In this document: piece after piece, positions 1 through 64,000 of the stretch | Layout of the letters: every line of letters begins with the position of its first letter | Numbering within the stretch: position 1 is the stretch's first letter | IMG/VR virus record: IMGVR_UViG_3300020444_000002 | Span: 22,431 to 86,430 of that record | Length of the DNA stretch: 64,000 nt | Direction: 5' to 3' (one strand) | DNA from: a virus | Translations under genes and position numbers: made by a program | The notes under the pieces: model-generated | What the model was told of the DNA's origin: nothing | Seen by the model: the letters and a program-made list of their open reading frames with translations, nothing else | Database searches by the model: none

Positions 1-38
1 CTTAATCTCTTAGGATTTTTCTGTCTATATTCATTATA

Positions 39-656
39 TCAAAAGAACGGAAAGAAGTTTGAGACATTATCCTTAGTTGTTTCGTAAGAAGTTGAAGCAT
101 GTGCCGTGCCGTTCCACCCGTATGTGTATAGCGGAGAGTACAGGCTACCATCTATGTAACGATCAGTATTCTCCCCTCCCTGAACAAGACATATGCCATC
201 GAACCAAGCGGTCCCCCTGCTGGGCTGGTAAAAAGAACCCAACCCTATAAATATGGTTACTTGGCCGGAGCCGGGTACAGTCTTCTGGACTAGCCAACGT
301 AATTCTCCAGTCCCTGAAAAAGCTGCACCCTGCAAATTACCACCACCGGCACTTGTATCAGCAATAACCCAATGCGCATCTCCAACAACGCTATCGACCT
401 TTATATAGCCAGAAACATAAACAGTAGCACCGGGCGTTAGACCTGTAATTGTCTTCTTTATGCCAGAATCTATATTCGTAGTGGAAGATATTTTCCAAGA
501 CTTGGAACCGTAATTAGACCAGTCCGTGGCCGGACCCTTATATGTGAGACTACCACTGGTGTGATAATTCGTCCAGTTAGAAGGGGTAACGCCAGAACTA
601 GCTGTATCGTTTTCAAAGCTAGGATTGTTAACACGGTTAGTCCTTGTTGTTGGCAT
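39..656 (-). CDS. Virion/tail protein with carbohydrate-binding-like (CBM4/9-type) domain
   Basis: N-x-x-N-P-S-F-E start of a CBM-like beta sandwich; last gene of a contiguous tail operon. Confidence 0.55.
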   Translation of the reverse strand: MPTTRTNRVNNPSFENDTASSGVTPSNWTNYHTSGSLTYKGPATDWSNYGSKSWKISSTTNIDSGIKKTITGLTPGATVYVSGYIKVDSVVGDAHWVIADTSAGGGNLQGAAFSGTGELRWLVQKTVPGSGQVTIFIGLGSFYQPSRGTAWFDGICLVQGGENTDRYIDGSLYSPLYTYGWNGTAHASTSYETTKDNVSNFFPFF

Positions 657-2417
657 TTAAGCCTCCACGCCTACGGACAACACATCCCAGCAGCTATCCT
701 CATCGTTGAACATGATGCCTATATACAATGTTTTGTTGTTGATGCTAGTTGTCGGTAATTCTACTCCACTCATTTCCCTGTAGCTACCGTTCCAGTAAAA
801 TTCCCATGGGCCATTACCGTCATCTTTTATCCTTAGTATCATCTTTTGCCCCTCGAACCCACTATCAGGTACAGCGACAAGGGTATCTTCTGATAGCGCT
901 GTTACTATGTGTGTACCATACTGACCGCCTGGGGCTAGAAGCCCACCTGTTGTCGCTTCTTTAAACACAGACACTGGTTGAAGTTGACCCTCGTTGTAGT
1001 ACAATTTTCCGTCTGTGCCAATACGGAATATAGATATACCACGAGAAAGCGTTATCTCCCTGACGCTAGAGGAAAGAACATCTGTTATCTTAAACTCAAA
1101 ATCGAATACCTTGCTGTTGTCTAGGTTTAGTGTAAATGGTGTTGTTGTTACTTCACCAGTAGAGGTATTAAACGAGCTTGCAACATTTGTCCAACTGCCC
1201 CATGTGCCACCAGCTTCACGGTACCTGTATTGGATGCCGTTTGTATCATCTACATCATTTTTAGTGACGCCTCCGACACTTATTAGATTAGCGCTACCAG
1301 ATATACTGACATTTGTTGTTGACTCGAAGCTATTTTGCCTTTCTATATCTACCACAATATCAGGGTTGAAGTATGGCACGACAGTAACATTCATCGTAGC
1401 ATCTGTCTTTTTACCGCGACTATCCTGTGCTGTTACCGTTAATGTTTGGTCACCGCCATAGGCGATAACACCAAAGTCATTTACCACATCAGAATCAGAG
1501 GAATAGGGCTGTTCAGCGCTAACACCCGCTAAGTTGAATAGATACTTAGCCATTGTTGCACTCTCTTGTGCTACGGCCTTGTCAGCAACTGCAACTGTTG
1601 CTTCTACAGTTGACTTACCGAAAATTGTGTATTGGTCATTACCGGTTATAGAAACTGTCGTAGCGTTTGTGTCTTTATAGCTGATCGTAGAGAATATTGG
1701 ATTCTGCTCGTCACTAGGTATTCTAAATGTTCTCGTAATGTCCTCTACGCCAATTTGGCTACCACCACTATAAGTCCTGAGCCTAAACACCATATCGGTA
1801 CTTGTACTATTAGGAATGATAGAGCAGATACTTGAAACATCCGAACTGTCTAATGTGAATGTTTGGCTCGAACCAACACTAGTAAACTGCTTCCATATGC
1901 TGTCACCATTGAACCTGTATATCTGTAGGGTGTGCGTGAAGGAGCTAGAAGCCCTATTCGTATATACTGTTATTGATTCACCGTCAGTTATTTCGTAACT
2001 AGACTTGTTTGAAGTTGGGGTAGACGCACGAGGGATTGTTGGAAGACTCGAACTGCCGCTCTTACTTATATCACCATATGAGTACAGCCAACCATTAATG
2101 TTGTAGCTAAACGACTTAGAGCCATCCGAACTATGCGAAATAGTTTTTGTGCCACTCTTTAGCTCATACTTCGTACCGTTAGGGATTGTGATATTTGAAT
2201 AGGTACCAGAACCAATACTAGAACCATTTATCTTACTAGAATCATATATCTTTATAGCATTAGAGTACCAAGAAGGTGTCGCACCGCTCGAACGAACACC
2301 AGCCTGCCAAGATATAGTAGACGTGTTGTTAGAAACACTTTGACTTTGCAGTTGCCAGTCTAAATAGAAAGCAGTGTAATTGTAATAGCCACTTGTAATA
2401 CTTCCTGATGTTGCCAT
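657..2417 (-). CDS. Siphovirus minor tail / host-specificity protein (DUF859-like)
   Basis: N-terminal MATSG..W...SQS...N.S.I and LPTIPRAS motifs typical of DUF859 proteins; S/T-rich beta protein. Confidence 0.7.
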   Translation of the reverse strand: MATSGSITSGYYNYTAFYLDWQLQSQSVSNNTSTISWQAGVRSSGATPSWYSNAIKIYDSSKINGSSIGSGTYSNITIPNGTKYELKSGTKTISHSSDGSKSFSYNINGWLYSYGDISKSGSSSLPTIPRASTPTSNKSSYEITDGESITVYTNRASSSFTHTLQIYRFNGDSIWKQFTSVGSSQTFTLDSSDVSSICSIIPNSTSTDMVFRLRTYSGGSQIGVEDITRTFRIPSDEQNPIFSTISYKDTNATTVSITGNDQYTIFGKSTVEATVAVADKAVAQESATMAKYLFNLAGVSAEQPYSSDSDVVNDFGVIAYGGDQTLTVTAQDSRGKKTDATMNVTVVPYFNPDIVVDIERQNSFESTTNVSISGSANLISVGGVTKNDVDDTNGIQYRYREAGGTWGSWTNVASSFNTSTGEVTTTPFTLNLDNSKVFDFEFKITDVLSSSVREITLSRGISIFRIGTDGKLYYNEGQLQPVSVFKEATTGGLLAPGGQYGTHIVTALSEDTLVAVPDSGFEGQKMILRIKDDGNGPWEFYWNGSYREMSGVELPTTSINNKTLYIGIMFNDEDSCWDVLSVGVEA

Positions 2418-2418
2418 G

Positions 2419-4656
2419 CTAACTTACCATTGATACGAACGCCCAACCGGCGAACTCCCCTTCTTTAATTGGTACTATTTTTATTGGTTCCATGGATATT
2501 TGCCCCCTCGCCTCAAGCTTCTGCACTTCTGTTGTATCCCTGTTTAGAGAAAACACCCTTTCACGCGTACCTGATATAGCCGAGTAACCAGCAAACTCTA
2601 ACGGGGTAATCTGTGTAAAGTCACCTGAATAGATACTGCTATTAACGCGGATACCTTCCGTATTAAGCACAACCTGCGTGTTCATTACCTCACCAGCAGC
2701 CTGGCTCCACTGCAATACATTTTCTCCAGCAACAAGGCGCAAATCAGTGAAGCTAAAATCTATCGGATCATCTGTTTCGACAATAACATCGAAATAGCCG
2801 AGTGAGGCGGTTATGCCAGACAGGGATTGTTCATTCCAAAGGTATGAAACACTATCATCAAATGTTACAGTATAATCATCAGTCGTATTCTGTAGATGAA
2901 CAGTCACACTACCAGTAGCTTCTTTTTTGCCCTTGACTGCAAATGAATAAATACCGCCCTGCTCCACTATGACGCGCTGTGTGAGTGTCCCAGTGCCGGT
3001 AATACTTACCTTGTTGCCAGACACAGCTCCATATGTCAAACTTTCTGGGCTGGTGCTTGGTGTTACTTCCCCATCACCGCTATATTCCCAAAGCTCTATA
3101 TCACCGTTGCTATCTGTTGCATAGCCAACACTATTCTTTATAATATTGACACCACCTGTGTTCTGGATTGATGTTGTTACGCTGTCTATCTCCTGCAATA
3201 CTTCAGTGTAATTTTCTGCTACGGTATCCTCAAGGGTCGCCAACTCGGAGACTACCGATGTTATCTCGTTTGCCTGTTTATCCACCTTGATTTCTGTGTT
3301 GTAGATAGTCTTAATAACACCGCCAGCGGTTTCGTAATTGATGACCTCTGTATCTGGAACAGTCGAAACAAGAGCCTCCTTGACTGAACCAGCAAGCACT
3401 AGGTGTAATTCTGTTATAAAGGAAGGAACAACCGTAGAGCCTTGTTGGTAAGATATAACATCACCAACCTCGTGCCAGCCAAGGCCAACAGTGTCTGACT
3501 TGCTACCATTCCACCTTATTCCAACCAACTGTTCATATAGTGGTGGCAATAAGTCCTGACGGTCATCATCAAGAATTTCGACGTTATTAATCTGTACTTC
3601 CTGTATTGGTAGGTTTGAGAGTGTTATAGTCCCACTCCCATCTGTTGTTAGGTCTATTATATTTGTGCCAGCTATAGCATCTTCGTATGTCTGCGTCAAA
3701 GCAAATGTATCTGCTTCCGAGTTGGTGTATACAAAATAATTCGTATCTGCCTCTAGCGGTTCGGGCAATGTGTCTGTTGTTTGTATCTGTACAAGTGACC
3801 CATCGGTTAGCCCGTGACCAGTGGCAGTGAATAGGTTTGTTGTTGAATTGATACTGCTAATGGTGCTATTGCTAGGTTCCGTGTTTACCTGAACGACATT
3901 GTCATTCTGTGGTACGCGACCGAGTATAACAGATGTAACAGGGCCATATTTTTCACCTATCTTCAACTTCTTTAATTCGTTAGACGTAAGCACTTCATCG
4001 CTCACAGAGAATTGAGAGAATACTAGCGTGGTGTCAGAAATGCGTGCTGTTGTACCAGTTGCAGCTGCAATTTCTTGTATAACTGTCTGGACAGTGGCGT
4101 TAGCAATGTTAGCGTACAGGTCTTCTGCTATAACGTAGTCATAGTTTGGTAAGTCACTAAAACTATCCATAAGATCAACGCCAATAGCACCAGCAGCTTG
4201 TTCCGCCAATTCCTCTACAGTACATGGGTAGGTGAAACCAGAACCGTATTCTGTTTTAATCGCTCGCCACATGTGGTCGTACATATTAACAGTGGTTGTT
4301 CCGCTATCGTAGTCATAATCGACATCATCAACAACATAGAACCCTTGGCTAATATAATCAAAACCCTCTACGCTTGGGTCGTTATTGTAAAGGCCAAGCC
4401 TCACCTGGAATATGTCTTCTGCTGCGACATCTTCTATGATACCGATTAATTTAACAGTTGCCTTTTTTGTGGTGGTACCAAGGAAAGCCCCCACCGCATC
4501 TATGTTCACAGATGTGAGGTAGTTTGAAGAGGTCCATTCTGCTGTGTTATCGTCTATAAAACCGTAAGGGTCTTGGATTTGGCGTATAACAGTAACGTCA
4601 GTTTGTTTTACTGGCGCAGTGGCTAAACTCTCAAATGCTGAATCATGTGTAATCAT
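2419..4656 (-). CDS. Tail/baseplate structural protein
   Basis: 745 aa, acidic, beta-rich; coiled segment followed by GGVNIIKNS (tail-spike/CBM start); abuts DUF859-like gene. Confidence 0.6.
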   Translation of the reverse strand: MITHDSAFESLATAPVKQTDVTVIRQIQDPYGFIDDNTAEWTSSNYLTSVNIDAVGAFLGTTTKKATVKLIGIIEDVAAEDIFQVRLGLYNNDPSVEGFDYISQGFYVVDDVDYDYDSGTTTVNMYDHMWRAIKTEYGSGFTYPCTVEELAEQAAGAIGVDLMDSFSDLPNYDYVIAEDLYANIANATVQTVIQEIAAATGTTARISDTTLVFSQFSVSDEVLTSNELKKLKIGEKYGPVTSVILGRVPQNDNVVQVNTEPSNSTISSINSTTNLFTATGHGLTDGSLVQIQTTDTLPEPLEADTNYFVYTNSEADTFALTQTYEDAIAGTNIIDLTTDGSGTITLSNLPIQEVQINNVEILDDDRQDLLPPLYEQLVGIRWNGSKSDTVGLGWHEVGDVISYQQGSTVVPSFITELHLVLAGSVKEALVSTVPDTEVINYETAGGVIKTIYNTEIKVDKQANEITSVVSELATLEDTVAENYTEVLQEIDSVTTSIQNTGGVNIIKNSVGYATDSNGDIELWEYSGDGEVTPSTSPESLTYGAVSGNKVSITGTGTLTQRVIVEQGGIYSFAVKGKKEATGSVTVHLQNTTDDYTVTFDDSVSYLWNEQSLSGITASLGYFDVIVETDDPIDFSFTDLRLVAGENVLQWSQAAGEVMNTQVVLNTEGIRVNSSIYSGDFTQITPLEFAGYSAISGTRERVFSLNRDTTEVQKLEARGQISMEPIKIVPIKEGEFAGWAFVSMVS

Positions 4657-4907
4657 TAGTTAATCGGTTGAATCCTTACGCCAGTCTGCACCTGCGCGTT
4701 ATTATCTGCACCAAACAAGAAGTTTAACCCACATTTACGACAACGAGCTTCCCCGGCAGAACCAGCAGTGACCTTAACACAAAGGGAATTACACTTATAT
4801 AGTTTTTGGTCTGATTTACTGATGCGCTCGTAGGGGCATCTTACTTCTAGTAGCGCCAAGGCGTTTTCTGGTAAATTTTGTATGTCTTTTGTTAGCGTCG
4901 TTTTCAT
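4656..4907 (-). CDS. Com-like zinc-ribbon protein
   Basis: EVRCP...CNSL...CRKC, Mu Com-like Cys spacing. Confidence 0.5.
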   Translation of the reverse strand: MKTTLTKDIQNLPENALALLEVRCPYERISKSDQKLYKCNSLCVKVTAGSAGEARCRKCGLNFLFGADNNAQVQTGVRIQPIN

Positions 4908-4992
4908 ATAATCTCTTTTGGATTTTTTATTTTTATCTACTATTTAGTATAGCACTATCACTATCTCCAAAAACAGACCCCACAGCTTCCGT

Positions 4993-5424
4993 CTACACTA
5001 TCAGTTTATCTGTTATGAGATAACCGTTTAAGGCCAAGTGTTCGTATATCTCATCGTTAGTGAAGCCCTCTTTATGGAGTTGTATAATATGCTCGACTGT
5101 ACCAATCTTGAATATCTTGTTTTTATTCTGACCGCTTCGGGTATTCCATCGTAGGTTTGTAGCACGATTATCTGTTCTCACCCTGTTAATGTGGTCAACC
5201 TCTGGATATCCATTCGGGTTTTCCACAAAAGCCACAGCCACTAGCCTGTGGACCCTTTTGCTATAGTTCTTTCCGTCGTTACCACGCATATACGCGAAAG
5301 TATAGCCTCTTTCTGACTTCATCTCCATCACCCTGTCGAGCCTCGCGTGTTTAATCTGCCCCATATTAGACACTAAATAATTATCAAAACCCTCTACCTT
5401 GCGCCACTCTATTTTTGTTTTCAT
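4993..5424 (-). CDS. NUMOD4-HNH homing endonuclease
   Basis: EWR.V.GF..Y.VSN.G (NUMOD4), VHRLVA.AF, VDHINR.R.DNR..NLRW; start reassigned to ATG at 5424. Confidence 0.9.
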   Translation of the reverse strand: MKTKIEWRKVEGFDNYLVSNMGQIKHARLDRVMEMKSERGYTFAYMRGNDGKNYSKRVHRLVAVAFVENPNGYPEVDHINRVRTDNRATNLRWNTRSGQNKNKIFKIGTVEHIIQLHKEGFTNDEIYEHLALNGYLITDKLIV

Positions 5425-5530
5425 TTTTGTCCCCAAACAAAAAACTCGCTGTTGGGGCAACGAGCTTTCATATGTCTATTTTAACACGCCCCAACGTCTA
5501 TTTTAATTATAACCTTTTTAGGTTTTGTCA
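5425..5530 (-). promoter_or_regulatory. Promoter plus structured 5' leader of HNH gene (copy 1)
   Basis: TTGACA-N-TATAAT, then hairpin GCTCGTTG/CAGCGAGT whose loop CCCCAA is complementary to TTGGGG both upstream and at the RBS; homologous to 29780-29890. Confidence 0.7.
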
Positions 5531-5547
5531 AATAAAATGTTCAGAAA

Positions 5548-5642
5548 GGCTCAAAACGTCCTCTACAGCGAGATTTGCTGCGGGGCATGGGTTTATGTAC
5601 CTTTTTTGGGCTAAAACGTCTTAGAGAGGCTTAGAACGCGTC
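5548..5642 (+). repeat. About 95-bp dispersed repeat, copy 1 of 3
   Basis: Shares AAAACG..T(T/C)AGA..GGCTTAGAA.G with 28333-28427 (-) and 60797-60891 (+). Confidence 0.6.
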
Positions 5643-5649
5643 TGACGGC

Positions 5650-6558
5650 CTATTTAATTGCGTCCGGGTGTACTATTTCTTCAACAGCTTCGGTTTCGCT
5701 GCTTTTTCCCTTCACAACATTGTCAACTGTTGGGATTTCACCAGTTTCTTTTTTGACGATGTTCTTGTTAAGAACAGTTGCAGGGATATTTTTCTCTGAT
5801 TTCTTCCCATTGTTCTTCTGTTGGGTCTTTTTTGCCGGTTTCTTTGATAAAAAAACCTCTAAGGCAGCAGCTTCTTCTGGGGTGAATTGATAGTACGGGT
5901 TCTTCTTAAGCGCCAATAGTTGTTCTATACTTTTCATTGTGCCTTTTCCTTTATTTGTGTCTCCACTAATAATAACACGTCCTCCTCTGGCTTGTCCAAA
6001 TATTCCGATAGGTCCTGTGAGGCAATACGCTTAATTGTATCGAGCGTATACTGTGGTATCTCTATACCCTTTTCAGCAGCATTCTCAAACATAGCAATGA
6101 CAACCAACATACCCATCATCTGTCCGTGTCCGTAGTCATCACTCGGAACTGGCTGCTTCATAGTGCCCCCTGTTATTTAATTTCAAAGACTGGACATGTC
6201 TTTATCCAGAGTTCTTCGTATAGCTCACCGTTCAATTCTGACAGGTTAGCTGAATACGCCATCATGCGGTCGAGGCGTTTTACCTCATCTGGCTCCTCGA
6301 ATTTGTCCATAACATGAAAACGATAGCTACCATTGAGCTTGTACTTCAGTACTGTTAGTGAGTCTGTGTTATCCATTATTGTGAGTCTGCCTGTTCTAAA
6401 ACATTAGCTATAACGTCCTCGTCTTTAACCTTTGGCAGCCCTGGCTTGTCTTCAAACACGTCATTGTTGTCTAGATCGACGAAATACCTAACCTTATTAT
6501 ATACCACTACCAATAGCGGTTTGTCGTCTACTGTTCCGACCATAAATTCTCTTGTCAT
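5650..6558 (-). CDS. Four small hypothetical ORFs (5650-5937, 5934-6161, 6173-6376, 6376-6558)
   Basis: Tightly packed, co-oriented ORFs downstream of a promoter at about 6578-6607. Confidence 0.6.
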
Positions 6559-6610
6559 GATTGCTCCATTCAGTCTTAATTATGCGCCTTTTTTCTTAAA
6601 AAAGCAACCC

Positions 6611-8362
6611 CTAATTTAATTCAGCGTAAACGGTATCGCCTTTTATCTTAATAACCTTCAGCCTAGAGCCACTCTGCCCTAACACTTCCGCCTCACCAAG
6701 TGTCTTACCGCGTTTGCCGAATGTGACTAAGTCGGGGATAATCACCTTCTGGCCTTTCTTAGCCATGATGACGAGCATAGAGCCACCCTCATAACGAAAC
6801 TTCTCTGCTATTTTCTTGTCTGCACTTGTGCTAAGGAACGAACGAGAATAGATAGTCTCGCCCTCATTGACATTTTGATGGACTGGTATCTCTGTACCGC
6901 GATAAAGGACTGTGTCTTCTGCCAGTGTGATGTTGCCAGCGCGGTTAATGTCATCTATAACTTCACCATAAGTTGTATCCTTGTCGAATATAGTTAGTGG
7001 CTGGTCCAAGTAGTTAGCACGGGCCTGGATATTAATTGCGTCATAGTAGCGACCTTGGTAGGCACGAACAGCATCTGTGGTATCTTCGTCGTAATGACCA
7101 TGCTTGCCACTCCAGTAGGCATCCTCAACATATTTGTCAAAAGCTTTAACATTATCTAGGTCACCTATGTCTATACTGGATGTACTTGCCTTCTTCGCAA
7201 AACGACCCTTACGATCACGCTTGTGTTTTCTTTCGTCGAAATCGGCATCATTCATGACCTTGAAGTCGTAGGTGTTAAGGAATGTGCCGTTATCTTGCTT
7301 GATGAGAAGCTCATAGCGACAATGACAATTAACGTGGATGTGGCCACTCTTTAATTTTTCGTAAGTGGGTTTGAACTTGTATGTTTTCCCACTATCTTTA
7401 ACTGTAAATGTTTTACCAAATGGCAAGAAGTCGCTATTGAAGGGAATTGGCTTAACCCTCGTAGCCTCAATGATTGCCTTACAAATTGGCTCTGGGTGCC
7501 CGGTATTGCTCACTAGCCTTTTATACGCTTTTGAGGTGAGGTCGTTCTGAGCAAGAAATTGTTGGTCTGCATCAAACTGACTCATAGTGAAGACACGGTT
7601 TGCTTCGTTAGAAGCAATCACATTTGCCCGACGTTTACCGACGGTGCTAAATTTATCCTGCAAACTGCGCATTACCTGGTCTTTGGTTACGCCACTAAGA
7701 ATCTGCTCACGAGCATAAGCATAAATTTCTTGGTCCCCAAGAACGGCTTGCACATAGTCCTTGCTATTTAGAGCTGCAAGCTCCTCGAACCTTTCTTTTA
7801 CAGCAGCCTCTACTTCTGCGTTAGTAATCTGTTCGTTAATAGACTCATCGAGCAGTTTCTTTATATCCTTAGCAATCGTGTTGACATGGCTCCTAGCGCC
7901 TTTTTCTGCCTGCAAGCGCAAGTCATCTTGACTACTGTCTGTACGGGTGTATATCGCGTTAAGACCGAACTGTACGAATAAAGCCTGTAGTCGCTGTCTA
8001 GCGTATAGAGGTAGAAGGATAGCACCAATCGTAAGGAGGGCAAACATAAGCGTGTTTACCTGCGGGCTTTCCTGAGCTTCTTCTAGGATTTGTTCCGCCT
8101 CGGAATAGTTGCCATTCTGGATAGCCTGGATATACTGAGCTAGTATCTGGTTATCAACCCTTTGAACGCTCTGCCTAAATTGTTCTGTCGCCAAGTCAAT
8201 TTGGCGTTGTTCCGCCTCAGTAATTGGGGCGTTGACTACTTTTTCGGCGTATGATTGTTCGTTGTATTTACCAAGACGGTTTCTATACGACACGAAGGAC
8301 ATTAATTCGTCCATCTCTGGCTCTCTACCAACTTCATCTATGTACAACTCTATATTATTCAT
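6611..8362 (-). CDS. MuF-like head morphogenesis protein fused to C-terminal R-S-E clade ADP-ribosyltransferase
   Basis: RA.VIA.NE..R and HIHVNCHC (MuF HPNCRC-like); C-terminal VLYRG, FLSTS, EAE catalytic motifs; located near portal. Confidence 0.85.
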   Translation of the reverse strand: MNNIELYIDEVGREPEMDELMSFVSYRNRLGKYNEQSYAEKVVNAPITEAEQRQIDLATEQFRQSVQRVDNQILAQYIQAIQNGNYSEAEQILEEAQESPQVNTLMFALLTIGAILLPLYARQRLQALFVQFGLNAIYTRTDSSQDDLRLQAEKGARSHVNTIAKDIKKLLDESINEQITNAEVEAAVKERFEELAALNSKDYVQAVLGDQEIYAYAREQILSGVTKDQVMRSLQDKFSTVGKRRANVIASNEANRVFTMSQFDADQQFLAQNDLTSKAYKRLVSNTGHPEPICKAIIEATRVKPIPFNSDFLPFGKTFTVKDSGKTYKFKPTYEKLKSGHIHVNCHCRYELLIKQDNGTFLNTYDFKVMNDADFDERKHKRDRKGRFAKKASTSSIDIGDLDNVKAFDKYVEDAYWSGKHGHYDEDTTDAVRAYQGRYYDAINIQARANYLDQPLTIFDKDTTYGEVIDDINRAGNITLAEDTVLYRGTEIPVHQNVNEGETIYSRSFLSTSADKKIAEKFRYEGGSMLVIMAKKGQKVIIPDLVTFGKRGKTLGEAEVLGQSGSRLKVIKIKGDTVYAELN

Positions 8363-9119
8363 CTTCTACCACCATAATGTTCTTTGGGTCTTTCACCACC
8401 ATCAGCTCTACGCCCTTGCTATTGTTTTGTATAATCGCATCATGTTCCTCTAGTAGATGGTTGGCAAATTCTCTAGTTATTTTGTTGTAGTCTTCTATGG
8501 TCGCTGTTTTCTTCTCGTAGCCTTCCGGGTTTTTCCACTTCTTCTCTTTTATTCCCCATTGGTACAGATCGAATGTGAACTTGTTAACGCCATACTTACC
8601 AACCTTATGGCTAAAATCATTGATGTCTTCTATGTAAGGGTTTTGTACGTTAATCCTCATCTTGAGTGTTACGGCAGAAGAACCATCGGAGGCTTTATCT
8701 GCATACCAGTCTGCTACCTCCTTGTCACCAGCTAGGTACACACCATCTCCAAACATCTTATCAGACCTTGAGCTTCCTGTGTCGAAGCCGCTTTCCTTAA
8801 TGCCGTCGGCGGATGTGCTATTAGTGCCATGGAATAGAGTATCTTTCACCTTACTATCTTTGGCAAAAGTATTTGCCTCATCTGCTGTGCCAGACGGCTT
8901 CCATATAGAGCCATTACCGCGTAGAGCGGCTAGTTTATCCATGGCCTCTTGTTTCTTTGAAGCTATCTTTTTGGCATTTCTGTCGCTACCCTTTGGGACA
9001 AACTTCTTACCATGTACCGCGTACAATGCTGCTTTAAGCTTTGCGTTCGGCGAAGTCCCAAAGTGCCCTTCGCTATCTCTGTATGGATTGCCAGATTCTA
9101 CATCAATCCTACTAGCCAT
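8355..9119 (-). CDS. H-Y-E clade (PARP-like) ADP-ribosyltransferase-domain protein
   Basis: LFHGT, FGDGVYLA, A..YA, terminal E-LMV strand; N-terminal NPYRDSEGHF motif. Confidence 0.7.
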   Translation of the reverse strand: MASRIDVESGNPYRDSEGHFGTSPNAKLKAALYAVHGKKFVPKGSDRNAKKIASKKQEAMDKLAALRGNGSIWKPSGTADEANTFAKDSKVKDTLFHGTNSTSADGIKESGFDTGSSRSDKMFGDGVYLAGDKEVADWYADKASDGSSAVTLKMRINVQNPYIEDINDFSHKVGKYGVNKFTFDLYQWGIKEKKWKNPEGYEKKTATIEDYNKITREFANHLLEEHDAIIQNNSKGVELMVVKDPKNIMVVEDE

Positions 9120-10493
9120 CTAGCTCACCTGTTCTGTAGAGTCTGTTTGTGTACCAACAATCTGCTGTATTTCTTCTGGTGTAGCACCAGTCTCTTTGAG
9201 CGCTACTGTCAAAGCATCTTCATCTGTTATTTCTGGCTCTAGAGTAGGCATGCCAAGCCCGGCTAAATCAATTTCACCAAGCACAAACTGCGTTGCAATC
9301 TCTTCCTCGTACCCTGAACTGATTAGGGTCATCTTGAGTGTGAGTTGTGCTTGTGAAAGCTCTACTTCCTTCATCTTATTGTCATAGTCTGTTGATAGTG
9401 GGTTGTGTAGTGCAATCTCGTATCCATTGCTTGTAAAATCATCTGGATAATAACGCTTATAATCCATGTTAAGCGCACCAATTAGCTTTTTCACTAGTGG
9501 CATAATAGCGTTCTCGGTGAAGTCATCCTTCTGTACGCGAGCTGTTTCACGGCCAGTTCCACTTTGGTCTAGGCCTAGCTGGTTCTTGCTCGTACCACCA
9601 ATAGCAATAAGCTGGTCACGGTTATTGCCATTAACGTCTGTTAGAGCAGATTTGTTAAGGTCGATACTTGTATCTGTATAAGCAATAGCGCCTTTACCAT
9701 TACTAAAAATAGGCTCTCCCTGCGTATGTTCTAGGACACGCCGTTTGAAGTTCTCGAACTCGTGGTCCTCCATAATGACATCTGACGTTATGAGGCCGGG
9801 AGCATTAATGTTGTTACGAATAGATTTGCGCTGGTAGTCTGCGGCCTGCTTGAGAACAAACTGAGCATCACTTGCTGCATCGCCCATACTGAACGACTTC
9901 TTGCGATCTACTGGGTTAGTCTTTATAACTGGGATAATCATTTGTACTGGTATTTCACGTTGCATACCATCACGGCTTTCAATATAGCCACCAAGTTCAC
10001 CTTCCGTGTTGAATACACGTCTAACCTGATACGGGTTAAGGATTTCAAAGTTCTTCACATTACCTACCCTTGTATAGCCGTTGCGCATTTTGCTGGTTCC
10101 GATGCCGCGAACAGCAAGAACGTAAAAGACCCCCTCTAGGTCCATATAACGCGAGTACTCATACCAAAAGTCCTCTGCTGTGAAATCAAGGGAATCGTTA
10201 ATAAGTTTAAGATATGGGTGTTCTGCTTGCCTACCGTCCTTCTTAGTAGACTTCGTGTAGGTATATCCTGTCCCAAGTTCTACTGCACGGTTAGCTCGAC
10301 GTTCGATAATAGCGTAGCCATAACCTGTGTACAAGTCCTCATCAGATAGCACTGGGTCATCTATATTTAAGCCCATCTTAGGGCGAGCGCCAAACCGAAG
10401 AAATTCGTTGGCTAGTGTTGAGTTGTTTTGCTTTTCAATGCTTGGCGCTGTGAGCGCTCTTACCGCATTTCTAACGCGATTGAGTGGGTTCAT
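9120..10493 (-). CDS. Portal protein (HK97-like)
   Basis: 457 aa downstream of TerL; portal-like segments (DLEG.FYV, LNPYQVR, N..APGLI, F.ENAI.P). Confidence 0.85.
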   Translation of the reverse strand: MNPLNRVRNAVRALTAPSIEKQNNSTLANEFLRFGARPKMGLNIDDPVLSDEDLYTGYGYAIIERRANRAVELGTGYTYTKSTKKDGRQAEHPYLKLINDSLDFTAEDFWYEYSRYMDLEGVFYVLAVRGIGTSKMRNGYTRVGNVKNFEILNPYQVRRVFNTEGELGGYIESRDGMQREIPVQMIIPVIKTNPVDRKKSFSMGDAASDAQFVLKQAADYQRKSIRNNINAPGLITSDVIMEDHEFENFKRRVLEHTQGEPIFSNGKGAIAYTDTSIDLNKSALTDVNGNNRDQLIAIGGTSKNQLGLDQSGTGRETARVQKDDFTENAIMPLVKKLIGALNMDYKRYYPDDFTSNGYEIALHNPLSTDYDNKMKEVELSQAQLTLKMTLISSGYEEEIATQFVLGEIDLAGLGMPTLEPEITDEDALTVALKETGATPEEIQQIVGTQTDSTEQVS

Positions 10494-10565
10494 CTATTGC
10501 TTTTTCTCTTTTTATTACTCTATACGCTACGGTATTATTATCTATTGTTTATTATACATTACAGC

Positions 10566-10793
10566 TCAAAGTAAATGGCGCGTATAGTTAGGGTTACGCT
10601 TCTTAATCGGCTTACGGTAGCTTTTGTCGCGCCTGTACTCTTTAGCCCTGTTAAAATCATCAGGGTGGGATTTCTTTTGCTCAGCTTTGTATATTTTGTA
10701 AATCCCCTTGGCTGTTGATTCTAGTTCCTCATAAGATGCATGGTTATTAGCCCACTCCACTATAGCTTCTGGTGTAAGTTCGTATGCTTCCAT
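10566..10793 (-). CDS. Hypothetical protein
   Basis: ORF with TATACT-N-ATG leaderless-type promoter. Confidence 0.55.
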   Translation of the reverse strand: MEAYELTPEAIVEWANNHASYEELESTAKGIYKIYKAEQKKSHPDDFNRAKEYRRDKSYRKPIKKRNPNYTRHLL

Positions 10794-10829
10794 ATTATTA
10801 GTATAACTGTTTTATACTACTTGTGCAAA

Positions 10830-11230
10830 CTAAAAACCCAACGAGGTGCGTTGGGCTAGCGGTTACAAACAAGGGAAGTCAGCCTGTAACACTTAGTTCT
10901 GAATCTATTACTATTATAGCACACGGCAAATAGCCCCTCTTTTTACACTATGAAACAGCCAGGGTTTGTACTAGTGCATTACCCGCAATGGGTGGGGGCG
11001 TAAGCCGTTTTGACCCGAACCAAGGCAAAAAGCCAAATTCGCTTATGGGTCTTATTGTCAAAGTGCTAATGGATTTTCACCATTGCGGTGTAAAGCAGGA
11101 GTTTACGATACTCTTAAAACGTTGAGCCTGATTCTAGATTCTTTTCCCTGCCCTAGAACGCCAGGTCGCTTCCCTACAGGCGCACCAATGGTATTGATAC
11201 GATTCAGAACTTTTTATTTTATATGTTCTA
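10830..11230 (-). ncRNA. Candidate large structured ncRNA between terL and portal
   Basis: No credible ORF; TATAAT at about 11236-11241; long-range pairings (10895-10905/11201-11211; 10983-10991/11080-11088); terminator CCCAACG/CGTTGGG followed by T-run. Confidence 0.6.
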
Positions 11231-11272
11231 TTACAATTATACCTTATTCGGTTTTTGCAGGTTGTTGGGAAC

Positions 11273-12688
11273 TTATACCCCAATGCGGTTTAGGTTATGA
11301 GCAGGGTCTTTTATTTTGCCATGGACAGTACTGTGCTTTCTCACTGCTATAAAGAATGAATCTGCATAATCCGGCGAGCGGCCGAGAATTTCTTTAATTT
11401 TTTCTTTCTTTGTCACTTTTTCAACACCGTCAACCATATCCGTATCGTGCGCACTTATCTCTCTCCACAGCTCATCCTCATTACCCCTATACGCATCCTT
11501 CTGGAATATTTGTATCTCAGCATCTTCTAGTGCCCGGCGAGCGTTTAGTGCAGTTTCGTTACGACTTTTACCTGTAGCTACATACTCGTCGATATACCAA
11601 CCTAACAATTTCATGTTGTCACGCATGCTAGTACCGACACCATTACATTCAATACTGATATGGTGGGCGTATGCTTTTGTGAAGCCCTTGCTTTCTGCCC
11701 AAGCTATCAACTGTTGCGCGAAGAGATACCCAATAGGTCTAGAGTCAACTTCACTGCTTTGGCCGTAAGTCCTCTCTGGTATTTTTAGCTCGCGCTGTTC
11801 CATAACAATATCATCTTCAATAAGGGTTGCAACACAAGCGTCACCACCACCATCACTCACATCCACTCCAATCACTTTGTTAAATTTAGTACGGGTGAAT
11901 TTAGGGATAATATTACCAACTTCGTTGCGTTCTGGTTCGGGGAGGCGGAAGATACTAGCTCTTTCCCATAGGTAACCTTTAATAAGCGCATGGTCTTCGT
12001 CGAGGTAGTTCCAGTTGTTGCGTAAGTAGCGTTCAACCCACCACTTCGGCTTACTACGAATGAGAGAATTAATATCTTTATCTGACTGCCAGCTATCCTC
12101 TAGGGTGAACTCAATCACCATAACATTGCTTGGTAGCTGGCCCTTCTTCCATTTATCATAGTAACGGTTTTTAGCCCATCCATTATTTGGGTTCATGGTG
12201 TGGATATTTATACTCGGTTGGCCTTCCTGGTTAGCACGCCCCTTACGAGACATAATCATATCGGCCGCATCCTCAATTAACTCGTTCGACTCTTCCAGTT
12301 GGTTAGCAGTAATATCAAGACCCTTAATTTTGTTTTGGTCTTTGTCGGTGCTAGAGTCTGCCTGCGCAAAAGTAATGAGGCTCTTATTGGGGAATTCTAT
12401 TAACAGCGAACCTTCATTAAGCTTGTAATGCTTATCCTCAACCATATTCATGTCTGACATCATCTTCTTATAGGTGCGCCAGATTGTCTTACGCGCCGTG
12501 TTGAAGTTCTTACGCCATACAAATAGCTGCGAATGGGGGAAGGCTTCCGCTATAGATATGAACACATGAGCCGTTAAGGCACTCTTACCTGTACCAGTTG
12601 GTCCAATTAGAATAATCTCATCTATTTCTGGACGAGTGTTTATAATATCTATTACCGACTGTTGCTTAGGCTTGAGTTGTAGAGTCAT
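11273..12688 (-). CDS. terL: Terminase large subunit
   Basis: Walker A GPTGTGKS, Walker B-like QLEES, TMNP coupling motif, nuclease GVDV and RSPDYADS. Confidence 0.93.
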   Translation of the reverse strand: MTLQLKPKQQSVIDIINTRPEIDEIILIGPTGTGKSALTAHVFISIAEAFPHSQLFVWRKNFNTARKTIWRTYKKMMSDMNMVEDKHYKLNEGSLLIEFPNKSLITFAQADSSTDKDQNKIKGLDITANQLEESNELIEDAADMIMSRKGRANQEGQPSINIHTMNPNNGWAKNRYYDKWKKGQLPSNVMVIEFTLEDSWQSDKDINSLIRSKPKWWVERYLRNNWNYLDEDHALIKGYLWERASIFRLPEPERNEVGNIIPKFTRTKFNKVIGVDVSDGGGDACVATLIEDDIVMEQRELKIPERTYGQSSEVDSRPIGYLFAQQLIAWAESKGFTKAYAHHISIECNGVGTSMRDNMKLLGWYIDEYVATGKSRNETALNARRALEDAEIQIFQKDAYRGNEDELWREISAHDTDMVDGVEKVTKKEKIKEILGRSPDYADSFFIAVRKHSTVHGKIKDPAHNLNRIGV

Positions 12689-13109
12689 TTTCTTCCTCTA
12701 GCTTCTCTGGCTCTATGATCTGTCCGTCAATGATATTGCGTGGCTTAATTTGGCTTACTACAACAGGTTCTATCTTAATAGATTCACCATTGCTCGTTAG
12801 GTCAACCTTATCGCCCCAACCTGTCTTGCGCAACCATTCCGCAGAGAAGTGACTACCACCCATAGCTTTAATAGCCTGAGCGATTGTAACGGCTTGCATA
12901 AGGGTTTTGGTACCGCTAGGCTCTAGCCACCTAGGCTTACGCTCCATATTCTCTACAAGTGTTTGAAAAAGCTCATCGTCTTCAAGCAGCTCCTGTACAA
13001 CGGTAGACCAGTTGCGGCTCCCCTTCTTGCGTCCTTGGAGGCCGTTTGCCCCCGGTTTTAACTGGGCTATTTGTTTTTCTCGTTTCTCTGGGTCTGATGA
13101 TATTGGCAT
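12666..13109 (-). CDS. terS: Terminase small subunit (probable)
   Basis: KPG.NG..GRKKGS N-terminus, DKVDLTS.G tail; overlaps terL start. Confidence 0.75.
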   Translation of the reverse strand: MPISSDPEKREKQIAQLKPGANGLQGRKKGSRNWSTVVQELLEDDELFQTLVENMERKPRWLEPSGTKTLMQAVTIAQAIKAMGGSHFSAEWLRKTGWGDKVDLTSNGESIKIEPVVVSQIKPRNIIDGQIIEPEKLEEENDSTTQA

Positions 13110-13428
13110 TGTTCTTTGCTCTTTTTGTTTAATTTATCAGAATAATACTGATATTTTACTGTTATATGCCTATTATACAACATTCCCCATTCAATAAAGA
13201 AAGACGCCTCCTGCGAGACGTCAATGAGGTTTAATGGTGACTTTAGGTGCGTTCCTTTGATTGGCTAATTTTATTAAAACCTACAACTAGCCCCGCCATC
13301 ACAAAACAGTCTTTCAGTCGTGATTATCGCCCAAATCTCACCAAGATTAAATGCAACGATAAGTAAGAATACAACACCCATAGCCACACACAGACCGATC
13401 ATTATACTGTTGCCGTCGTACTCTTTCA

Positions 13429-16400
13429 TTAGACCAATCCCCTAGTCTTGAAGATTCCTAGGTTTTCTCGTTCGCTCTGAGTCATTGGGAAGTTGGCTAG
13501 GTCGTTGATTACTGTGCCAGCTTCGCCACCGAATGAATAGTATTTGCCAGTTGTTATATTGTAAACCATAGCTGTGTCAAAGTGGTCCCACTCGATCCCA
13601 ATTGTGTCGCCATAACTTGTTAACTCATTATCGACGGTTGCCCGGTAATAGTTGATTGTTTTCATTGTGATTTGCCTTTCTTAGTTGCTTATCAAGTTTA
13701 ATTATGCTCTCAAAAGACAAAAAAAGCAAGCCCATTTTTAGTACTGCCTATTTTTCCATTACAAACTTTACAACTCTCACATTATTTGGCAAGTCCTTCC
13801 CCCTTGAAGAGTTTTTCACTTCGGCGAGGCGCTCCTCTGCCTGCTTCTTGGTTTTGTACCAACGGATTTGCCTGTTCCCCCAACTGCCCCAAAAAGCAAA
13901 ACAATCTTTACCGTCCTTATCCTCGTAGACGAGAATCCATATGTTATCAGCTATTGCGCGGTGTATCATTTATCTTCTCCTGTATGTGTAGCTACCGTCT
14001 TCTTATGGCCGCATTCACATACAAATTCTGCGTACTCACACCTGTAGTCGCGTCTCATAATTATTTCCGGTTCACCCATGGCAAACCTCCTCACCTCCTC
14101 GACGACCTTTGGTGCGCCCTCGCCTATAAATGTCTTAACAAAATGGTATATGTGCTTATGTGTCATTTCTCTACCCAATACCCCCAACTATTAAGGTGCG
14201 ATAAAGTGTTTATCTTGGGGTGTGAACCTTTGATATGCTGGTAAATAATATACAGACGACCCTGTATTCTCAACGTAGACAATATATTGTATCTAGCGCC
14301 ACTGCACCTTGTTATTATGTCGCCTGCTTTAATGCAATTTACCCTAATCACAACCTACAGCCCCACCTTAAACTTACTGACATTTTTCATTGCCCACCTT
14401 CCTCGTGAGTTCGACAATGCGCCTATTGTTTATGCCTCTGAATATGTTTATCGCTTGATTGGTAATACGAGTTTCATTCCGCATAACACTATCTGGTTTT
14501 GCCTTACCCCTAAAACCTTCCATGTCGGCATTGATGTTTTTGCGTTCATCAACCCTCGCCAGCCTCTCTGCCTCAGCTTCTTGTTCGGCAATGTACGGCG
14601 CAAGTATCTCATACACATCTTCTGCTGATAGCATTGCACCACCACAGTCATGTACATCATCACCATCAAGGAAGTTTGCCTCGAAGTATGATTTGAATGA
14701 TCCTTGTTCTTCTATGCTTTTACTTTTGGTCATCCCAAGTCTACTCCTTGCGATGCTATCGCAGCTTGACATATACGATCAAACGCCTCATCCTTATTTT
14801 CTTCGAGGTTTATCCATGTGTCATAGTCTTCTAGTATTTCAATTACTTTATTTGCAAACTCTACTTTTGTTCCATTTTCCCATGCATTACTCATCTCGTC
14901 CTCCATAACGTTTCTTTTCTTCTTGTAGGGCTTCCGTTACTCTGCTTCGGTAGGCATTCCATCCCTCGCTGTATACTTGGTAGCTGTTCTTCACAGGTCC
15001 GTTGCCGCCAGCATAATACCCCCTTTTTTTAGCTGGTTCATCGCGCTTATCTGGCATCACTGCGTTCATACGCTCAAGGGCTTCTATAATACGGGAGTTG
15101 ATGGTAGCCACCGTTTCGTATATTAGTTGAGCAGTTGGGTCTTCTTCATCGTCATAATTAACCGTTAAACCAGCCCTATTGAATAGTGCCTCTATTTCCT
15201 CACGCAAGTCCCTGTTCTCTGGATTAGTCATAGTCATATGAAACGAATTGTCATCTGGATCAAAGTCACCTGTACCTGTTGTCAGTTTACTCATCACTCA
15301 TCTCCTTTAGGTTTAGTTGATAGCTGGGCGATAATAGCCGTATCTGAGTGCCTAACATCATATTTTTTAGTTGGGTCTATGCCGAACTTATCCCGAAACT
15401 CTTGCTTTGCTTGTTCATATGCCTCGGCTCTTTGTTGATGGATTAGTTCATCAATCCACTTCTCAGCAGTAGGAGAATATTTTTTGTATAGGTCCCGTCT
15501 ATCATATCCAAGCAGATAGGTGTAATCGCCTATGATTCTGTGTGCGTTTCTAGGCTCCCCATCGCTAGAGCTTTCAGCTCCGTGCTCTGCACTAGTATCA
15601 GGCGTCTCCACCACATCCTGCGTATTCTGGTGGGGTGAGGAGGGTAGTTTATCATTCGTGGTGGGGTCAGGCGTTACAGTCATGGGTTATTCCTCCTATG
15701 TTCGATTATTGCCTGTCGTATTTCACCGTTCAGGCGGTTTATTTTCTCTACAAATGTTTCACTCTCAGGCGTTACTATGGGCTTGGGGGCGATACCAGTA
15801 CCATCACACACGTCGCAATCATCTATTGTTATGGTACTCCGTGGATAGTCACATGTGGGGCATCCCAGCCTATTAGCCTCACCACCAATCGCAACATCGA
15901 ACTCATGGTCTGGATTGTTGCATCGCATTTTACCGTCACCATCACAGGCACTACATTTTTCTTTGGGGGCGTAGTGGGCGAGTTGGTCGGCAAACGAAAC
16001 CAGTACGTCTTCCCAATCCTGCCACGAACCATAATCGCCCTCAAGCTCGTTTCCAGCCTTTCTACCACTCGAGTAACATCCATCCTTACATTTAAGAATT
16101 GTCTCGTGTGCAAGCTCCCTAACTCCATCCAGCCAATCCTGTTCATCTGGTTTGTGGGTCATGATATTGCTCCACTCAAAACGACAAACACTAACGTCAA
16201 CACAAATGTTATTATAAACGTCCTAAATGGCACCTTGCTATTTTGTCCAAAATTATCTGCTAACATGGCTGCTACACCAGAAGTCATAGACACAAAACCA
16301 CTTAATATTGCACATACCTGTAATGCTTCACTCATTCCTTTTCTCCTTTACTATTGGATTGGTGAGAGGGGGTCGAACCACCAACTTCATCGGCAAATTC

Positions 16401-19400
16401 TCTACCACCAAAACCCTCCGCCAACTCAATAACAGAGTGTCTATTAACGCCTTGTTCTAGAAAGCCTTGTAAAAAGTTTTTCATCTTATCCTTGGTCTCA
16501 TAAACCTCGGATAGCAAGGTGACGTGTTGCGGGCTGTCTTTCACCCAATAAGCTTTACATATTGCACCACCGCCTATACTCGGCGTAAGTATACTGCCAT
16601 CATCCAAATAATTTAGGTCATTATTCGGCGATACATAGAAGAATGCTCTATCCTCTAATGCTTGTTTTAATTCTTTTGCCATACTCACTCCTCACTCTCT
16701 AGTTTAGATTTGATTTCTGATATGCGGTCAAACACCCGTTTCGCAAACATCTGTGCTCCACCCGGCATATCAACCCGTATTTTATTGAAACCATCGACCT
16801 CCTCTAAACGCCCTTGCCAGTACCAGGTGAGGAGGGCTTGTTTGGCTTCCTGAATATATTTGTTATATTTTGCCATTGTTTTTGCATTGTGTTTTTCAAA
16901 ATCAACTTCTGGGAAATATACCTTTAGAAGAATATCCTCTACAAACCTCTCTGCGTCTTGTGTGTTAGCTGTCATGATTATCCTCCGTAGAGGTTAGTGC
17001 GGCAAGGAGGTTGGACTGATAATCCGTAACACCATTGCAATAACCTGTATATTCGCCCATCTCACCAAGAGACATATTCTTTAATTCCCTGGCAGACATT
17101 GCGCCAAGTCCTAAGCCTGGCTTCGCACTCTGCACTAGCTCTCTTGTCGCTTCTATGATGGCTGCGTGGGCTTCCCCTTTTACGGAATAACCTGCGTTGT
17201 ATGCGTGTTCAAGCAGCTCATCTATCCGTTCACTATATTCAGTTGGGTTTAGTTTTTCACCCCATTTATCGTAGTAGCTATCATCTTTGGGGTTGAAATA
17301 CTCATCGTTGCTAATTGGTAAATATAAATCGTATTTGATACATATTTTTAACGCCCAATCATAATCACCATAAGTTATTTCATCTTCTGTATGTCCCATA
17401 AGCATAGAGCAGTTTACTAATTTGTACCCCTGTTCTGATTTCTGATTATTAAAGTGTTGCGTAATAGTATAACGTCTATCGCCAACAACGTTCTGATTCG
17501 GCATACCATTCTGTTTACTCATTGTGTACCTTCCTTTTTGAGTTGAGCCTCTAAGGTTCCGATTTCTTCATCAATATAATCTGGGTGTATCTCAAAGCAG
17601 CCATCGTGTGCAGATAGACCGTCGCCTGTACTCAGTCGCCTCCAAACATTCAACTCACCTTCAGCTATCGCCCTGTTACGTTCTACTGCGATAAAGTCAG
17701 CTAACTCTGATACTTCGAATGAGTAAATATACTCGCCAGTTTCTTCATCTTGACCAACTGATATTGACAAGTCATGTAGAGCGTCTTTCAGTTCGTCATC
17801 CCCTTCCACTGCATACTTCTGTGCGTAGTGGGTTTCAAGGGCAGACCTATATTTAGATAGCATGTTTTCGGCGGCGACTTTACACTCTACTGCAACGGCA
17901 TCATATTTCTCACCTGCATCTATTCTGTATTTCCAACTATCATAGTAGTAGTTGAATATACAAGCTCTAATGTCACTCTCAATCCGCTTCATTGTCTTCT
18001 CATTAGTGTCGTTAGTGTTAGTCATTGTGGTTATCCTTCTTCAGCCTCGTTACCACCCCAATCACCACGCCATATAAAGCAGAATTTGAAAGCTTCGAGC
18101 ATGATTGGATGTCCCGACACTGGATAGACCCATGGCCTCGGATTATCCCCTCCACCAATACCTATCCTTTCAATTGTTATTACCTCGCCCCGCTTATAGT
18201 TTGCGTAACCATCAGAATAGTTAAACATGCAAACGTATTCGTTATAATCTATAATAGTCATCTTTCCCTCCTATCCGCGAACAAGATGTCTTTCACCGGT
18301 ACAGTTGGGTTCATTGTTGGGTCTTCTGACCACCCAAAATCACCAGTAGGCTCGCCACTATCAACATCAAAATCTACAAATAGGTAGTACCCTCTGCACT
18401 CTATTGTCACTTGTTCGATAGGCTTGCCGCCGTTTGCTATTTCAATATTAGCGCCTGTCTTTGCCCGGAACCACAGTTTTTCAAAAATATTCATAATTTT
18501 CACCCTCTTTACCCACTTTATCTGATCTTTTTTACTGGTGTACAAAATACCTTTTTGTCATCTGCTATATATGCCGAACCGTTGCTCTCATAGCAATTAT
18601 TAACATCAATGCGAAACTGCATAACCTCACTCGTTACCATCGATTGTACTAGCGCACTCTTTGGGATTACAATAAACACTATGGCCAGTATGGACGCTAC
18701 CAACGAGATGCCGAAAAAGAGTAGAAGAAGAAATAGTTTATTTTCTTCACTCATATTTAACACCCTGTTTGTAAAAGTTTATACCTTCATCAACACTTGT
18801 TTTGCTGCTAGACTTTCTGTACCCTTTGCTGATTTTTGCCATTCGCTTAATATTTCTCTCGCAACGTATTACATCGCGCCAAGCCATTAGGCCTTTATAT
18901 TGAGCTATAGCGCCAACAACAAACAGTAGGCAACCTATTAATGGGTTGACACCAGATAAAAGTACGATAGAAGACAATAGCATAGAAGATGAACCCCACC
19001 TTAGATGGATTATTGATTCTGTACAGGCATTGTACATCCTATGATGCCCTAACTCCTTATAAAGAGGCTTGCTCATAATTACTTGCCCTTATCATCTTTC
19101 TTGCCAGCTAAGTACCCAAGCCTAAAGCCTACAATCGGCGATAGCAAAAGGGCGATCAGGATTATAAGAGGTTCAATCATGAATACACCTGCTTTCCAAA
19201 TAATGCGAACTGTATTACTGTGTCCACATCGTACATATCCCAGTCGTCAAAATTGTCTTTACCGTATAGTGCGATACCATTTAAGAATTTCTTAAGCGTT
19301 AGGGTATGGTATTTTTCTTCTTCGGCGTCTCGTATCCTAATACCATAGCCGCGGATTAAAGCTTCAGTAAGATACATATCTTTATCTTCAGGCTTTATAC

Positions 19401-19739
19401 GCCCTTGTACCTTTATATCATCGGACCAATAGATTATTCCTGCTAGGGCGCTGGACATAATATCCTCTATATCTAGATCGCTGATGTTGATTATATGTTT
19501 AACGGTGTAGTTCATTATTCACCCACCAATTCTGCTAAGTTTGCAGCGAGACAAAATTCAGTAGCGAATTTCTCTAAATTCTCTTTTTTACCAGAAATTT
19601 CATAGAGGTTCGCACCGCCCCAATCTACTATGTCCGTATCGTTGATTTTAATGTCGTATTGAGTAGCCACCTTATCAACATCCCAGTAGACTTCGTCGTT
19701 CTTGTCTTCCGAGTTGTACAAACCTATAGTGTATGTCAT
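13429..19739 (-). other. Array of about 18 small hypothetical ORFs (early/host-takeover type region)
   Basis: Co-oriented 60-185 aa ORFs with ATGA-type overlaps, headed by repeated promoter-RBS modules; no recognisable domains. Confidence 0.7.
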
Positions 19740-19745
19740 TTTTTA

Positions 19746-19803
19746 AAGCCTTTCTTAGTTCTTTATACTTTAATTATAGCTCATTTTTGCTAAAAACGCA
19801 AGC
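19746..19803 (-). promoter_or_regulatory. Representative repeated promoter + RBS module (TTGCGT-N17-YATAAT...AACTAAGAAAGGC)
   Basis: Near-identical modules at 13674-13731, 26616-26674, 29242-29298; promoter-only copies at about 6580, 20480, 25820, 27485, 27955, 47425(+), 50395(+), 51900(+). Confidence 0.85.
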
Positions 19804-20015
19804 TTTTTTTTCATATTTTGTCTTTAAAAAATAGACAACCTTTGACATCTATCAGTTCTAACAACATAGCACCAACGGGGTACACGTCACATAAGGCGAC
19901 AAACATGGTAATGCGCCAGCTCGAAAACGCGTGGGGGCCGAATGACGTTTTAGTAAGGATCCCCAAAAAACTACATACCCCATTAGTGTTATATTGTTAA
20001 ATTATATGCACCCCT

Positions 20016-20453
20016 ATAAGCGCACTGTGCCAGCTTGAAAGCTATACCGGATGCTCGACGGCCCCTTCCCAAGGCTTTTCTATGGTCGAAATATTACCCT
20101 TCAAGCCAGCACACTATGCTCAATTATTAATGATTACTGCGTACCAAGTACACAATGCTGGCAAGTAACTCTTTTGTCGTGCAGGGAGTGAGATTGAGGT
20201 TGCGATCCTTGCTAGAACTACTATCGTGACTCATTTGCTACTTACCAGTATGGTATATTTGGTTTTAATGTACTTATTAAGCGTATGGTGCTAGTAGCAA
20301 ATACCTCTTAGGGCTAGCCTGACTCCCGTCTGATTCGCTCGTGGGTTTTACACGTCGTTTTCCGTATGGATGGTACGGCTGTTCTAGCGTTGAACTATAC
20401 GAATCGGTCTGTGCCTAATCTCTTTGCCTTACTACCAGCACTACTACGCTTAA
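20016..20453 (-). ncRNA. Three tandem stem-enclosed small RNA candidates
   Basis: Units 20016-20124, 20143-20263 and 20277-20453, each closed by a long imperfect inverted repeat; downstream of promoter at 20478-20510. Confidence 0.6.
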
Positions 20454-20695
20454 TTGTCAATGTTCTTTCCTAACTTCAATTATGCGCCTTTCTGCCTAAA
20501 AACGCAAGCCTTTTGTTAACAATTTTTACCACCAATCTTCCTTTAGTTCCACCGCTATAGTCGCGAGAATTTTTTTTATTTCGACGCGACGCTTTTCTAT
20601 ATCAGCAAGCTCATCCTCAAGTTCTTTTCTTTGCTCAGGAGAAAGGCTTCGGTACATAACAAACACTCCCGTCTGGACTCCAGCGCCAGTATAAT

Positions 20696-21460
20696 TTATT
20701 TAACTGCATGATACCACTCCCTCCAGTTCTCTAACTCTTTTCTAACATCATGCGTTGGTCGCCAATATGTATCTTTTTTGAGTTCTATACTACCATTGCT
20801 CATAAGAGCGCCAGTATCTCCTTCGTCGCGCTTCGAGTCGTCTAGAACGTACTTAGCTCCCATAAGGTCGGCAACCTGCCGTATGGAAAGATGAGTGTCT
20901 CCTAATTGGTAGTCTCCAACAATATCGGATTCAGCCGCAATAACAAACGCCAACGCTGCATCCTTCACATGGATAAAGTCTCGTATCTGTTCACCTCTCA
21001 TGTAGAGAGTTAATTCCTTATCATTTAGAATACTCTCCGCTAGTAGTGGTACAATATGAGTTTCTGGCTCGTGGCGTTCCCCTGGACCGAATGGGTTAAA
21101 CATACGAAGCGAAACACTATTTTCTGGTAAAAGAACCTCTCCTAGCCGTTTCGTATAGCCATAGGGGGAGAACCTGCCATATACCGCTGCGGAGGAGGCG
21201 AACACGACACGTTTAGCACTAGATAGCCACTTTAAGTTACTGATATTATTATCAACATACTTCCACGGATTCTCAAAAGATTCTTTTATATCTATATCTG
21301 CCGCAAGATGAATCACAACATCAAATTTTGACACATTAGTGCCACTAAGATATGAACCAAGCTTCCTATCAACACCATATACCTCGTGTCCTCTCTCCTC
21401 CGCGATACGAAATACATGCTTACCGATAAAGCCTTTGTGCCCAGTGACTAATATCTTCAC
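20696..21460 (-). CDS. NAD-dependent nucleotide-sugar epimerase/dehydratase
   Basis: ILVTGHKGFIG, HLAA, FASSAAVYG, YGYTK, RDFIHV extended-SDR motifs. Confidence 0.92.
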   Translation of the reverse strand: MKILVTGHKGFIGKHVFRIAEERGHEVYGVDRKLGSYLSGTNVSKFDVVIHLAADIDIKESFENPWKYVDNNISNLKWLSSAKRVVFASSAAVYGRFSPYGYTKRLGEVLLPENSVSLRMFNPFGPGERHEPETHIVPLLAESILNDKELTLYMRGEQIRDFIHVKDAALAFVIAAESDIVGDYQLGDTHLSIRQVADLMGAKYVLDDSKRDEGDTGALMSNGSIELKKDTYWRPTHDVRKELENWREWYHAVK

Positions 21461-22945
21461 TAATCTCTCCACCACCAAATATGTGGGCTTAGGACATCAT
21501 CCTTAACCTCATAGTGGCCATCTACCTTCCAATCATCCCAAGAGTCAAAGTCGTCATCACCGCGTGTTGGCGGTCTGAACCCTGGCTCAGTCTCAATAAT
21601 GACGGCATTCTGTTTTTCAATGATGCTTTTAATGGTAGCTGGTTGGTCGTGATACCAGATTTTTCTACCAGGCAACGCCTCACGACTCTTTTTGTCGAAC
21701 CAATTACTAGGATGCTCGCTATACTCGTCGATCAATCTATCAAGATTCTTCATAACGCGCTGTGGTTCACGCCCAAATACTTCTACAAGCGGTACGCCAT
21801 CAACGATAATTTTCCCGACCACACTCTTACGAATCTCATCACCGCTCAGTTCTGATTCTTTCTCGTAGTTACTACTCTCTATCTGAATATCAATCAAACG
21901 GCGGAAACCGTCAAATGGAACTATGCTGCCAGATGGTCGTCTTAAATAGATATTATTGTCTCGGCGACTATGTGGAAACTGGCCAAAAATTAAATCTCCT
22001 TCCGCCACAGTATCAAACGCTTTAGCGTCTGCTTGGTCGCCTACTCCCCATTGTTCGCTCATTTATTATCCCCTCGTAGGAGTGCTTTCTCCAAAAGAAG
22101 CTTCTCCAGTTAATTGTTTTGTTAATAGTTTTCTTATATCTATGCCACTTTCCTCGGCTTTAGATAACGCACCCCTTAAAGACACGCACATCTCTACAGC
22201 ACCCCAAGACTGACAATCCCAACCAGTGTAGTCACAACTACCATTGACATACGCATAAGTGTGGTCTTTCATAGCGACAACCCAATGGAATTCTGGTCCA
22301 TCATTCTCTCCTTGCAAGTAAGCAAGTACATAGGCTACATCTTCTAATGCGAAGCCCTTTGTGTCCGTAATGGCATAATTCATTGCTGATGATAGGTCAT
22401 AATCTATACGACGTTCTATACAGTCAGTCTCGTGGTCGTAATAATAACTCATCTACGCACCCCAAGCCCATTTCACCAGCCAAACAATACCGACTATGAC
22501 TGTTATCCAAAATACTGCAATAAGCGCTAGCATACCAAACCATACAGCTAACACAATAGCCAGCGCTTGTTTTTGGTGCTTAGCCTCAAAAATTTCTCTC
22601 TTAGTTCTTTTGTTCATATTATACCCCTTATGTTTTAATTATATTCTTTTTTAGACGAAAAAGCAATGTTTATTCACTCATATCGACCTTCCAATAAATA
22701 CTACAAATTGTACACCACTGAGTGATATCATCACCAGAAGGTGTGTGTTGGACACTCTTCCAAGCATTGGGGAAAGCGCTATGATAGCAATGCGCTTTGT
22801 TTATGCAATCTCCAAGCTTCTTATTGCTAGTCGCTTCTATGTTCCAGCCAATAAATTCATAGCCAGAACGCATAAGATTCTCTTCTTCCGGCGGAATTTC
22901 TCTATACGGTCTTTCTTCTATTTTTGTAGAATATGGTGATTTCAT
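21460..22945 (-). CDS. Hypothetical proteins (21460-22062, 22066-22452, 22670-22945)
   Basis: Co-oriented ORFs; no function recognised. Confidence 0.6.
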
Positions 22946-23427
22946 GATGGGTCTCCTAGTAAGCGATGTATGTTAGGGATTAAATCCCATATAGCCCCTT
23001 CGCCCTTTCTTAAAATATTTTTTTGAGGGCGCGATGCCTTCATTTGTTCTGTAGTAACTAGTTTATCACTTTTACTGCCATTACAGGGGTCGCACATAGG
23101 TTGTTTGTTGTCTAAATGTTCCGTTTGTTCGGCGGTCCACCCCAGCTGCTTGCATACAGCCTTTGGAATAATGTGGTCAACAGTCATAAGTACAAAATCA
23201 TCTGTGTATAGGTCAATATGATAAGCCCCAACAGTTCCACGCTTCTTATATCGCTTATAACTAGGCATTTCCTGCCCAACGGCTAGAAATGTCCCCACAC
23301 GGTTACAAGAAACGCAAGCCAAGCCCTTCTCTGCGAATACCATTAGCCTGTCGTGGCCGTTGTATTCTGTGTACAGGTCAGATATAGGCAGGAACTGTAC
23401 TAACTCTTTACCGTGCGGAAGTTTCAT
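22942..23427 (-). CDS. HNH-family nuclease
   Basis: CVSC...MTVDHIIP...N.QPMCDPCN..K. Confidence 0.8.
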   Translation of the reverse strand: MKLPHGKELVQFLPISDLYTEYNGHDRLMVFAEKGLACVSCNRVGTFLAVGQEMPSYKRYKKRGTVGAYHIDLYTDDFVLMTVDHIIPKAVCKQLGWTAEQTEHLDNKQPMCDPCNGSKSDKLVTTEQMKASRPQKNILRKGEGAIWDLIPNIHRLLGDPS

Positions 23428-23941
23428 TTCTTTCTTCTCTCTGCTTCTTGGCTATTTTAACTATATACTCAAACGCCTCGACATTACCCATAGCGTCATT
23501 AACGGGGTTATGGTCATGTTTAGTTTGGCGGAATCGTTTCCAACTCTGAGTCTCCCCAAAGTTATTATTGAGTCCAGCCCAAAAGTCAGATATTCTTCTC
23601 CCACTATGCCCGAATGGGTTGTACATACCAGCCCTGTCATACATACCAGCAATCCACATCCAGTCGTAGGCTACATTGTCAGAAACAAATACAGGCCGAT
23701 CATTCTTACAAACCTCTTTGAGCCATGTGGTAAATCGGGAAGCTACGTTATCGTCTGTGTCTATCCTGTCTCCTACGACTGGCACAGCTGGGTTGTCTGG
23801 GTCTGGAGTACCTTCAAACAGTTTGCCGTGAAATGTTTGCAAAGTGTCTCTATGAACGGCTCCGAACTCAGTCATCGTCCCGTTGACGGGGCTTGTGCCT
23901 AGTGCTTCTACATCTACAAATATATAATTACTCATCTTCAA
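23408..23941 (-). CDS. DEDDh 3'-5' exonuclease (RNase AS-like)
   Basis: FVDVE, SDNVAYD, HNPVNDA motifs. Confidence 0.8.
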   Translation of the reverse strand: MKMSNYIFVDVEALGTSPVNGTMTEFGAVHRDTLQTFHGKLFEGTPDPDNPAVPVVGDRIDTDDNVASRFTTWLKEVCKNDRPVFVSDNVAYDWMWIAGMYDRAGMYNPFGHSGRRISDFWAGLNNNFGETQSWKRFRQTKHDHNPVNDAMGNVEAFEYIVKIAKKQREERNETSAR

Positions 23942-24039
23942 CCCCCTCGATGATTATTAGTTCTGGCAATCTTTGTACATCGAGTAACTCTTTTAGGAGT
24001 TGCCCTTTCTCCCAATCCAAGGTGTATGTTTTTATTATT

Positions 24040-24468
24040 TTACGCATTTAAATGCTCCGTTACTGCTTTCGCTATTTCTGGCGTCAAGCCTTCCTGCCAA
24101 GTAGTCCTGAAAAAGTTTGGTGCTTGGTATGCTAACATGTCCATATCATCGTCCAAGATTGCATAACGAGTATATTCCTCGTGGTTATCTAGGAACGCCT
24201 CAATTTCGTATCCCCTGTCTTTACCGCGCAAGTCTGGGGTTACACCAACGAAGTCCACCACCTGCCTACGGACATCTTCCCTGCTCTCTTTCAGTAGCCT
24301 CCATGTGCTAGAAAGAACCACATCGCACCCTGTGTCTAGCTGTATCTTACCGACCAGGAATGCTGCATATGGGTCTATACCAAGAACTCCACGGTTCTTC
24401 GTGACAGCAGCGAATTTGGCACTGTTACAAACACCATCAATATCTAGGAATAATACTTTCTTACTCAC
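24040..24468 (-). CDS. HAD phosphatase (Swiss-army-knife RNA-repair type)
   Basis: FLDIDGV, VLSSTWR, ILDDD. Confidence 0.85.
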   Translation of the reverse strand: MSKKVLFLDIDGVCNSAKFAAVTKNRGVLGIDPYAAFLVGKIQLDTGCDVVLSSTWRLLKESREDVRRQVVDFVGVTPDLRGKDRGYEIEAFLDNHEEYTRYAILDDDMDMLAYQAPNFFRTTWQEGLTPEIAKAVTEHLNA

Positions 24469-26611
24469 CGTGTTCCCCCTTAGCCCTGTCGAGTGTTTCC
24501 TGCGTCACACCTGCCGCCTTCACAAACAGCTCGTACTTAAATGCCGGGTTGTCCTTTTGTAGGTCAATTGCTATCATATCCGCAACATATAGCAGGTTAT
24601 CCTGGCCTAAGCTCGCACATTTTTTTATTGCTTCTGCGATTAAGTAATAATCTTTTCTTGTCATGGTCCCTTACCCCTATAACTTTTGTTTTTATAATTT
24701 TACTACGTCTGAACTATTGTCTATTTTTAATATTTCACCATCCTCTCTAACATCAGTACAATAGCCGTAATCTATTTCCTTACAACGCTTCATCGTGTAT
24801 GTAGACTCCGTAAGTGTGAGCGTTATAGCACAGCCACCATCCTCCTGCTGGATAACAGTGCCCTTACTACCGTTAAAATCGCCAGCAATAATACCAACAT
24901 CGTCGCCCTTTTTCACTACCGTTTTACAATCATTTGGGTTGTCTGGGTCAACTGGTTTCGGTGGTCTTGTTAAAATATAAACTATAACAAGCGACACAAC
25001 TGCAATAATACCAGCAGGAACAAATACCACAGTGAAAACCTCACCAATCGGCCTGTACGGGCGCGTCCCTGACCTTCTTTCGTATGTGTCTCTGTCGTAT
25101 TCTCCTCCATATTTTTCATTCATCTCCGCAGCCCAAGCGTCAGCCTGTTTGTTCCAATTGTTTATCTTTTCCCGTCTCTTCCTTAATGGCCGTTCTAGTA
25201 AAAACATTAGCTACCTCAATTCGTCTATTTTCTGTGTAATATCTTGAATAGCATAATACTTTGGATTACCGAGCAGTAGGATAGTACCGTAGAAGAAGGG
25301 TAAGCTTGCAGCAAAAGCGATTAAAGACCAGTAACCAACAACAGTAGTCAGGAAAACACCGCACCCAACTAAGACTAACGCCGTGAATAGCTCAGTCACA
25401 CCTTTTACAACATATTGTCTTACAAAAATTGACCACAATTCAATCGCGGCAACACCAAGCCCTTTCGCTAGAGCCTCAAGCCCAGCCTGTATAGTAGAAG
25501 GGATTTTAGCATCGATAACCGCTTGTTGGGCGTCTTTAGTCCTACCCATTAGAATACCTCCCTATCTTTTTTTTCTTTGACTTTTTCGTCAACAACATGC
25601 CCTACAAGTCCGCCGAGAACTCCAGTTAACAAGCCCTTGTTTTCTTCTACTTTATCCGCAAGAAAATACCCCAAAACAGCTCCAATGGCTGCACCTTTGT
25701 TGTCTTTTACGGTTTCTGGTAACTCTTTTGTCAAAGTAGTAAGCGCTTTATCGACTACTTTTTTAACATTCTTTTGCTCTGCCACGTTTTATACCCTCTC
25801 TTTTGTTGTTTATACCCTCAATTATGCGCCTTTTTTCAGAAAAACGCAAGCTTTTTAGCTTTTAATTCGACTATCTATAACTTCATTCACCTTTAGCGCA
25901 ATATCCTCTGAAGGTGAGTCTAGCTTATCGCCCAATTTGACATATTGTTGTTCAGCGACAACATTTAAGAATTCCCTTAACCTATGGCCCATTTGGCTCG
26001 AGTAAGCTTTTAATATATATTCTGCAATAGCAACTTGCCCACCTGCTGCACCAATCTCCATAGCTTCCTGTACATCTTCTTCTTTATATGTTGCCGGCAC
26101 TTAATCCCTCCCGTCTATAAATATTTTTAATGTTCGGCCATCGTCTTGAAGAGAGCCTTCTATTTTCTTACTTGGGTCGTTCAATATAACCTGCCTCCCA
26201 ATGGCTGTTGTACCATGACACGCTGGACACTCAAGCCCCTTAAAAGCTCCTTCAACATCTATTCTCCCAGTACCCTTACAGGAAGGGCATGCAGTATGGT
26301 CGATGACCTCTAACCTAGTTACCTTAGACAAATCACTACTCATTCCATGACCTCTTATACCTAGCTTGGTAAGCGGAACGGCTTAACCCAGTTTGTTTTA
26401 GGCACTTCTCTTCCATCTCTGCTTCGTAATCAGCAGCGTCCATGAATTCCTCTTGGACTAAACGGCTAACTTGCTTTACGACAATTTTATACTCTCTGTT
26501 TACTGGAATGTGACGGACCATCGCCCGTTTATACCCCATTGCCTTAGCTTCCGCTTCAGTTTTGACAACAATATCCTGCTGGTATGGATATTCAACTGTT
26601 ATTGTTTTCAT
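24461..26611 (-). other. Cluster of small hypothetical/membrane ORFs, including a TM + KOW-like protein (24692-25207)
   Basis: Hydrophobic segments; KGDDVGIIAGDFNG..G.V KOW-like motif. Confidence 0.55.
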
Positions 26612-26703
26612 TTATAAGCCTTTCTTAGTTACTTATACGGCTAATTATGCGCCTTTTTTCAAAAAAACGCAAGCTTTTTTTCACAAATTGTTATAGAAAG
26701 TAA

Positions 26704-27234
26704 CTAAGATTGTGTTCCAAAGTGAGAAACTGTCAACCAAGTCTTCTCGCCAATACCGAGAAAATCTACATAGCTGGTACACGCACCCTGCTCCTTGTAT
26801 TGTTTAGACAGTATATTTTTCCTATGGGTCGGTGATTCCATCCAGCTACTTATAAGCTCTTTAACATTGTCTTGCCCGTACGCCAAGTTTTCGCCAGCGT
26901 ATCTATAACTATAACCGACTTTCTTGAACCAATGCCACGGCCTTGTACCGTTAGGGCTTATATGCGCCCAATAGCTGTGTTCAACCATGTCTTCTAATTT
27001 TTCACAAGCTGAGTCGTTTAACTTTTTATTCTCAAGCAACGCTTTTAGGCCTTTGTCTTGCCTTTCTTCGTTTATAAGTGCCATCTGGTTTTGGATTGTC
27101 ATTGCATTATCGGTGTATCTTGGGAATGTTCCTGATTCACCTCGCGATAGAGCTAAAATAAATAATACAAACACAGCGAACAGTGCGATTACAACCTTCA
27201 ATTTATATTTCCTCCCCACACTCACGACAAACAA
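26704..27234 (-). CDS. Secreted CAP/SCP-domain protein
   Basis: Signal/TM segment, INEER, YWAH.SP.G, AGENLA, WMESPTHRKN. Confidence 0.9.
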   Translation of the reverse strand: MFVVSVGRKYKLKVVIALFAVFVLFILALSRGESGTFPRYTDNAMTIQNQMALINEERQDKGLKALLENKKLNDSACEKLEDMVEHSYWAHISPNGTRPWHWFKKVGYSYRYAGENLAYGQDNVKELISSWMESPTHRKNILSKQYKEQGACTSYVDFLGIGEKTWLTVSHFGTQS

Positions 27235-27519
27235 TAACTCTTTCCATACTGGTTATGTTGCCCTCTTTTACCTTTTTCCATTTCTCTTCCATGAACCTAC
27301 TGCCATGCCCGTTTGGGCACTTTGGTTGTCTCGCTATTGCGATAGGTATATAAATAATTAACCAAACTATCGGTGCTATAACAAACAACGTGAACAATAC
27401 CCAAAGGACAGTAGATTGAAATTCAGCATCCCTCTGGGCGCTAAGGATGTATTCTGCGTGTGCTTCGTATGTTTCCATGCCGCTAATTATAGCTCATTTT
27501 TGCTAAAAACGCAAGCGTA

Positions 27520-27795
27520 AAACAAAAACACCCCCCGCTAAAGAGGTGTTTTGTTCGATTGGCTTCTTCTATCCACCAATCTGAGCGTAGTTTGTGGGTC
27601 GGGATCCCCCTTCGGGAACTTTACCGACATGTGGACGACCCTACTAGTGTACATGTGCCTGTCTAGTTTAGTCTGTTGTATCGTCCATTGAACTCCATAG
27701 GAGCATTTCTGCTCATCAACCCCCCGTTCATGGTTACTCCGTGGGGTGTCTACCGTTTCCAGCCTATTAGGTGCATTAGCCGTAGGGAAGCTTAT
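27520..27795 (-). ncRNA. Candidate structured ncRNA (about 230 nt plus terminator)
   Basis: No ORF; GC-richer than flanks; closing GCTTC/GAAGC, hairpins GAGCA-GAAA-TGCTC and CCC-GAA-GGG, ACATGT repeats; terminator at 27521-27555. Confidence 0.5.
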
Positions 27796-27971
27796 TATGC
27801 TACCACAACGCTCTTATTATTATAATATCACATGCGGTAGGTGGAGGATAGTGTAGAATTGTCAACAAAAGGTAAGAGCCACTAATTAAAGTGGCTCCTC
27901 TAAGAAAGGCCATTAGCGAGTGCAACGGAGTGTTGCTGCCTGCTAAGGCACTTTCAATTATGCGCTCTTTT

Positions 27972-28493
27972 TCAAAAAAACGCAACCCTATAATTGTCTA
28001 TGACCTTTTGAATGTCTGTTGCGGTTACTTTGTTACCGCTCTTTGCCCGCTTTTTTAGCGCGTCTATCGCACTATCGCCATACTCTACCCGGAGCCTTTT
28101 TTCGTATACTTTAAGGTTGCCACTTTTAGTAACATTACAGTCATTACACTGCGGGTGGCAATTCATATTGTCCCAGCGGGTATTGAGGTACCTGCGTGGC
28201 ATAAAATGCCCGTTTTGTATGCCCTCTGTCGTACGATCACAGGTATAACAAATATTGCTAATGCTCCGAATGTAGGCAGAGTGGACTCTATCAGCCTCCT
28301 TTATTAATACACTTCTATCAGAAATACTCCTGTGACGCGTTCTAAGCCGTTCTGAGGCGTTTTGTGCAGAAAGATGCACTTGTGTACGTTTTTGTATAAA
28401 ACCTTCAGGGAGAGGCTGTTTTGGACGTTCGGAGCATTTATTTTTGCTGTGCCAGATTGAACCGCAATGCTTACACGGCTTCCGGGTCAACAT
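27972..28493 (-). CDS. NinG/Rap-like recombination endonuclease
   Basis: CYTC...NGHF..R....TRWD..NCHPQC..CN...SGN. Confidence 0.85.
   Translation of the reverse strand: MLTRKPCKHCGSIWHSKNKCSERPKQPLPEGFIQKRTQVHLSAQNASERLRTRHRSISDRSVLIKEADRVHSAYIRSISNICYTCDRTTEGIQNGHFMPRRYLNTRWDNMNCHPQCNDCNVTKSGNLKVYEKRLRVEYGDSAIDALKKRAKSGNKVTATDIQKVIDNYRVAFF
28333..28427 (-). repeat. About 95-bp dispersed repeat, copy 2 (inside ninG-like CDS)
   Basis: Aligns by eye with 60797-60891 and 5548-5642. Confidence 0.6.
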
Positions 28494-29341
28494 AAACTGG
28501 TACTGCTTCTGTGGCTGGTTCGCCTTCTGTTTTTGTTTCCATTATTGCACATCCTTCTTATCAAGACGATACTTTGGCTTAGTGCGTTCTTTGTGGTTGC
28601 CCGTGCGCTTATCTGTGTCGCACAGTCCACACCCCTTCTTGCTGCGGTGTGTTGCTTTACTTTTGTGGTTTGCCATACTCCTATTATACAAACTTAACGG
28701 GAATATGTGTAGTGTAGTCTTCTTCTTTTATTAGTTTTACTGGTACATAGCCCCTGGCTCTCTTGCCCTTGGCCCAGCGTTTGCTTATGTTTGTTAACAA
28801 CTTGTCTAGTTTTATCTGTAGATTACGCAATTCGGTGATATTCTCACCGCTTAGACTACCTTCCATCGTGCTAATTGTATCGTCCAATTCATAATAGAGT
28901 TCGACAAGTTCGCCCACCAATTTACGATTAGCCACGATCAAGCATCTCTTTCATCGTGCGATACGATATGTTTTCTTTCGTTTTTTTGTCCATATGCCCG
29001 AATCCACCAATGCACCATTCATTCTCTTTCATGCGACGCATTTTTACGTCATTAAATATAGTGCCTATTGTACCATCTTCAAACTTAAACAACCAACGCT
29101 CTTTAATGCGCTGACCGTTAACCTGGGTTGGTTCGCCGAACCGCTTCACTAACTCATCTCGTGGGATGATATATGTACCAACAAGGGCGCTTCCCCCGAA
29201 GTCCATATCGTTCCATTTTTCGTGTAGTTCGTAATTCATTTAAAGCCTTTCTTAGTTGCTAATTCCAATTATGCTCCTATTCTCAAAAAAACGCAAGCCT
29301 TTTTTGCTATTATTGTTATATGTACTACAAGGTTAATGGTG

Positions 29342-29779
29342 TTATAAGTCTTTGTAAAGCTCTACCATTTCTAGTGCCCACCTATAAATGTCTTTAGCTC
29401 GCTGGCCAGCTGGCTGTGGCTTGACCCATAGCTCTAAATTTTCTATTCTATTGTCGTCCCTGACTCCGTTGATATGGTGAACGTTTTCATTAGGCAATAA
29501 AGGTCTTCCCAAGTGCTTAGACATGACCACACGGTGTTCACGTTGGTACTTGCCCTCGTGGTATATCTTCTTGTACCCTTCTGGGTCCACGCCGTTCCTA
29601 ATAATCTTACCCTCTAGTCTGTACCTACACTCTCTACAACGTACGTTCTTAACAGATTTGAATCCAAACATTTTTCCACAATCTAAGCAGGCTTTATTAT
29701 ATTGACACTTTCGACACTTCAAATGTCTCCCGTGTGGTCTGAATTCTTTATCACATTTGATACATATTTTTGTTTTCAT
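29342..29779 (-). CDS. Zinc-finger HNH homing endonuclease
   Basis: Four CxxC pairs, EHR.VM..HLGR.L...E.VHHING.RDDNR.ENLELW. Confidence 0.9.
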
Positions 29780-29890
29780 TTTTGTTCCCTCAAACAAAAA
29801 GCTCCGACAGTGAGGGCTGTGGAGCTTCTATATTTCTATTTTAACAGACACCCCCATGTCTATTTCAATTATAACCTTTTTAGGTTTTTT
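29780..29890 (-). promoter_or_regulatory. Promoter plus structured 5' leader of HNH gene (copy 2)
   Basis: Homologous to 5425-5530, with covarying loop/RBS (CCCTCA/TGAGGG). Confidence 0.7.
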
Positions 29891-29904
29891 GATATTATTG
29901 GATT

Positions 29905-30273
29905 ATGTGGTATAAAGATAAGCGAGGTGTCTGGAAGAAGGACACTAAAAAGAATTTACAAATTGTTTCTCCCTCGACTCTAAGGCGTAAACGAGAAGCG
30001 TTTGAAAGAAAAAAACTCACCCCCGGATTTAAGAGGTGGAGGGTTTATCAATATAGAAAACAGGGTGGGTTATGCTTTTACTGTCGGCATAGAATCGACG
30101 GCGCTTGGCACACCGACCACTTTGTCCCGCTTGGGAGGTTCTATGGTACTAATGCCTACAAAAACTTGAGGGTCTGTTGTTCGCATTGCAACTACTACAA
30201 ATCTGTACAGTACCCGACAGCTAGACTACTGTCCGAACTACGCCTTGGGCGTGCCTGTAGGGGCGCGCACTAA
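29905..30273 (+). CDS. HNH endonuclease
   Basis: Q.GLCFYC...DHFVPL.R..G.N...NL..CC..CN..K. Confidence 0.85.
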   Translation: MWYKDKRGVWKKDTKKNLQIVSPSTLRRKREAFERKKLTPGFKRWRVYQYRKQGGLCFYCRHRIDGAWHTDHFVPLGRFYGTNAYKNLRVCCSHCNYYKSVQYPTARLLSELRLGRACRGAH

Positions 30274-31037
30274 ATAGTTTCAAGAAGTTTCTTCTTGTAG
30301 GTAGAAGTAGCTAGACGTAGCTCCCATGTCCCCTTGCCCTTACTAACATAAGCCTTGCAATAGTCTGGGTATTCTTGGGCAAGTATCTTTGCGTAACGCT
30401 CAACACGCTCGTTGGTGCGAGTTTCTTGCATGCCACCTTGCTCCTTATAATATGCAGTGTTCACGGTAATATAATTCAGACGGACCACACCTTTTTCTTT
30501 GTCGAAGTGTTTTAGTGTACGGAGGTAGTCTTCTTTTTCGTCAAATTCAACACGCTGGAAGCTTTTTTTGCGATTAATAATACCGTAACACGACCCAATA
30601 ATATAGTGCAGTCCTTCTGTCACATCATTATCCATGAAGAAATAATTACGAGCTGCATAGATACCCCATAAGCTCTTACCCTGTTTTTCACACCAGTCAA
30701 ACCCTTTCTCCGCGAAGGCAAGCACATTAGTATCTGGTATGAGTCGTTTGCCGTCTGTGCTTAACTTCTCAAAGGAAACAATATCGTCATCCAGGAACAA
30801 TATTTTCTCACCTTGTGGGTAGTAGTCAAGGATAAAGTTTCTATTACCTGCCAAAGTCGGAACAGAATCGACAACTTTCACCATATTGCCAGTGCCACTA
30901 ACATAGGCATCATGCTCTTCTGGGTCAGATATGAACACAGTAACATTATCAAGTGGGACACCGCTGCGAACTAACGCTGATATTGTTTTCTCAAATACCG
31001 TATGACTACGACGGTAGCTAGGAATTGCTATTTGCAC
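30270..31037 (-). CDS. TET-associated glycosyltransferase (GT-A fold)
   Basis: IAIPSYRR, RNFI, LDDD, KEDY, GGMQ motifs; directly downstream of TET/JBP-like gene. Confidence 0.85.
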   Translation of the reverse strand: MQIAIPSYRRSHTVFEKTISALVRSGVPLDNVTVFISDPEEHDAYVSGTGNMVKVVDSVPTLAGNRNFILDYYPQGEKILFLDDDIVSFEKLSTDGKRLIPDTNVLAFAEKGFDWCEKQGKSLWGIYAARNYFFMDNDVTEGLHYIIGSCYGIINRKKSFQRVEFDEKEDYLRTLKHFDKEKGVVRLNYITVNTAYYKEQGGMQETRTNERVERYAKILAQEYPDYCKAYVSKGKGTWELRLATSTYKKKLLETI

Positions 31038-31881
31038 TTTTAGCCTTCTCCTCTTCGATCATATGTAATAGTTTCTCAAGCTTTCTGTCTTCTGCCTTTT
31101 TAGCGTTTGCAACTTCGAGTGACGTCTCTAGGCAGTTCCACATTTGTACAAGCGAGTAGAAAACAATCGTGAACCTATAACTGCTAGGGCTTGTACCGCG
31201 CATAGGGGTAACACCATGGACAAAGCGCTGCCCGTCAAACATAGATAGTGAACCATTGCTAATTTTTAAGTTCACCTGTAGTTCTGGTACATGGAGATAC
31301 CCGCCTTTAACATCCTTTTTGAGGCCCAACATAATAGAGAACACATTTTTAAAATTACCAGTGTCAAGGTGATATTTAAGTGGATTGTTCTTGTTGATAA
31401 TCCCACTTGTGAAATGGGTCTCTGGCATCAAATATTCGCCACGAACATTAGCGGCAAGTTCAGAGTGGTTTTGGTACCTTTCTGGAGCAAATTTACCATA
31501 CAACTCCTCAGCGATATGGGCCACATGGAAAAGTTCGTCCTCAATACTCTTGTACTTATTTCCAAAGGCAGTCTTAGAGCATGTTTTCTTACCGGCCAAA
31601 CCAACCATACGCGGTCGATAGCCAATAATCTCAGATTGGGTAACAAGCCCGTTTGTTCGCTTGTTCACAGAAAACTTTACGCCAGCCAAAGCGTCAATCA
31701 TACCAGTCGTGTCGATTTCACTTTCGTTATCCTTGTAAATAACAAGTGTCTCACCAGTGGTCTCCTCGATAATAACTGTGTCTTCGTCAATTATCGGGTC
31801 GTTATTCTCTAGAGCTTTCTGGCTAAGGAGTTCTTTGGTGTTTTTTGGGGCTTGCGCTAGATTAACGTATAGCTTCTTCAT
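31018..31881 (-). CDS. TET/JBP-like 2OG-Fe(II) dioxygenase
   Basis: FTS..IN.N...YHLD.GN (HxD), HGVTP, R.TIVFY. Confidence 0.88.
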   Translation of the reverse strand: MKKLYVNLAQAPKNTKELLSQKALENNDPIIDEDTVIIEETTGETLVIYKDNESEIDTTGMIDALAGVKFSVNKRTNGLVTQSEIIGYRPRMVGLAGKKTCSKTAFGNKYKSIEDELFHVAHIAEELYGKFAPERYQNHSELAANVRGEYLMPETHFTSGIINKNNPLKYHLDTGNFKNVFSIMLGLKKDVKGGYLHVPELQVNLKISNGSLSMFDGQRFVHGVTPMRGTSPSSYRFTIVFYSLVQMWNCLETSLEVANAKKAEDRKLEKLLHMIEEEKAKSANSNS

Positions 31882-32506
31882 ACTGGTCCTTAACTGCCTG
31901 CACTACCGCATCAGTGACCGTCTCGACACCATATTTTTCACGGAAGTAGTTAGCGTATGTCATAAACTCAACGAATGAAGCTTTATCGAAGGTCAAAGAG
32001 ACAGACATAGAGTCGCGCAATTCCTGGTCTGCGAGAGCGTCACCCGGTGTACGACTATCCTCTTTTAGCCCTTGGACCTCATCACCTAATTCGTAAAAAC
32101 GGATGCCATCAAAATTTGTTGTCTCGAATATCTCAGCCTCTGGCAATTCATAAGTAGCGATAAAGTTATCGATACCCTCTTGCGTGATAGTTCCGTACTG
32201 TGAGGTGATTTGGAGTAGTCGCTTCATGGCTGTTGCCATATCCGGAGCTTCAACCGTTAGGTAAGGGATTGGTACATCTTCCCAGCCCTCTTTAGTCAGT
32301 AGCCGTTTACGTTGGTGTCCGTCCAGAAGCCACTTCTGGCCAGTCTCATCTGTCCATTGCGCAACAGGTATGTCAAACCCATTTTCAAGGATTGCGTTCT
32401 TTAGCTTTTCATAATTTTCATTTGATAAATATTTTAATTCGCCTTGGCTAGCCTCAAACTCCGAAATAGGCGCTGTGGGCAACTTGTTGGGGTTATTTAC
32501 TTTCAT
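31862..32506 (-). CDS. ParB-like N-terminal domain protein
   Basis: I.ENGF..P...LLDGHQR. Confidence 0.8.
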   Translation of the reverse strand: MKVNNPNKLPTAPISEFEASQGELKYLSNENYEKLKNAILENGFDIPVAQWTDETGQKWLLDGHQRKRLLTKEGWEDVPIPYLTVEAPDMATAMKRLLQITSQYGTITQEGIDNFIATYELPEAEIFETTNFDGIRFYELGDEVQGLKEDSRTPGDALADQELRDSMSVSLTFDKASFVEFMTYANYFREKYGVETVTDAVVQAVKDQYEEAIR

Positions 32507-32768
32507 CTTTAATCCGTCTCACGCCTAATCGTTTCGCTCTGCGAGTACCGACAAAGGCATTATTTATTTTAATTAATATCTTGCTCACTAAAGAGGCGTT
32601 CATCTTTTGCATAGTCATAGTCTATATCATCACTTCCGTATACGTCCATAGAGTCGTCATGGTTCTCTAACGCGACAACAACAGCGCCCCCTATTTTTCT
32701 CACTACACCCTCCAGTGCCTCTTTAGCCTGTTCTACGATGCGTGGTTTTTCCATATCTTTATTATACC

Positions 32769-33059
32769 TTATTTTAGTTTACCAATCAACTCATGTAAAA
32801 GGGAAGCTATACCGCTTAGCGCAAAAACACTGATAACGAAGGTGGCAATACTATCCGACAATAGTAGTGCCAGCGGAACTGCAACCCAAATTGACAGGCA
32901 ATAAAAGCAACTAACTAAGTCAAACATTCCACCCATTCGCTTTTGACGCTGGGCTAACTTTGCTCTAACTTTTGTAAAAATATCTAGCGGACCGCGCTCT
33001 GTCCACAACATTCTTGTTATGCGCCAAACTGCAACACTAGCTAAAAGCCAATAATCCAT
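32769..33059 (-). CDS. DUF1360-like membrane protein
   Basis: WR.TR.....GP, C.YC.S.W, TM helices. Confidence 0.7.
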   Translation of the reverse strand: MDYWLLASVAVWRITRMLWTERGPLDIFTKVRAKLAQRQKRMGGMFDLVSCFYCLSIWVAVPLALLLSDSIATFVISVFALSGIASLLHELIGKLK

Positions 33060-33159
33060 TGCACAATCTTATATGTTACGGCTACAATGATGGCAATAAT
33101 ACATCCGCCAATAATGACACTTGCAACCCTAGTAGCGGTGCTTTCTTTCCTGCTGTCCA

Positions 33160-33860
33160 CTATACTTCCTCCATTTTTATTTCATTTTCTTCGCGCACCT
33201 CATCAGGGTTCTCCTCTATATGTTTCAGCCTATCTTCATGGCTAGAGATAGCGTTTTTGTAAACATTAATTCGCCCTTGGTGAAACAGTTTTTCAAGTTC
33301 GACATAATCGACGGTTTTAAGGAGACCTTCAAGTGTTTTCTTACACTCGTCATATGTATAAAAAGACATAGCGACTGGTTGAATCTCTTTTTTAAGCCCA
33401 TTAATCATAAAGCCATATTTCACTTTACCAGGCTCAAGCGAACTCGCACTAATCTGCACTGTGTAATCTAGTGTACTGTCCTTAAACGCCTTGCGGATAA
33501 CTTTGCGGCATAGTTTCTCTAGTTCTGTAACTCTTTCTGTTTGTGTTTTTGGCATTATCTCTTGTTCCTTTTTTTCTTTAATGAATGTGTTGCTTTTGTA
33601 TACTTCGGGTCAGAGGCTGGCTTATGGCGACGAGCTGCACGGTTCTTTGTAACCATATTACCATCATTGTCAAAATATGTGACGGCCTTGCCGGTTGGCT
33701 TAACTTCTGCCTTTTTTGGTTTTGGACCCTGCCCTGGGTGGCCTTGTATGCGATAAGCCCAATATTTCTGCTTCTCTGGCGATAGAGTCTTAATAAACTC
33801 TTCATCAATCCAACTTGGCGGCACATACTTACGTTCTTTTTTTTGTGTTTCAGGAGCCAT
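33160..33860 (-). CDS. Two hypothetical proteins (33160-33555, 33555-33860)
   Basis: Co-oriented, abutting ORFs. Confidence 0.6.
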
Positions 33861-33864
33861 ATTC

Positions 33865-34878
33865 TTATTCTACCTTTTTCTTCTTATGGTTGTCAAGTAT
33901 TATGTCCGTTCTTTCGTTGGAGAACTTTAGTCTCTGAGAAACGCCGACATTGATGTAGTTTGTAAGTTTGTTACGCGAAACATTTGGTTTATCTATGAAA
34001 GACAAACCGTTCCAGCCCAGCAATTGCCTCCACGCCTCATCCACAGTGTATTCTATGTCTGGCACGAAAAATTCTACCCCCTCAAATTCTGGGTATATGT
34101 CTAACACGAGAGCCATTTCTGGCAATATACGGACAAGAAGCCCCATTTTCTGTAACTCAAGAATACCAGTGTCACGATGCTTTGACATCAACAACTTATC
34201 CAACTCCTGCACCCAACGCTCCACCGACACATCGTAAATACGGTCTGCAAGCTGGCGAGCCTTACCGATAAAGTTAGGGTCAATAGTGAAGCCATATCTC
34301 GCAGCGAATCGTGCAGCGCGAAGCATGCGCAGTGGGTCTTCCTGGATTCTATCCTTGTCATTGCCGACTGTAACAATCTGCTTAGAGTGAATATGCAACT
34401 TGCCACCATATGGGTCATAGATTGTTCCATCTGGACGAAGCACCATGGCGTTCATAGTGAAGTCACGACGAGCTAAATCTTCGTCTAAAGAAGGCACAAA
34501 CTGGACTTCTGGCTTGCGAGACTTGTTAGTGTATACTTCTGAGCGGAAGGTTGTTACTTCAACGTACTCATATACTGTCTTTTCTGACCAATATTCCTCA
34601 TTCACCTCGTCTTCTTCGCTGTAGTACTCTTCGTTGACAGTTACCACATATGGCACCTTAAACCCAATAGTGCCAAATTTCTTGCCGATTGCATAGGATT
34701 TACGTCCAGCCTCTTTTACCTTAGCCTCAATATCATCAGGAAGCATAGAAGTAGTGAAGTCGTAATCTTTTGGCTCATTTCCCATAACTACATCACGAAC
34801 AGAACCGCCAACAAGATACACCTCATCAGTTCCGAGGATTTCAATTACTTGTTTTTGTATTGCTAATGCTTTTTCCAT
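33865..34878 (-). CDS. cca: Class II tRNA nucleotidyltransferase (CCA-adding/poly(A) polymerase family)
   Basis: LVGGSVRD, DYD, EVTTFR, DLARRDFTMNA, EDPLRMLRAARF. Confidence 0.9.
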   Translation of the reverse strand: MEKALAIQKQVIEILGTDEVYLVGGSVRDVVMGNEPKDYDFTTSMLPDDIEAKVKEAGRKSYAIGKKFGTIGFKVPYVVTVNEEYYSEEDEVNEEYWSEKTVYEYVEVTTFRSEVYTNKSRKPEVQFVPSLDEDLARRDFTMNAMVLRPDGTIYDPYGGKLHIHSKQIVTVGNDKDRIQEDPLRMLRAARFAARYGFTIDPNFIGKARQLADRIYDVSVERWVQELDKLLMSKHRDTGILELQKMGLLVRILPEMALVLDIYPEFEGVEFFVPDIEYTVDEAWRQLLGWNGLSFIDKPNVSRNKLTNYINVGVSQRLKFSNERTDIILDNHKKKKVE

Positions 34879-35435
34879 TTTTGTTGTGCCTCATTAATAT
34901 GTGTTTTACGTCCTTTTTTGTTTCAGCGTCCATAATTGGTGTGTCGTCTGGATATATAGTGGTAACCATACCGTCGTCGGAATACCGCCTATCTGGGTGT
35001 TCAAGTATTTCGCTAACAACATCCAGCATATCTACACCCTTGTACCTTTCTAAGTATCTTACAATTGCATGGTCAGATACTTTGCCGGAAACTTTTACTC
35101 CTGAATATTCTCCTTTTAGCTGGCCGATAGATTGAGATATATGCTTTATAGCCTGTACCGTTTCTTTCATTTTATGGCTTATAGCATCAATCTTCTTACT
35201 ATGGAGGTTCCTTTCTCTTTTCATCTCTGATAACCCCTCCGTAAGGACCTTTCGCTTCTCGACTAACTTTTTTAGCCTCTCTTCTTTGTCCATAGTCACC
35301 TCATTAACTGGTCCCACATGCCAGGTCTGTAATGGCCAACCTTGATATAGTTTGAGAGTGTGACACTGGCCCAATATAGAACTTTCTCGTCCTGGCTTTC
35401 TGGGTTCAACTCATGCGGCGCTGGAAAGTCCTCCA

Positions 35436-36161
35436 TCAAACATTAACCCTTCTGATACTGTACAATATCTTATCAAGTTCTGCCCAATTAGGTTCATCTG
35501 GCAGTACAGAGGTAATATCTTCCAGCTTGCTATCCTCGGCTATGAATGTATCAACGACTGTTTCTGGAGTTTGTTCCCCCATCTTGAACAGCCATTCTCG
35601 CTGCTCTGGCGTGACACGAACCGTAAGTTCACCAGTTTCAAGGAGCTGGCGACACTGTAGCAACAGGCGGAAGCAATGGCGGGTATGCTTTGCAAAACGA
35701 TTCTTCATAGAGCTATCGTAACCTTCCATGCCCTCTGCCTGTCGCTTGCTCAACTTCATTGCTTGCCCAAGCGCATACCCTCTATATGCATTCATAACTG
35801 CCCTTGTAGACAAAAAGCTCTTTCGGTTCTCGACAAGTATTTTACCGACAGGGGTAAGAACAGTATAGTCGTCAAGCCACAGCAATTCTGAGAAAGTAGG
35901 ATTGCCATTAGCCACTAATTTCATAAATTTTCCCACTTCATGATATACCCAGTCTGGGTCTACATGGTCTTTTGTGGTTTTTGCCGGGTTAAAGTTAAGG
36001 GACAAGACAGTGCTTGTTGGTAGAACATACACGCCTTTAATATCAATGTCAGAATTTTTCGTATCTAGCCCGTAGGCTACAGACCCAGTAACGCCCTCTA
36101 ATATAATGTCTAGTCCGCCTGGCCGCTGTTCTTCTGCTATTTTCTTAAAATCTCTTTTCAT
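35436..36161 (-). CDS. Pol-beta-superfamily nucleotidyltransferase (RlaP/YcgL-like)
   Basis: GSVAYGL....SDIDIKGV, NPT..ELLW, RHCFRLL. Confidence 0.8.
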   Translation of the reverse strand: MKRDFKKIAEEQRPGGLDIILEGVTGSVAYGLDTKNSDIDIKGVYVLPTSTVLSLNFNPAKTTKDHVDPDWVYHEVGKFMKLVANGNPTFSELLWLDDYTVLTPVGKILVENRKSFLSTRAVMNAYRGYALGQAMKLSKRQAEGMEGYDSSMKNRFAKHTRHCFRLLLQCRQLLETGELTVRVTPEQREWLFKMGEQTPETVVDTFIAEDSKLEDITSVLPDEPNWAELDKILYSIRRVNV

Positions 36162-36216
36162 TTTTTCTACCTTAACCTCTATTATAAAGAAGTTTAAGCG
36201 TTTTCGCAAGAGTTTT

Positions 36217-37387
36217 TTAAGACTTTATTTCACGAACGTAACGACCAGTAACATTACTCTCAGCATAGAAAGAATTATATTCTCTCTTTTTTGCCAATAA
36301 CTGGTCAATCAATTTTAGGTCACTCTTCTTGACCTCTAATTGACGCACTTTGTGACGAGCTGGTGGCTTACCAGTGTAAAAGTGTATATAGCTACTATCT
36401 AGTTCTTTTCTTAGCAATTCAGCAAGGTCTTTTATTGGTTCTTTGTCGCTATTAGAATCATAGAAATGTATCCATGCAAAAACCTTAACAGGCTTATCCA
36501 ACTTTCTCCATCTAGTCTCACGACGATTGTACGACCATGGCTGTCTAGTTTCTATACTATACTCTTCCATAGTGTCCCACACCTCACCAATACATATATC
36601 TGTCTGGGTAAGGGTAGAATACACCCCACCAATCTCCCACTTAGAAGTCTTTTTAGCCTTCTTTAAATTAGCCTTTTGCTGCATATCCGCCATAGCCTCT
36701 TTGTAAGCTTCCATACCTTCATGGATAAACCCTGGCTGCCCCCCACGACGGGCAAACATAACACCTTCTGTTACCCGACCATTCTTCATATCACTATTAC
36801 GAATAAGGTCTGCAAGGATAGAATCATTAACGCCGACGATGAACTCTACGCCGTCTTTCTCAACCCTACATTTCCAGAATGAAAGACGACCACCCTGCGA
36901 AGAACCGCCAGCAGAATCTAAAATTGTGACTATAAACCCTTTGTTATCAAATGTATGTACGTTGGGTTCATACACAATAGTCTCTTTTTTGCTATCATAC
37001 TTGTTTTCATAACGACGTGCCCATTCCTCAGCCTTTACACGAGAATCATTATCATCTGCATCAAATATATAACCACTAAACTGTTCTCTACCTCGCCATT
37101 TTTCGGGTTCGCGCGAACAAATAGCCACACCAACCTTGTCCATCATTTTCCAGTAATTATACGCCATTATTACCTTTCTGTATTAGTTCATACCATGATT
37201 CAGCATCTATCTCGTCAGTGTCAAACATATGTTCACCGCAGTAGCTGGTGTAGCCTATAGACCTATTAAAGTCGTTACAGTCAAGGTTCATCAAGGCGGC
37301 ATATATATGCGCCACTTCGCGACCAGTTACCTCAACCTTGAAAACCTTCTCGTCAAAACATTTTTCGCCATTATCTAATATTTTCAT
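36217..37387 (-). CDS. Hypothetical proteins (36217-37167, 37157-37387)
   Basis: 316-aa and 76-aa ORFs within the operon. Confidence 0.65.
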
Positions 37388-37866
37388 ATTCTAGACTCCA
37401 GAAATTCTAATGTTTTTTTCATCCAACGTGGCGTGTCATCTACCGTGCTAACTCCGTCGAACAACTGGAACCCATTAGCCACACGACTCAAGTGTTTATA
37501 AGCATCCCTGTAACTATTACCGTCACCACTAAATAACTTGAACGGAGCAAATATTTCTCGCTTTTCTTCATCATCATGGTCAATGGGTTCAACCGCCAAA
37601 GCCGTAATGGAATAAGCGCTAACTTCATTAACACCTTCGTCAATATATTTCATAGAAAATAACTCGGCAGTGTTAAGATATTCCTCTAGATTACGAATCT
37701 GCTCAGAGTTTTCTGCTTCAAGTACAATTACTGTTCGCTTGTAGTTATCGGCGAACCCAACACCTGCATTTTGCAATGACATTGCTGCATGAACAGCTTG
37801 TGCTGCTGCCTTGCCAGCGCTCATATTTAGTTCTTTGTTCAGCACGACATATAGTATCTTACTCAT
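37384..37866 (-). CDS. Peptidyl-tRNA hydrolase, Pth2 type
   Basis: L.MSAGK.AAQAVHA, IDEG..EV....ITALA. Confidence 0.85.
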   Translation of the reverse strand: MSKILYVVLNKELNMSAGKAAAQAVHAAMSLQNAGVGFADNYKRTVIVLEAENSEQIRNLEEYLNTAELFSMKYIDEGVNEVSAYSITALAVEPIDHDDEEKREIFAPFKLFSGDGNSYRDAYKHLSRVANGFQLFDGVSTVDDTPRWMKKTLEFLESRI

Positions 37867-37914
37867 ACTATCTATTGTAGTGGTTTTGCGACAAAAAAGC
37901 AAGAGCTTTTTGCA

Positions 37915-38817
37915 CTAAAATTTATAGTTTACATCCCCAAACTGGGCTACATTTATACCATAAACATCACGAAGCATGTCGGCTACTTGTGGGCGGTCAT
38001 CGAACCAAATAAGAATATTATACTTCCCCTTAATGTACCGTTCAATCATATCTGCTTTGACGAGCGTATCCTTAACTTGACCGCCGTTCTCATCAACATG
38101 GTCGGTCCTGCGCATATAGAGTTCATCATATTCAATGTCGTGTTTCTCCAACCAGGCCTCTGTTTCCGGGCGACACACCTCATCCCGGCCACTAAAAATA
38201 AACAACTTAGCGTAATCTATCAAAGCGATACCATCTAGCATGTGCGCAAGGCCTAAGTTAATATCGTCATTCCCTACCTTGTGCCATTCGTAGGGGCTTC
38301 TATCTTTTGGCCCTGTTGTAAGTGTGCCGTCCAGGTCGGAAACAATAACATAAGGCAGCTCTGGGTCGTGTTTCAAGAACGTGGGCATTGTCTTCACGAA
38401 ACTGTTAAACATCTTGCGAATCACCTGTTCGCCTACTGAATTTTCTCTATTAGCGTCCCGTCTTATTAACTCTGCTATTGGAATATCTAGGAAGTCTTTT
38501 GTCCTAACATTTGCTCCAAATTCTCGCGCAATTGATGATATTCCGCTAACGTGCTTGGGATTGAGATTTGTGTCTGAACTGACGACGTTCTTGCCACTTG
38601 CAAGGCTGTTTCGTATAATGCGATTACGCTCTTTAAGTACAATCGACTCGTCACCACGTTTATAGTTGTACTGTCCGTCCTTAAATAACCTTTTGTCTTT
38701 TCTAATTTCATCTTTTTCTACCCGTACCCAGCCTTCTGTTTCTAGCTTTTTTGCATATGTTGTTTTACCGCTAGCCGGAAGGCCGCGCAATATAAGCATT
38801 TGTAGTCTTTCTGTCAT
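37915..38817 (-). CDS. pseT: Polynucleotide 5'-kinase/3'-phosphatase (T4 Pnkp-like)
   Basis: GLPASGKT kinase P-loop fused to HAD motifs DLDGT, SGR, FDDR. Confidence 0.92.
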   Translation of the reverse strand: MTERLQMLILRGLPASGKTTYAKKLETEGWVRVEKDEIRKDKRLFKDGQYNYKRGDESIVLKERNRIIRNSLASGKNVVSSDTNLNPKHVSGISSIAREFGANVRTKDFLDIPIAELIRRDANRENSVGEQVIRKMFNSFVKTMPTFLKHDPELPYVIVSDLDGTLTTGPKDRSPYEWHKVGNDDINLGLAHMLDGIALIDYAKLFIFSGRDEVCRPETEAWLEKHDIEYDELYMRRTDHVDENGGQVKDTLVKADMIERYIKGKYNILIWFDDRPQVADMLRDVYGINVAQFGDVNYKF

Positions 38818-38819
38818 GT

Positions 38820-40106
38820 CTATTCAACTTTTCCTTCTTCTTCCATATCAAGGGTACCATCGGCAACTGCTTGGTTGTCATGACCAACAAATGTCGCACT
38901 CTTGCATTTAAGTGTAAATGGAGCAATCCCCTCTGCGCGAATTACTACGCCCTCATCACATGGAGTATCTTTATCTAATGGGACAGCCTGTGGATAGCCG
39001 TCCTCTTTATATCTATGTAGTGTTTCATGGCCAGCAAAGTCAGCCCATTCTTCTGGCTTGAAGTCTTTATATTTCCCCCTCCACAGCAACGGAACAACCT
39101 TTAAATCACGGTCGCGACAAAACTCTACAATCTGGTCGTAACTCATGTCCAAAACAACACCCTCTGGGTTAATTGTTGCAACACGATACACATATAGCTC
39201 TGCAAGACCCTGTGGCACTTGGTATGTGTACTTACTCTGCAATGGCGCACCGTCAGCAGTCCAACCAACTAGTTCCCCATAAACAAGATAGCCTTTTGGA
39301 ATCTTACCAACCAGTTTCTCTCCCTCTGTAGACCAAATATCAGTATCATAGAAGTGAACATGAGTAGGGTTATTTTTATCTTTAATAACTCTACGGCTAC
39401 CGTACACATAATCATACTCCCTGTCTACAACAGTTACACCGACCTTATGTGCAATCTTTTCGAGACGCGATAACTTACGGTGAACAATCGTATTGGCGAT
39501 ACGAATTGAAGTACCGTGCAACTTCTGTGTAACTGTTACTTCTTTTTCCTCCGGGATTACATGGCTATACTTGAAGTAATTATCTGTATCATAGTGTTGT
39601 GGCAGGAACTTTTCATCAACACGGCTAAATATTTTTTTGTTCTTTTCTAGCACCCTCTCTTTATGCGTGCGCTTACGAACAAACTTACGGCAGATTTCAT
39701 GGTCGCCAATACGGTCAAAAGTGTCACCCTCTTTGAATTGCGATAAATCTAACCTTTTAATATAAGACAACGAATCAAGCCCGACAATTAGCGCATCTGA
39801 ACGATGCCCGCGCAATTTTAGTGAGCGAACATGACGGTTGTCCTCTAGGTAGCCAGATTGTGACTGGTCTTCGTTTTTGTCGTTATGGCGGTGCAGGTTA
39901 TTCCTGTAGGCAAATTCCTCAGATAATTGCGTACCAGCAGTGAATACTAATGCAAGCTCTCCATAATCAGAGTCTTTAGCGACAAGAGCCTGGCTTCCCA
40001 GCACTTGAAGACCTACAAGGTTGTCTAGACCTTCTAGGGCCACAGGTGACGGCAAGCGCACTATAACACCTGCGTAATCTTTGTTATCCGGTTCAAGTAA
40101 TTTCAT
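38820..40106 (-). CDS. RNA ligase (Rnl2/DRB0094-like) with N-terminal OB-like domain
   Basis: Motif I QKLHGTS, YGE, EGVV, LKCKS; adjacent to Pnkp. Confidence 0.82.
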   Translation of the reverse strand: MKLLEPDNKDYAGVIVRLPSPVALEGLDNLVGLQVLGSQALVAKDSDYGELALVFTAGTQLSEEFAYRNNLHRHNDKNEDQSQSGYLEDNRHVRSLKLRGHRSDALIVGLDSLSYIKRLDLSQFKEGDTFDRIGDHEICRKFVRKRTHKERVLEKNKKIFSRVDEKFLPQHYDTDNYFKYSHVIPEEKEVTVTQKLHGTSIRIANTIVHRKLSRLEKIAHKVGVTVVDREYDYVYGSRRVIKDKNNPTHVHFYDTDIWSTEGEKLVGKIPKGYLVYGELVGWTADGAPLQSKYTYQVPQGLAELYVYRVATINPEGVVLDMSYDQIVEFCRDRDLKVVPLLWRGKYKDFKPEEWADFAGHETLHRYKEDGYPQAVPLDKDTPCDEGVVIRAEGIAPFTLKCKSATFVGHDNQAVADGTLDMEEEGKVE

Positions 40107-40377
40107 CTTTTTCTTTTTCCATTCTTTCTAATATCATTGCGTATGTGTTCGCATAGCCAGCGAGGTCAACTATCGAATCGTGATGGTCCGGGGTGTTTAT
40201 TAACCTAGCTACCTTAACCTGAACCATGTATAAAGCGTGCTTCAATCGCGGATCGATATTAGACTCAAGTATTGGTTCTGCCATTTTTGCGACCTTAGCA
40301 AAATCATCTGCTGGATGCCCGTAGACATTTTGTCTATCTTCCTTCGTTAAACTCTTTGCTTCGTCTAATATCCCCAT
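40093..40377 (-). CDS. DUF6378-like small protein
   Basis: DR...YG.P...F, KVAR......H.DS.VDLAGYA. Confidence 0.7.
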   Translation of the reverse strand: MGILDEAKSLTKEDRQNVYGHPADDFAKVAKMAEPILESNIDPRLKHALYMVQVKVARLINTPDHHDSIVDLAGYANTYAMILERMEKEKDEIT

Positions 40378-40419
40378 AACTCTATTTTATGACAAAAAAA
40401 TGAGAAAAGCAAGAGCTTT

Positions 40420-41208
40420 TTACGGTCCGGCATGCCAAGTTTTGCTATTACCAAGTTTTGTAAGATTAATAACAAGGGAATTACCCTCTGCCGGTATTTT
40501 GAGAGTCTGGCCATTTACCTCCGTTAAGTGGTCAACGGGAACGAACCAATCTATGTAATTCTGAAACCCGCACTTTCTAATATCAAGGCCGAGGTTAACA
40601 TCCGGGCCAAGGCCATTGTCGCTATGAAAGTCATGTTGCTTGTATAGGTCAGCTCTGATTAACGCACAATAAAGCCCGCAAGCGTCAATCTCCTCCACTA
40701 AACTGCTACCAACCTTACTCTCCATACTCTTCACAATTTTAGTTTCGTATATATCATCAGCTCTCCAAGCGCCGACGTACGGTATACCCCAACGGCCTAG
40801 TTCTACACCAGTAACCATTCCCACGTTTGGCTTTGACTCAGCGTCATTAACAAGCCAGGACAGTGCATTCGGCGGCAACAGACCATCATCCTCAACAGAA
40901 AATATCCAATCAACGTCGTCGCTAACAAGACGTTTTATTTGGTTGTGTATAGCACTGATATGCCAACGCCTTTGCGGTATTGTGCTAGCTGGGCTGTTTG
41001 ATGCTTCACTCTGCACACAAAGTACATCTGCGAACGGCAATGATGAGACTTTGTTTCTAACCTTTAGCCACATTTCATTGTCCCCATCAACGACAACTAA
41101 TAGCGAAAGGCGTTCTTTGTAAGATTGGTTTAATAGCGAAGGTAAAACATAATCAAGATATTGTATCCTGCTTACTGGTAGAATTGTTAAGATTTTCATA
41201 TTTTTCAT
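40420..41208 (-). CDS. Glycosyltransferase (GT-A/GT2-like)
   Basis: LP, VDG, VEDD, GPDV motifs. Confidence 0.75.
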   Translation of the reverse strand: MKNMKILTILPVSRIQYLDYVLPSLLNQSYKERLSLLVVVDGDNEMWLKVRNKVSSLPFADVLCVQSEASNSPASTIPQRRWHISAIHNQIKRLVSDDVDWIFSVEDDGLLPPNALSWLVNDAESKPNVGMVTGVELGRWGIPYVGAWRADDIYETKIVKSMESKVGSSLVEEIDACGLYCALIRADLYKQHDFHSDNGLGPDVNLGLDIRKCGFQNYIDWFVPVDHLTEVNGQTLKIPAEGNSLVINLTKLGNSKTWHAGP

Positions 41209-41336
41209 TGTATTTTTGTACTACTTTTCTATATTTGTGATTCGCCTCGCGCCTTTGCGTAGTCGTGTCTGATGCCGCAAACTGCACCACTATCGGTAGC
41301 AGTTCTAAAACAAAATCGACTTTGAGTTCTATGCGG

Positions 41337-41987
41337 TCAAGTTGGCTCATTAAGTTTTATCTTTTTGTATTTTCTTTTATTTTTAGTTACTGTTATTTCA
41401 AGAGCAGTCTGGTCACCTATGGGGTTACCCCATTGATTAGTTGAGAAGGTGTCTATACACCAAATCTCTGGGTGTACTTCCCAGCAAGTGGCGCTTGGCG
41501 TATGGCCGAATACTTGTGGTATCCGCTCATATTCTGCCCTGTTCGGGCGCACCCATATAGGGGAACTGTCTTGCCACAAATCATCCATTTCTGTTGTACC
41601 ACCCCACCCGCGAGCAATACCGGCATGCGAAAATGTGATACCGCCCTCCTCTATAGTGATCGGTAATGAGAGCAACCATTCCCTGAGATAGTTATACGCT
41701 GGAGAATTTATAGACAACTGTGTAATGGGGTTATATCCACTTTGTAGAGTTGGGGTTTTGTTTATATAGATAAAATCATGGTTCCCAAGCACTAGTTTTA
41801 TGTTTTCGTTAGAGTGCGCCAAAAGATACAGCTTGTGCCAGGTATCAATAGACTCTAGCCCGTCCTTCCCCCAATCATCGGCATAGTCACCACAGAAGAC
41901 AATAATATCGTATTTACTTACGAGCTTTTCAACCTCATCGACAATCCATTTCTTTGTATGGATATCCCCTACCGCAAGAATTTTCAT
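41337..41987 (-). CDS. Metallophosphoesterase
   Basis: GDIH, GDYAD, GNHD, HAG, GHTP. Confidence 0.92.
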   Translation of the reverse strand: MKILAVGDIHTKKWIVDEVEKLVSKYDIIVFCGDYADDWGKDGLESIDTWHKLYLLAHSNENIKLVLGNHDFIYINKTPTLQSGYNPITQLSINSPAYNYLREWLLSLPITIEEGGITFSHAGIARGWGGTTEMDDLWQDSSPIWVRPNRAEYERIPQVFGHTPSATCWEVHPEIWCIDTFSTNQWGNPIGDQTALEITVTKNKRKYKKIKLNEPT

Positions 41988-42125
41988 TTTCCCTTATCCG
42001 CCCACTCTCTCCAACTTTTTAACTGTTCTTTCTTGATGGTCATTTTCAGTTTTTTGCTAAGATCAGTTATCTCATCAAGCACCAAGTGCCTATCGTGTTT
42101 ATAGTCCCAATAAGACAGTATCCCC

Positions 42126-43214
42126 TCAACCCGTGCTTGACTCAAGAGTGCGCGTACTATGACTTTCTGGTTTTCTGTAAACTTCATTAATTAAATTATC
42201 CCACTTCTGTTCAAGCTCATAATTTGAGAACTCTCTATATCCTATATTATAGGCTATAACCTTGTCATCGCGCAAGTCCTTGTTGGCCCAGAGGTCCATC
42301 CTGTGCCCTAAATCATAATGGTTCACTGTGTACAGGTCAATTAGAGTCCTTGCCATAAACCTACCATCATGCTTGGATGGTATGAGCCAGTGACGAGGAA
42401 GGATTGTATCGTTAGGCGGTATCATTGTCATAATAACCGGCATACCAGCACAGAGCGCCTCCGACATTGGTAAACATTGTCCACCATAGCGGCGCGGCAT
42501 AATCAATGCGTCAAAGCCCCTGTACAGTTCAACCTCATTCTCTGGGCTAGAGGTATCCACCGTAATTCTGGGGTCGTTAAACTTATTAATTAGCTCATCC
42601 TGCTTGCCCTGTGTCTTTATAACTAGCTCGAAATCTCCACGACTATATCGCATAGCCTGAATGACATCCTGGGTTCCATTACGGTCGTTTGCTGCTGAGC
42701 GCCCCATGATATGCAAGAACCTTTTCTTTCCCGTGCGAGTGCTATTATGCTCCCGTACTTCATTGAAGTCATCTACAAACACTGGCGTTGGCAAATATTC
42801 AACATTATGCCATATCCTTCGAGCTTCATTAATATGCCAATGACTCGGAGACACCAGCATATCTGGTTTTGCTAACTCTGGGCTAATAAGATAATCCGCA
42901 AACTCCCAGTTATACTGGTTTATTGTTTTCACGCCCATCTGCCTTGCCAAATCTACAAACAGCCTGTTGTAAAATATTTCGCAAGTGACAACAACATCCA
43001 ACCCGCGCAACCATTCGATCACCTCCTGATTAGTGGGAAAACCTTTTATGTCCATAACACTATAAGTAGCATATGCTTCTGGATACTGTTCGTTTCTATT
43101 AAATACAGAACTGTCTATAAGCATTACTTCGTCCGGGCGTAACATTCGAGCAAGATTACGGGTCTGATTACCAAGACCAGTCTTATCGCTTCTTGCTATT
43201 AGGCCAACTCTCAT
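42126..43214 (-). CDS. Glycosyltransferase (GT-B/GT4-like)
   Basis: GLG N-terminal loop, D.L.MP....GQCLP..EAL..G.PVI. Confidence 0.85.
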   Translation of the reverse strand: MRVGLIARSDKTGLGNQTRNLARMLRPDEVMLIDSSVFNRNEQYPEAYATYSVMDIKGFPTNQEVIEWLRGLDVVVTCEIFYNRLFVDLARQMGVKTINQYNWEFADYLISPELAKPDMLVSPSHWHINEARRIWHNVEYLPTPVFVDDFNEVREHNSTRTGKKRFLHIMGRSAANDRNGTQDVIQAMRYSRGDFELVIKTQGKQDELINKFNDPRITVDTSSPENEVELYRGFDALIMPRRYGGQCLPMSEALCAGMPVIMTMIPPNDTILPRHWLIPSKHDGRFMARTLIDLYTVNHYDLGHRMDLWANKDLRDDKVIAYNIGYREFSNYELEQKWDNLINEVYRKPESHSTRTLESSTG

Positions 43215-43900
43215 AACATTTCCTTACCATTATGTTTGTTCCACCTGTCAAGTAGGCGTATATAATCATCTGCAAAATCAATGTCATCAGTAAAGTCGTC
43301 AATTATTTCAAGCTTTTCACCAACTAAATGTCGGTGCATTTCCGAATCCGGTATATGAATCATAGCCCTGTAATGTTCCCACCCACCACAACGTGGCAAT
43401 GTGCCCTCGCCGTACAACTTAACAATCTTCCTAAGCGCCGCGTGGTGTTCTGGTATGTTGTGTTGGTAAAAGCTTTGGGCAAAACATTCACCGTATGGCG
43501 TGCCAGTATACTCACTACCAAACGGCCGCGCATACAACCTCCAATCAACTTCATGCTTACCCATCAATTTTTCCATTGCTTCCTCTGTAAAGAACACATC
43601 TCCATAAATAACAATAGTTCTACCGTCTTTATTCCATAGCTCGCGTGAATTCAGGAACTTATCCGCATCAAAATTATTATCGGTGTCTTTGGTAGGGACA
43701 TATAGTGTAGAACCTGGAATATCATATTCGTCATCAGTGCCAACAACAAACACTTCTACGTCTTCATATTGGTTGAGTAACCTAACAGTCCTGTGGATTA
43801 TTGGTTCGCCGTCAATCTTAGCAAAGTGCTTACGAGTGCCACCGTACCCGCCCCAGCGAGTCGCATCACCTGCTGCTATAATAATCGCTACTGTCTTCAT
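43211..43900 (-). CDS. Sugar-phosphate nucleotidyltransferase-like protein
   Basis: IIAAG.ATRW....K, YGDV, DID. Confidence 0.8.
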   Translation of the reverse strand: MKTVAIIIAAGDATRWGGYGGTRKHFAKIDGEPIIHRTVRLLNQYEDVEVFVVGTDDEYDIPGSTLYVPTKDTDNNFDADKFLNSRELWNKDGRTIVIYGDVFFTEEAMEKLMGKHEVDWRLYARPFGSEYTGTPYGECFAQSFYQHNIPEHHAALRKIVKLYGEGTLPRCGGWEHYRAMIHIPDSEMHRHLVGEKLEIIDDFTDDIDFADDYIRLLDRWNKHNGKEML

Positions 43901-44566
43901 TTGTCCTTTACCTTCGGTACTATACTTAACTCCATAAGCTCTGCTTCTTCAATAACACCATCGGTCTCTTTTTTAACAACATACCCAGGTGCTAAGGTGT
44001 AACTAGTAGGGTTTTTTCTCCACAGTTCCCACTGTTTCTGGGCCTTCTGGCTTGGCGCAATTACGATCTTACCAAATACATCCTCTGTGCGCTGGCTAAA
44101 CATTGTGTTGATTGGCATTTCGTCAAAATGTATTTCGAATGGGTCAACTGGTACTTTTACCTCAACTACACGGACACCTGAGTCTTTACCGAATTTGCGG
44201 GCAGCCGCCTTGGCGATACTTTCAGTTTTGTAGGCACGAACACCACGGCCAAACTTGTGCGGCATATCAAATGTCATAGCGCCGTTATCGTCTTGTCTAA
44301 CTAATACATATATTTTCATAGTCCTCCTTAAAAGTGTGCAGTTATATGCAGATCACCCCCCTCTTTAAACGCACAAAACGCCCTAATGTACTCGTCATTC
44401 ATATTGTCCTCCGGCTCTGTATAATCAGTCCTAATCAGTTTGTCTGGCTTCCACTCGTATTCGTCAAAATATGCATCCTGTATACGTTCGTAGTAAACTT
44501 TAGTCTCGTCTGGCATGTCTTCTATAACTGCGCGTAAAGCACCGACTGTTAAATAATCATCTTCCA

Positions 44567-46018
44567 TTATCGCTTCTCCATCCAAAATCGTATATTGTGG
44601 TTCTCTAATTCCTCACTTTTTACTTTGAATTTACATTTGCTATAAAAGCCAGTGGTCTTTCCGAAATGCTTATCTGGGTCAAAAAAGTCCATACTTTGTA
44701 CATCAAATCCTCGGACATGTGTTGGGTCAATCCATAAGAACTCCGCCTTCCAACCTGGGGTTTGCATATAGAGCGTGCCGCCTGGTTTTAGAATCCTATG
44801 GCACTCTTCAATGAATCTAACCACACCATGATCTTCCCCAATGTACGGCGGTAGGTGTTCAATCACATCGACTGCTTTTATCTCGTCAGCGACGCCATCC
44901 TCAAATGGATAGGGGAAATTAATCAGGTTATGGACAACATCTATTCCCTCTATACCAATCATGTCAACATTAATCCAACCGCTGGCGGGGTCTTCTCCAG
45001 CCCCAAGGTTTATACGAACACCACCTCGTTGCTCTGTCAGAGGCTCTGTGTGGGACTTTTGGTCGTCAAACGCACCCAAGTCCATTAATTTGTCTAGAAG
45101 CTCTTGTAGGCGATTAGAATACGTCTGAGACGCATATACGAACTCAAATAGCCCCCTGCGCAAATGTTCACGCTCCTCTTCATGCGTCAGGTAGTAATCA
45201 ATCTTTTTGTCTAAGTCTTCAAAGTCTCCGTGCTTGTAAAATATACCACGAAGCTCTTGTGGGAATAGCTCGGTAATACCATCTATGTCTGGGTATATTG
45301 TGAAAGCGCCACGCCCGATAGATTCAAATAGGCGGTCTGAGGTATAATTCCGATGCCTGAAACCTATATTGATAGAATCCCCCACTGCAATCTTCGCGTT
45401 TGCGTAGAGTTGGTTAAGGGCTGCACCACGAACTGACAGCTGTGGATGCCCATATTTCTTGTACTTCTCACCATATGTTTCCTCAAGGTGTTTTACCAGC
45501 TGACGACGATACGGCCATTCTGGGTGTCCATACTCAACCCCGCCCCCTACAAATATCACATCACCCTGTAATTGCGGGTCGTTATTAGGTTCCACCATAT
45601 AGCACTCGCCCTTGTACACTGCTGGCAGAAGCCAATGGTGATTGATTCCTTTGCTCTCGAAATACTTTTGCGATTCTGGGTCGCCATCTGCACTAAAGAC
45701 GTATTCAGTCCTCCAAAATGGGTCTGTTTCAATCCCTGACTGACGAGAAAGCCCAACATATAAGTCAAGGTGGTAGGAGGCTGTCGGGATGCCCATTTCT
45801 TTTAGTCTAGCAAGGTCATTAAGGGTTACCATTTTACCCCATGTACGGGTAAACAAGAATAAGTCGGTGTCCTCTGGTACTTGGCTCAACCATCCAGGAA
45901 GTGCAGCTGGGTGTTCCTGGATACGAACAACCTCGTGCCCAAGAGACTCCAAGGTTTTTGCGATATGGTTCTCTGTAGTGAAGTCTAATTTGTAGTTTCC
46001 AACATATGCTATTTTCAT
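44567..46018 (-). CDS. Glycosyltransferase (CgeB/Glyco_trans_1_2-like) fused to class I SAM methyltransferase
   Basis: SDRLFE..G.G GT segment; C-terminal INLGAG, VIEH, RILKPGG, DPTH. Confidence 0.85.
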   Translation of the reverse strand: MKIAYVGNYKLDFTTENHIAKTLESLGHEVVRIQEHPAALPGWLSQVPEDTDLFLFTRTWGKMVTLNDLARLKEMGIPTASYHLDLYVGLSRQSGIETDPFWRTEYVFSADGDPESQKYFESKGINHHWLLPAVYKGECYMVEPNNDPQLQGDVIFVGGGVEYGHPEWPYRRQLVKHLEETYGEKYKKYGHPQLSVRGAALNQLYANAKIAVGDSINIGFRHRNYTSDRLFESIGRGAFTIYPDIDGITELFPQELRGIFYKHGDFEDLDKKIDYYLTHEEEREHLRRGLFEFVYASQTYSNRLQELLDKLMDLGAFDDQKSHTEPLTEQRGGVRINLGAGEDPASGWINVDMIGIEGIDVVHNLINFPYPFEDGVADEIKAVDVIEHLPPYIGEDHGVVRFIEECHRILKPGGTLYMQTPGWKAEFLWIDPTHVRGFDVQSMDFFDPDKHFGKTTGFYSKCKFKVKSEELENHNIRFWMEKR

Positions 46019-46274
46019 TAGTCTGCCCAACTTGGTTTTGTTATACCTGTTCCAATTACCTTGCACTGCTGCGCTAGTTCCATGTAATCAACAACACTGG
46101 CATATTGACCAGCTTTAGACTTTTTGATTCTCTTTTTGAAATCTGTTAAGTTAGAGCGGCTTGGTGAATTGTATACATTATGTGATATATACTGCTTGCC
46201 ACCAACGCTAACTAACACTGCATTGTCTGTAACGTAGTAAGTGATTCTGCCTCGCTGTATTTTCTGGTGTTTCA

Positions 46275-47132
46275 TTATGCAATTGCTGGCGATATATCGC
46301 CCTCCTTCTTTTTTATAGCAGTACGCTCGCTGAACCAACCGTGGCAACCATCAACATTACATTGGTAACGACGATAGCGACCAGTTTTGCTAGGACGAGT
46401 TCCCTCACTATGATAATCAGATTGCAAGCAATAAGGACAAGCGAACTCAAGATTTGCGAGGCGCAACAAGCTAATCGGTGACTTGTACCAAGGGTAAAGA
46501 GTCCTAAAATCTTTAATCGTTAACCGCACATCTTGGTTGTTGTAGGTAGCCATCTTTTTTGCGTGCTTAACGCCTTCCTCACCACCAGATATGATTGGGA
46601 ACCAATGCTCTGAGTGATTAGACGTTTCTTTTTCACCATGACCAAGGAACTCGCTAAGGTAGTTCAACGAGTAACTCGGTAACCTCATTACCTGCTTAGC
46701 TATAATCTTGGTATCTAGTTGCAAGTGTGGAACCACTGGCTTCATCTTATGCTTAATAAAAAACATGTTAGACATTTTGTCGTCAAACTGTTTTGAGTTA
46801 TGACCAAGTGTCACATCTGCACCTGAGAATAATTCGTATAGTTCGCCGACCAGCAGGCGATCATCCTTCGGATTAACAGAATATGTATCAGTTTTTGCTA
46901 TAGTACGACACTTAATGCTGGGTGTATATTCTGGGTCTGCGATTCTTGTAACATCAACCCAAGCGTATGAAAATGAGAGCAATATCGGCTGCTCTATCAC
47001 CCTATGGACATGTGTGTCCCAAATCCCATAACTATAACCAAGTAGCCCCGTACACTCTATATCGTATGCAAGCACCATTGGCTTCCTAATAGGGACTGTG
47101 TTCATACTATAATCTGATTCATTTTTGTCCAT
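46275..47132 (-). CDS. RNase H-fold 3'-5' exonuclease with C-terminal zinc ribbon
   Basis: YDIE, HN.KQFD, YN.QDV, CPYC...C. Confidence 0.8.
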   Translation of the reverse strand: MDKNESDYSMNTVPIRKPMVLAYDIECTGLLGYSYGIWDTHVHRVIEQPILLSFSYAWVDVTRIADPEYTPSIKCRTIAKTDTYSVNPKDDRLLVGELYELFSGADVTLGHNSKQFDDKMSNMFFIKHKMKPVVPHLQLDTKIIAKQVMRLPSYSLNYLSEFLGHGEKETSNHSEHWFPIISGGEEGVKHAKKMATYNNQDVRLTIKDFRTLYPWYKSPISLLRLANLEFACPYCLQSDYHSEGTRPSKTGRYRRYQCNVDGCHGWFSERTAIKKKEGDISPAIA

Positions 47133-47194
47133 TTTTGTGTTTCCTATGTTATGACCTCAATTATAGGCCTTTTTGTTGCAAAATGCAAGTGCTT

Positions 47195-47345
47195 TTTCTT
47201 TTACTTCTACTTTTACTTCTACTTTAACTTCTACTTCTACTTTATGCATAGAAACCCTTACTCTAACCTCTGTTATTTTGACCAATAGAGTAAGAGTTAC
47301 AAACGGCATAACTATGACGTTGTTAGAAGCTAACTATGACGCTAC
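47195..47345. repeat. Candidate replication origin: tandem TACTTC/TACTTT repeats plus inverted repeat
   Basis: Hexamer-based repeat run 47200-47243; inverted repeat AACCCTTACTCTA/TAGAGTAAGAGTT; AACTATGAC twice; at the strand switch before the initiator. Confidence 0.5.
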
Positions 47346-47491
47346 TGCAATGCAATTACGACGCTAAATCCATGTTATAGTGTTAACGCTTAAATGTCAA
47401 CAATTTTGCTGAACATTGGGCTTGTGTTTTTGCGGAAATGAGAGCATAATTTAAAAGCGTAAGGGTAAAAAATAAACAATTCGGGGGAATA

Positions 47492-48169
47492 ATGAACAAG
47501 ACAAGCTTTATAAGAAACGGTTTTTGGACGTCAGATGAATATGTTAGTCTACATTTGGACACCAAGATACTATACATATATTTGCTTTCTTGCCCAGATA
47601 GAGAGTACTTAAATGTCTTTAAGTTTAACAGGCTATTTGCGACCCACTGTACTGGCATATCAAAAGCTTCTGTAGATGCCGGTGTTGAGCAATTAGAGGA
47701 AATTGGCTACATAGAGACATATAACGGTTATGTGAAATTACTAAAAGGCGACGCTGTCATGCTTGGTGGTCGGTACAACAAGATAAATAGTGACCGCGAG
47801 TTAGAAAGAATGCCTGTTGATGTTCGTGAGCATTTCGAACTTGATTCAGAAGATATAATAGTAGTAGAGAAAACAAAAAAGACACCCAAAAAAACTGGAC
47901 CGAAACCGGAAACGGTCAAGGAGATAATAGCTAGGCAACCTGAAGAATTGCGTGGCCCTCTTCAGGACTTTGTAGAAGATAGGATAGAACGTAAAAAAGC
48001 CCCCACGACCCGTGCTGTAAAGGGCTGGATTGACAGGCTACAGACTATGTACCCAAATGACTACAAGAAACAGTCTCTCAGTCTACAACAATCTATTGAC
48101 CGTGGCTGGCTTGGTCTGTTTGAAGTTCATGAAGATAAACAAAAGACAAATAGTGGAGGTTTTTTGTGA
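47492..48169 (+). CDS. Phage replication initiator (wHTH, replisome-organiser type)
   Basis: FW.......L....K.LY.YLL N-terminus; F...R...K.P and QSI..GW.GLF C-terminal domain; upstream of helicase. Confidence 0.75.
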   Translation: MNKTSFIRNGFWTSDEYVSLHLDTKILYIYLLSCPDREYLNVFKFNRLFATHCTGISKASVDAGVEQLEEIGYIETYNGYVKLLKGDAVMLGGRYNKINSDRELERMPVDVREHFELDSEDIIVVEKTKKTPKKTGPKPETVKEIIARQPEELRGPLQDFVEDRIERKKAPTTRAVKGWIDRLQTMYPNDYKKQSLSLQQSIDRGWLGLFEVHEDKQKTNSGGFL

Positions 48170-48446
48170 CAGATTTTGTTTCAGAACCAGAGTGGCGTTT
48201 TTGGTTAGGTGATATGCCCATGCCGAAGGACGCCACACCTGAAATGTTAGATGCGGCTCGTCAGGTGGTAGAAAATATGGAAAAGCAAGATGAGGCGGCA
48301 GAAAATATAGCATATTTCATGGAGTCGTTAAGACACTACGAAGGTAAATTAGAGGAAGCTAAAAAGGAGGGACAACCAACAGAGACACTTGAGAGTATTA
48401 TAAGAACCGAAAACGAAATAATAGACACCTATAGGAGCTGGTTGGT

Positions 48447-49370
48447 ATGACAAGAAAAATAGACTGGAGACAGAAACAGGTCAATCGAATGATTGAAGGT
48501 TTTTCTGAAATGGATGAAGAGCAGCAGAACAAAGTAATGGATGCAATTAAGTATAATTATGCTCTCCAAGCTGCAAAAGAAGTAGGGATGACAAAGACAG
48601 TTTCTTTTGGTGATCTATACCAAGAAGCAATAGAAAGGCAGAAATTTTTTAACAAGTATGAAGGCATAGGTAGCGGTTTGCCATATTTTGACGAGGCAAC
48701 AATGGGGTTGAGACCGGGGGAAGTTACCGTCATTGCTGGACCAAGCTCAGCAGGTAAGACAATGGTAGCTATGAATATTGTTGCTAATATTGTTGTAAAG
48801 ACGCTTAAAAAAGCCATAATGATTACTATGGAAATGCGCGACGGCGAGGTTGCTAGTCGCTTGTACAATATGGCAGATGAAGAAAACCACGAAATACTAA
48901 AAACAAACTTTTTAGTACAGACAGAACTATCTGTCTCTGCCGAACATGTCAAAGCTATCGTTAAACGCGATAAGCCAGATATTCTAATTATCGACCACCT
49001 CGGCTTCCTCGCTAAACAGGAGAGCGGGCAAGACCTAAAGACCCGCATTGACAATGCAATTGCAAAAGTTAAACGATTAGCGATTAATGAAAACATACCT
49101 ATAATCTTAATATCGCATGTTGCAAAAACCCGCTCCGGTGAAGAGGGGGAAGCTAACGCGCAAGACCTAATGGGTTCGGCTGGTATTGAACAAGACTCTG
49201 ATATTGTGATAATGATAAACCGTAAAAAAGACCAAATGAACCCAGAGGGAAGGGAATTTATGGCGACGCTAGAGAAGCATAGGACGAAAGACCCAAGTAT
49301 TAAATTCCAAAAGGCTACCCTATTAATGAAAGGTGTGCGTACTGATGGCAATTACACCGTGTCTTCTTGA
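48447..49370 (+). CDS. DnaB-like replicative helicase
   Basis: GPSSAGKT, TMEM, IIDHL, GSAGIEQDSD, KHR. Confidence 0.92.
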   Translation: MTRKIDWRQKQVNRMIEGFSEMDEEQQNKVMDAIKYNYALQAAKEVGMTKTVSFGDLYQEAIERQKFFNKYEGIGSGLPYFDEATMGLRPGEVTVIAGPSSAGKTMVAMNIVANIVVKTLKKAIMITMEMRDGEVASRLYNMADEENHEILKTNFLVQTELSVSAEHVKAIVKRDKPDILIIDHLGFLAKQESGQDLKTRIDNAIAKVKRLAINENIPIILISHVAKTRSGEEGEANAQDLMGSAGIEQDSDIVIMINRKKDQMNPEGREFMATLEKHRTKDPSIKFQKATLLMKGVRTDGNYTVSS

Positions 49371-49595
49371 GCATATAACCCTAATAGAAGTTACTAATGG
49401 TGTGAAATATACGGGTCCGGTAAACATAGAAGGGCTACAGGCCAACTCTTCTCAGGGTGAAACAAGTACAAGGCGGGATGAGCGTTACTATTTCTGTGCC
49501 AACTGTTTAAAGAAATTCGACGGCGAAGAAACATTTGATGAGTGCAAGAAGCATCTCGGCACCTTCCCAATTTGATTATGCTATCATGTTGTTAG

Positions 49596-49955
49596 ATGGA
49601 ACTAACAACGAGCGGGACTACACCCTCAAAAAAGAACAGCCGCATAAATACCCGTAGTGGTAGGAGCTTCCCAAGCAAGAGATTTACCGCTTGGGAATCT
49701 ACTGCCGTGCCAGAACTCAAAAAGCAGTTCAGTGGCTTTCGTGTCACCGATTACCCTATAGCTATAGAGATGGTTTTTTATGATGGAGATTTGCGTCGTC
49801 ACGATTTAGATAATCAGTGCAGTTCAATACTTGATACTTTGGTAAAGGCAGAAATTCTGGAAGATGATGACCAGAAACATGTCAATTCAATCCGACTCAC
49901 ATATGGTGGACTCGATAGAGAAAACCCTCGTTGTGAGATTTTTCTTGATGAATAG
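49596..49955 (+). CDS. rusA: RusA Holliday-junction resolvase
   Basis: PSKKN, DLDN...SILD.L......DD. Confidence 0.88.
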   Translation: MELTTSGTTPSKKNSRINTRSGRSFPSKRFTAWESTAVPELKKQFSGFRVTDYPIAIEMVFYDGDLRRHDLDNQCSSILDTLVKAEILEDDDQKHVNSIRLTYGGLDRENPRCEIFLDE

Positions 49956-49957
49956 TA

Positions 49958-51359
49958 TTGCTTTTTATTATTAACTTTCTTATAATCAAATGTATGATTA
50001 AATCGGAAAAATTCTCTATATCAAAAAGACATTACGCCTATTTGAAGGGTTCTCTTGAAGAAAGAAAAGACCCATACGACCCAAAAAGAGATACAGCCAA
50101 ATATAGTTATTACACACTGCAAGTTTTTTACTATAAGAAAAAGAATGGTTTAATAGAAGCTTGTTTTGGCACTATTTGGAACTACGCACCACAAGGTCTC
50201 AGTGAAAAAGATTTTGTAGCTCAGTATAGTTCAGCCTATGGCTCTGACCCCTATGCCCAGTGGGGCGGTACTCATTTTCTAGGAACTAGCGTATACAAAG
50301 ATATTGTCAGATATGTCAAGGAGCTTGACCCAGTACTGAAGAAATACCCAGCTATACCTGAAGGGTATGTAGGCTGGTTCAAAAAGAAATAATAAGCTTG
50401 CGTTTTTCTGAAAAAAGGCGCATAATTGAATGCATGAGTTTGATAACCGATTTTTACAAACACAATGTTAACGGTCTCCGATTGCGTTACAAAATATTAG
50501 AATTCCTCAACCTTAAAGAGTGGGTGCGCGAGGCTCGGTATCGTAAACAAAGAATCAATCGAGGTTGGTCTGACCGTGATGCCTGGGGCGGTGGTGAACA
50601 TATAGCCGAAGTATCTGCTGGTATTCTTAGAGAACTTAACAAAGAGCAAAATATTGTAGATTGGGACTGGTATTTTAGAGAGAATGAGTGGGAGACTTTT
50701 GGTTACAAAAACCTTGATGAGGTAGCACAAGATATAGAAAATTACCTCGACTGGGAGTTACTGTCTTATTCTGAACCTTTATATAGTCAATTCGGGAGAG
50801 ACTATGAAACTCGTTGGCAGATAGAAATTCAGTTATACGAGGATTACAGGCAAGCTATGAGGTTCGTAGCAGAAAACATAGGGGCGTTGTGGTGGTAAAG
50901 GTACCAGAATTCAAAACCCTTGAAGAAGCCAAACAATTTCTTCGTGACAATTTTGAAAATGGGGCCACATGCCCATGCTGTACTCAATATGTAAAACTGT
51001 ATAAAAGAAAACTAACAAGTGGAATGGCGGTTGCTTTAATTCGGTTGTACCGCCTCTCTAAACGGCAAACGAACAAATACATACATATTACGAAACTTGG
51101 ACATTTGAATGGTGGAGAATTTGCCCAACTAGAGCGCTGGGGGCTAATTCGTCAAGATGACAATACGGACGAAAAGAAGAAGAACTCCGGGATGTGGTCA
51201 ATAACCTTGGACGGCTGCCTGTTTGTAGAAGGCTTTAAAGAAGTCCCTTCGCACGCTATGACCTACGATGGCAAAACAATAAAGTTCACTAATAAAAAAA
51301 TAAATATTAGGGCAGCACTTGGTTCAAAATTTGACTATAAAGAATTGATGTCAAAATAA
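49958..51359 (+). CDS. Three hypothetical proteins (49958-50392, about 50434-50898, about 50892-51359)
   Basis: Co-oriented ORFs; starts uncertain. Confidence 0.6.
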
Positions 51360-51497
51360 AGAGCCGCGACCGAAGTCACGGCTTCTTTGAGTAGGTAACA
51401 AGCTGGATGCTTTCCAGTGTTCCACCCCTTAAAGAGGGGTTAACATCTATTGCTGCGAGCGACTCGGCTCGCGCCACTCCTAGTGGCATACCCTCAT
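51360..51497 (-). ncRNA. Candidate multi-hairpin small RNA downstream of tmRNA
   Basis: Outer stem TGAG.GTA/TAC..CTCA; hairpins GCCAC/GTGGC, GCGAGC/GCTCGC, ACCCCT/AGGGGT, CTGGA/TCCAG; followed by terminator hairpin. Confidence 0.6.
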
Positions 51498-51516
51498 TAT
51501 ACTATAAATAATCTCT

Positions 51517-51855
51517 TGGTGGAGATGGAGGGAACTGCCCCCTCGTGTCCTGAACGCACAACTAGATTTCTGTTACAAGCTTATCCAGTTACTACTGGCA
51601 AAAGAAAGAGTGTGACACCACCAAGCCTTTTTTAGGCTAAAAGGCTAAACCGTCCCCTGCGGAACCACCTAGTCATACGGGCTAGGACGTTCGCGTGATT
51701 AAACCAGTGCGAAGGCTGGTGCAGGCGCAAACAGTTTTTTAATCTGTGCGACTACCGAGTTGAATGCTTTTGCATTTATAATGAAACTTTTAAGTTAGTC
51801 AAACTACTTGCTTACTAGTCGTTAAAATTCAAGGTCGAAATCTATATTCATCCCC
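51517..51855 (-). ncRNA. ssrA: tmRNA
   Basis: 5' GGGGATG...TTCGAC, 3' CATCTCCACCA with G3:U70; ATAAAT-GCA resume site; tag AKAFNSVVAQIKKLFAPAPAFALV*; own TTGACC/TATAAT promoter. Confidence 0.93.
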
Positions 51856-52137
51856 ATTACTTATATTATACACAAATACAAAAATACGGTCAATAAAAAG
51901 CTTGCGTTTTTAACAAAAAAGGACTATAATTAAAAGTGACAAAAACAAAGAGAGGGTACGAAAAAAACACAAATAAAAATGGGAGCGTAGCCCTCCACGT
52001 TGCGCTCCCTAAAACAAACTTATTAACGAAAGGAAATAAATGAAGTTTTACGAAGATAGCAAGTCAACTCGCGCTCTAACAACAACTCTCGCTATCTTAG
52101 CTAGTATTGGGGTTATCGTATTGGCGGTATTTAAATA

Positions 52138-52704
52138 ATGACACCTTGGTACGCAACACAAAAAGCAATTAATGTGTATATAATTGCTGGAATCGTATTT
52201 GTCCTACTGCTAGTTATTACAAGTACGCTCGGCGGGGTCAACAACACTTATGTTGCAAAGACCCAGAATGTCGCTACGAGTAAGTCAAATATTAGCAAGG
52301 AAGAACAACGTCGCGTTGACCTGTTTAACAACGTGGCAGACGCTGTGCAAAGCTACAACAAATTTGAAGCAAGCGTATTCGAGAAAATAACGCAAGCTAG
52401 GAGCCAAGCGGCAAAGGGCAATGTTGACGAAGCTATGCTAAACATACAAGCTGTTGTCGAGGCCTACCCCCAGCTAAAAAGCCAGTCTAATTATGATAAA
52501 GCTATCACGGAATTTTCTATTACTGAAAACCGCATAGCTGGCTATAGGGAGCAATACAATAACGACGTACGCGACTTTAATAATTACGTCCAGAGCTTCC
52601 CGGCGTTTATGTTTCTTGCGATTCTCGGTAAGGACACAGAACAGAAAGAATACCTCGACTACAAAGTAGATAATTCAGAGGCTAGAAACCTATTCGACAA
52701 CTAA
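52138..52704 (+). CDS. lemA: LemA family membrane protein
   Basis: TM segment, QRR.DL..N, VEAYPQLK, TENRI...R..YN..V..FN....FP. Confidence 0.92.
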   Translation: MTPWYATQKAINVYIIAGIVFVLLLVITSTLGGVNNTYVAKTQNVATSKSNISKEEQRRVDLFNNVADAVQSYNKFEASVFEKITQARSQAAKGNVDEAMLNIQAVVEAYPQLKSQSNYDKAITEFSITENRIAGYREQYNNDVRDFNNYVQSFPAFMFLAILGKDTEQKEYLDYKVDNSEARNLFDN

Positions 52705-52705
52705 T

Positions 52706-53515
52706 ATGAACGACCCAAAACGCATCCTAGTAGTATTCCTCATTTTTGTAGTGATATTACTAGGCGTTTTGGGTGTTAAAGACTTTTTTGAAAGCGAAGG
52801 TTATAAAACTCAAGTAAGGTATACCACCGCTATAAAGATTGAAGATGGTGAACACTTTAACCACGCGGTAGATACACAACAAGGCAACCTATTAACAAAT
52901 GGTGTCATATCGACAGAGAAAAAACATCTCGTTCATTTTGACGAAATGACTAAATCGTTCACTTATGTAAAAAGGACGAAGGAACATTATACTCGACATG
53001 AAAGCTGTTCAACAGACAGCAACGGCAACAGAAGCTGTACAGTATACTATTCTTGGGATGCGGTACACAGCGACAGAATTGAAGCTAAAACCGTAACGCT
53101 GTACGGCCGTGAGTATAATGGCAACCTGTTTAATTTTAACAACTTTCTATCTAAAACGAAATGCGACGGCATGACTAAAGATAGGACAGACCGCAGTTTA
53201 TTCGGCGGAAAACGTGGGTGTAGAGGAACTTACTACTACCTAGACAGTAATGACAGGTACGCATATTATACGGTCCCACAAACGATTGAAACCACCTTTC
53301 TTGCTAGCAGCGCTGGTGGTGGCCTGAATCCTGTAAAAGAAAACAAAATAACCCTAGAGAATAAGACAATACCACAAGTTATACATGACATAGGCCAATA
53401 TAAGATAGTTATATTTTGGGTGTTTACTGTAATAATATTCCTATTATCGTGTGGCGCTATTTGGCTAGCATACTATTGGGTATTCGAGGATGGGAGATGG
53501 AGCTTGCATGACTGA
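52706..53515 (+). CDS. Two-TM membrane protein with extracellular domain
   Basis: N- and C-terminal TM helices; follows lemA. Confidence 0.65.
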   Translation: MNDPKRILVVFLIFVVILLGVLGVKDFFESEGYKTQVRYTTAIKIEDGEHFNHAVDTQQGNLLTNGVISTEKKHLVHFDEMTKSFTYVKRTKEHYTRHESCSTDSNGNRSCTVYYSWDAVHSDRIEAKTVTLYGREYNGNLFNFNNFLSKTKCDGMTKDRTDRSLFGGKRGCRGTYYYLDSNDRYAYYTVPQTIETTFLASSAGGGLNPVKENKITLENKTIPQVIHDIGQYKIVIFWVFTVIIFLLSCGAIWLAYYWVFEDGRWSLHD

Positions 53516-53653
53516 GGAAAAACGGACTGTCAAGACAATTGTTGTGCGCGGGCAGAAAGTAACAATATATTATTACGAGCTGTTCCTTGATTTGTATAAG
53601 GAGTGGCGAGCTAAGGGCATGTCACAAGAAGAAATAGAGGATTTAATATTGGG

Positions 53654-53950
53654 ATGAATTATATAGACGAGGTTAAAGAAGAGCTGTTAAAACATTGCAA
53701 AATTGGCAAGGGTCTACAAAATGTATACGCACTACTTGTACTGGTCAAGGGAGAGGAAACTACCCTAGAAGATGTACACGACGCATGGGCTGTAAATATA
53801 AATCAGACCTGGGACTTTGCTAAATACGGCAACCACCGTTCATTAATAGCGTTTGATTACCTCACAGAGGAGGTGCAACAAAAAGACCAACACTACGTTG
53901 ACGCCATCCATGCAACTGCTCGTGCTTTGAGAACCAAAAAAGACCGCTAG
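53654..53950 (+). CDS. Conserved phage hypothetical protein
   Basis: YALLVL.KG..TT.EDVHDAW...QQKD..Y. Confidence 0.6.
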   Translation: MNYIDEVKEELLKHCKIGKGLQNVYALLVLVKGEETTLEDVHDAWAVNINQTWDFAKYGNHRSLIAFDYLTEEVQQKDQHYVDAIHATARALRTKKDR

Positions 53951-54045
53951 CTATGCGGTCTACAACTGCGATGTTATGCTCGTTCCTGAGCCTGGACCAA
54001 CATGCTTGGTCTGGAACCGCAGCGGGCAGTTTTTCTTTATATTCT
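53936..54045 (-). ncRNA. Candidate small structured RNA
   Basis: Perfect TTGACA-N17-TATAAT promoter (54048-54076) with no ORF; stems CTGCG/CGCAG, GTTCC/GGAAC, GACCAA/TTGGTC; terminator AGACCGC/GCGGTCT. Confidence 0.6.
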
Positions 54046-54079
54046 TATTATAGTCTTTAGATTTTAATGTGTCAACACT

Positions 54080-54156
54080 TGGCTCGGAAGGTTGGATTTG
54101 AACCAACAACATCCAGCTTCAAAGGCTGGCGACTCTACCAGTTGGTCTACTTCCGA
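54080..54156 (-). tRNA. tRNA-Gln(TTG)
   Basis: CCAGC-CT-TTG-AA-GCTGG; CCA end. Confidence 0.93.
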
Positions 54157-54176
54157 ATATTTGGCGGAAGTCGGAA

Positions 54177-54566
54177 TCAATTCTTCCGACTAGCGTACTT
54201 TTTGCGACGACTATCACTGTAGACCGTTTTACACACCTCACAGCGACAACCTATACGATACCCAGAGGTTCCATGTGTAAACTTACCTTTATTATGTGGT
54301 ATAGCGCCTAAATATCTTTTAGCGGCGCTATTACAGGAGCGGTGGCTGTACGATATATTGTTTATATCAAAATAGAGTAGCACGGGGTTGGGGCTGTCAA
54401 TCCATGGAATAATATGTTCTATAGAAAATGTTTCCCTCGTCATATCTTCATTACAGCGATAGCATTTTATATCTGCGTTTTTAACGAACTCGTATAATAA
54501 ATCTTTTACTAATCTGCCATTAGCAGTGCTTGGGTTCATACCCAATTGTTCTTTCATTTTGTCCAT
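54177..54566 (-). CDS. HNH endonuclease inserted at tRNA-Ser 3' end
   Basis: CYRC...SIEHIIPW...N...SH..CN; paralogue of 62769-63134. Confidence 0.85.
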   Translation of the reverse strand: MDKMKEQLGMNPSTANGRLVKDLLYEFVKNADIKCYRCNEDMTRETFSIEHIIPWIDSPNPVLLYFDINNISYSHRSCNSAAKRYLGAIPHNKGKFTHGTSGYRIGCRCEVCKTVYSDSRRKKYASRKN

Positions 54567-54637
54567 AACAATCCTTTGATGTTTATTTTTGGCTTCTAAG
54601 GACAATTATAACGTAACTCGTTTTTTTGAAATAATTT

Positions 54638-54720
54638 CGGAAGTCGGTGTACTCGAAACACAATGCTCTCACATCACACATCTTAGCAGGATGGTCTAGC
54701 TCCTCGCTAGTTCAGCTTCC
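54638..54720 (-). tRNA. tRNA-Ser(GCT), no encoded CCA
   Basis: CATC-CT-GCT-AA-GATG, long variable arm; last 10 nt duplicated with CCA at 54162-54174. Confidence 0.8.
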
Positions 54721-54723
54721 ATT

Positions 54724-54798
54724 TGGCTCGGAAGGTAGGACTTGAACCTACAACCTTCTGATTCAGAGTCAGACGCCCCACCATTAGGCCACTTCCGA
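54724..54798 (-). tRNA. tRNA-Gln(CTG)
   Basis: TCTGA-CT-CTG-AA-TCAGA; CCA. Confidence 0.93.
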
Positions 54799-54804
54799 TT
54801 ATCT

Positions 54805-54880
54805 TGGGGTGACCGACGAGTGTCGCACTCGCCTCTCCGACTTCACAGGTCGGCGCTTTCACTGGTAAGCTACGGCCAAC
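54805..54880 (-). tRNA. tRNA-His(GTG)
   Basis: CCGAC-CT-GTG-AA-GTCGG; G-1/C73; atypical T-loop TGCGACA. Confidence 0.88.
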
Positions 54881-55024
54881 ATATCTTTTCTGGTTTTTCT
54901 TTTACGTCTATCATAACCAAGCCCACAGACGATACAGTTTACCTCACAACGGTACTTCTTTGTATGTTTTTTATTTAGCGCGAGTATCTTTTTAAATCTT
55001 TTTTTCACTGATACCCTTTCTTTT

Positions 55025-55111
55025 TGGCGGAAGACGAGGGACTCGAACCCTCAAGGGCTATTAACCCCAGCCGCTTTCAAGGCGGTGTCCTCATCCAGCC
55101 GGATATCTTCC
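55025..55111 (-). tRNA. tRNA-Ser(TGA)
   Basis: CCGC-CT-TGA-AA-GCGG, long variable arm, GCCA end. Confidence 0.93.
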
Positions 55112-55123
55112 GTGTTATTAATG

Positions 55124-55207
55124 TGGTGGCGTCAGATGGATTCGAACCATCAGTCCTTACGGACAGGAGGTTTAAGCTCCCTGCGTGAACCGTTTCGCCA
55201 TGACGCC
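55124..55207 (-). tRNA. tRNA-Leu(TAA)
   Basis: GGGAG-CT-TAA-AC-CTCCT; ACCA. Confidence 0.93.
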
Positions 55208-55253
55208 AAAAATGGTGGCTAAGGAGGGAGTCGAACCCTCAATCCTTGCGGCA

Positions 55254-55535
55254 CTAGTTTCTTTTTCTCTTGTGCCAGCCCCTAGAAGCGGAACGTATGG
55301 CGTGACAATTCGCACATACCACTTCACACTTCGCTATCTCGGCTTCTATCTTTTCCCAAGAGTTAAAACACATCGAAGCAACAGTGTTGAGTTTGACAAA
55401 TCCTGGAAGATGGTCAAACTCTAGGGCAACTGAGTTCTTGTTATACCCGCAATCGGCACAACCCCTATCTATCTTGATTTGGGCAATACGTTCTCGGTTA
55501 CGTTCGGCTCTCAGTTTTTCTTTTAGGCTTATCAT
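55254..55535 (-). CDS. Small HNH endonuclease
   Basis: GC.DCG.....ALEFDH...EIAKCEVVCANCH..R; stop codon lies in the 3' tRNA half. Confidence 0.88.
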   Translation of the reverse strand: MISLKEKLRAERNRERIAQIKIDRGCADCGYNKNSVALEFDHLPGFVKLNTVASMCFNSWEKIEAEIAKCEVVCANCHAIRSASRGWHKRKRN

Positions 55536-55683
55536 GTTTTTTCTTTTGGTGGCGCTACTCAGACTCGAACTGAGATGAGCTTTCGCTCGCTTGCTTCTAA
55601 GGCAAGTGGGTCTACCAATTCCCCCATAACGCCACATTTTTAGGTTACTATTCCAATTATAACCTTTTCCGCTTTTTGTCAAG
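55263..55683 (-). mobile_element. 421-bp cassette: promoter + intact tRNA-Leu(TAG) + HNH gene
   Basis: Lies exactly between the two tRNA halves. Confidence 0.8.
55547..55633 (-). tRNA. tRNA-Leu(TAG) (cassette-borne)
   Basis: CTTGC-CT-TAG-AA-GCAAG; variable arm; ACCA. Confidence 0.93.
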
Positions 55684-55721
55684 AAAACTAGCGTGTATAC
55701 CATTCCACCACTCAGCCATTT

Positions 55722-55807
55722 TGGTGTGTCTGCTCGGATTTGAACCGAGATGAGCCGAAGCTCGGCAGGGTTTGAGCCTGCTGGGTCTACCGTTCCCCCA
55801 CAAACAC
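55722..55807 (-). tRNA. tRNA-Leu(CAA)
   Basis: GCAGG-CT-CAA-AC-CCTGC; ACCA. Confidence 0.93.
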
Positions 55808-55812
55808 ATATT

Positions 55813-56409
55813 TTACTTTTTGTTTGACCTAGCCAATAATGTAGCTCGTATCTTTGCTCTTGTTTCTTCTGGCATATTCTTGCCCTTCAGCCATGTTGTT
55901 TTGCCTTTTTTAGCCTCGGACATTTTTCTCTTGGTTTCATCGGAGTGTTTTCGCCCAGTGAATGAACCAACTAACTCACCTGATGCATATTTCTTCCTTA
56001 TCGTAACTCTACGTTTTTCGATAGCCTCAAGTGTCCGCACGCCGTTCATGTTTCTATTAACATGACCACGGTTCTTGCCACCCTTGGAGCGGAACTCACT
56101 GTTCGGTTGTAGAGCATTTATATATTCCCAACCGCCACTGCCACCTTCATGTAGGTTGTACTCTGGCTTTAAGAGCGCTATTAGTTTAATCTCCTCTGCG
56201 AGCATATCTGTTTCTTTATCAAAATCAAACAATATTTCTTTTTTAAAGTTCTCAAGCCCGTATTTAGCTTGTGCATGCTTCAAGTACTTACCAGAACCCA
56301 TGTATTTGTCGTTTACATTTTTCGTTCTGTGGCAGCCTATATAGGTTTTGCCGTTTATTTTATTGGTGATTTTATACACCAAATAGTGTTTTTGTGTTAC
56401 AATTTCCAT
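55813..56409 (-). CDS. GIY-YIG homing endonuclease with NUMOD3 repeats (Seg-like)
   Basis: VYKITN.INGK.YIG, YMGSG, YNL, GRKHSDETKRKMSEA. Confidence 0.92.
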   Translation of the reverse strand: MEIVTQKHYLVYKITNKINGKTYIGCHRTKNVNDKYMGSGKYLKHAQAKYGLENFKKEILFDFDKETDMLAEEIKLIALLKPEYNLHEGGSGGWEYINALQPNSEFRSKGGKNRGHVNRNMNGVRTLEAIEKRRVTIRKKYASGELVGSFTGRKHSDETKRKMSEAKKGKTTWLKGKNMPEETRAKIRATLLARSNKK

Positions 56410-56524
56410 AGAACCTCTTTGTGTTGATTTAAGCGTTAGACAGAGGGGTTCTTTTGTGTTAGAATAACCCTCTAGTCTAATTATAACGCTTTAGGTTTTT
56501 TTGGAATAAATTGTAAATAATTTG

Positions 56525-56595
56525 AGCTGCGCAAGGGAATCGAACCCTTGTGATTCGCTTTGCAGGCGAGCGCCTAGCCACTCGGCCAACGCAGC
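56525..56595 (-). tRNA. tRNA-Cys(GCA), no encoded CCA
   Basis: TCGC-CT-GCA-AA-GCGA; U73 followed by CAA. Confidence 0.9.
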
Positions 56596-56604
56596 ATATT
56601 TTTG

Positions 56605-56680
56605 TGGTGGCGTCGGCTGGACTTGAACCAGCGACTCAGAGCTTTTCAGGCTCCAGCTCTACCGACTGAGCTACAACGCC
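56605..56680 (-). tRNA. tRNA-Phe(GAA)
   Basis: GGAGC-CT-GAA-AA-GCTCT; ACCA. Confidence 0.93.
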
Positions 56681-56686
56681 ATAATT

Positions 56687-56764
56687 TGGTCAGAGCAGCA
56701 GGATTCGAACCTGCGGTCTCTCGCGTCCAAGGCGAGCATGTTGGCCTGGCTACACCACACTCTG
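56687..56764 (-). tRNA. tRNA-Pro(TGG)
   Basis: CTCGC-CT-TGG-AC-GCGAG; ACCA. Confidence 0.93.
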
Positions 56765-56770
56765 ATAATT

Positions 56771-56845
56771 TGGCTCCGCAGGCTGGATTCGAACCAGCAA
56801 CCTTCTCCTTAACAGGGAGCTGCGCTACCATTGCGCCACTACGGA
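56771..56845 (-). tRNA. tRNA-Asn(GTT)
   Basis: CTCC-CT-GTT-AA-GGAG; GCCA. Confidence 0.93.
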
Positions 56846-56852
56846 ATATATT

Positions 56853-56927
56853 TGGCGGACCGTACGGGACTCGAACCCGTTTCATTTCCGTGACAGGGAA
56901 ATATGTTAACCCATATACTAACAATCC
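56853..56927 (-). tRNA. tRNA-Asp(GTC)
   Basis: TTTCC-CT-GTC-AC-GGAAA; GCCA. Confidence 0.93.
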
Positions 56928-56933
56928 ATATTT

Positions 56934-57007
56934 TGGCAGGCAGTGAAGGTAACGCTCCCTCGTCTGTGGGTTTGGAATCCACTATTCTGCTATTGAACTA
57001 ACCACCT
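56934..57007 (-). tRNA. tRNA-Trp(CCA)
   Basis: GTGG(A)-TT-CCA-AA-(C)CCAC; atypical T-loop; GCCA. Confidence 0.88.
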
Positions 57008-57011
57008 GTAT

Positions 57012-57392
57012 TTGTAAGGCTTTGTTGATTTGTACCTTACTTCACCGATACCTAACGTAACATGTACAGAAGGCTCAAATCGGGAACAAATCCGGCGAGA
57101 GCTTTTGTTGGTACTCTCGTATGAGTGCGATGCCGAGGGGTGTTCGCTTATTCCTTCCTCGACCCTTACTAGTCTAGAGCTAGCAGATACGGCAGCGAAG
57201 CCGTTCTACACAACCATGCAGACGTCTGGCTATTCCAACATCAGTGTACAGAGCGTAGCCATAACCTACGATGTCTTAAACGCGCACGACCACTCGCCAC
57301 CCATCACGGTTTACCAGTCCCCTTGGGGGGTCACTTATAGCCCACTGCTGCTGTCCTACCGTGCCGAAGCCTTGTCCGTCATTGCGCTTATA
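57012..57392 (-). ncRNA. Candidate large structured ncRNA at the head of the tRNA operon (about 380 nt)
   Basis: GC-richer, no credible ORF, several hairpins (CCCC/GGGG, CGTAG/CTACG, ACGGC/GCCGT, CGAGG/CCTCG, CGAGAG/CTCTCG). Confidence 0.6.
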
Positions 57393-57414
57393 TTTATATT
57401 ATACCTAAATTGTT

Positions 57415-57447
57415 AAAGAAAAAGCAACCTCTTTTTAGGAGGCTGCT
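57415..57447 (-). terminator. Intrinsic terminator of attenuator 1
   Basis: AGCAGCCTC-CTAAAAA-GAGGTTGCT then TTTTCTTT. Confidence 0.85.
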
Positions 57448-57482
57448 CGGAGGTTTTTGTTTTCTATACTACACTGAGAAAA

Positions 57483-57560
57483 TTATGTCCGAGCGCCAAC
57501 CAAAAAGCTATCTGGATTCCAGAGCTGTGACGGCTGATGTTGTGTACATAATTCACTCAT
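57483..57560 (-). CDS. Leader peptide 1, MSELCTQHQPSQLWNPDSFLVGART
   Basis: ATG 6 nt after TATAAT (TTGTGT-N17-TATAAT); 3' end overlaps the antiterminator arm. Confidence 0.85.
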   Translation of the reverse strand: MSELCTQHQPSQLWNPDSFLVGART

Positions 57561-57610
57561 ACTTCTATTATACACCATCGTGTTTTAAAACACAAGCGTT
57601 TTTTCAATTT

Positions 57611-57634
57611 TGGTGACCGTTAGAAGATATGCCC
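57611..57634 (-). pseudogene. Internally deleted tRNA remnant
   Basis: GGGCATA-TC-TTC-TAACGGT fused directly to CACCA. Confidence 0.5.
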
Positions 57635-57637
57635 ATA

Positions 57638-57723
57638 TGGTGGCGCAGGAGGGAATCGCACCCACTCGACCCGAAGGACTGGTTTTACAGACCAGCTCGT
57701 CTGCTTTAACGAATTACTACGCC
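57638..57723 (-). tRNA. tRNA-Tyr(GTA)
   Basis: CTGGT-CT-GTA-AA-ACCAG, long variable arm, ACCA. Confidence 0.9.
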
Positions 57724-57729
57724 ATAGTT

Positions 57730-57804
57730 TGGTGACCTATGTGGGAGTTGAACCCACCTCTACAGCTTGAAGGGCTGTTATCCTTTCCGATAGACGAATA
57801 GGCC
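57730..57804 (-). tRNA. tRNA-Glu(TTC)
   Basis: ACAGC-CC-TTC-AA-GCTGT; ACCA. Confidence 0.92.
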
Positions 57805-57812
57805 ATGATGTT

Positions 57813-57836
57813 AAAAAATCGCCTCTTGGGGCGACT
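57813..57836 (-). terminator. Intrinsic terminator of attenuator 2
   Basis: AGTCGCC-CCAAGA-GGCGATT followed by T-run, just 5' of tRNA-Glu. Confidence 0.8.
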
Positions 57837-57865
57837 ACGGTTTTGACAAAAAGAAGAAGCCCCTG

Positions 57866-57910
57866 CTAAGAGTTATATTCTTCCTCGTAATAGCTTACTG
57901 AATTTGTCAT
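57866..57910 (-). CDS. Leader peptide 2, MTNSVSYYEEEYNS
   Basis: ATG 6 nt after TATAAT (TTGCGT-N17-TATAAT); TAT TAC GAG GAA GAA TAT run. Confidence 0.88.
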   Translation of the reverse strand: MTNSVSYYEEEYNS

Positions 57911-57998
57911 ACTACCATTATAACGTATTAGCCAAAATAACGCAACATTTTTATTAAAACGCTCTTGTTTTTTAATGCAACTTGCTTCATAATTAATA

Positions 57999-59102
57999 GT
58001 GAACATAAACAGGGGAAATAAGTTGAAAGAAAAACCGCTAAATATAAACAGCTACTACAGTAAAGTAGTTGGTGTAACATTTGAGGGCCGTCAGGATGTT
58101 ATAGGACTTATGGACGGTAGTGAGCAGTTGCGGTTCCGTCGAGAGCCAGAAAACGAATATGACAAAAATGCTGTTGCGGTTGACGCTCTTGTAACACATG
58201 TAGCGCCAGAACCAGAATGGCTTACTATTGGTTACATTGCAAAAGACAAAAACAAAGAGCTGGCAGAAGTACTTACTGATGGCAAATATGCTTCCATAAA
58301 AGTGAGTGATATAACGGGTGGTGGAGACAAGAGTTTCGGGGTTAATGTTCATATTGAACACGAACGAATAATCAAAAAACACCGTTCTGAAAATGCAGTT
58401 TTAGTAAAAGACTTTTTTGGCAATGAAATATTCTACAACCCTGTCGCACATGAATATACAAATGCACTAGGTGAAGTCTACCTTTCGGGGAGTGCCTATG
58501 CATCAGGTGAAGAATTTGATAGTGAATTCTGGGCCAAGAACACCGTTGACCGTTACAACCTACCAGATGAAGTAAAAGCTCAAATAATAGATATGTGGAA
58601 TATAAACGGTGAAGCGAGCCGCAGCTTCGGGACTGCTGTTCACGCAGCAATCGAACTTTATGGGAAGTACCGAGGGCTGGCAAAAGTTATTGACACAGAC
58701 TTAAAGACAAAAAAACGCAAAATGCTTGACTCTAAGACAGAGAAAAACTCTGCACTAAGTAAAATACCCTATTTAAGGGACGCAACCCTAAAATTCTTTA
58801 ACAAAGAACGTGCAGAAGAAAAAGCGGTTTATGAGGTGCTAGTAGTTGACCATGAACATAAACGCGCTGGTCGTATTGATCGTCTGGTGATAAAGGATAA
58901 CGGTACATTTGAGGTTCGGGACATGAAGACGAACTTTAAGCTTCCAAAAAAAGAGAGAGACGGCTACCAAAAGCAGCTAAGCTTCTACGCCGATATAATA
59001 TTAGCGAACGGTGGAACTCTTGGCGACAACCCAATAATGCTGCATCACTGGAAGGATGGAGAATGGGTCGATGTAAAGCTAGGAAAGATTGATACATTAT
59101 AA
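57999..59102 (+). CDS. HIRAN domain fused to PD-(D/E)XK exonuclease
   Basis: VVGVTF..RQ...REPENEYDKNAVAV...IGY; GTAVH..IE, AGRIDRL, DMKT, QLSFY. Confidence 0.85.
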   Translation: MNINRGNKLKEKPLNINSYYSKVVGVTFEGRQDVIGLMDGSEQLRFRREPENEYDKNAVAVDALVTHVAPEPEWLTIGYIAKDKNKELAEVLTDGKYASIKVSDITGGGDKSFGVNVHIEHERIIKKHRSENAVLVKDFFGNEIFYNPVAHEYTNALGEVYLSGSAYASGEEFDSEFWAKNTVDRYNLPDEVKAQIIDMWNINGEASRSFGTAVHAAIELYGKYRGLAKVIDTDLKTKKRKMLDSKTEKNSALSKIPYLRDATLKFFNKERAEEKAVYEVLVVDHEHKRAGRIDRLVIKDNGTFEVRDMKTNFKLPKKERDGYQKQLSFYADIILANGGTLGDNPIMLHHWKDGEWVDVKLGKIDTL

Positions 59103-59118
59103 AAAGGAGGTAAAAATA

Positions 59119-59643
59119 ATGCAGACTATAACAGTCTGTACGGATGCCGGACATAAGAAGTCACATAAACAATCAGTAGCAGTATGGGCAACATACATAC
59201 GCTCACCTTCCCAAACAACACATGCCTCTGGCATAATCAAACAATCAGTTAAGGGCAGTTCGCACGCCGAACTTTACGCACTAGCAAACGCCCTTCATAT
59301 AATTGGTAGGAATTACGACCTTAGCAAATACAGGCTAATAGTGTATTCAGATAATATGTACGCGATAAGAAACCACATAGACGGCACACTTGGTAGAACA
59401 AAAGAAGACTTTATGGATACATACAACAAGTTCATAAAGCCACAGATAAGCAAAGCAAAGCAATTTGAAGCTCGACATGTTAAAGGGCATCTTCCAAGGA
59501 GCCAATGGGGTCCAAGCCCGGCAAGGTTCTATATGCAAAACTGGTGCGACGAAGAAGTACATAGGGTGATGAAGGTTGCAATGAAAATTCATTTACAAAA
59601 GGTCAAACGCAACAAGATGTTTAAAAAAGCTTGTGTTTTATAA
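59119..59643 (+). CDS. Ribonuclease H-like protein
   Basis: TDAG, AELYA, YSD, HVKGH, N.CD; strong AGGAGG RBS. Confidence 0.88.
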   Translation: MQTITVCTDAGHKKSHKQSVAVWATYIRSPSQTTHASGIIKQSVKGSSHAELYALANALHIIGRNYDLSKYRLIVYSDNMYAIRNHIDGTLGRTKEDFMDTYNKFIKPQISKAKQFEARHVKGHLPRSQWGPSPARFYMQNWCDEEVHRVMKVAMKIHLQKVKRNKMFKKACVL

Positions 59644-61268
59644 CAAAAACGATTATAATTAAAAACACAAAGGAATATATGGGATATACAACAAAATTCA
59701 ACGGCGGGCTAAGATTTAACAGAGAGTTAACACATAAGGAGTGGGTTGAATTAAGAAACCTTGGCAATTGCTACGACACAGAAGTATACAAGGAATATAC
59801 CGAGACACCAGAGACGCTGCCGAGCAGCTACCTACAATGGCAACCAAACCCCGACGGGACAGAACTCGTCTGGAACGATCAGGAAAAATTTTATGATTAT
59901 ATCCATTGGCTGCGCTGGCTCATTAAGCATTACCTGAAACCACATAATATAGTCGTTAATGGCGAAATAATTTGGCAAGGTGAAGAAGTTGAAGACAGAG
60001 GAATCATAACAGCATATAATAATAAAATTACAACAAAAGCGCTTCAGATTGAGGGCATTGTGAAATGCCCCAGCTGTAGCTATAAATTTATACCAGGAGA
60101 AAATTAAATGAGTACATCGACATCTGTATTATTAACAATAATTGGTTCGACAATACTACTACTATTCCTAATGTTTGGGCTACCCCCTTACTTTGTCTGG
60201 CAAAAAGAACTATCTGGTAAAGCGCAGTTAGCAGAGGCCCAATTCAGCAAGCAGGTAAAGTTAGAGGAGGCTAAAGCTAACCTAGAAGCAGAGAAGCTCA
60301 ATGCACAATCAGAGATTGAGCGTGCAAAGGGAGCAGCTAAAGCTATAGAAATCGAAGGCGGTAAATTAACAGATGAATATATTAAATACCTCTGGGTGAG
60401 AAACCTTGCTAATGGTGATAATGAACTAATTTATATCCCTACAGAGGGCAACCTGCCAGTCTTAGAAGCTCCGAGGTTACAAAAATGAGCGTAACAATTA
60501 ACGGTATAACATACGAAGGAAATAACATAAAGGTTGTTAACAATAAAGTTTGGGTTAACGGTAAACGGGTAGATAACGCTAAGCCAGGTAAGAACGGCAT
60601 ACTTGGCATTGAGGTTACTGGTACCTTACATAACCTGGAAACAGATTTATCTGTAACATGTGACGATGTTACCGGCACTATACAAGCTGGTGGCTCCGTC
60701 GCTTGTGATAATGTAGGTGGTACTATTCAAGCTGGCGGAAGTGTAAACTGTGACAATGTTGGTGGGAGCGTAATGGCAGGTGGAAGCGTCAATTACGGCT
60801 AAAATAGCCCCTGTAACACGATTTAAAATAAAAAACGTACATAGTCCCATCTTTTGCGCTAAAACGCGTCAGACGGGCTTAGAAAGGCTCATAGCATGAA
60901 AAAAATTACAATAACCAATGTCGAAAACGGGTTTATCGTTGAAGTGACTAGTGAGGGACTCCAAAGTTTATTCGACCGTAGAGAAACCTTCGTAGCTAAA
61001 AGTGAGAATGAGCTAGTTGAGTTGGTGAAAAAATATGCAGGAAACGCCTAAAGAATTGGTTGGGTTTTGTGAAAGTTGTATAGAGTTTAAATACTTCACA
61101 CTTGCTGATGGTTGGGATTTTTTTAGTAACCCAAGCTTGTGTGAATGTGGGCACAGATATAGTACACGCATAGGTTATCAAGTAACAACACAAAGAACCT
61201 ATGACAGCTCAAAGGCAAAAAAACTTATTGCAGAATTTAAAAAAATAAAACAAAAACGCTTGCGCTAA
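59631..61268 (+). CDS. Hypothetical proteins, including a TM/coiled-coil band-7-like protein (60108-60488) and an AGGSV-repeat protein (60485-60802)
   Basis: YIPTE.NLPVLEA tail; three CD.V.G.(I/V).AGGSV repeats. Confidence 0.6.
60797..60891 (+). repeat. About 95-bp dispersed repeat, copy 3
   Basis: See copies at 5548 and 28333. Confidence 0.6.
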
Positions 61269-61336
61269 TACACTTCATTCTGTATAATAGTAATAGAGGT
61301 AAAGGCCTCGTAAACTAAAAAGAATGGAGTAAGTCA

Positions 61337-62020
61337 ATGAGCTTATCAAACCAATCAACAAACGTAAATCCTGTAAAGCATTATTTGCGGGTAAAAAGCG
61401 GTAGCGTAAACTACTACGACAAGGAAGAGCAGAAAAATATTGATGTTCCTACACCCTTGGAATTTGTAGTTCTGGACCAGTTAGCAACAGTCAAGGGCTG
61501 GAGCGACGCAGACCAGAGTGGCTACTGGAGTAACGAGGTAAGGTCTGCTGGACAAGATGTTCTGACTGTTCGCACAAAGAACGGCATCAAGGCAGAAGGT
61601 GTCTGGAAGGACATTAAAGGTAATTCAATGGTTGCAGGTGCGAAGTTTAATACTTCGGTGTACATTGCAACTAAAGGTCGTGACGGGCTTGAGATTCAAA
61701 ACATCGCATTTAGCGGTGCCGCTCTCAACGCTTGGATAGAGTTCGTTAACGCGAACAAGGGTGTCACAAGTGGCAAGGGCAAGGTTGTTATTACCGGCTT
61801 TGACGACGCTAAGAAGGGTGCTGTGAAATATCAGGTTCCACACTTCGAGGTAGCTGACATCACAGACACAGAGTTGGCAGAGGCCACAGAACTTGACAAG
61901 GAGTTGCAAGACTATTTGGAGGGATACTTCGCTAACCGTCGCAATGACGAGGTGCTGGAAACAGCAGCTTCTGTCAGCGGCGAAGACGAAGCGGTAGACT
62001 TGTCAGAGATTCCTTTCTAA
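61337..62020 (+). CDS. Probable single-stranded DNA-binding protein
   Basis: Beta-rich core, acidic tail ending DLSEIPF. Confidence 0.65.
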   Translation: MSLSNQSTNVNPVKHYLRVKSGSVNYYDKEEQKNIDVPTPLEFVVLDQLATVKGWSDADQSGYWSNEVRSAGQDVLTVRTKNGIKAEGVWKDIKGNSMVAGAKFNTSVYIATKGRDGLEIQNIAFSGAALNAWIEFVNANKGVTSGKGKVVITGFDDAKKGAVKYQVPHFEVADITDTELAEATELDKELQDYLEGYFANRRNDEVLETAASVSGEDEAVDLSEIPF

Positions 62021-62031
62021 GGTTCTCGATA

Positions 62032-62527
62032 TTAAAAACGCCCTTGGCTGTAATTAGCTAGGGGCGTTTTTATATTTTCAAAAATTAATGATATCTGGTG
62101 GAGGGGGTCAACTTTTTCTGGTATTGCATTTGTTAAGTGCGCTGCAATAATTCCTATTATTAATGGTGTTCCGTATTTTACAAGCCTGTTTTCGCTTTCC
62201 ATCCACCTATCAACTTGTTCACTAAGCAGTTCATCTTTTGGCGCTGCTATCTCATAGGCAAGGGTGCCTATACCTATTGCGGCCCATGCCTTTTCACTAG
62301 CTCTCATCCTCTAAAATCTTTCTTAGTGACTCCGCATCAATGGCCTCTGTTGCACAATCATCGGTGTACGATAGACTATATTCTATCTCTTCTCTTAGGG
62401 CAGTTATGGCTAGCGCTCTGGGCAGCATACCTATATCTGCCATTTCCATATATTCTTCAAAACGCTTACGCTGGTATTCTTTAATTTCTTGCTCTACGCT
62501 CTTTGGCGCTTTTTCGAAAGCCGTCAT
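62032..62527 (-). CDS. Two small hypothetical proteins (62032-62307 membrane, 62297-62527)
   Basis: ORFs converging on the bidirectional terminator at 62035-62071. Confidence 0.55.
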
Positions 62528-62751
62528 AATCTAACCCTCTAAACCTTTCTCTACCCCAATACGGCCTAACATTCTTAATGCTAGTTCCATACCGCGTTCA
62601 CATTGTTCGAGATAATTTTCCCAGTGTTCCCTTTGATCTGGAGTTAATTCCTTTGGGGCCGGCATATAGATTACATTATCTCTTTCCATATACTATAATT
62701 ATACACCAAACAAACAAAAAGCGCCACTAGGACGCTAATTTAATAATTTCT

Positions 62752-62770
62752 TGGTGGGGCTGGAAGGACT
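62752..62770 (-). pseudogene. Orphan tRNA 3' end
   Basis: AGT-CCTTC-CAGCCCC-A-CCA overlapping the HNH stop codon. Confidence 0.7.
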
Positions 62771-63134
62771 ACTTACGTTTCGCAGTCTCCATAGCCTTTG
62801 CAGCCCTACACACTCCACAACGACAGCCATAATTCCTGTAGGTAGCAAGATTGTGTTTTTTGGGGTAGGTTCTTTTACTTTTTCGAGCATCCTTGATATT
62901 ACAAAGAAGATGGCTATACGCAATATTATCTATACTGAAAAATAACTCAACTGGGTCATCGCTATTTAGCCAAGGTATAATGTGTTCTATAGAGAATGTT
63001 TCCCTAGTTAATTCGCCACCACAACGATAACATTTATGACCAGCTTTAATAGCGAAATCAAATAGTAAATTCTTTAATAGACGACCTTGTGCCGTGCTGG
63101 GATTCATACCCAGTTGCGCTTGTTTTGTGTTCAT
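62769..63134 (-). CDS. HNH endonuclease (paralogue of 54177-54566)
   Basis: QLGMNPSTA.GRL, KCYRC, TRETFSIEHIIPW, NI.YSH..CN. Confidence 0.85.
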   Translation of the reverse strand: MNTKQAQLGMNPSTAQGRLLKNLLFDFAIKAGHKCYRCGGELTRETFSIEHIIPWLNSDDPVELFFSIDNIAYSHLLCNIKDARKSKRTYPKKHNLATYRNYGCRCGVCRAAKAMETAKRK

Positions 63135-63208
63135 AACTATCCTCAGATGTTTATTTTTATCTCTAAGAACAATTATAACCTTTTTAGGTTTTGTCAAATA
63201 AATCTATA

Positions 63209-63284
63209 TGGAGGGAGTGGTGGGAATCGAACCCACAACATTTCGGTTAAGAGCCGAATGCTCTGCCAATTGAGCTACAATCCC
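63209..63284 (-). tRNA. tRNA-Lys(CTT)
   Basis: TTCGG-CT-CTT-AA-CCGAA; CCA. Confidence 0.92.
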
Positions 63285-63511
63285 ATATGGTTACACACAC
63301 CAACCGTTCTTGTTGTAATCGCACAATTCAAACAATAAATTCTTATGTATTCGCGTGATCTTATTGGTATGAACAACGGCACTTTGTCGCCACAGCAAAA
63401 ACAAATTGGTCTGCCATACTCACGAACATACATGTCTATGAACTCGTAATTTAGTAGCCCTGCCTTAACATGTCGGCGTGTTGGCTTGCTTGTTGCTTTA
63501 ACGATTGCCAT
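63275..63511 (-). CDS. Small zinc-binding hypothetical protein
   Basis: CFCC and CLNC motifs; lies between tRNAs. Confidence 0.45.
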   Translation of the reverse strand: MAIVKATSKPTRRHVKAGLLNYEFIDMYVREYGRPICFCCGDKVPLFIPIRSREYIRIYCLNCAITTRTVGVCNHMGL

Positions 63512-63525
63512 ATGTCTATTGTATA

Positions 63526-63600
63526 TGGTGGAGTCTCAGGTAGTCGAAACCTGATTCCCTCCGTGCAAAGGAGGAGTAATAACCGTTATACGAAGACCCC
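63526..63600 (-). tRNA. tRNA-Ala(TGC)
   Basis: CCTCC-TT-TGC-AC-GGAGG; G3:U70; ACCA. Confidence 0.92.
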
Positions 63601-63698
63601 AAATTGTAATGTGCGACGAGAGGTTTTAGTATTACTTTCAACTATGCAACTCCTGCTGAGTCTGACCTCGTAATCATGCTAATTACCATTATAGTATA

Positions 63699-63773
63699 TG
63701 GTGGCTCCAGAAGGATTCGAACCTTCACTGCGACGTTCGTAGCGTCGTGGTCTATCCATTAGCCTACAGAGCC
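63699..63773 (-). tRNA. tRNA-Arg(ACG)
   Basis: CGACG-CT-ACG-AA-CGTCG; ACCA. Confidence 0.93.
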
Positions 63774-63898
63774 ATACGTTAGGTTTTTACAGAACCTTCA
63801 CGTCTAATCGTAACTGGCAGCCCTAACCATCGGATCGAACAACTGCTTACACGCCCCACAGTGCAAGAAATTACCTGCGTGCTTCCCACCTATAATTT

Positions 63899-63990
63899 TG
63901 GTCACAGGCGAGAGCTTTAGGCTCCCTTGTTCAGATGCCTCCTATGTCAGACGATCTATTGTACTTCTAGATCGATAACCTGACCCTGTG
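63899..63990 (-). ncRNA. tRNA-like RNA with CCA end but non-canonical body
   Basis: CACAGG/CCTGTG-A-CCA acceptor-like stem, GGGAGC/GCTCTC T-arm analogue, CGATCTA/TAGATCG hairpin. Confidence 0.55.
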
Positions 63991-64000
63991 TCATGGTTGG

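Follow-up and report, generated by a model that had tools for sequence, protein, structure and literature searches.

A promoter, tRNA and HNH endonuclease cassette splits a phage tRNA-Leu(UAG) gene between anticodon bases 34 and 35 and carries a divergent tRNA-Leu(UAG)

Homing endonuclease genes are thought to persist between genes, where they are harmless, or inside introns and inteins, which splice themselves out; in a few known cases they split a protein that can reassemble. Integrative elements insert into tRNA genes and restore their function with sequence that they bring. Split tRNA genes of the archaeal kind are transcribed as separate halves, which a splicing endonuclease joins by way of a bulge-helix-bulge motif, and we know of no such apparatus (bulge-helix-bulge, splicing endonuclease) in phages. 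SegB of T4/T6 cuts inside tRNA genes (PMC13096335; PMC2988022), and free-standing endonuclease genes have interrupted genes for proteins: mobE in nrdA of phage Aeh1, mobA in T4 gene 60/39 (PMC2988022). A phage attB has its edge in the anticodon loop of a tRNA-Leu (PMC3706429). HomeR, a synthetic home-and-rescue gene drive built with Cas9 in Drosophila, places the nuclease in the target that it cuts along with a cleavage-resistant rescue copy (PMC7968924).

We analysed a locus of an uncultured phage in which a tRNA-Leu(UAG) gene is split around a second, complete tRNA-Leu(UAG) gene and an HNH endonuclease ORF. The split gene, the insert, the nested tRNA and the ORF are all on the minus strand. 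Positions refer to the window, which is the whole 64,000-nt stretch of DNA that was analysed, and the features are as follows:

55722..55807, minus strand: tRNA-Leu(CAA), upstream neighbour, syntenic (tRNA call)
55684..55717, minus strand: 5' half of the resident tRNA-Leu(UAG), bases 1-34 (sequence reading)
55263..55683, minus strand: insert of 421 bp between anticodon bases 34 and 35 (no counterpart in the L025 and L229 slot)
55656..55682, minus strand: promoter, TTGACA, 15-nt spacer, TATAAT (unique 27-mer)
55547..55633, minus strand: nested tRNA-Leu(UAG), complete, CCA encoded, 87 nt (ARAGORN tRNA-Leu(tag); Rfam tRNA)
55254..55535, minus strand: HNH endonuclease ORF, 93 aa (ORF list; PHROG 2255, PHROG 3106)
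55213..55262, minus strand: 3' half of the resident tRNA-Leu(UAG), bases 35-76 (sequence reading; aligns with the tRNA-Leu(tag) of L025 and L229)
55124..55207, minus strand: tRNA-Leu(UAA), downstream neighbour, syntenic (tRNA call)

The initial annotation of this DNA had read a tRNA-Leu interrupted by 421 bp at position 34/35, and the two halves (55717-55684 and 55262-55213) bear this out. The 5' half consists of the acceptor strand GGCTGAG, the D-arm, the anticodon stem CTAGT and TTT, of which the last T is base 34. The 3' half continues with AGAA, the stem ACTAG, a long variable arm, the T-arm GAGGG/CCCTC, CTTAGCC, the discriminator A and CCA. Between the halves the acceptor stem pairs at 7/7 positions (one G-T) and the anticodon stem at 5/5. 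The interruption falls precisely between anticodon bases 34 and 35, and the resident gene has neither lost nor gained a base. When the halves were rejoined by script from their coordinates, the resulting 84-nt sequence was called tRNA-Leu(tag) by ARAGORN; the split gene itself was not called in ARAGORN intron mode. Among uninterrupted tRNA-Leu(tag) genes of 84 nt in other phage contigs, identity to the rejoined gene reaches 88.1%. Its 5' half has the same D-arm as the intact tRNA-Leu(tag) of the related locus L025, and its 3' half is the sole orphan T-arm within the tRNA arrays of the record. When each half was looked for in IMG/VR as an exact sequence, 0 matches resulted, so that this resident allele was found in no phage there, whether split or intact. 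The halves are undecayed: every stem pairs, and identity to the orthologues is 79.1% and 74.4%, the range for functional tRNAs being 64-94%. This state would fit a recent insertion or refreshment by homing, but would also fit retained function.

Related phages with an uninterrupted allele were found in the syntenic slot (L025/L230 and L229). In L025 the genes Leu(caa), Leu(tag) and Leu(taa) follow one another on the minus strand at 11185-11099, 11095-11010 and 11006-10923. L229 has the same tRNA order with an uninterrupted Leu(tag), in an array without endonuclease genes. The neighbouring tRNA-Leu(UAA) is 90.5% identical to its L025 orthologue and 94.0% identical to that of L229. The insert is missing from this slot in L025/L230 and in L229, and its presence thus varies among related genomes. 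The loop core reads TTAGAA in both intact alleles, which gives the anticodon TAG. Since two relatives share the tRNA order and an uninterrupted tRNA-Leu(UAG), the anticodon of the empty allele is TAG, and not another such as AAG, which would have spoken against the initial reading. The comparison of the two syntenic relatives with the intact gene supports the split state as the derived one.

The junctions were also checked against an assembly artefact. Runs X6 and X7 contained a 1263-nt contig over 54900-55601 and a 732-nt contig over 55628-56000, each with 0 differences. Both junctions are therefore crossed by contigs of other runs, one other study included, and the artefact that the initial annotation had allowed for can be set aside. 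An apparent joint from 55241 to 55692 in X6 and X7 was considered as an empty allele and rejected: 31 foreign letters lie between its 21-nt sides, and on the minus strand it reads as the tRNA-Leu(CAA) of another organism. A megablast search of the annotated phage collection gave no close relatives, and in a distant blastn search of it the GIY-YIG neighbour alone gave a match. A tblastn search with the adjacent 269-aa ORF gave a sole match, to one Latilactobacillus phage at 34.5% identity.

The insert opens with a promoter, as the initial annotation had stated, with one correction: the spacer is 15 nt and not the canonical 17. Both hexamers are perfect (TTGACA 55682-55677, TATAAT 55661-55656), and the consensus scan missed the promoter because of its short spacer. 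The promoter 27-mer occurs once where 0 occurrences are expected. Similar copies lie at window positions 63197, 5531 and 29877, and in L025 downstream of tRNA-Leu(taa); by its sequence, the cassette promoter is one of a family found in this phage lineage. Just 49 + 11 nt of the insert are taken up by neither the tRNA nor the ORF. No direct repeat was present at its junctions, and no integrase gene in its 421 bp, in which HNH was the sole gene assigned. Integrative elements carry an integrase and duplicate the displaced 3' part of the tRNA only. Here, in contrast, there is neither an integrase gene nor a duplicated att core by which the tRNA would be restored, and the insert holds a whole separate tRNA gene.

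That nested gene was confirmed as a complete and divergent tRNA-Leu with anticodon TAG. ARAGORN called it, and Rfam scored it at 54.4 bits (gathering score 29). It has the cloverleaf, the conserved tertiary bases, a type II variable arm, the discriminator A and CCA. Identity to the rejoined resident gene is 69%; the anticodon arms differ at 5/17 positions and the flanks differ more. Its anticodon arm is that of the L229 tRNA-Leu(tag), and its body is nearest to the L025 Leu(caa), at 77%, above which no cargo-like tRNA was found among the loci fetched. A 30-mer of the cargo gave 0 exact matches in genome_contigs, and no host source was found there. Apart from the nested tRNA, none of the 23 tRNAs of the 86-kb record is a tRNA-Leu(tag) or a tRNA-Leu that reads CUN codons, which supports the proposal that it serves as the replacement. 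CTA makes up 22.6% of the 628 Leu codons in 22 long ORFs. In this respect the locus differs from mobE and mobA. Those too are free-standing endonuclease genes in a functionally critical part of a gene, with neither intron nor intein (PMC2988022), but the two polypeptides of their hosts come together again as an active enzyme. That route is closed to a tRNA interrupted in its anticodon, and for this reason function would come from the second complete gene in the insert.

The claimed 93-aa HNH gene was also recovered. The ORF matched PHROG 2255 (3.1e-23) and PHROG 3106 (5.1e-22), both annotated as HNH endonuclease. No Pfam family matched, Pfam HNH included, and a PDB profile search gave a sole, non-significant hit, to the HNH endonuclease 4h9d (E 0.51). 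An alignment with 10 relatives showed C26, C29, D41, H42, C74, C77 and H78 to be conserved. The predicted catalytic His after Asp and the paired CxxC zinc ligands place the ORF in the HNH superfamily. Its ATG lies 11 nt downstream of the cargo tRNA. Its final two codons and stop lie within the resident 3' half, with the stop TAG (55256-55254) in the 3' anticodon stem, as first described. No relative above 64% identity was found in IMG/VR. HNH-family loci there have tRNAs within 3 kb in 7 of 21 cases. In L012 and L020 the ATG of a family HNH gene follows a tRNA by 3 and 8 nt, and in the related phage G001 a family member lies between tRNA-Val and tRNA-Met.

A different history of the parts would have the promoter and HNH gene enter the split gene separately from the tRNA, or from a promoter-tRNA unit captured later; no single unit would then have brought its own replacement. 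The two other HNH cassettes of the same array consist of promoter and HNH alone, and the promoter, as a repeated element of the lineage, could mediate recombination. Such a history, however, needs two independent events inside 421 bp, of which the first would leave the phage with no tRNA-Leu(UAG) at all. The adjoining tRNA and HNH genes of the same family in L012 and L020 suggest instead that the pair was already linked in the donor. We consider the two-step origin highly improbable.

Whether the HNH gene is still active bears on a second alternative, a dead scar: the cassette arrived in the same way, its HNH, truncated and poorly translated, is now inactive, the locus is frozen as one rearrangement among many in an array that endonuclease genes keep reshuffling, and the nested tRNA has simply replaced the resident one. 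At 93 aa, this HNH is the smallest in a family of 22, the others having 112-259 aa. Six of the 10 aligned relatives have a zinc-ribbon region at the N-terminus, which this protein lacks, and no Shine-Dalgarno sequence is visible before its ATG. Given its length, the missing zinc ribbon and the missing Pfam match and Shine-Dalgarno sequence, it may be an inactive remnant. The dead scar is further favoured by the single copy of the cassette and by tRNA remnants in other phage arrays, such as L132 and L056. It is opposed by an open ORF with intact catalytic and zinc-binding residues, by the undecayed resident halves and by the closest HNH relatives (L004-L006), which likewise have no zinc ribbon. 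We regard the dead scar as unlikely.

The initial annotation had further proposed that the cassette does without splicing. Position 34/35, after U34, is the classical site of tRNA-Leu group I introns and is also used in L058, where the intron bears an ORF, and in L145. Removal of the insert at the RNA level, by an unrecognised ribozyme or a phage RNA ligase, would give the phage two tRNA-Leu(UAG) species. Besides the site, the perfect preservation of both tRNA halves and a phage RNA ligase gene (window 38820-40106, PHROG 968 at 6e-89) speak for such removal. Rfam, however, found no intron, whether in 55200-55730 (E limit 10) or in the wider stretch 53900-58000 (E limit 1). As positive controls, Intron_gpI was recognised in the interrupted phage tRNAs of L210, L058, L102 and L145 (93.1, 67.2, 56.6 and 52.7 bits). 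The negative Rfam result is no proof and does not decide against removal, as Rfam also failed to recognise the long insert in the tRNA-Leu(UAA) of L069. The insert differs from group I introns in other ways too. No group I core (RF00028) was recognised in it and there is no room for one, the promoter, tRNA and ORF filling it nearly whole. It brings a promoter of its own together with the nested tRNA. The last base of the 5' exon is T (55684), as the group I rule has it, but the final insert base (55263) is A and not G. An intein is impossible, because the host gene is an RNA gene. The HNH gene thus lies in no recognisable self-splicing intron and in no intein, as is expected of a free-standing homing endonuclease gene.

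RNA contigs run unbroken from 55633 to 55083 in X8 and over 55110-55421 and 55414-55709 in X9, and they cross the 3' junction unspliced. In these two runs, which are from one study, RNA cover does not extend beyond 55709. No joined form was found in RNA or DNA contigs, which may drop a rare spliced RNA or empty allele. The X8 contig starts at 55633, the first base of the cargo tRNA, after 7 unmatched letters, and a further RNA contig starts at 55111, the first base of a tRNA-Ser, again after 7 unmatched letters. As contigs cannot show RNA ends, these starts are a weak hint of processing. To our knowledge no bacterial or phage pathway trims such ends precisely. Along with the Rfam result and its controls, the unspliced RNA contigs speak against removal at the RNA level, to which we give very little credence.

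The explanation that we consider likely is a free-standing homing-endonuclease cassette that has disrupted its probable target and compensates through a divergent replacement tRNA. Its source would be the tRNA array of a related phage, holding a promoter of the lineage's type, a divergent tRNA-Leu(UAG) and the HNH gene directly behind it. The promoter family, the tRNA body close to the L025 Leu(caa) and the arm shared with the L229 Leu(tag) are the reasons for taking the parts to be lineage-type. The cassette's entry into the resident tRNA-Leu(UAG) would have been a clean one, between bases 34 and 35. The resident gene would then be dead and the nested tRNA would take over, with transcripts that start at the cassette promoter or arise by read-through. 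The putative HNH activity would cleave intact alleles of the resident type in or near the anticodon arm, much as free-standing endonucleases of phages cleave the sensitive version of a gene next to them, and the nested tRNA would escape because its own arm and flanks differ. The first insertion may have been an illegitimate repair of a break made by the HNH enzyme. Later on, the split form could spread through ordinary homing, for which the two tRNA halves and the tRNA genes on either side would serve as homology arms. Gene replacement, and not splicing, would then offset the cost of the broken target.

This arrangement resembles SegB and intronless homing, in which a nuclease gene with its own promoter lies in a phage tRNA array, varies in presence among relatives and travels with the resistant allele. 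SegB, however, is a GIY-YIG enzyme encoded between genes; the present cassette encodes an HNH enzyme and interrupts a tRNA gene. In the SegB system the resistant allele replaces the sensitive one, whereas here the sensitive allele is kept as two pieces around the cassette. The logic, by our own comparison, is that of HomeR; HomeR is engineered, and here cleavage and drive are putative. Possible, but in our judgement short of probable, is the fuller reading of a natural 'home-and-rescue' selfish element. Its intron-like HNH cassette would home into the anticodon loop, at position 34/35, of competitors' tRNA-Leu(UAG), using the split halves as homology arms, and the damage would be neutralised, in place of splicing, by the recoded, cleavage-resistant tRNA-Leu(UAG) that it carries.

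A survey for further split tRNAs took in 231 sources with 1,987,877 bases; these contain 2,414 called tRNAs, part of which duplicate the window or the L025 contig. Of the 27 candidate pairs that resulted, 15 span 115-184 nt and 12 span >200 nt, and the latter were inspected. Two were false (L064, L133), two were the window itself (window, L001) and eight were interrupted tRNAs elsewhere. The sole other nested tRNA among the inspected pairs, in L056, is missing its anticodon arm, and its isotype is not assignable. The initial annotation had suggested looking for other promoter-tRNA-HNH units within split tRNAs of the same anticodon; no further one was recognised among the 12 inspected pairs. 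The D-arm was rejected as a probe for split alleles, as scans with it matched tRNA-Leu generically. One scan gave at least 120 matches; 117 of those listed lay in called tRNAs, and the orphans were L069, L132 and L122 (at a locus edge). A further scan gave 83 matches in called tRNAs and one orphan (L169). The cassette turned up a second time neither among the IMG/VR HNH relatives, nor in the fetched loci, nor with the cargo 30-mer in genome_contigs, and for that reason we infer movement as a unit from one instance. The literature, covered in part, yielded no account of an endonuclease cassette that lies in the anticodon of a tRNA and encloses an isoacceptor gene.

To interrupt an RNA gene in its anticodon and bring a full, divergent substitute would be a different solution from those known for homing endonuclease genes. 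If true, it would be a fourth way to live in an important gene, besides introns, inteins and intergenic sites, and would have its engineered parallel in home-and-rescue drives. Such a cassette would further drive tRNA allele turnover and would offer a concrete mechanism for the exchange of isoacceptor alleles in phage arrays, an exchange that matters for evading host defences that target tRNAs.

All 17 tRNA genes that ARAGORN called in the window lie on the minus strand, as do the resident tRNA-Leu, its insert and the neighbouring tRNAs. The resident gene is in two pieces, arranged with its surroundings as follows:

55807-55722, minus strand: tRNA-Leu(caa), called by ARAGORN
55717-55684, minus strand: resident 5′ half, with acceptor strand GGCTGAG, a D-arm typical of tRNA-Leu, stem CTAGT and three T
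55683-55263, minus strand: the 421-bp insert, with a promoter, a complete tRNA-Leu(tag) and a 93-codon ORF
55682-55677 and 55661-55656, minus strand: promoter hexamers TTGACA and TATAAT, spacer 15 nt
55633-55547, minus strand: nested tRNA-Leu(tag), called by ARAGORN
55262-55213, minus strand: resident 3′ half, with AGAA, stem ACTAG, a long variable arm, T-arm GAGGG/TTCGACT/CCCTC, acceptor strand CTTAGCC, A and CCA
55207-55124, minus strand: tRNA-Leu(taa), called by ARAGORN

Three bases and one T separate the CCA of tRNA-Leu(caa) from the 5′ half. The initial annotation had read a tRNA-Leu interrupted by 421 bp between anticodon positions 34 and 35, and this reading holds. The halves pair at 7 of 7 acceptor-stem and 5 of 5 anticodon-stem positions, and joined by their coordinates they give an 84-nt gene that ARAGORN calls as tRNA-Leu(tag), with no base lost and none gained. 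Intact tRNA-Leu(tag) genes of equal length from other phage contigs match the rejoined gene at up to 88.1% identity.

The window belongs to an 86,430-bp IMG/VR virus record, and at least nine public runs, drawn from several studies, contain the stretch. DNA contigs of 1263 nt and 732 nt in runs X6 (a different study) and X7 (a different sample) matched 54900-55601 and 55628-56000, respectively, with 0 differences, the gap at 55602-55627 falling within the nested tRNA. Assemblies independent of the record thus cross both junctions, which rules out an assembly artefact. The sole joint reported, from 55241 to 55692, contained 31 foreign letters between 21-nt sides; it belonged to another organism's tRNA-Leu(CAA) and was rejected as an empty allele.

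An uninterrupted allele was found in two relatives. L025 is a complete phage of 99 kb with terminal repeats. The neighbouring 269-aa ORF of the window has a counterpart there (55% identity), and the tRNA array follows the window's order, Leu(caa), Leu(tag) and Leu(taa) being direct neighbours. L229, an 8.4-kb metagenome contig, has the same tRNA order in a compact array with no endonuclease gene. In the same slot both carry an uninterrupted tRNA-Leu(tag), with anticodon loops TTTAGAA and CTTAGAA, respectively, and the D-arm of the L025 gene is identical to that of the resident 5′ half. By this comparison the split state is derived, and the insertion point is unambiguous, between T34 and A35. 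Shifting the join one base to the left gives the anticodon AAG; this was rejected since the relatives carry TAG, and the empty allele thus does not have the different anticodon that had been raised as an objection. Exact searches of IMG/VR with each half found no phage with the same resident allele. The rejoined gene is 79.1% identical to its L025 orthologue and 74.4% to that of L229, within the 64-94% identity among functional tRNAs of the three arrays. We saw no sign of decay in the halves: every stem pairs and identity lies in the functional range.

The insert contains the three elements that the initial annotation had listed. Both promoter hexamers are perfect, and the promoter is missing from the output of the consensus scan because its spacer is only 15 nt. 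Its 27-mer occurs once in the window. The promoter family is repeated at 55682, 63197, 5531 and 29877 (minus strand), the last three copies all with AAAAGGTTATAATT; the layout is TTGACA (degenerate at 29877), 14-15 nt ending in AAAAGGT, and TATAATT, with the first transcribed bases alike. A promoter of this family also stands in L025 just after tRNA-Leu(taa), ahead of another HNH gene. The nested tRNA-Leu(tag) is complete (Rfam 54.4 bits) and 69% identical to the split gene. Among the phage loci compared, its body is nearest to the lineage's tRNA-Leu(caa) (77% to the L025 copy) and its anticodon arm matches that of the L229 tRNA-Leu(tag) at all 17 nt; a 30-mer from it had no exact match in 185,579 prokaryote genomes. 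It is the sole tRNA-Leu(tag) and the sole CUN reader among the record's 23 tRNAs, and CTA makes up 22.6% of 628 leucine codons in 22 long ORFs. The 93-codon ORF begins 11 nt past the nested tRNA, with no visible ribosome-binding site before it. It matched phage HNH endonuclease families PHROG 2255 (3.1e-23) and PHROG 3106 (5.1e-22) and no Pfam model. The junction with the 3′ half falls exactly between two HNH codons, and the resident sequence provides the final two codons and the stop (55256-55254).

Position 34/35 is the site of the classical tRNA-Leu group I intron, and an intron test was therefore needed. No Rfam intron was detected in the region at E ≤1 or in the insert alone at E ≤10. As a control set, interrupted tRNAs were sought in about 230 phage loci (231 sources, 2,414 tRNAs), and the Rfam library recognised group I introns in four of them: L210 (93.1 bits), L058 (67.2 bits, with a 223-codon open frame), L102 (56.6 bits) and L145 (52.7 bits). 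The same library did not recognise the long tRNA insert of L069, so the negative for our insert is good, not absolute. Outside its tRNA and ORF the insert has only 49 + 11 nt, and its last base is A, not G. The element is not a group I intron, since it has neither a recognisable core nor the terminal G. Several control loci had further peculiarities. L069 (7049-7858, minus strand) has an insert of about 730 nt behind U34 of a tRNA-Leu that is apparently UAA; the insert ends in G, contains no ORF of at least 100 aa and is unrecognised by Rfam as a group I intron. Two different tRNAs of L102 (577-844 and 11129-11403) have similar anticodon-loop inserts of about 190 nt, only the second matching Rfam Intron_gpI at E ≤0.01. 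A GOLLD RNA (201.8 bits) lies within the L145 tRNA array at 7777-8239, with a tRNA nested inside.

The resident halves might instead be rejoined at the RNA level. Their undecayed state would also fit retained function, and we keep this explanation because the phage with this large tRNA array encodes an RNA ligase:

38820-40106, minus strand: RNA ligase, 428 aa (PHROG 968 at 6e-89)

RNA-library contigs of one study run unbroken over the 3′ junction (X8, 55083-55633; X9, 55110-55421), and an X9 contig (55414-55709) enters the resident 5′ half, reaching only 26 nt past the junction; DNA carry-over is possible in these libraries. No joined, insert-less form was present among the contigs, which may miss a rare spliced form. 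We consider RNA-level rejoining improbable. The initial inference of gene replacement instead of splicing is supported in that no group I intron is recognisable and no joined RNA contig appeared, within the limits of the Rfam negative and of the contigs.

The HNH has 21 relatives in IMG/VR (36-64% identity), and 7 of the 21 loci have tRNAs within 3 kb. The start codon lies 3 nt past a tRNA in locus L012 and 8 nt in L020, against 11 nt here; in L012 and L015 the ORF extends into the next tRNA. In a relative phage, G001 (L231 1432-1794), tRNA-Val and tRNA-Met flank a family member of 120 aa (32% identity), and the stop codon of this HNH overlaps the tRNA-Met anticodon loop. At 93 aa ours is the shortest member (others 112-259 aa) and lacks the N-terminal zinc-ribbon region, which is present in 6 of 10 aligned relatives and absent from the three closest. 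Judged by the origins of promoter, nested tRNA and HNH, the cassette resembles a segment from the tRNA array of a related phage, with the HNH directly behind its own tRNA-Leu(tag).

In intronless homing, a free-standing phage endonuclease cuts a competitor's genome at a nearby gene whose allele is sensitive, and is then copied in with the resistant allele (PMC2988022); SegB cleaves inside tRNA genes themselves (PMC13096335). The cassette probably works like a free-standing homing endonuclease of this kind and shows those of its features that sequence comparison can address. The HNH would recognise tRNA-Leu(tag) genes of the resident type at a site within or close to the anticodon arm, and the nested tRNA, which differs at 5 of 17 positions of that arm and has still more differences in the flanks, would be its resistant partner. 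One break would have been repaired illegitimately, because the alleles (69%) would be too different for ordinary within-gene repair, placing the donor segment exactly at the break. The split allele would be immune since then, its recognition site being destroyed, and could home as a unit into intact alleles via its flanks. The nested gene, as the record's sole CUN reader, would meet the cost of the disrupted one. Several findings count against this reading: the short HNH with its missing zinc ribbon, the lack of a visible ribosome-binding site, and the failure to find either another phage with the resident allele or a second copy of the cassette among the IMG/VR HNH relatives, the phage loci compared or, for the tRNA 30-mer, the prokaryote genomes.

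Integrative elements that sit in tRNA genes rely on an integrase and repair the gene with a duplicated 3′ part; this insert has neither. Cases are known in which an inserted endonuclease gene splits a protein gene, and there the pieces reassemble (PMC2988022). The logic of engineered home-and-rescue drives (PMC7968924) matches that of the cassette. Within the partial literature searched, we found no description of such an endonuclease cassette in a tRNA. Among the candidate split tRNAs of the survey that span more than 200 nt, only L056 resembles the present case (9618-10154, minus strand): a 128-aa HNH ORF and a complete tRNA-Asp(gtc), with the HNH stop inside it, lie between a 5′ fragment (acceptor strand and D-arm) and a 3′ fragment (T-arm, acceptor strand, CCA) whose acceptor strands match 7/7. 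No Rfam intron was found there. L056 may be a second, decayed case of this kind, but its outer tRNA has lost the anticodon arm and could not be assigned an isotype. Separately, L132 (800-818) has a tRNA-Leu 5′ remnant, acceptor strand and D-arm, that runs straight into the first bases of the next tRNA gene.

Other endonuclease genes occupy the array. Two are paralogous, of another HNH family, and stand at tRNA ends, each behind a promoter:

54605-54177, minus strand: first 142-aa HNH gene (PHROG 23251), behind a promoter and tRNA-Ser(GCT)
63197-62769 (locus 62752-63205), minus strand: second 142-aa HNH gene (PHROG 23251), behind tRNA-Lys(ctt) and a promoter of the insert's family

The tRNA-Ser(GCT), at about 54720-54638 (minus strand), is uncalled by ARAGORN; its 10-bp end CCGACTTCCG is repeated past that insert at 54174-54165, only the second copy being followed by CCA, and L025 and L229 have an intact tRNA-Ser(gct) at the corresponding place. 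After the stop of the second gene comes a stretch that resembles an orphan tRNA 3′ end and finishes in CCACCA. Between tRNA-Leu(caa) and tRNA-Cys the array also has a GIY-YIG/NUMOD3 gene. All of these genes are absent from L229; L025 has others, elsewhere. A further tRNA at 56937-57007 (minus strand; Rfam 40.2 bits) is absent from the ARAGORN list. tRNA genes stand at both ends of the linear record (646-1147 and 76510-86203 of G000 C1; 6 and 17 genes), and the array may therefore continue across them. The tRNA array is evidently a favoured site of endonuclease genes, and of its endonuclease insertions only the 421-bp cassette interrupts a tRNA in the anticodon and carries a tRNA.

Follow-up and report, generated by a model that had tools for sequence, protein, structure and literature searches.

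The tRNA genes considered here lie on the minus strand of a marine phage genome, the IMG/VR virus record IMGVR_UViG_3300020444_000002, of which a stretch of 64,000 nucleotides was analysed (the window; coordinates are those of the window unless stated otherwise). The large group, array C, was described in an earlier note as 14 tRNAs, and this count stands: ARAGORN at default settings reports 12 genes (56927 to 54080), tRNA-Trp (56937-57007) is found by Rfam (40.2 bits) and by ARAGORN at a relaxed threshold, and tRNA-Ser-GCT (54637-54721) is detected by relaxed ARAGORN only, but aligns with the Ser-GCT genes of related phages. Its T arm is degenerate and a CCA end is lacking, which makes Ser-GCT the weakest of the 14 calls. 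Three homing-endonuclease ORFs are inserted in the array. Upstream of it lie a structured RNA and a promoter-proximal leader region, unit C, which is one of three leader units (A, B and C) in this genome. Unit B, which spans 57945-57638 including its tRNA genes, serves tRNA-Glu and tRNA-Tyr. Unit A precedes a Lys-Ile-Thr-Gly-Arg-Val set, and its leader and first tRNAs lie at positions 1306-49 of the genome, beyond the window. Array A is in two pieces here because the contig is broken inside it, and three further tRNA genes near the end of the window are probably its distal end; in the related genomes G002 and G003 the array has the same gene order in one piece. The features are collected in Table 1.

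Table 1. Features of the leader units and tRNA arrays on the minus strand of the window.
Feature	Position	Strand	Details
Promoter, unit C	57567-57595	minus	-35 at 57595-57590, 17-nt spacer, perfect -10 at 57572-57567, A-rich stretch before
Leader ORF, unit C	57483-57560	minus	25 codons plus stop; ATG at 57560, stop at 57485-57483
Antiterminator 5' arm (region 2), unit C	57487-57498	minus	within the last five leader codons
Antiterminator 3' arm (region 3), unit C	57441-57451	minus	overlaps the terminator 5' arm
Intrinsic terminator, unit C	57418-57447	minus	9-bp stem and 7-nt loop at 57447-57423; T run at 57422-57418
Internal promoter-like site	57398-57427	minus	-35 at 57427-57422, 18-nt spacer, perfect -10 at 57403-57398
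Conserved structured RNA	57008-57391	minus	family unknown; between attenuator and tRNA-Trp; 8 genomes
Array C, 14 tRNA genes	54080-57007	minus	Trp, Asp, Asn, Pro, Phe, Cys, Leu-CAA, Leu-TAG, Leu-TAA, Ser-TGA, His, Gln-CTG, Ser-GCT, Gln-TTG; ARAGORN, Rfam, relaxed ARAGORN
Promoter, unit B	57917-57945	minus	-35 at 57945-57940, perfect -10 at 57922-57917
Leader ORF, unit B	57866-57910	minus	14 codons plus stop; ATG 6 nt past the -10 box
Attenuator, unit B	57813-57863	minus	5-nt G/C arm at 57863-57859; terminator at 57835-57818, T run to 57813
Array B	57638-57804	minus	tRNA-Glu at 57804-57730, tRNA-Tyr at 57723-57638; ARAGORN, Rfam
tRNA-Arg-ACG, Ala, Lys-CTT	63209-63773	minus	probably the distal end of array A

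The earlier note had described a -35 hexamer, a 17-nt spacer, a -10 box and, 6 nt further on, a 25-codon ORF, all of which are present at 57595-57483; indeed, each of its statements about the sequence holds, and the sequence observation on unit C is confirmed. Among 21 exact -35/-10 matches genome-wide, about a dozen, including the unit C promoter, combine a perfect -10 box with an A-rich stretch and resemble one another in the -35 region. A generic promoter scan of 56900-58000 listed no minus-strand promoter, and it misses the unit C promoter because the -35 hexamer agrees with the textbook consensus at only three of six positions. The same distance from -10 box to ATG is also seen on protein genes of 91-160 aa. 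A Shine-Dalgarno sequence is absent from the unit C leader, from which we infer a leaderless start; with transcription beginning at or adjoining the ATG, the mRNA is probably leaderless.

The residues of the unit C leader correspond to the isotypes of array C. In agreement with the earlier count, 17 of the 19 codons from position 2 to 20 encode the ten amino acids of the array, the exceptions being one Glu and one Thr. Over the entire peptide all ten amino acids occur, and the array set accounts for 17 of the 24 residues, leaving seven outside it, whereas just five and one residues match the sets of arrays A and B, respectively. The match fraction is 0.71 in frame 0 and 0.54 and 0.33 in the other frames. 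A strict wobble comparison between leader codons and anticodons has no discriminating power, since nearly all of the mismatching is of one kind: most mismatches lie in four-codon boxes served by a single U34 tRNA, and many of the matched codons in such boxes are decoded only if U34 tRNAs read all four codons.

Such a correspondence could in principle arise by chance, from a random short ORF beside a terminator that merely ends the upstream Glu/Tyr unit: a 25-codon open frame alone is not unusual, and the genome has 893 ATG ORFs of 12-35 codons, 57 of which attain an equal match fraction. However, the unit C leader is the sole one among the 893 that combines this fraction with full coverage of the set, and it is positioned exactly before the matching array. 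The same is true of the two other units, as leaders A and B are each the single best of the 893 short ORFs for their own array. For random peptides of the length of the unit C leader, drawn with the amino-acid frequencies of the genome, the probability of both match and full coverage is 8.8e-5. Given also that the design is kept in 10 genomes, chance is already contradicted by the recurrence, the short-ORF ranking and the swap and frame tests given below, and we regard it as virtually ruled out.

Beyond the ORF, the unit C terminator has a predicted energy of -13.0 kcal/mol and is followed by five T; a separate site scan also placed a terminator-like site at 57448-57422. The earlier proposal that the end of the ORF pairs with the 5' arm of the terminator is borne out, 57497-57488 pairing with 57451-57441. 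This antiterminator duplex reaches -18.6 kcal/mol (p = 0.013 versus 300 shuffles), and when the regions 2 of the units are exchanged in a swap test, that of unit C ranks first of 19 for its own terminator arm. The suggested folding of both conformers yielded each of them: the antiterminator forms when the leader is cut before the 3' arm (nascent fold), and the full-length untranslated leader (-43.2 kcal/mol, z = -3.99, with none of 200 shuffles as good) adopts a long 1:2 hairpin that sequesters the arm, plus the terminator. Moreover, a ribosome mask on codons 19-25, modelled in silico as a 27-nt footprint, removes the antiterminator. The in silico anatomy of an attenuator (short ORF, codon enrichment, terminator, antiterminator and 1:2 hairpin) is therefore complete in unit C.

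The leader of unit B contains six consecutive codons that are all Tyr or Glu, and 6 of its 13 residues match the array versus a fraction of 0.10 expected. The G/C arm directly after its stop codon can pair with the 5' arm of a terminator of -8.0 kcal/mol, and in the nascent fold 4 of 6 arm bases are paired upstream. There is no terminator between tRNA-Tyr (57638) and the unit C promoter, so that read-through from unit B could enter leader C untranslated.

Relatives were identified through the terminase and not through the leader. Ten of their records carry tRNA arrays and leaders occur in nine. Counting this genome, 11 related marine phages thus have tRNA arrays and 10 of them have leaders, with 22 leader units in total; the remaining one, G008, has no leader. 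As the relatives share ancestry, the unit counts are not independent events. Two other approaches contributed little. The neighbouring exonuclease gene was rejected as a route to relatives, leading to 17 loci that were no more than 35% identical, apart from a single short match at 40%, and had few or no tRNAs, and an IMG/VR pattern scan for the -10 region plus ATG was unspecific, returning at least 119 stretches with one relative (L096). Searches against cultured phages matched at the DNA level in the tRNA-Trp part only (2 records) and at the terminase level with 25-27% identity only, to Bacteroides and Polaribacter phages; thus neither search revealed a cultured close relative, and no host was deduced. 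The tRNA region of a cultured T4-like phage, used as negative control, contains no matched short ORF (best fraction 0.31), from which we conclude that the design is not universal.

In the 22 units the ATG follows the -10 box by 6 nt in 16 cases, by 7 nt in 5 and by 10 nt in 1. In every unit it is the ATG frame that agrees best with the downstream tRNAs, with a mean match of 0.69 in frame 0 and 0.32 in both other frames, and each array amino acid is represented in 20 of the 22 leaders. The earlier note had asked if leader codons co-vary with tRNA content, and across these units they do. Where tRNA-Tyr lies inside the large array (G004, G010-12 and G013) the leader includes Tyr, and where it lies outside (this genome, G002 and G009) the leader lacks Tyr; the G001 leader has one Tyr, located within the pairing arm. 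Similarly, the array of G013 is devoid of Leu and Asp tRNAs and its leader is devoid of Leu and Asp, and the Glu/Tyr unit is present only where the Glu and Tyr tRNAs form a block of their own. Leader C of G004 has a His codon, and a His tRNA was not found there by either tool.

These data bear on the possibility that the leader acts at the RNA level alone, as a switch sensing tRNA or some other ligand in the manner of a T-box or riboswitch, with the ORF being incidental. The T-box riboswitch binds one uncharged tRNA directly, needs no ORF and, like the phage element, senses tRNA state through a terminator/antiterminator switch; furthermore, the unit C leader is strongly structured, as its z score attests, and it controls a terminator. 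Yet the match is tied to the ATG frame in all 22 units, the spacing between -10 box and ATG is fixed at 6-7 nt in 21 of them, and a single specifier could not address ten different tRNAs. Nor does any Rfam family match the leader: no T-box hit was obtained in 57000-57620 at E values up to 1 or in 57000-57420 at E values up to 10. We therefore consider a switch of this kind most improbable.

Alternatively, the short ORFs could encode functional small peptides or arrest peptides, in which case their correspondence to the tRNAs would be secondary. Two features of type A units fit this idea, namely leader ends that are nearly invariant, even in nucleotides, between genomes with terminases of about 30% identity, and an ORF of 53 codons with a hydrophobic segment in G010-12. 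By contrast, the type C and B peptides are alike in composition and differ in order and length, Trp, Cys and His, all rare residues, shift position between leaders, the residue set follows array content, and every ORF is tied to a terminator/antiterminator pair at its own stop. A peptide function as the primary role thus strikes us as very unlikely, albeit marginally less so than the RNA-only switch.

Conservation extends to the RNA structures. A hairpin followed by 4-7 T is present in all 22 units, and in the nascent fold the terminator 5' arm is paired with a partner at or adjoining the stop codon in 19 of them; by the pairing measures used, no antiterminator was found in unit A of G004 and unit B of G002. 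Because the helix columns of the type A and B attenuators were out of register between genomes in MAFFT alignments, we relied on shuffles and the swap test instead of counting pair changes. Duplexes of own pairs average -11.0 kcal/mol versus -6.6 kcal/mol for swapped pairs, a difference reached in none of 100,000 permutations. Within type C none of 20,000 permutations and within type A 43 of 20,000 did so, while for type B, whose helices comprise 4-6 bp, the shuffle test and the within-type swap test were both non-significant. When the 27-nt mask was moved along the ORF, 20 of 22 units lost the nascent antiterminator once the mask reached the last codons. In ribosome-free folds the terminator forms in 8 of 9 type C units and in only 2 of 9 type A units, on the basis of which type A looks like a two-state switch. 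A lack of conservation of ORF or pairing in relatives would have refuted the original proposal; both are kept.

Taken together, the evidence makes it likely that this phage tRNA operon is gated by a ribosome-mediated (leader-peptide) transcription attenuator and that the genome has three units of this kind. The earlier assignment to the trp/his type of attenuation is well founded in that the anatomy is complete, recurrent and co-varying with tRNA content and terminator, and the interpretation is supported by comparison rather than by experiment. We infer that the ORF is translated, that its translation is coupled to RNA polymerase and that read-through depends on stalling; the physiological trigger is likewise inferred. 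Transcription would start at or near the ATG, and a ribosome would then translate 25 codons that sample every amino acid of the 14 tRNAs. If decoding is smooth, the ribosome at the last codons would cover the arm at 57498-57487, so that the terminator hairpin (57447-57423) could form and transcription would stop before the tRNAs. Conversely, if a charged tRNA is scarce, a stall at an earlier codon would leave the arm free to pair with 57451-57441, which would preclude the terminator and allow RNA polymerase to continue into the structured RNA and the tRNA array. In the absence of a ribosome, the 1:2 hairpin is predicted to sequester the arm and the terminator to form, as in the trp leader. The supply of tRNAs would in this way be regulated by feedback from many inputs; candidate triggers are host tRNA loss, codon demand and nucleases, and the phage probably makes the tRNAs of its arrays only when ribosomes run short of them. 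The earlier note inferred a multi-input OR-gate, in which a stall at any sensing codon would induce the operon, and ten of ten amino acids are sampled. Such a gate may not extend to codon 19 (the only Phe) and codon 20 (the last of three Leu), since a ribosome stalled anywhere in codons 19-25 covers the arm in the footprint model.

The earlier note cautioned that a promoter-like match overlapping the 3' side of the terminator could bypass the attenuator, and such a site does exist here and in G002, which among the complete genomes is the nearest relative. Its -35 element overlaps the terminator 3' arm, and its -10 box sits in an insertion common to these two genomes only. The site could mean that array C is driven mainly from this internal promoter, the upstream promoter, ORF and terminator being a separate short unit or the relic of an attenuator. 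A perfect -10 box and a plausible -35 element with an 18-nt spacer directly after the terminator are consistent with this view, as are metatranscriptome contigs from four runs that begin near 57383, about 8 nt inside the transcript expected from the internal site, none of which covers the leader. The contigs are a weak hint, as they are contigs only and derive from one study (at most two samples). The RNA evidence as a whole consists of Logan metatranscriptome contigs that cover the downstream structured RNA only and not leaders, terminators or most tRNAs. On the other hand, libraries of this kind are not expected to contain terminated leader RNAs of about 140 nt, the site is absent from six other genomes (G004, G001, G009 and G010-12) that retain leader, antiterminator and terminator, and the intact leader and pairing of unit C, together with its first rank among 19 in the swap test, argue against decay. 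Being restricted to this genome and G002, the internal site lies outside the conserved design, and we hold it unlikely to be the main source of array C transcripts, though it may permit attenuator-independent expression of array C in these two genomes.

Leader-peptide attenuators are known from the trp, his, leu and pheA operons of enterobacteria. The phage element shares with them a short ORF close to the promoter that abounds in regulatory codons, an intrinsic terminator with a mutually exclusive antiterminator, a stop codon placed such that a terminating ribosome masks the antiterminator arm and, in unit C, a 1:2 hairpin that would impose termination without translation. It differs from them in residing in a phage, in having an apparently leaderless mRNA, in regulating tRNA genes and a structured RNA instead of biosynthetic enzymes, and in sampling ten amino acids about once or twice each without a run of a single residue. 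Multivalent leaders exist in the thr (Thr, Ile) and ilvGMEDA (Ile, Leu, Val) operons, where likewise several amino acids are sensed per leader and any of them can relieve termination; these leaders sense two or three, whereas the phage leaders list 2, about 8 or 10, matching the downstream isotypes. The pheST operon, which encodes a tRNA synthetase and is controlled by a leader peptide, is akin to the phage units in that a gene of the translation apparatus is controlled with feedback on decoding capacity, but there the gene is cellular, its product is a protein and a single amino acid is sensed. The T-box differs in that no T-box model matched in the phage leader and in that the phage signal is frame-specific.

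Phage tRNA genes are usually regarded as constitutive codon-usage helpers or as spares against tRNA-targeting defences, and to our knowledge their regulation is largely unknown. Two published cellular systems come close in part. According to the portion of the preprint available to us, polycysteine leaderless short ORFs at the 5' ends of mycobacterial operons act as amino-acid-responsive attenuators (bioRxiv 10.1101/834739); they resemble the phage leaders in being leaderless and in their location, and differ, as far as that portion goes, in addressing a single amino acid and Cys-related protein genes of a cell. The trn operon of Anabaena is a silent tRNA array that is induced by translational stress (PMC8421152, PMC10272220, both available in part), and it is comparable as an accessory tRNA array turned on when translation is impaired. 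In the accessible text its control is attributed to direct repeats over the -10 box and transcription start together with a repressor, and none of the terms leader, attenuat- or terminator appears in the main text of PMC8421152. No published leader-peptide control of tRNA genes was found in the literature searched, which excluded supplementary files. If the attenuator interpretation is true, phages gauge their decoding capacity at the level of single codons and produce tRNAs as needed, classical attenuation is extended from one to three amino acids to ten and from enzyme operons to tRNAs, and the isotype sorting of the arrays is explained. The leaders would also offer a testable handle on when and why phages need their tRNAs, and could serve as compact natural sensors of tRNA availability.

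More tentatively, and with less than even confidence, we speculate that in phages with large tRNA arrays the isotype-sorted tRNA blocks and roster-matched leaders constitute a counter-defence circuit that senses the pool of charged tRNAs, such that loss of a listed host tRNA, e.g. by a host anticodon nuclease or host shut-off, induces the replacements. By the same speculative reading, the co-transcribed RNA of about 400 nt and unknown family would be a further part of the response. No Rfam family was assigned to this RNA (57008-57391); two weak Rfam matches (E values of 0.094 and 6.7) lie on the other strand and were dismissed as chance. Compensatory changes affect 13 of its 28 predicted pairs in eight genomes, and exact metatranscriptome contigs map to 57161-57383 and 56979-57125. 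A processing site would give the same contig 5' end near 57383.

The earlier note had placed at 57415-57595, ahead of a 14-tRNA operon, a leader-peptide attenuator whose codons sample the amino acids served by the tRNAs downstream. Its statements on the promoter, the ORF, the tRNAs, the pairing and an internal promoter-like site were all reproduced, and we call this promoter, leader ORF and terminator/antiterminator unit C and the tRNA genes behind it array C (see the table). The match between leader and array held up as well: all 10 of the 10 array amino acids are present and 17/24 residues after the initiator belong to the array set, compared with a fraction of 0.42 expected from the genome's proteins (P = 8.8e-5 for random peptides reaching both this match and full coverage). 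The genome has 893 ORFs of 12-35 codons that begin with ATG; 57 attain this match fraction and three attain full coverage, and the leader alone attains both. Read in the other two frames, the leader nucleotides give matches of 0.54 and 0.33 and coverages of 7/10 and 5/10. One array member, tRNA Ser-GCT (54637-54721), was detected by ARAGORN only when the threshold was relaxed, and its T arm is degenerate.

Coordinates and properties of the leader units, arrays and neighboring features (window positions unless stated otherwise)
Feature	Position	Strand	Remarks
Unit C promoter	-35 hexamer 57595-57590; -10 57572-57567	minus	perfect -10; 17-nt spacer
Unit C leader ORF	ATG 57560; stop 57485-57483	minus	25 codons; ATG 6 nt past -10
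Unit C terminator hairpin	57447-57423	minus	-13.0 kcal/mol, then five T
Stretch between unit C terminator and tRNA-Trp			about 400 nt; without known RNA family
Structured RNA	57008-57391	minus	between attenuator C and tRNA-Trp
tRNA array C	down to 54080	minus	tRNA-Trp (Rfam 40.2 bits) and 13 further tRNA genes
Homing or HNH endonuclease ORF in array C	55813-56409	minus	PHROGs E-value 1e-45
Homing or HNH endonuclease ORF in array C	55254-55703	minus	PHROGs E-value 4e-23
Homing or HNH endonuclease ORF in array C	54177-54605	minus	PHROGs E-value 2e-36
Unit B promoter	57945-57917	minus	same family as unit C's; directly upstream of unit C
Unit B leader ORF	57910-57866	minus	14 codons; ATG 6 nt past -10
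Unit B terminator	57835-57813	minus	precedes tRNA-Glu and tRNA-Tyr
Unit A promoter, leader and terminator	genome 1306-1150 (outside window)		promoter, then after 6 nt a 28-codon ORF, terminator
tRNAs behind unit A terminator			Lys, Ile, Thr, Gly, Arg, Ile, Val
tmRNA	51517-51855	minus	Rfam 53.1 bits (gathering score 47)

Two further units of the same design, A and B, are present in this genome, and for each of them too the own leader is the only one of the 893 short ORFs that reaches its match and coverage. The unit B leader contains six consecutive codons that each encode Tyr or Glu. The source IMG/VR virus record (86,430 nt, rated 87% complete; the window is bases 22431-86430) is broken within array A, with the leader and the first seven tRNAs at the record start (genome 49-1306) and the last three at its end (window 63209-64000), so that the record probably represents a permuted, nearly complete genome. 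These last genes, Arg-ACG, Ala and Lys-CTT (window 63209-63773), have their counterparts in the distal part of array A in the closest complete relative (G002) and in a further genome (G003), and once they are counted 25/27 residues of the unit A leader match. The DNA runs containing the window's sequence are marine metagenomes.

The unit C promoter was absent from the output of a generic promoter scan because its -35 hexamer fits only 3/6 textbook positions. The genome has 21 exact matches to a promoter pattern made up of a TTG-type -35, a spacer of 16-18 nt and a perfect -10; about a dozen of these, unit C's among them, resemble one another in the -35 region and share a stretch rich in A. As an ATG follows such a -10 box by 5-8 nt in 11 cases, some of them genes for proteins of 91-160 aa, leaderless mRNAs seem to be common for this phage. 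Protein genes of this size at window 27491, 49981, 50421, 37879 and others start 6-7 nt past the -10 box, and a Shine-Dalgarno-like word was seen upstream of 31/58 long ORFs of the genome.

The design recurs in related marine phages. One relative (G001) was found through a pattern scan; to avoid bias, later relatives were collected by an IMG/VR search with terminase alignment. Of 16 further records scanned for tRNAs, eight had matches above the cut-off, giving with G001 and G002 ten array-bearing relatives whose terminases are about 29% to 80% identical to the window's. Leader units are present in nine of the ten, for a total of 22 units with this genome included; in the tenth (G008, with only 4 tRNAs) a terminator and a promoter are followed by the tRNAs with no leader ORF between. 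The ATG lies 6 nt from the -10 box in 16 units, 7 nt in five and 10 nt in one, and in 22/22 it is the ATG frame that matches the downstream tRNA set best. Every array amino acid is covered by the leader in 20/22 units, the exceptions being G001 unit A (8/9) and relative G013 (6/7). Taken unit by unit, the binomial tails run from 2.6e-5 to 0.18; the weakest value is that of G001 unit B, where ARAGORN detects only Glu since the Tyr gene appears interrupted. This tRNA-Tyr (DNA stretch L164, about 11706-12300) is apparently split just past the anticodon by ~500 nt holding an ORF, which could represent an intron or the insertion of a homing endonuclease. No such roster-matched leaders were found in the tRNA region of one cultured T4-like phage.

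Leader content was also found to follow array content across relatives, with few exceptions, a co-variation that the earlier note had proposed to test. In type C peptides the composition is kept and the order is not, the rare Trp, Cys and His occupying differing positions between genomes. Tyr is present in the leader, in one of three places, in all five relatives whose array C includes tRNA-Tyr (G004, G010-12 and G013); it is absent from the leaders of the genomes where that gene lies outside array C (G002, G009 and this one), and the G001 type C leader has one Tyr, located in the pairing arm. In G013, tRNAs for Leu and Asp are missing from the array and both residues are missing from the leader, which still carries Ser, Cys and His and is without Gly. 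Likewise, the type A leaders have Glu where tRNA-Glu stands at the end of array A (G004, G010-12), and of the five that stand before an array without tRNA-Glu, two (G002, G009) still have one Glu. The type C leader of G004 has a His codon, yet no His tRNA was found in the tRNA search of that genome. Given the shared ancestry of the genomes, with G010-12 being near duplicates, this co-variation represents a handful of events and not 22 independent ones.

All 22 units have a terminator hairpin (-4.7 to -15.9 kcal/mol) with 4-7 T, and in folds of the transcript ending at the terminator loop, the 5' arm of the terminator was paired with an upstream partner in 19/22. In types A and B this partner lies 3-12 nt past the first stop base (+10 to +21 in the one exception, G004 unit A) and 1-29 nt ahead of the stop in type C (except G004 unit C, with two paired bases past the stop). 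Compared with 300 shuffles, the duplex reached p <= 0.023 in 9/9 type C and p <= 0.05 in 3/9 type A units and in none of the four type B units, whose helices of only 4-6 bp were not significant in the tests. In a swap test on 19 units (three near duplicates removed), the stop-proximal region paired with its own terminator arm at a mean of -11.0 kcal/mol versus -6.6 with other units' arms, a value reached in 0/100,000 permutations; permuted within types, it was reached in 0/20,000 for type C, 43/20,000 for type A and 4,155/20,000 for type B. G002 unit B and G004 unit A ranked lowest.

Both conformers proposed earlier for unit C were recovered by folding. The full leader RNA (-43.2 kcal/mol, z = -3.99, 0/200 shuffles as good) forms a long hairpin sequestering the antiterminator arm together with the terminator, and the leader truncated ahead of the 3' arm adopts the antiterminator fold (-29.4 kcal/mol, z = -1.62, 10/200 shuffles as good). 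With a 27-nt ribosome mask, the nascent antiterminator remained available at codons 2-18 and was lost at codons 19-25, and it was lost with the mask at the last codons in 20/22 units (exceptions G004 unit A and G002 unit C). On the basis that the ribosome-free equilibrium fold contains the terminator in 8/9 type C versus 2/9 type A units, these models suggest a trp-type attenuator with three states for type C and a switch with two states for type A.

We propose, as the most likely mechanism, that a ribosome would load at the 5' ATG and read the codons served by the tRNAs behind the leader. Smooth decoding would bring it onto the antiterminator arm and let the terminator form; a stall at an earlier codon would leave the arm free, RNA polymerase would continue into the array, and each tRNA block would thus be under feedback control driven by demand. 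The anatomy, recurrence, frame specificity and co-variation of the units are demonstrated at the level of sequence, and we regard it as quite probable that they are working attenuators of tRNA transcription, with translation, coupling and trigger inferred. For unit C, comparison with relatives and RNA folding speak for the attenuator interpretation, without experimental data. That the trigger is the loss of host tRNAs, through cleavage or depletion, in a defence setting is only a tentative suggestion. Several points weigh against the attenuator reading. By strict wobble, many 4-box codons of the leaders are unread unless single U34 tRNAs read all four; the CTC Leu codon is kept in 8/9 type C leaders. 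There is no terminator between array B and the leader C promoter, and the type B helices are short.

A further point against it is that the promoter-like site flagged by the earlier note (57427-57398) could, in this genome, drive array C on its own. Exact contigs at 57161-57383 from four marine metatranscriptome runs of one study, two of them also with contigs at 56979-57125, correspond to the structured RNA downstream of attenuator C and begin close to the start expected from this site; none lies over the unit C leader, but as contigs they inform neither on ends nor on absence. The site itself, however, sits in an insertion common to this genome and G002 only. The structured RNA (~250-450 nt) is conserved in 8/9 type C units, being absent in G013, with compensatory changes in 13/28 predicted pairs and no Rfam family match.

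The attenuator reading of the units has clear parallels, as classical leader-peptide attenuators share their design. The thr and ilv leaders are multivalent attenuators and offer the closest likeness, and mycobacterial polycysteine leaderless ORFs are reportedly a precedent for leaderless leaders. The phage units differ from the classical ones in controlling tRNA genes, in a roster of up to 10-11 amino acids and in their phage setting; if they work as proposed, they apply a known attenuation mechanism to a new class of genes. A search of open-access full texts and bioRxiv, supplements excluded, found nothing relevant on phage tRNA genes being controlled by a leader peptide or an attenuator. 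The nearest published regulated accessory tRNA array is the Anabaena trn operon, which unlike the phage arrays is controlled by repeats over the promoter (PMC8421152); its main text contains none of the words leader, attenuat- or terminator.

Two minor observations concern neighboring RNAs and type A leaders. The phage-encoded tmRNA has its own family-type promoter just upstream, and G001 has a tmRNA at L164 16186-16541. In type A leaders (DNA stretch L002 1208-1225, minus strand, and the aligned stretches of alignment A3) the 16 nt that precede the stop are nearly invariant in nucleotide sequence in five genomes with terminases down to ~30% identical, and this may reflect an RNA-level signal or a peptide motif.

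Follow-up and report, generated by a model that had tools for sequence, protein, structure and literature searches.

Known Attenuators and tRNA Arrays

Attenuation was recognized 45 years ago and, to our knowledge, concerns operons for amino-acid biosynthesis and for synthetases. In the textbook attenuators of enterobacteria, which include trpL, hisL and pheL as well as the multivalent thrL and ilvL, a short ORF carries a cluster of regulatory codons, and its stop codon adjoins region 2 of an RNA in which the 1:2, 2:3 and 3:4 pairings exclude one another. A terminator immediately precedes the genes under control, and the position of the ribosome sets the outcome. The T-box riboswitches also switch between a terminator and an antiterminator in response to the state of a specific tRNA. 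They are untranslated and about 200 nt long, and they bind uncharged tRNA directly via a specifier codon and the conserved T-box sequence. As for the tRNA genes of phages, the reason why they are carried and the use that is made of them have been debated for decades.

Leader-peptide attenuation is the subject of a modelling paper (PMC1183508). According to a preprint on mycobacteria, polycysteine leaderless short ORFs (the 'Cys ribulon') use consecutive codons for a single amino acid as a ribosome-stalling sensor for the operon behind them (bioRxiv 10.1101/834739). The long, stress-induced tRNA array of Anabaena PCC 7120 (trn operon) is an accessory array that is silent by default and turned on when translation is impaired, and its control is attributed to the protein repressor TrcR (PMC8421152, PMC10272220). 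In the accessible parts of these two papers, the word stem 'attenuat' occurs in neither, 'leader' and 'terminator' are absent from PMC8421152, and 'leader peptide' is absent from PMC10272220. Recently, phage tRNAs have been linked to escape from tRNA-cleaving defences (PMC10264068, PMC11464382). Our literature search found no published leader-peptide attenuation of tRNA genes and nothing on phage tRNA genes regulated by tRNA supply.

The window analyzed here is a stretch of 64,000 nt from the 86-kb contig of an uncultured phage (IMG/VR record IMGVR_UViG_3300020444_000002). On its minus strand, a leader of about 95 nt lies ahead of a tRNA-Glu and a tRNA-Tyr gene. Judged by sequence comparison and RNA folding, this leader is likely to be a ribosome-mediated (leader-peptide) transcription attenuator that gates the two-gene tRNA operon. 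With the enterobacterial attenuators it has in common the short ORF with its codon cluster, the three exclusive pairings, the stop codon next to region 2, the terminator just before the regulated genes and, in the model, an outcome set by ribosome position. It differs in that it would regulate tRNAs instead of biosynthetic enzymes, with feedback via tRNA supply, and in being phage-borne, apparently leaderless without a Shine-Dalgarno sequence, and unrelated to them in sequence or in Rfam. The classical scope is amino-acid biosynthesis or aminoacyl-tRNA synthetase genes, whereas the genes regulated here would be tRNAs, and the new aspect is that tRNA genes are the regulated output of the putative attenuator.

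Compared with the Cys ribulon, as described in the preprint, the phage leader would read two amino acids, and its output would be an intrinsic terminator before non-coding tRNA genes. The defining feature of the ribulon is absent, since the downstream tRNAs have no ribosome-binding site and the switch is an intrinsic terminator (10.1101/834739). The Anabaena array is alike in being accessory, default-silent and induced when translation is impaired, and differs in its bacterial location and in the repressor to which its control is attributed (PMC8421152, PMC10272220). A T-box riboswitch was considered for the phage locus and rejected, since the leader has an ORF, is too short and gave no Rfam match. 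None of the Rfam T-box and leader families (His, Trp, Thr, Leu and others) reached its gathering score in the window, and a search of 57790-57960 at E values up to 10 returned snoRNA noise only (E of at least 1.1).

Architecture and Codon Content of the Leader

An earlier note, made from the DNA letters, had described a promoter, a leader ORF with Tyr and Glu codons, alternative pairing regions, a terminator and two tRNA genes at this locus, and every one of these elements was found on the minus strand by direct reading (Table 1).

Table 1. Coordinates of the Glu/Tyr leader and its operon in the window.
Feature	Position	Strand	Details
Promoter	57917..57945	-	-35 TTGCGT 57945-57940; 17-nt spacer; -10 TATAAT 57922-57917; read directly
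Leader ORF MTNSVSYYEEEYNS*	57866..57910	-	ATG 57910-57908; stop TAG 57868-57866; 14 codons
Regulatory codons 7-12	57875..57892	-	TAT TAC GAG GAA GAA TAT (Tyr Tyr Glu Glu Glu Tyr)
Region 1, GAGGAAGAA	57878..57886	-	Glu codons; predicted to pair with UUCUUCUUU in free RNA (MFE)
Region 2, GGGGC then CUUCUUCUU	57850..57863	-	GGGGC 57863-57859, starting 2 nt past the stop codon
Intrinsic terminator	57813..57836	-	AGUCGCC/GGCGAUU, 57836-57830 with 57823-57817; loop CCAAGA; T-run to 57813
Region 3 of the antiterminator, GCCCC	57832-57828	-	Within the terminator
tRNA-Glu (anticodon TTC)	57730..57804	-	ARAGORN; Rfam 51.4 bits; begins 8 nt past the T-run
tRNA-Tyr (anticodon GTA)	57638..57723	-	ARAGORN; Rfam 31.6 bits against a gathering score of 29

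The -35 form TTG(C/T)GT occurs at 8 of the 21 TTGNNN-N16-18-TATAAT sites of the contig. A simple consensus scan lists neither the promoter nor the hairpin of the leader, and the promoter was missed because its -35 box agrees with TTGACA at three of six positions only. The ATG follows the -10 box after a spacer of 6 nt (GGTAGT), and transcription is predicted to start at the AUG or 1 nt upstream of it. Such a short distance, 6-7 nt in this leader and its homologues, implies a leaderless mRNA, and because the leader has no Shine-Dalgarno sequence, initiation would have to be leaderless. The terminator hairpin is modest, reaching -9.1 kcal/mol when folded alone, and its 7 bp include one G-U and two A-U pairs. 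Past the terminator, ARAGORN found tRNA-Glu and tRNA-Tyr only, in agreement with the earlier reading. The tRNA-Tyr gene is the last of the unit, and the promoter of the next leader stands at 57595.

Among the 1045 short ATG-ORFs (10-35 aa) in all frames of the 86-kb contig, the leader ORF alone has a Tyr/Glu content of at least 46%, and it alone contains a six-long Tyr/Glu run. In the long ORFs of the phage, none of 17,083 six-residue windows consisted of E and Y only.

Homologous Leaders in Related Phages

Eleven further distinct versions of the Glu/Tyr leader were found in related uncultured phages. The resulting set of 12 comprises the window, three IMG/VR relatives (G002, G004 and G006) and eight metagenome contigs. 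In all 12, the promoter position is conserved, TATAAT is followed after 6-7 nt by ATG, an ORF of 12-19 codons contains a Tyr/Glu core, and a hairpin with a T-run lies a few nucleotides ahead of a Glu tRNA. The cores read YYEEEY, YYEEES, YSYEE, YYSEE, YYEEEP, YEYEE, YQEE..Y, YLEE..Y and YYYEEE, with Y.CEE in L107, where Cys replaces the second Tyr of the other leaders. Conservation applies to the ORF, its distance to the -10 box and the Tyr/Glu core, while the flanking codons and the synonymous codons vary, and in-frame indels account for length differences of whole codons. Of the 163 residues in the 12 leaders, 59 are Y or E, whereas the two have a frequency of 0.10 in the long ORFs of the phage, and both synonyms of each amino acid are used within the core (TAT 17, TAC 9; GAA 22, GAG 11). 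A further 64 of the 163 residues are S, T or N, which the Glu/Tyr output does not explain.

The genes behind these leaders also agree. The first tRNA is Glu(TTC) in 11 cases, nine by ARAGORN and two by eye (L104 and L107), and L100 begins with a Glu(CTC), with Tyr and Glu(TTC) behind it. A tRNA-Tyr gene lies downstream in all 10 contigs that reach far enough, L103 and L110 ending at tRNA-Glu. None of the 12 homologous leaders stands before unrelated tRNAs, an arrangement that the earlier note had named as evidence against its model.

Other searches reached no comparable leader. A degenerate Y-Y-E-E-E-Y-N codon pattern gave 22 matches in IMG/VR, which were chance matches in unrelated contigs; none of the 22 adjoined tRNA-Glu or tRNA-Tyr, and tRNA-Leu was present at two of the loci. 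An exact 23-mer of the tRNA-Glu gene had no match in IMG/VR, nor did positions 57380-58040 match the GenBank phage collection in a distant-mode search. Among RNA runs, a search for positions 57400-58000 found none that contains the stretch. Candidate relatives sought via the neighbouring exonuclease were discarded, having genes just 29-40% identical on unrelated, mostly ~40-kb contigs, and a comparable leader was absent from their tRNA regions. In G010, a distant phage whose RNA ligase is 33% identical, no leader with promoter, ATG and terminator was seen at the 12 tRNA starts inspected.

Three tRNA Operons and Their Leaders

The two other tRNA operons of the phage have analogous leaders that are spelled in their own isotypes. 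Operon A carries T, K, A, I, R, V, G and M, the operon described above (B) carries Y and E, and operon C carries W, D, N, P, F, C, L, S, H and Q, so that the three together cover all 20 amino acids. In four genomes, own-isotype residues account for 19-24 of 27-29 residues in the A leaders, for 15-22 of 23-29 in the C leaders, and for 4-6 of 12-13 in the B leaders, whose set holds two amino acids. The A and C leaders of these genomes contain 0-1 Y/E residues each, and the isotype matrix is diagonal for the three operon types; the composition of each leader matches the identity of its tRNA genes. The earlier note had recognized a second, unrelated leader with the same logic, which was borne out, and a third leader was found as well.

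The earlier note had also predicted that an Arg/Ala/Lys tRNA block running past the end of the window would have a leader rich in its own amino acids. The prediction holds only indirectly. The window ends at the contig end, and in complete relatives operon A has this block at its distal end. In the present genome the operon A leader, at contig positions 1294-1208, abounds in T, K, A, I, R, V, G and M.

A Predicted Structural Switch

The unconstrained MFE structure of the window leader (-23.8 kcal/mol, z = -1.96) contains the terminator hairpin together with the pairing of GAGGAAGAA and UUCUUCUUU, and 8 of 200 shuffled sequences fold equally well. The effect of a ribosome was modelled by masked folding, in which the MFE of each of the 12 leaders was computed with the RNA masked from its 5' end to 10 nt past the A-site codon. 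Each sequence was folded separately, and the folds were compared, because region 2 lies inside the ORF in some leaders and past it in others. The terminator forms in all 12 free RNAs, and again in all 12 with a ribosome at the stop codon. Placing the ribosome on a Y/E codon abolishes it fully in 45 of 59 cases, and placing it on another sense codon does so in 30 of 104 (Fisher p = 5e-9, for sequences that are not independent). Other masks gave similar contrasts, with 42 of 59 against 35 of 104 at +7 nt and 43 of 59 against 29 of 104 at +13 nt. In the window, the MFE structures lose the terminator at codons 6-12 (S-YYEEEY) and nowhere else. On these folds, all 12 leaders would follow trp-type logic.

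As a control, everything upstream of the terminator was shuffled 200 times per leader with dinucleotide content preserved. A switch as good as the real one or better was obtained in 0, 4, 5, 26, 0, 2, 4, 6, 10, 1, 7 and 0 of the 200 shuffles for the 12 leaders, the window being one of those with 0, and in 7, 7, 5 and 1 of 300 in a separate run on four leaders. In G006 and L107 the predicted switch occurs at one of four Y/E codons only, and shuffles equal it in 26 and 10 of 200, respectively.

The codons other than Tyr and Glu at which masked folding also abolishes the terminator (30 of 104) would fit another kind of attenuator. Here the ORF is translated, and what it reports is general translation speed or amino-acid starvation, not a shortage of tRNA-Tyr or tRNA-Glu, so that the operon opens whenever ribosomes slow down within the switch window, be it through toxins, antibiotics or a lack of ribosomes. 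This view agrees with the classic attenuators, which sense charged tRNA and thereby the supply of amino acids, and with the operon A leaders, which reach the antiterminator fold even without a ribosome. However, the switch window is precisely where the Tyr/Glu codons cluster (45 of 59), every one of the three operons is preceded by a leader spelled in its own isotypes, which a general sensor would not require, and amino-acid starvation would not be cured by more tRNA. We therefore regard a general sensor as unlikely.

Pairing Regions and Covariation

In all leaders, region 2 overlaps the stop codon or directly follows it, and region 3 overlaps the terminator in its 5' arm and loop. The sequences of the two regions differ between leaders with pairing kept, as in GGGGC/GCCCC, GGGC/GCCC, CUCGGC/GCCGAG, GCGGG/CCCGC, GCUAGG/CCUAGC and others. 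The antiterminator shares bases with the terminator 5' arm, and an upstream 1:2 partner competes for region 2, which has region 1 or, through GGGGC, region 3 as its alternative partners in the window. An alignment of four sequences (MAFFT) contains one G-C to C-G double change in the antiterminator and one paired 1-nt deletion (GGGGC/GCCCC to GGGC/GCCC). This covariation is weak, the observed score being attained by 94 of 500 column shuffles. In the terminator of the same alignment no double change occurs, and 25 of the 28 stem cells are conserved.

Since the Glu codons double as region 1 in the window, their nucleotide conservation could reflect RNA pairing. Carried further, this leads to an explanation by an untranslated, structured 5' region, in which the hairpin and U-run are a constitutive leaky terminator or an element of tRNA-precursor processing or stability, and in which the pairing between the purine-rich GAGGAAGAA and the pyrimidine-rich UUCUUCUUU gives rise to the ORF and its Tyr/Glu codons incidentally. 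The Glu codons do form a helix arm in the window and its closest relatives, and the missing Shine-Dalgarno sequence and the weak covariation statistics are on the same side. Yet the ORF is intact in all 12 leaders, at a fixed 6-7 nt from the -10 box and with length changes in whole codons only, and it shows synonymous changes within the core. The G004-type leaders retain the Y/E codons although their region 1 has another sequence (CCGA). The unrelated leaders of the two other operons mirror their tRNA sets by peptide and not by nucleotides. An untranslated region thus appears improbable.

That the ORF encodes a small functional acidic and aromatic peptide, with the hairpin ending its transcript and the tRNAs coming from read-through or elsewhere, is hardly credible, since the ORF is indeed conserved directly behind a promoter, but its peptide is poorly conserved outside the Y/E core and ranges from 12 to 19 residues, the composition of the three leader types tracks the downstream tRNA genes in a way that a functional peptide does not predict, and the mere 8 nt between T-run and tRNA-Glu leave no room for another promoter.

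Proposed Mechanism

The attenuator proposed in the earlier note, with a translated leader, a choice between 2:3 and 3:4 pairing and an output of tRNA-Glu and tRNA-Tyr, was supported by all computational tests applied, and we infer the following course of events for it. Transcription would begin at the AUG or 1 nt before it and yield a leaderless mRNA, and a ribosome would move along the 14-codon leader, in kinetic coupling, while RNA polymerase nears the hairpin and U-run ahead of tRNA-Glu. With ample charged tRNA-Tyr and tRNA-Glu, the ribosome would reach the stop codon and cover GGGGC, the terminator would form, and the tRNA genes would stay off. If no ribosome is present, the Glu codons (region 1) would pair with CUUCUUC (region 2), and the terminator would form again. 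A ribosome stalled on the Tyr or Glu codons, in contrast, would bury region 1 and leave region 2 free. The free GGGGC could then capture GCCCC, which lies in the 5' arm and loop of the hairpin, and with the terminator prevented, polymerase would enter tRNA-Glu and tRNA-Tyr. The new tRNAs would lift the stall, which amounts to negative feedback on the supply of exactly two isoacceptor families. The phage probably makes tRNA-Glu and tRNA-Tyr, then, only when ribosomes are short of them.

The earlier note took host tRNA availability to be the signal; as modelled, the device would read total charged cognate tRNA, the phage's own included. The physiological trigger could be loss of host tRNAs through defence nucleases or host shut-off, or poor decoding by the host. 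The phage also encodes an RNA ligase (phrog_968, 6e-89), a tRNA nucleotidyltransferase (3e-55) and tmRNA, which suggests that harm done to the translation machinery is of consequence for it. The nearest cultured relatives of its terminase are phages of Bacteroidota, at 25-27% identity over half its length, and with kin so distant, a host capable of leaderless initiation and intrinsic termination is assumed.

Implications for Phage tRNA Genes

If the leader works as an attenuator of this kind, tRNA genes can be under codon-specific feedback that is read by the ribosome, and phages would gauge how well the infected cell can decode and make up only for what it lacks. The leader ORFs would then be a compact natural sensor for individual tRNA species, and the family of 12, together with the two sister leader families in the same genomes, offers ready natural variants. 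More tentatively, and with rather less confidence than we place in the attenuator itself, the three leaders may form a phage-borne surveillance of the whole tRNA pool. Each operon would be gated by a leaderless test ORF of its own isotypes, and the loss of any host tRNA, for example to an anticodon nuclease or in host shut-off, would turn on exactly the replacement block, with the RNA ligase, the CCA-adding enzyme and tmRNA as back-up. Were this so, the phage would possess an inducible counter-defence that senses the damage itself and not the defence protein.

Organization of operon B

The leader of operon B, which precedes the genes of tRNA-Glu(TTC) and tRNA-Tyr(GTA), is most likely a trp/his-type attenuator on a leaderless mRNA, judging from its sequence and modelled folds. 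The contig carrying it is a linear IMG/VR virus record of 86,430 bp, with a completeness estimate of 87%; the window is its final 64 kb, so no sequence follows it. Every coordinate and pairing that the earlier note had assigned to the leader was correct on direct check. An exonuclease-like gene upstream points the other way, which makes the operon B promoter one half of a divergent arrangement. Its -35 variant, TTG(C/T)GT, recurs at 8 of the 21 TTGNNN-N16-18-TATAAT sites of the whole contig and therefore looks like the phage's own promoter form. The helix GAGGAAGAA:UUCUUCUUU and the terminator are both present in the unconstrained fold (-23.8 kcal/mol, z = -1.96; 8/200 shuffles as good). A simple consensus scan listed neither the promoter nor the hairpin.

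The composition of the leader is singular. Of the 1045 ORFs that start with ATG and span 10-35 codons in the six frames of the contig, no other reaches 46% Tyr/Glu, and no other has six such residues in a row. In the long ORFs, Tyr and Glu account for 10% of the residues, and no 6-residue window consists of E and Y only.

Features of the three tRNA operons and of related genes (window coordinates unless marked contig)
Feature	Position	Strand	Remark
Operon B -35 TTGCGT	57945-57940	minus	17 nt to -10
Operon B -10 TATAAT	57922-57917	minus	6 nt to ATG
Operon B leader ORF MTNSVSYYEEEYNS	ATG at 57910, stop TAG 57868-57866	minus	
GGGGC, then CUUCUUC	57863-57859	minus	
Terminator hairpin AGUCGCC/CCAAGA/GGCGAUU	57836-57817	minus	T-run ends 57813
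tRNA-Glu(TTC)	57804-57730	minus	8 nt beyond T-run
tRNA-Tyr(GTA)	57723-57638	minus	
Exonuclease-like gene, 367 aa	from 57999	opposite direction to operon B	upstream
Operon C leader MSELCTQHQPSQLWNPDSFLVGART	operon start 57595	minus	
Operon C tRNAs		minus	Trp-like (Rfam only), Asp, Asn, Pro, Phe, Cys, Leu x3, Ser, His, Gln x2
Operon A leader MTKTAITTRKRTTTVAGIAMVIGGKAKL	operon start contig 1329	minus	
Operon A tRNAs in contig		minus	Lys, Ile, Thr, Gly, Arg, Ile
tmRNA	51517-51855	minus	Rfam 53.1 bits
RNA ligase	38820-40106	minus	phrog_968, 6e-89
tRNA nucleotidyltransferase (CCA-adding enzyme)	33865-34878	minus	phrog_2244, 3e-55

Three tRNA operons and their leaders

The contig tRNAs (23 by ARAGORN and one by Rfam only, all on the minus strand) fall into three blocks, each behind a promoter, 6 nt, an ATG, a short ORF and a terminator. 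In the complete relatives, operon A runs on with Val, Met, Arg(ACG), Ala and Lys(CTT). The Arg(ACG), Ala and Lys(CTT) genes sit at the end of our contig, and a tRNA-Val-like stretch lies at its start (contig ~45-127, minus; 72% identical to tRNA-Val of the relative G002, with no call by ARAGORN); the contig break thus falls inside operon A. tRNA-Met was not found in the contig. An HNH-like ORF lies downstream of tRNA-Ile(TAT), within contig 1-700 on the minus strand, before the window.

Residues after the start Met were counted against the isotypes of each operon (set A: T, K, A, I, R, V, G, M; set B: Y, E; set C: W, D, N, P, F, C, L, S, H, Q), which together cover all 20 amino acids. In this genome leader A has 23/27 residues in set A, 0/27 in B and 1/27 in C; leader B has 1/13, 6/13 and 5/13, and leader C 5/24, 1/24 and 17/24, respectively. 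The same diagonal pattern is seen in the relatives G002, G004 and G006. A leader rich in its own amino acids had been predicted for the Arg/Ala/Lys block; this block has no leader of its own because the break falls inside operon A, and the prediction holds only indirectly, through the operon A leader, which is rich in residues of set A. A general sensor of translation stress would be compatible with the leader structure, but gives no account of leaders spelled in each operon's own isotypes, and we regard it as improbable.

A tRNA at 56937-57007 (minus; Rfam 40.2 bits) was missed by ARAGORN and shows a CCA (Trp) anticodon loop by eye; ARAGORN calls tRNA-Trp at the corresponding place in G004 and G006. 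Ahead of it, a second promoter, TTGCTT-N18-TATAAT (57427-57398, minus), overlaps the operon C terminator and is followed by ~390 nt without obvious ORF, up to the Trp-like tRNA (57010-57427). This stretch holds blocks conserved in G002 and G004, matches nothing in Rfam at E up to 1, and resembles a motif between the tRNAs of an unrelated contig (L002 7350-7460). It may be a structured RNA of a new type tied to phage tRNA arrays.

Conservation of the operon B leader

No DNA match was found among GenBank phages. Through the RNA ligase, the IMG/VR relatives G001, G002 and G004 were reached, the last two complete at 99 kb (with terminal repeats) and 88 kb. A 16-mer conserved in the operon A leader yielded the complete 104-kb G006 plus three fragments, and alignment of the exonuclease adjoining operon B yielded 21 metagenome loci. 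The three routes pooled gave 12 distinct operon B leaders, the window included: MTNSVSYYEEEYNS (window), MINSNTYYEEESNL, MSKTYSYEERVTE, MSNVYYSEERITD, MTSLVNYYEEEPTHIPAGA, MISSVNYYEEEYNS, MTTQNYEYEERSIA, MTASNTYYEEESNS, MNKSYTCEERVTE, MTTVNTYQEERNTYSS, MTSFTQTYLEERNTYTSGS and MSYYYEEESPTR. All 12 have 6 or 7 nt between TATAAT and ATG, and a hairpin with a T-run a few nt ahead of the Glu tRNA. ARAGORN calls the first tRNA Glu(TTC) in nine; at loci L104 and L107 it is Glu(TTC)-like by eye, and locus L100 has the order Glu(CTC), Tyr, Glu(TTC). tRNA-Tyr follows Glu in 10/10 assessable cases, loci L103 and L110 stopping at the contig edge. Tyr/Glu leaders ahead of unrelated tRNAs, named beforehand in the earlier note as evidence against its reading, were seen in 0/12.

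Two of these loci have unusual tRNA genes. At L104 (3452-3529) the ARAGORN label is 'SeC (tca)', the anticodon loop being that of Glu(TTC) by eye; the label is probably wrong and the gene an unusual tRNA-Glu. In G006 (L097 9705-10300), by eye, an insert of ~540 nt interrupts the anticodon loop of the resident tRNA-Tyr(GTA); the insert holds a divergent complete second tRNA-Tyr and a 120-aa ORF, and neither tRNA-Tyr gene is called by ARAGORN or Rfam.

The homologues differ in length by whole codons, as with the TCA between both Tyr codons in G004, and the Tyr/Glu core uses both synonyms, which vary among them (TAT 17, TAC 9; GAA 22, GAG 11). An untranslated structured RNA would leave unexplained both an intact ORF at a fixed position in 12/12 and the way in which the peptides of three unrelated leader types match their tRNA sets, and we give this alternative little credence. 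Poor conservation outside the Tyr/Glu core across the 12 leaders makes it unlikely that the ORF encodes a peptide with a function of its own.

Predicted RNA switch

Each leader was folded through the second U of the U-run, with the RNA masked from the 5' end to the A-site codon plus 10 nt. The terminator is in the MFE structure in 12/12, both for free RNA and with the ribosome at the stop codon. Every leader also has a block of A-site positions at which it is fully replaced by a helix of region 2, which overlaps or directly abuts the 3' side of the stop codon, with region 3, which overlaps the terminator 5' arm and loop. In the window it is lost at codons 6-12 (S-YYEEEY) only. Over the 12 leaders it is lost at 45/59 Tyr/Glu codons against 30/104 other sense codons (Fisher p = 5e-9, only indicative because the leader sequences are related). 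With masks of +7 and +13 nt the counts are 42/59 against 35/104 and 43/59 against 29/104, respectively. When all sequence upstream of the terminator was shuffled with dinucleotides preserved, an equal or better switch arose in 0, 4, 5, 26, 0, 2, 4, 6, 10, 1, 7 and 0 of 200 shuffles for the 12 leaders, with 0/200 for the window.

The region 2/3 pairs vary by leader (GGGGC/GCCCC, GGGC/GCCC, CUCGGC/GCCGAG, UCGGC/GCCGA, GCGGG/CCCGC, GGGCG/CGCCC, GCUAGG/CCUAGC, CGGC/GCCG). In a 4-sequence MAFFT alignment, one base pair switches from G-C to C-G by a double change and one paired deletion of a single base is seen, a covariation count not significant at this depth (94/500 shuffles reach the score). The Glu codons of the window also serve as region 1, which could alone account for their conservation. 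In the group of G004, G006 and L107, region 1 is another sequence (CCGA, last two codons), and the Tyr/Glu core is still kept.

The earlier note had also proposed a second, unrelated leader with the same logic; this is borne out, and a third is present too. Leaders A and C fold in kindred ways to leader B. In C leaders the terminator persists in free RNA and with the ribosome at the ORF 3' end; it is lost at earlier codons in 3/4, that of G002 being only partly weakened and never fully lost. Among A leaders (contig 1294-1157 and homologues), the free RNA forms the antiterminator in 3/5 (this genome, G004, G006), and only part of the terminator is kept in G002 and G001; in 5/5 the full terminator is seen only once the ribosome is at one of the last 3-4 positions. 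Their C-terminal half, ...AMVIRGGKAK(L/Q), varies little among five full-length genomes. The modelled folding is in keeping with an ORF whose codons are nearly all regulatory, and the default state of the A leaders without translation would be ON.

Proposed mechanism

What is established here is the set of parts with their conservation, the agreement between leaders and tRNA genes and, in silico, alternative structures that depend on ribosome position. Comparative and structural evidence supports the attenuator interpretation first put forward for this leader, and it is quite probable that the leader controls tRNA-Glu/Tyr transcription as a functional ribosome-mediated attenuator. Transcription would start at the AUG, where 70S ribosomes would initiate, and polymerase and ribosome would be coupled in time; the hairpin of regions 1 and 2, followed by UUUUU, may serve as a pause site for timing. 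Extra tRNA is no cure for amino-acid starvation, and therefore the sensible signal would be a lack of functional tRNA-Tyr or tRNA-Glu. The stall in nature might arise from cleavage or decay of host tRNA during infection, or from poor host decoding. The RNA ligase, CCA-adding enzyme and tmRNA form a repair and rescue toolkit for the translation apparatus, which fits life with damaged components.

Promoters with an ATG 6 and 7 nt past TATAAT also occur at 32754 and 27478 (minus), ahead of ORFs of 61 and 91 aa. These are candidate leaderless genes, a hint that leaderless expression may extend to ordinary genes.

Relation to known systems

The operon B leader has every structural feature of classical leader-peptide attenuators that was checked and would work alike. 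It is unrelated to them in sequence and has no Rfam match. Mycobacterial polycysteine sORFs are likewise leaderless and, in the available text of their description, act on translation (10.1101/834739), whereas the operon B leader would control tRNA genes. Among published accessory tRNA arrays with conditional expression, the closest one found is the Anabaena trn operon, whose control is attributed to a protein repressor (PMC8421152, PMC10272220). The stem 'attenuat' occurs in neither source, nor do 'leader' and 'terminator' in PMC8421152 or 'leader peptide' in PMC10272220. A full-text search, with most subscription journals outside its coverage, found no published account of tRNA genes, whether of phages or of other origin, under attenuation by a leader peptide. 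With the operon B attenuator, phage tRNA biology would gain a layer of regulation, and the leader lends itself to direct tests as a sensor of individual tRNA species.
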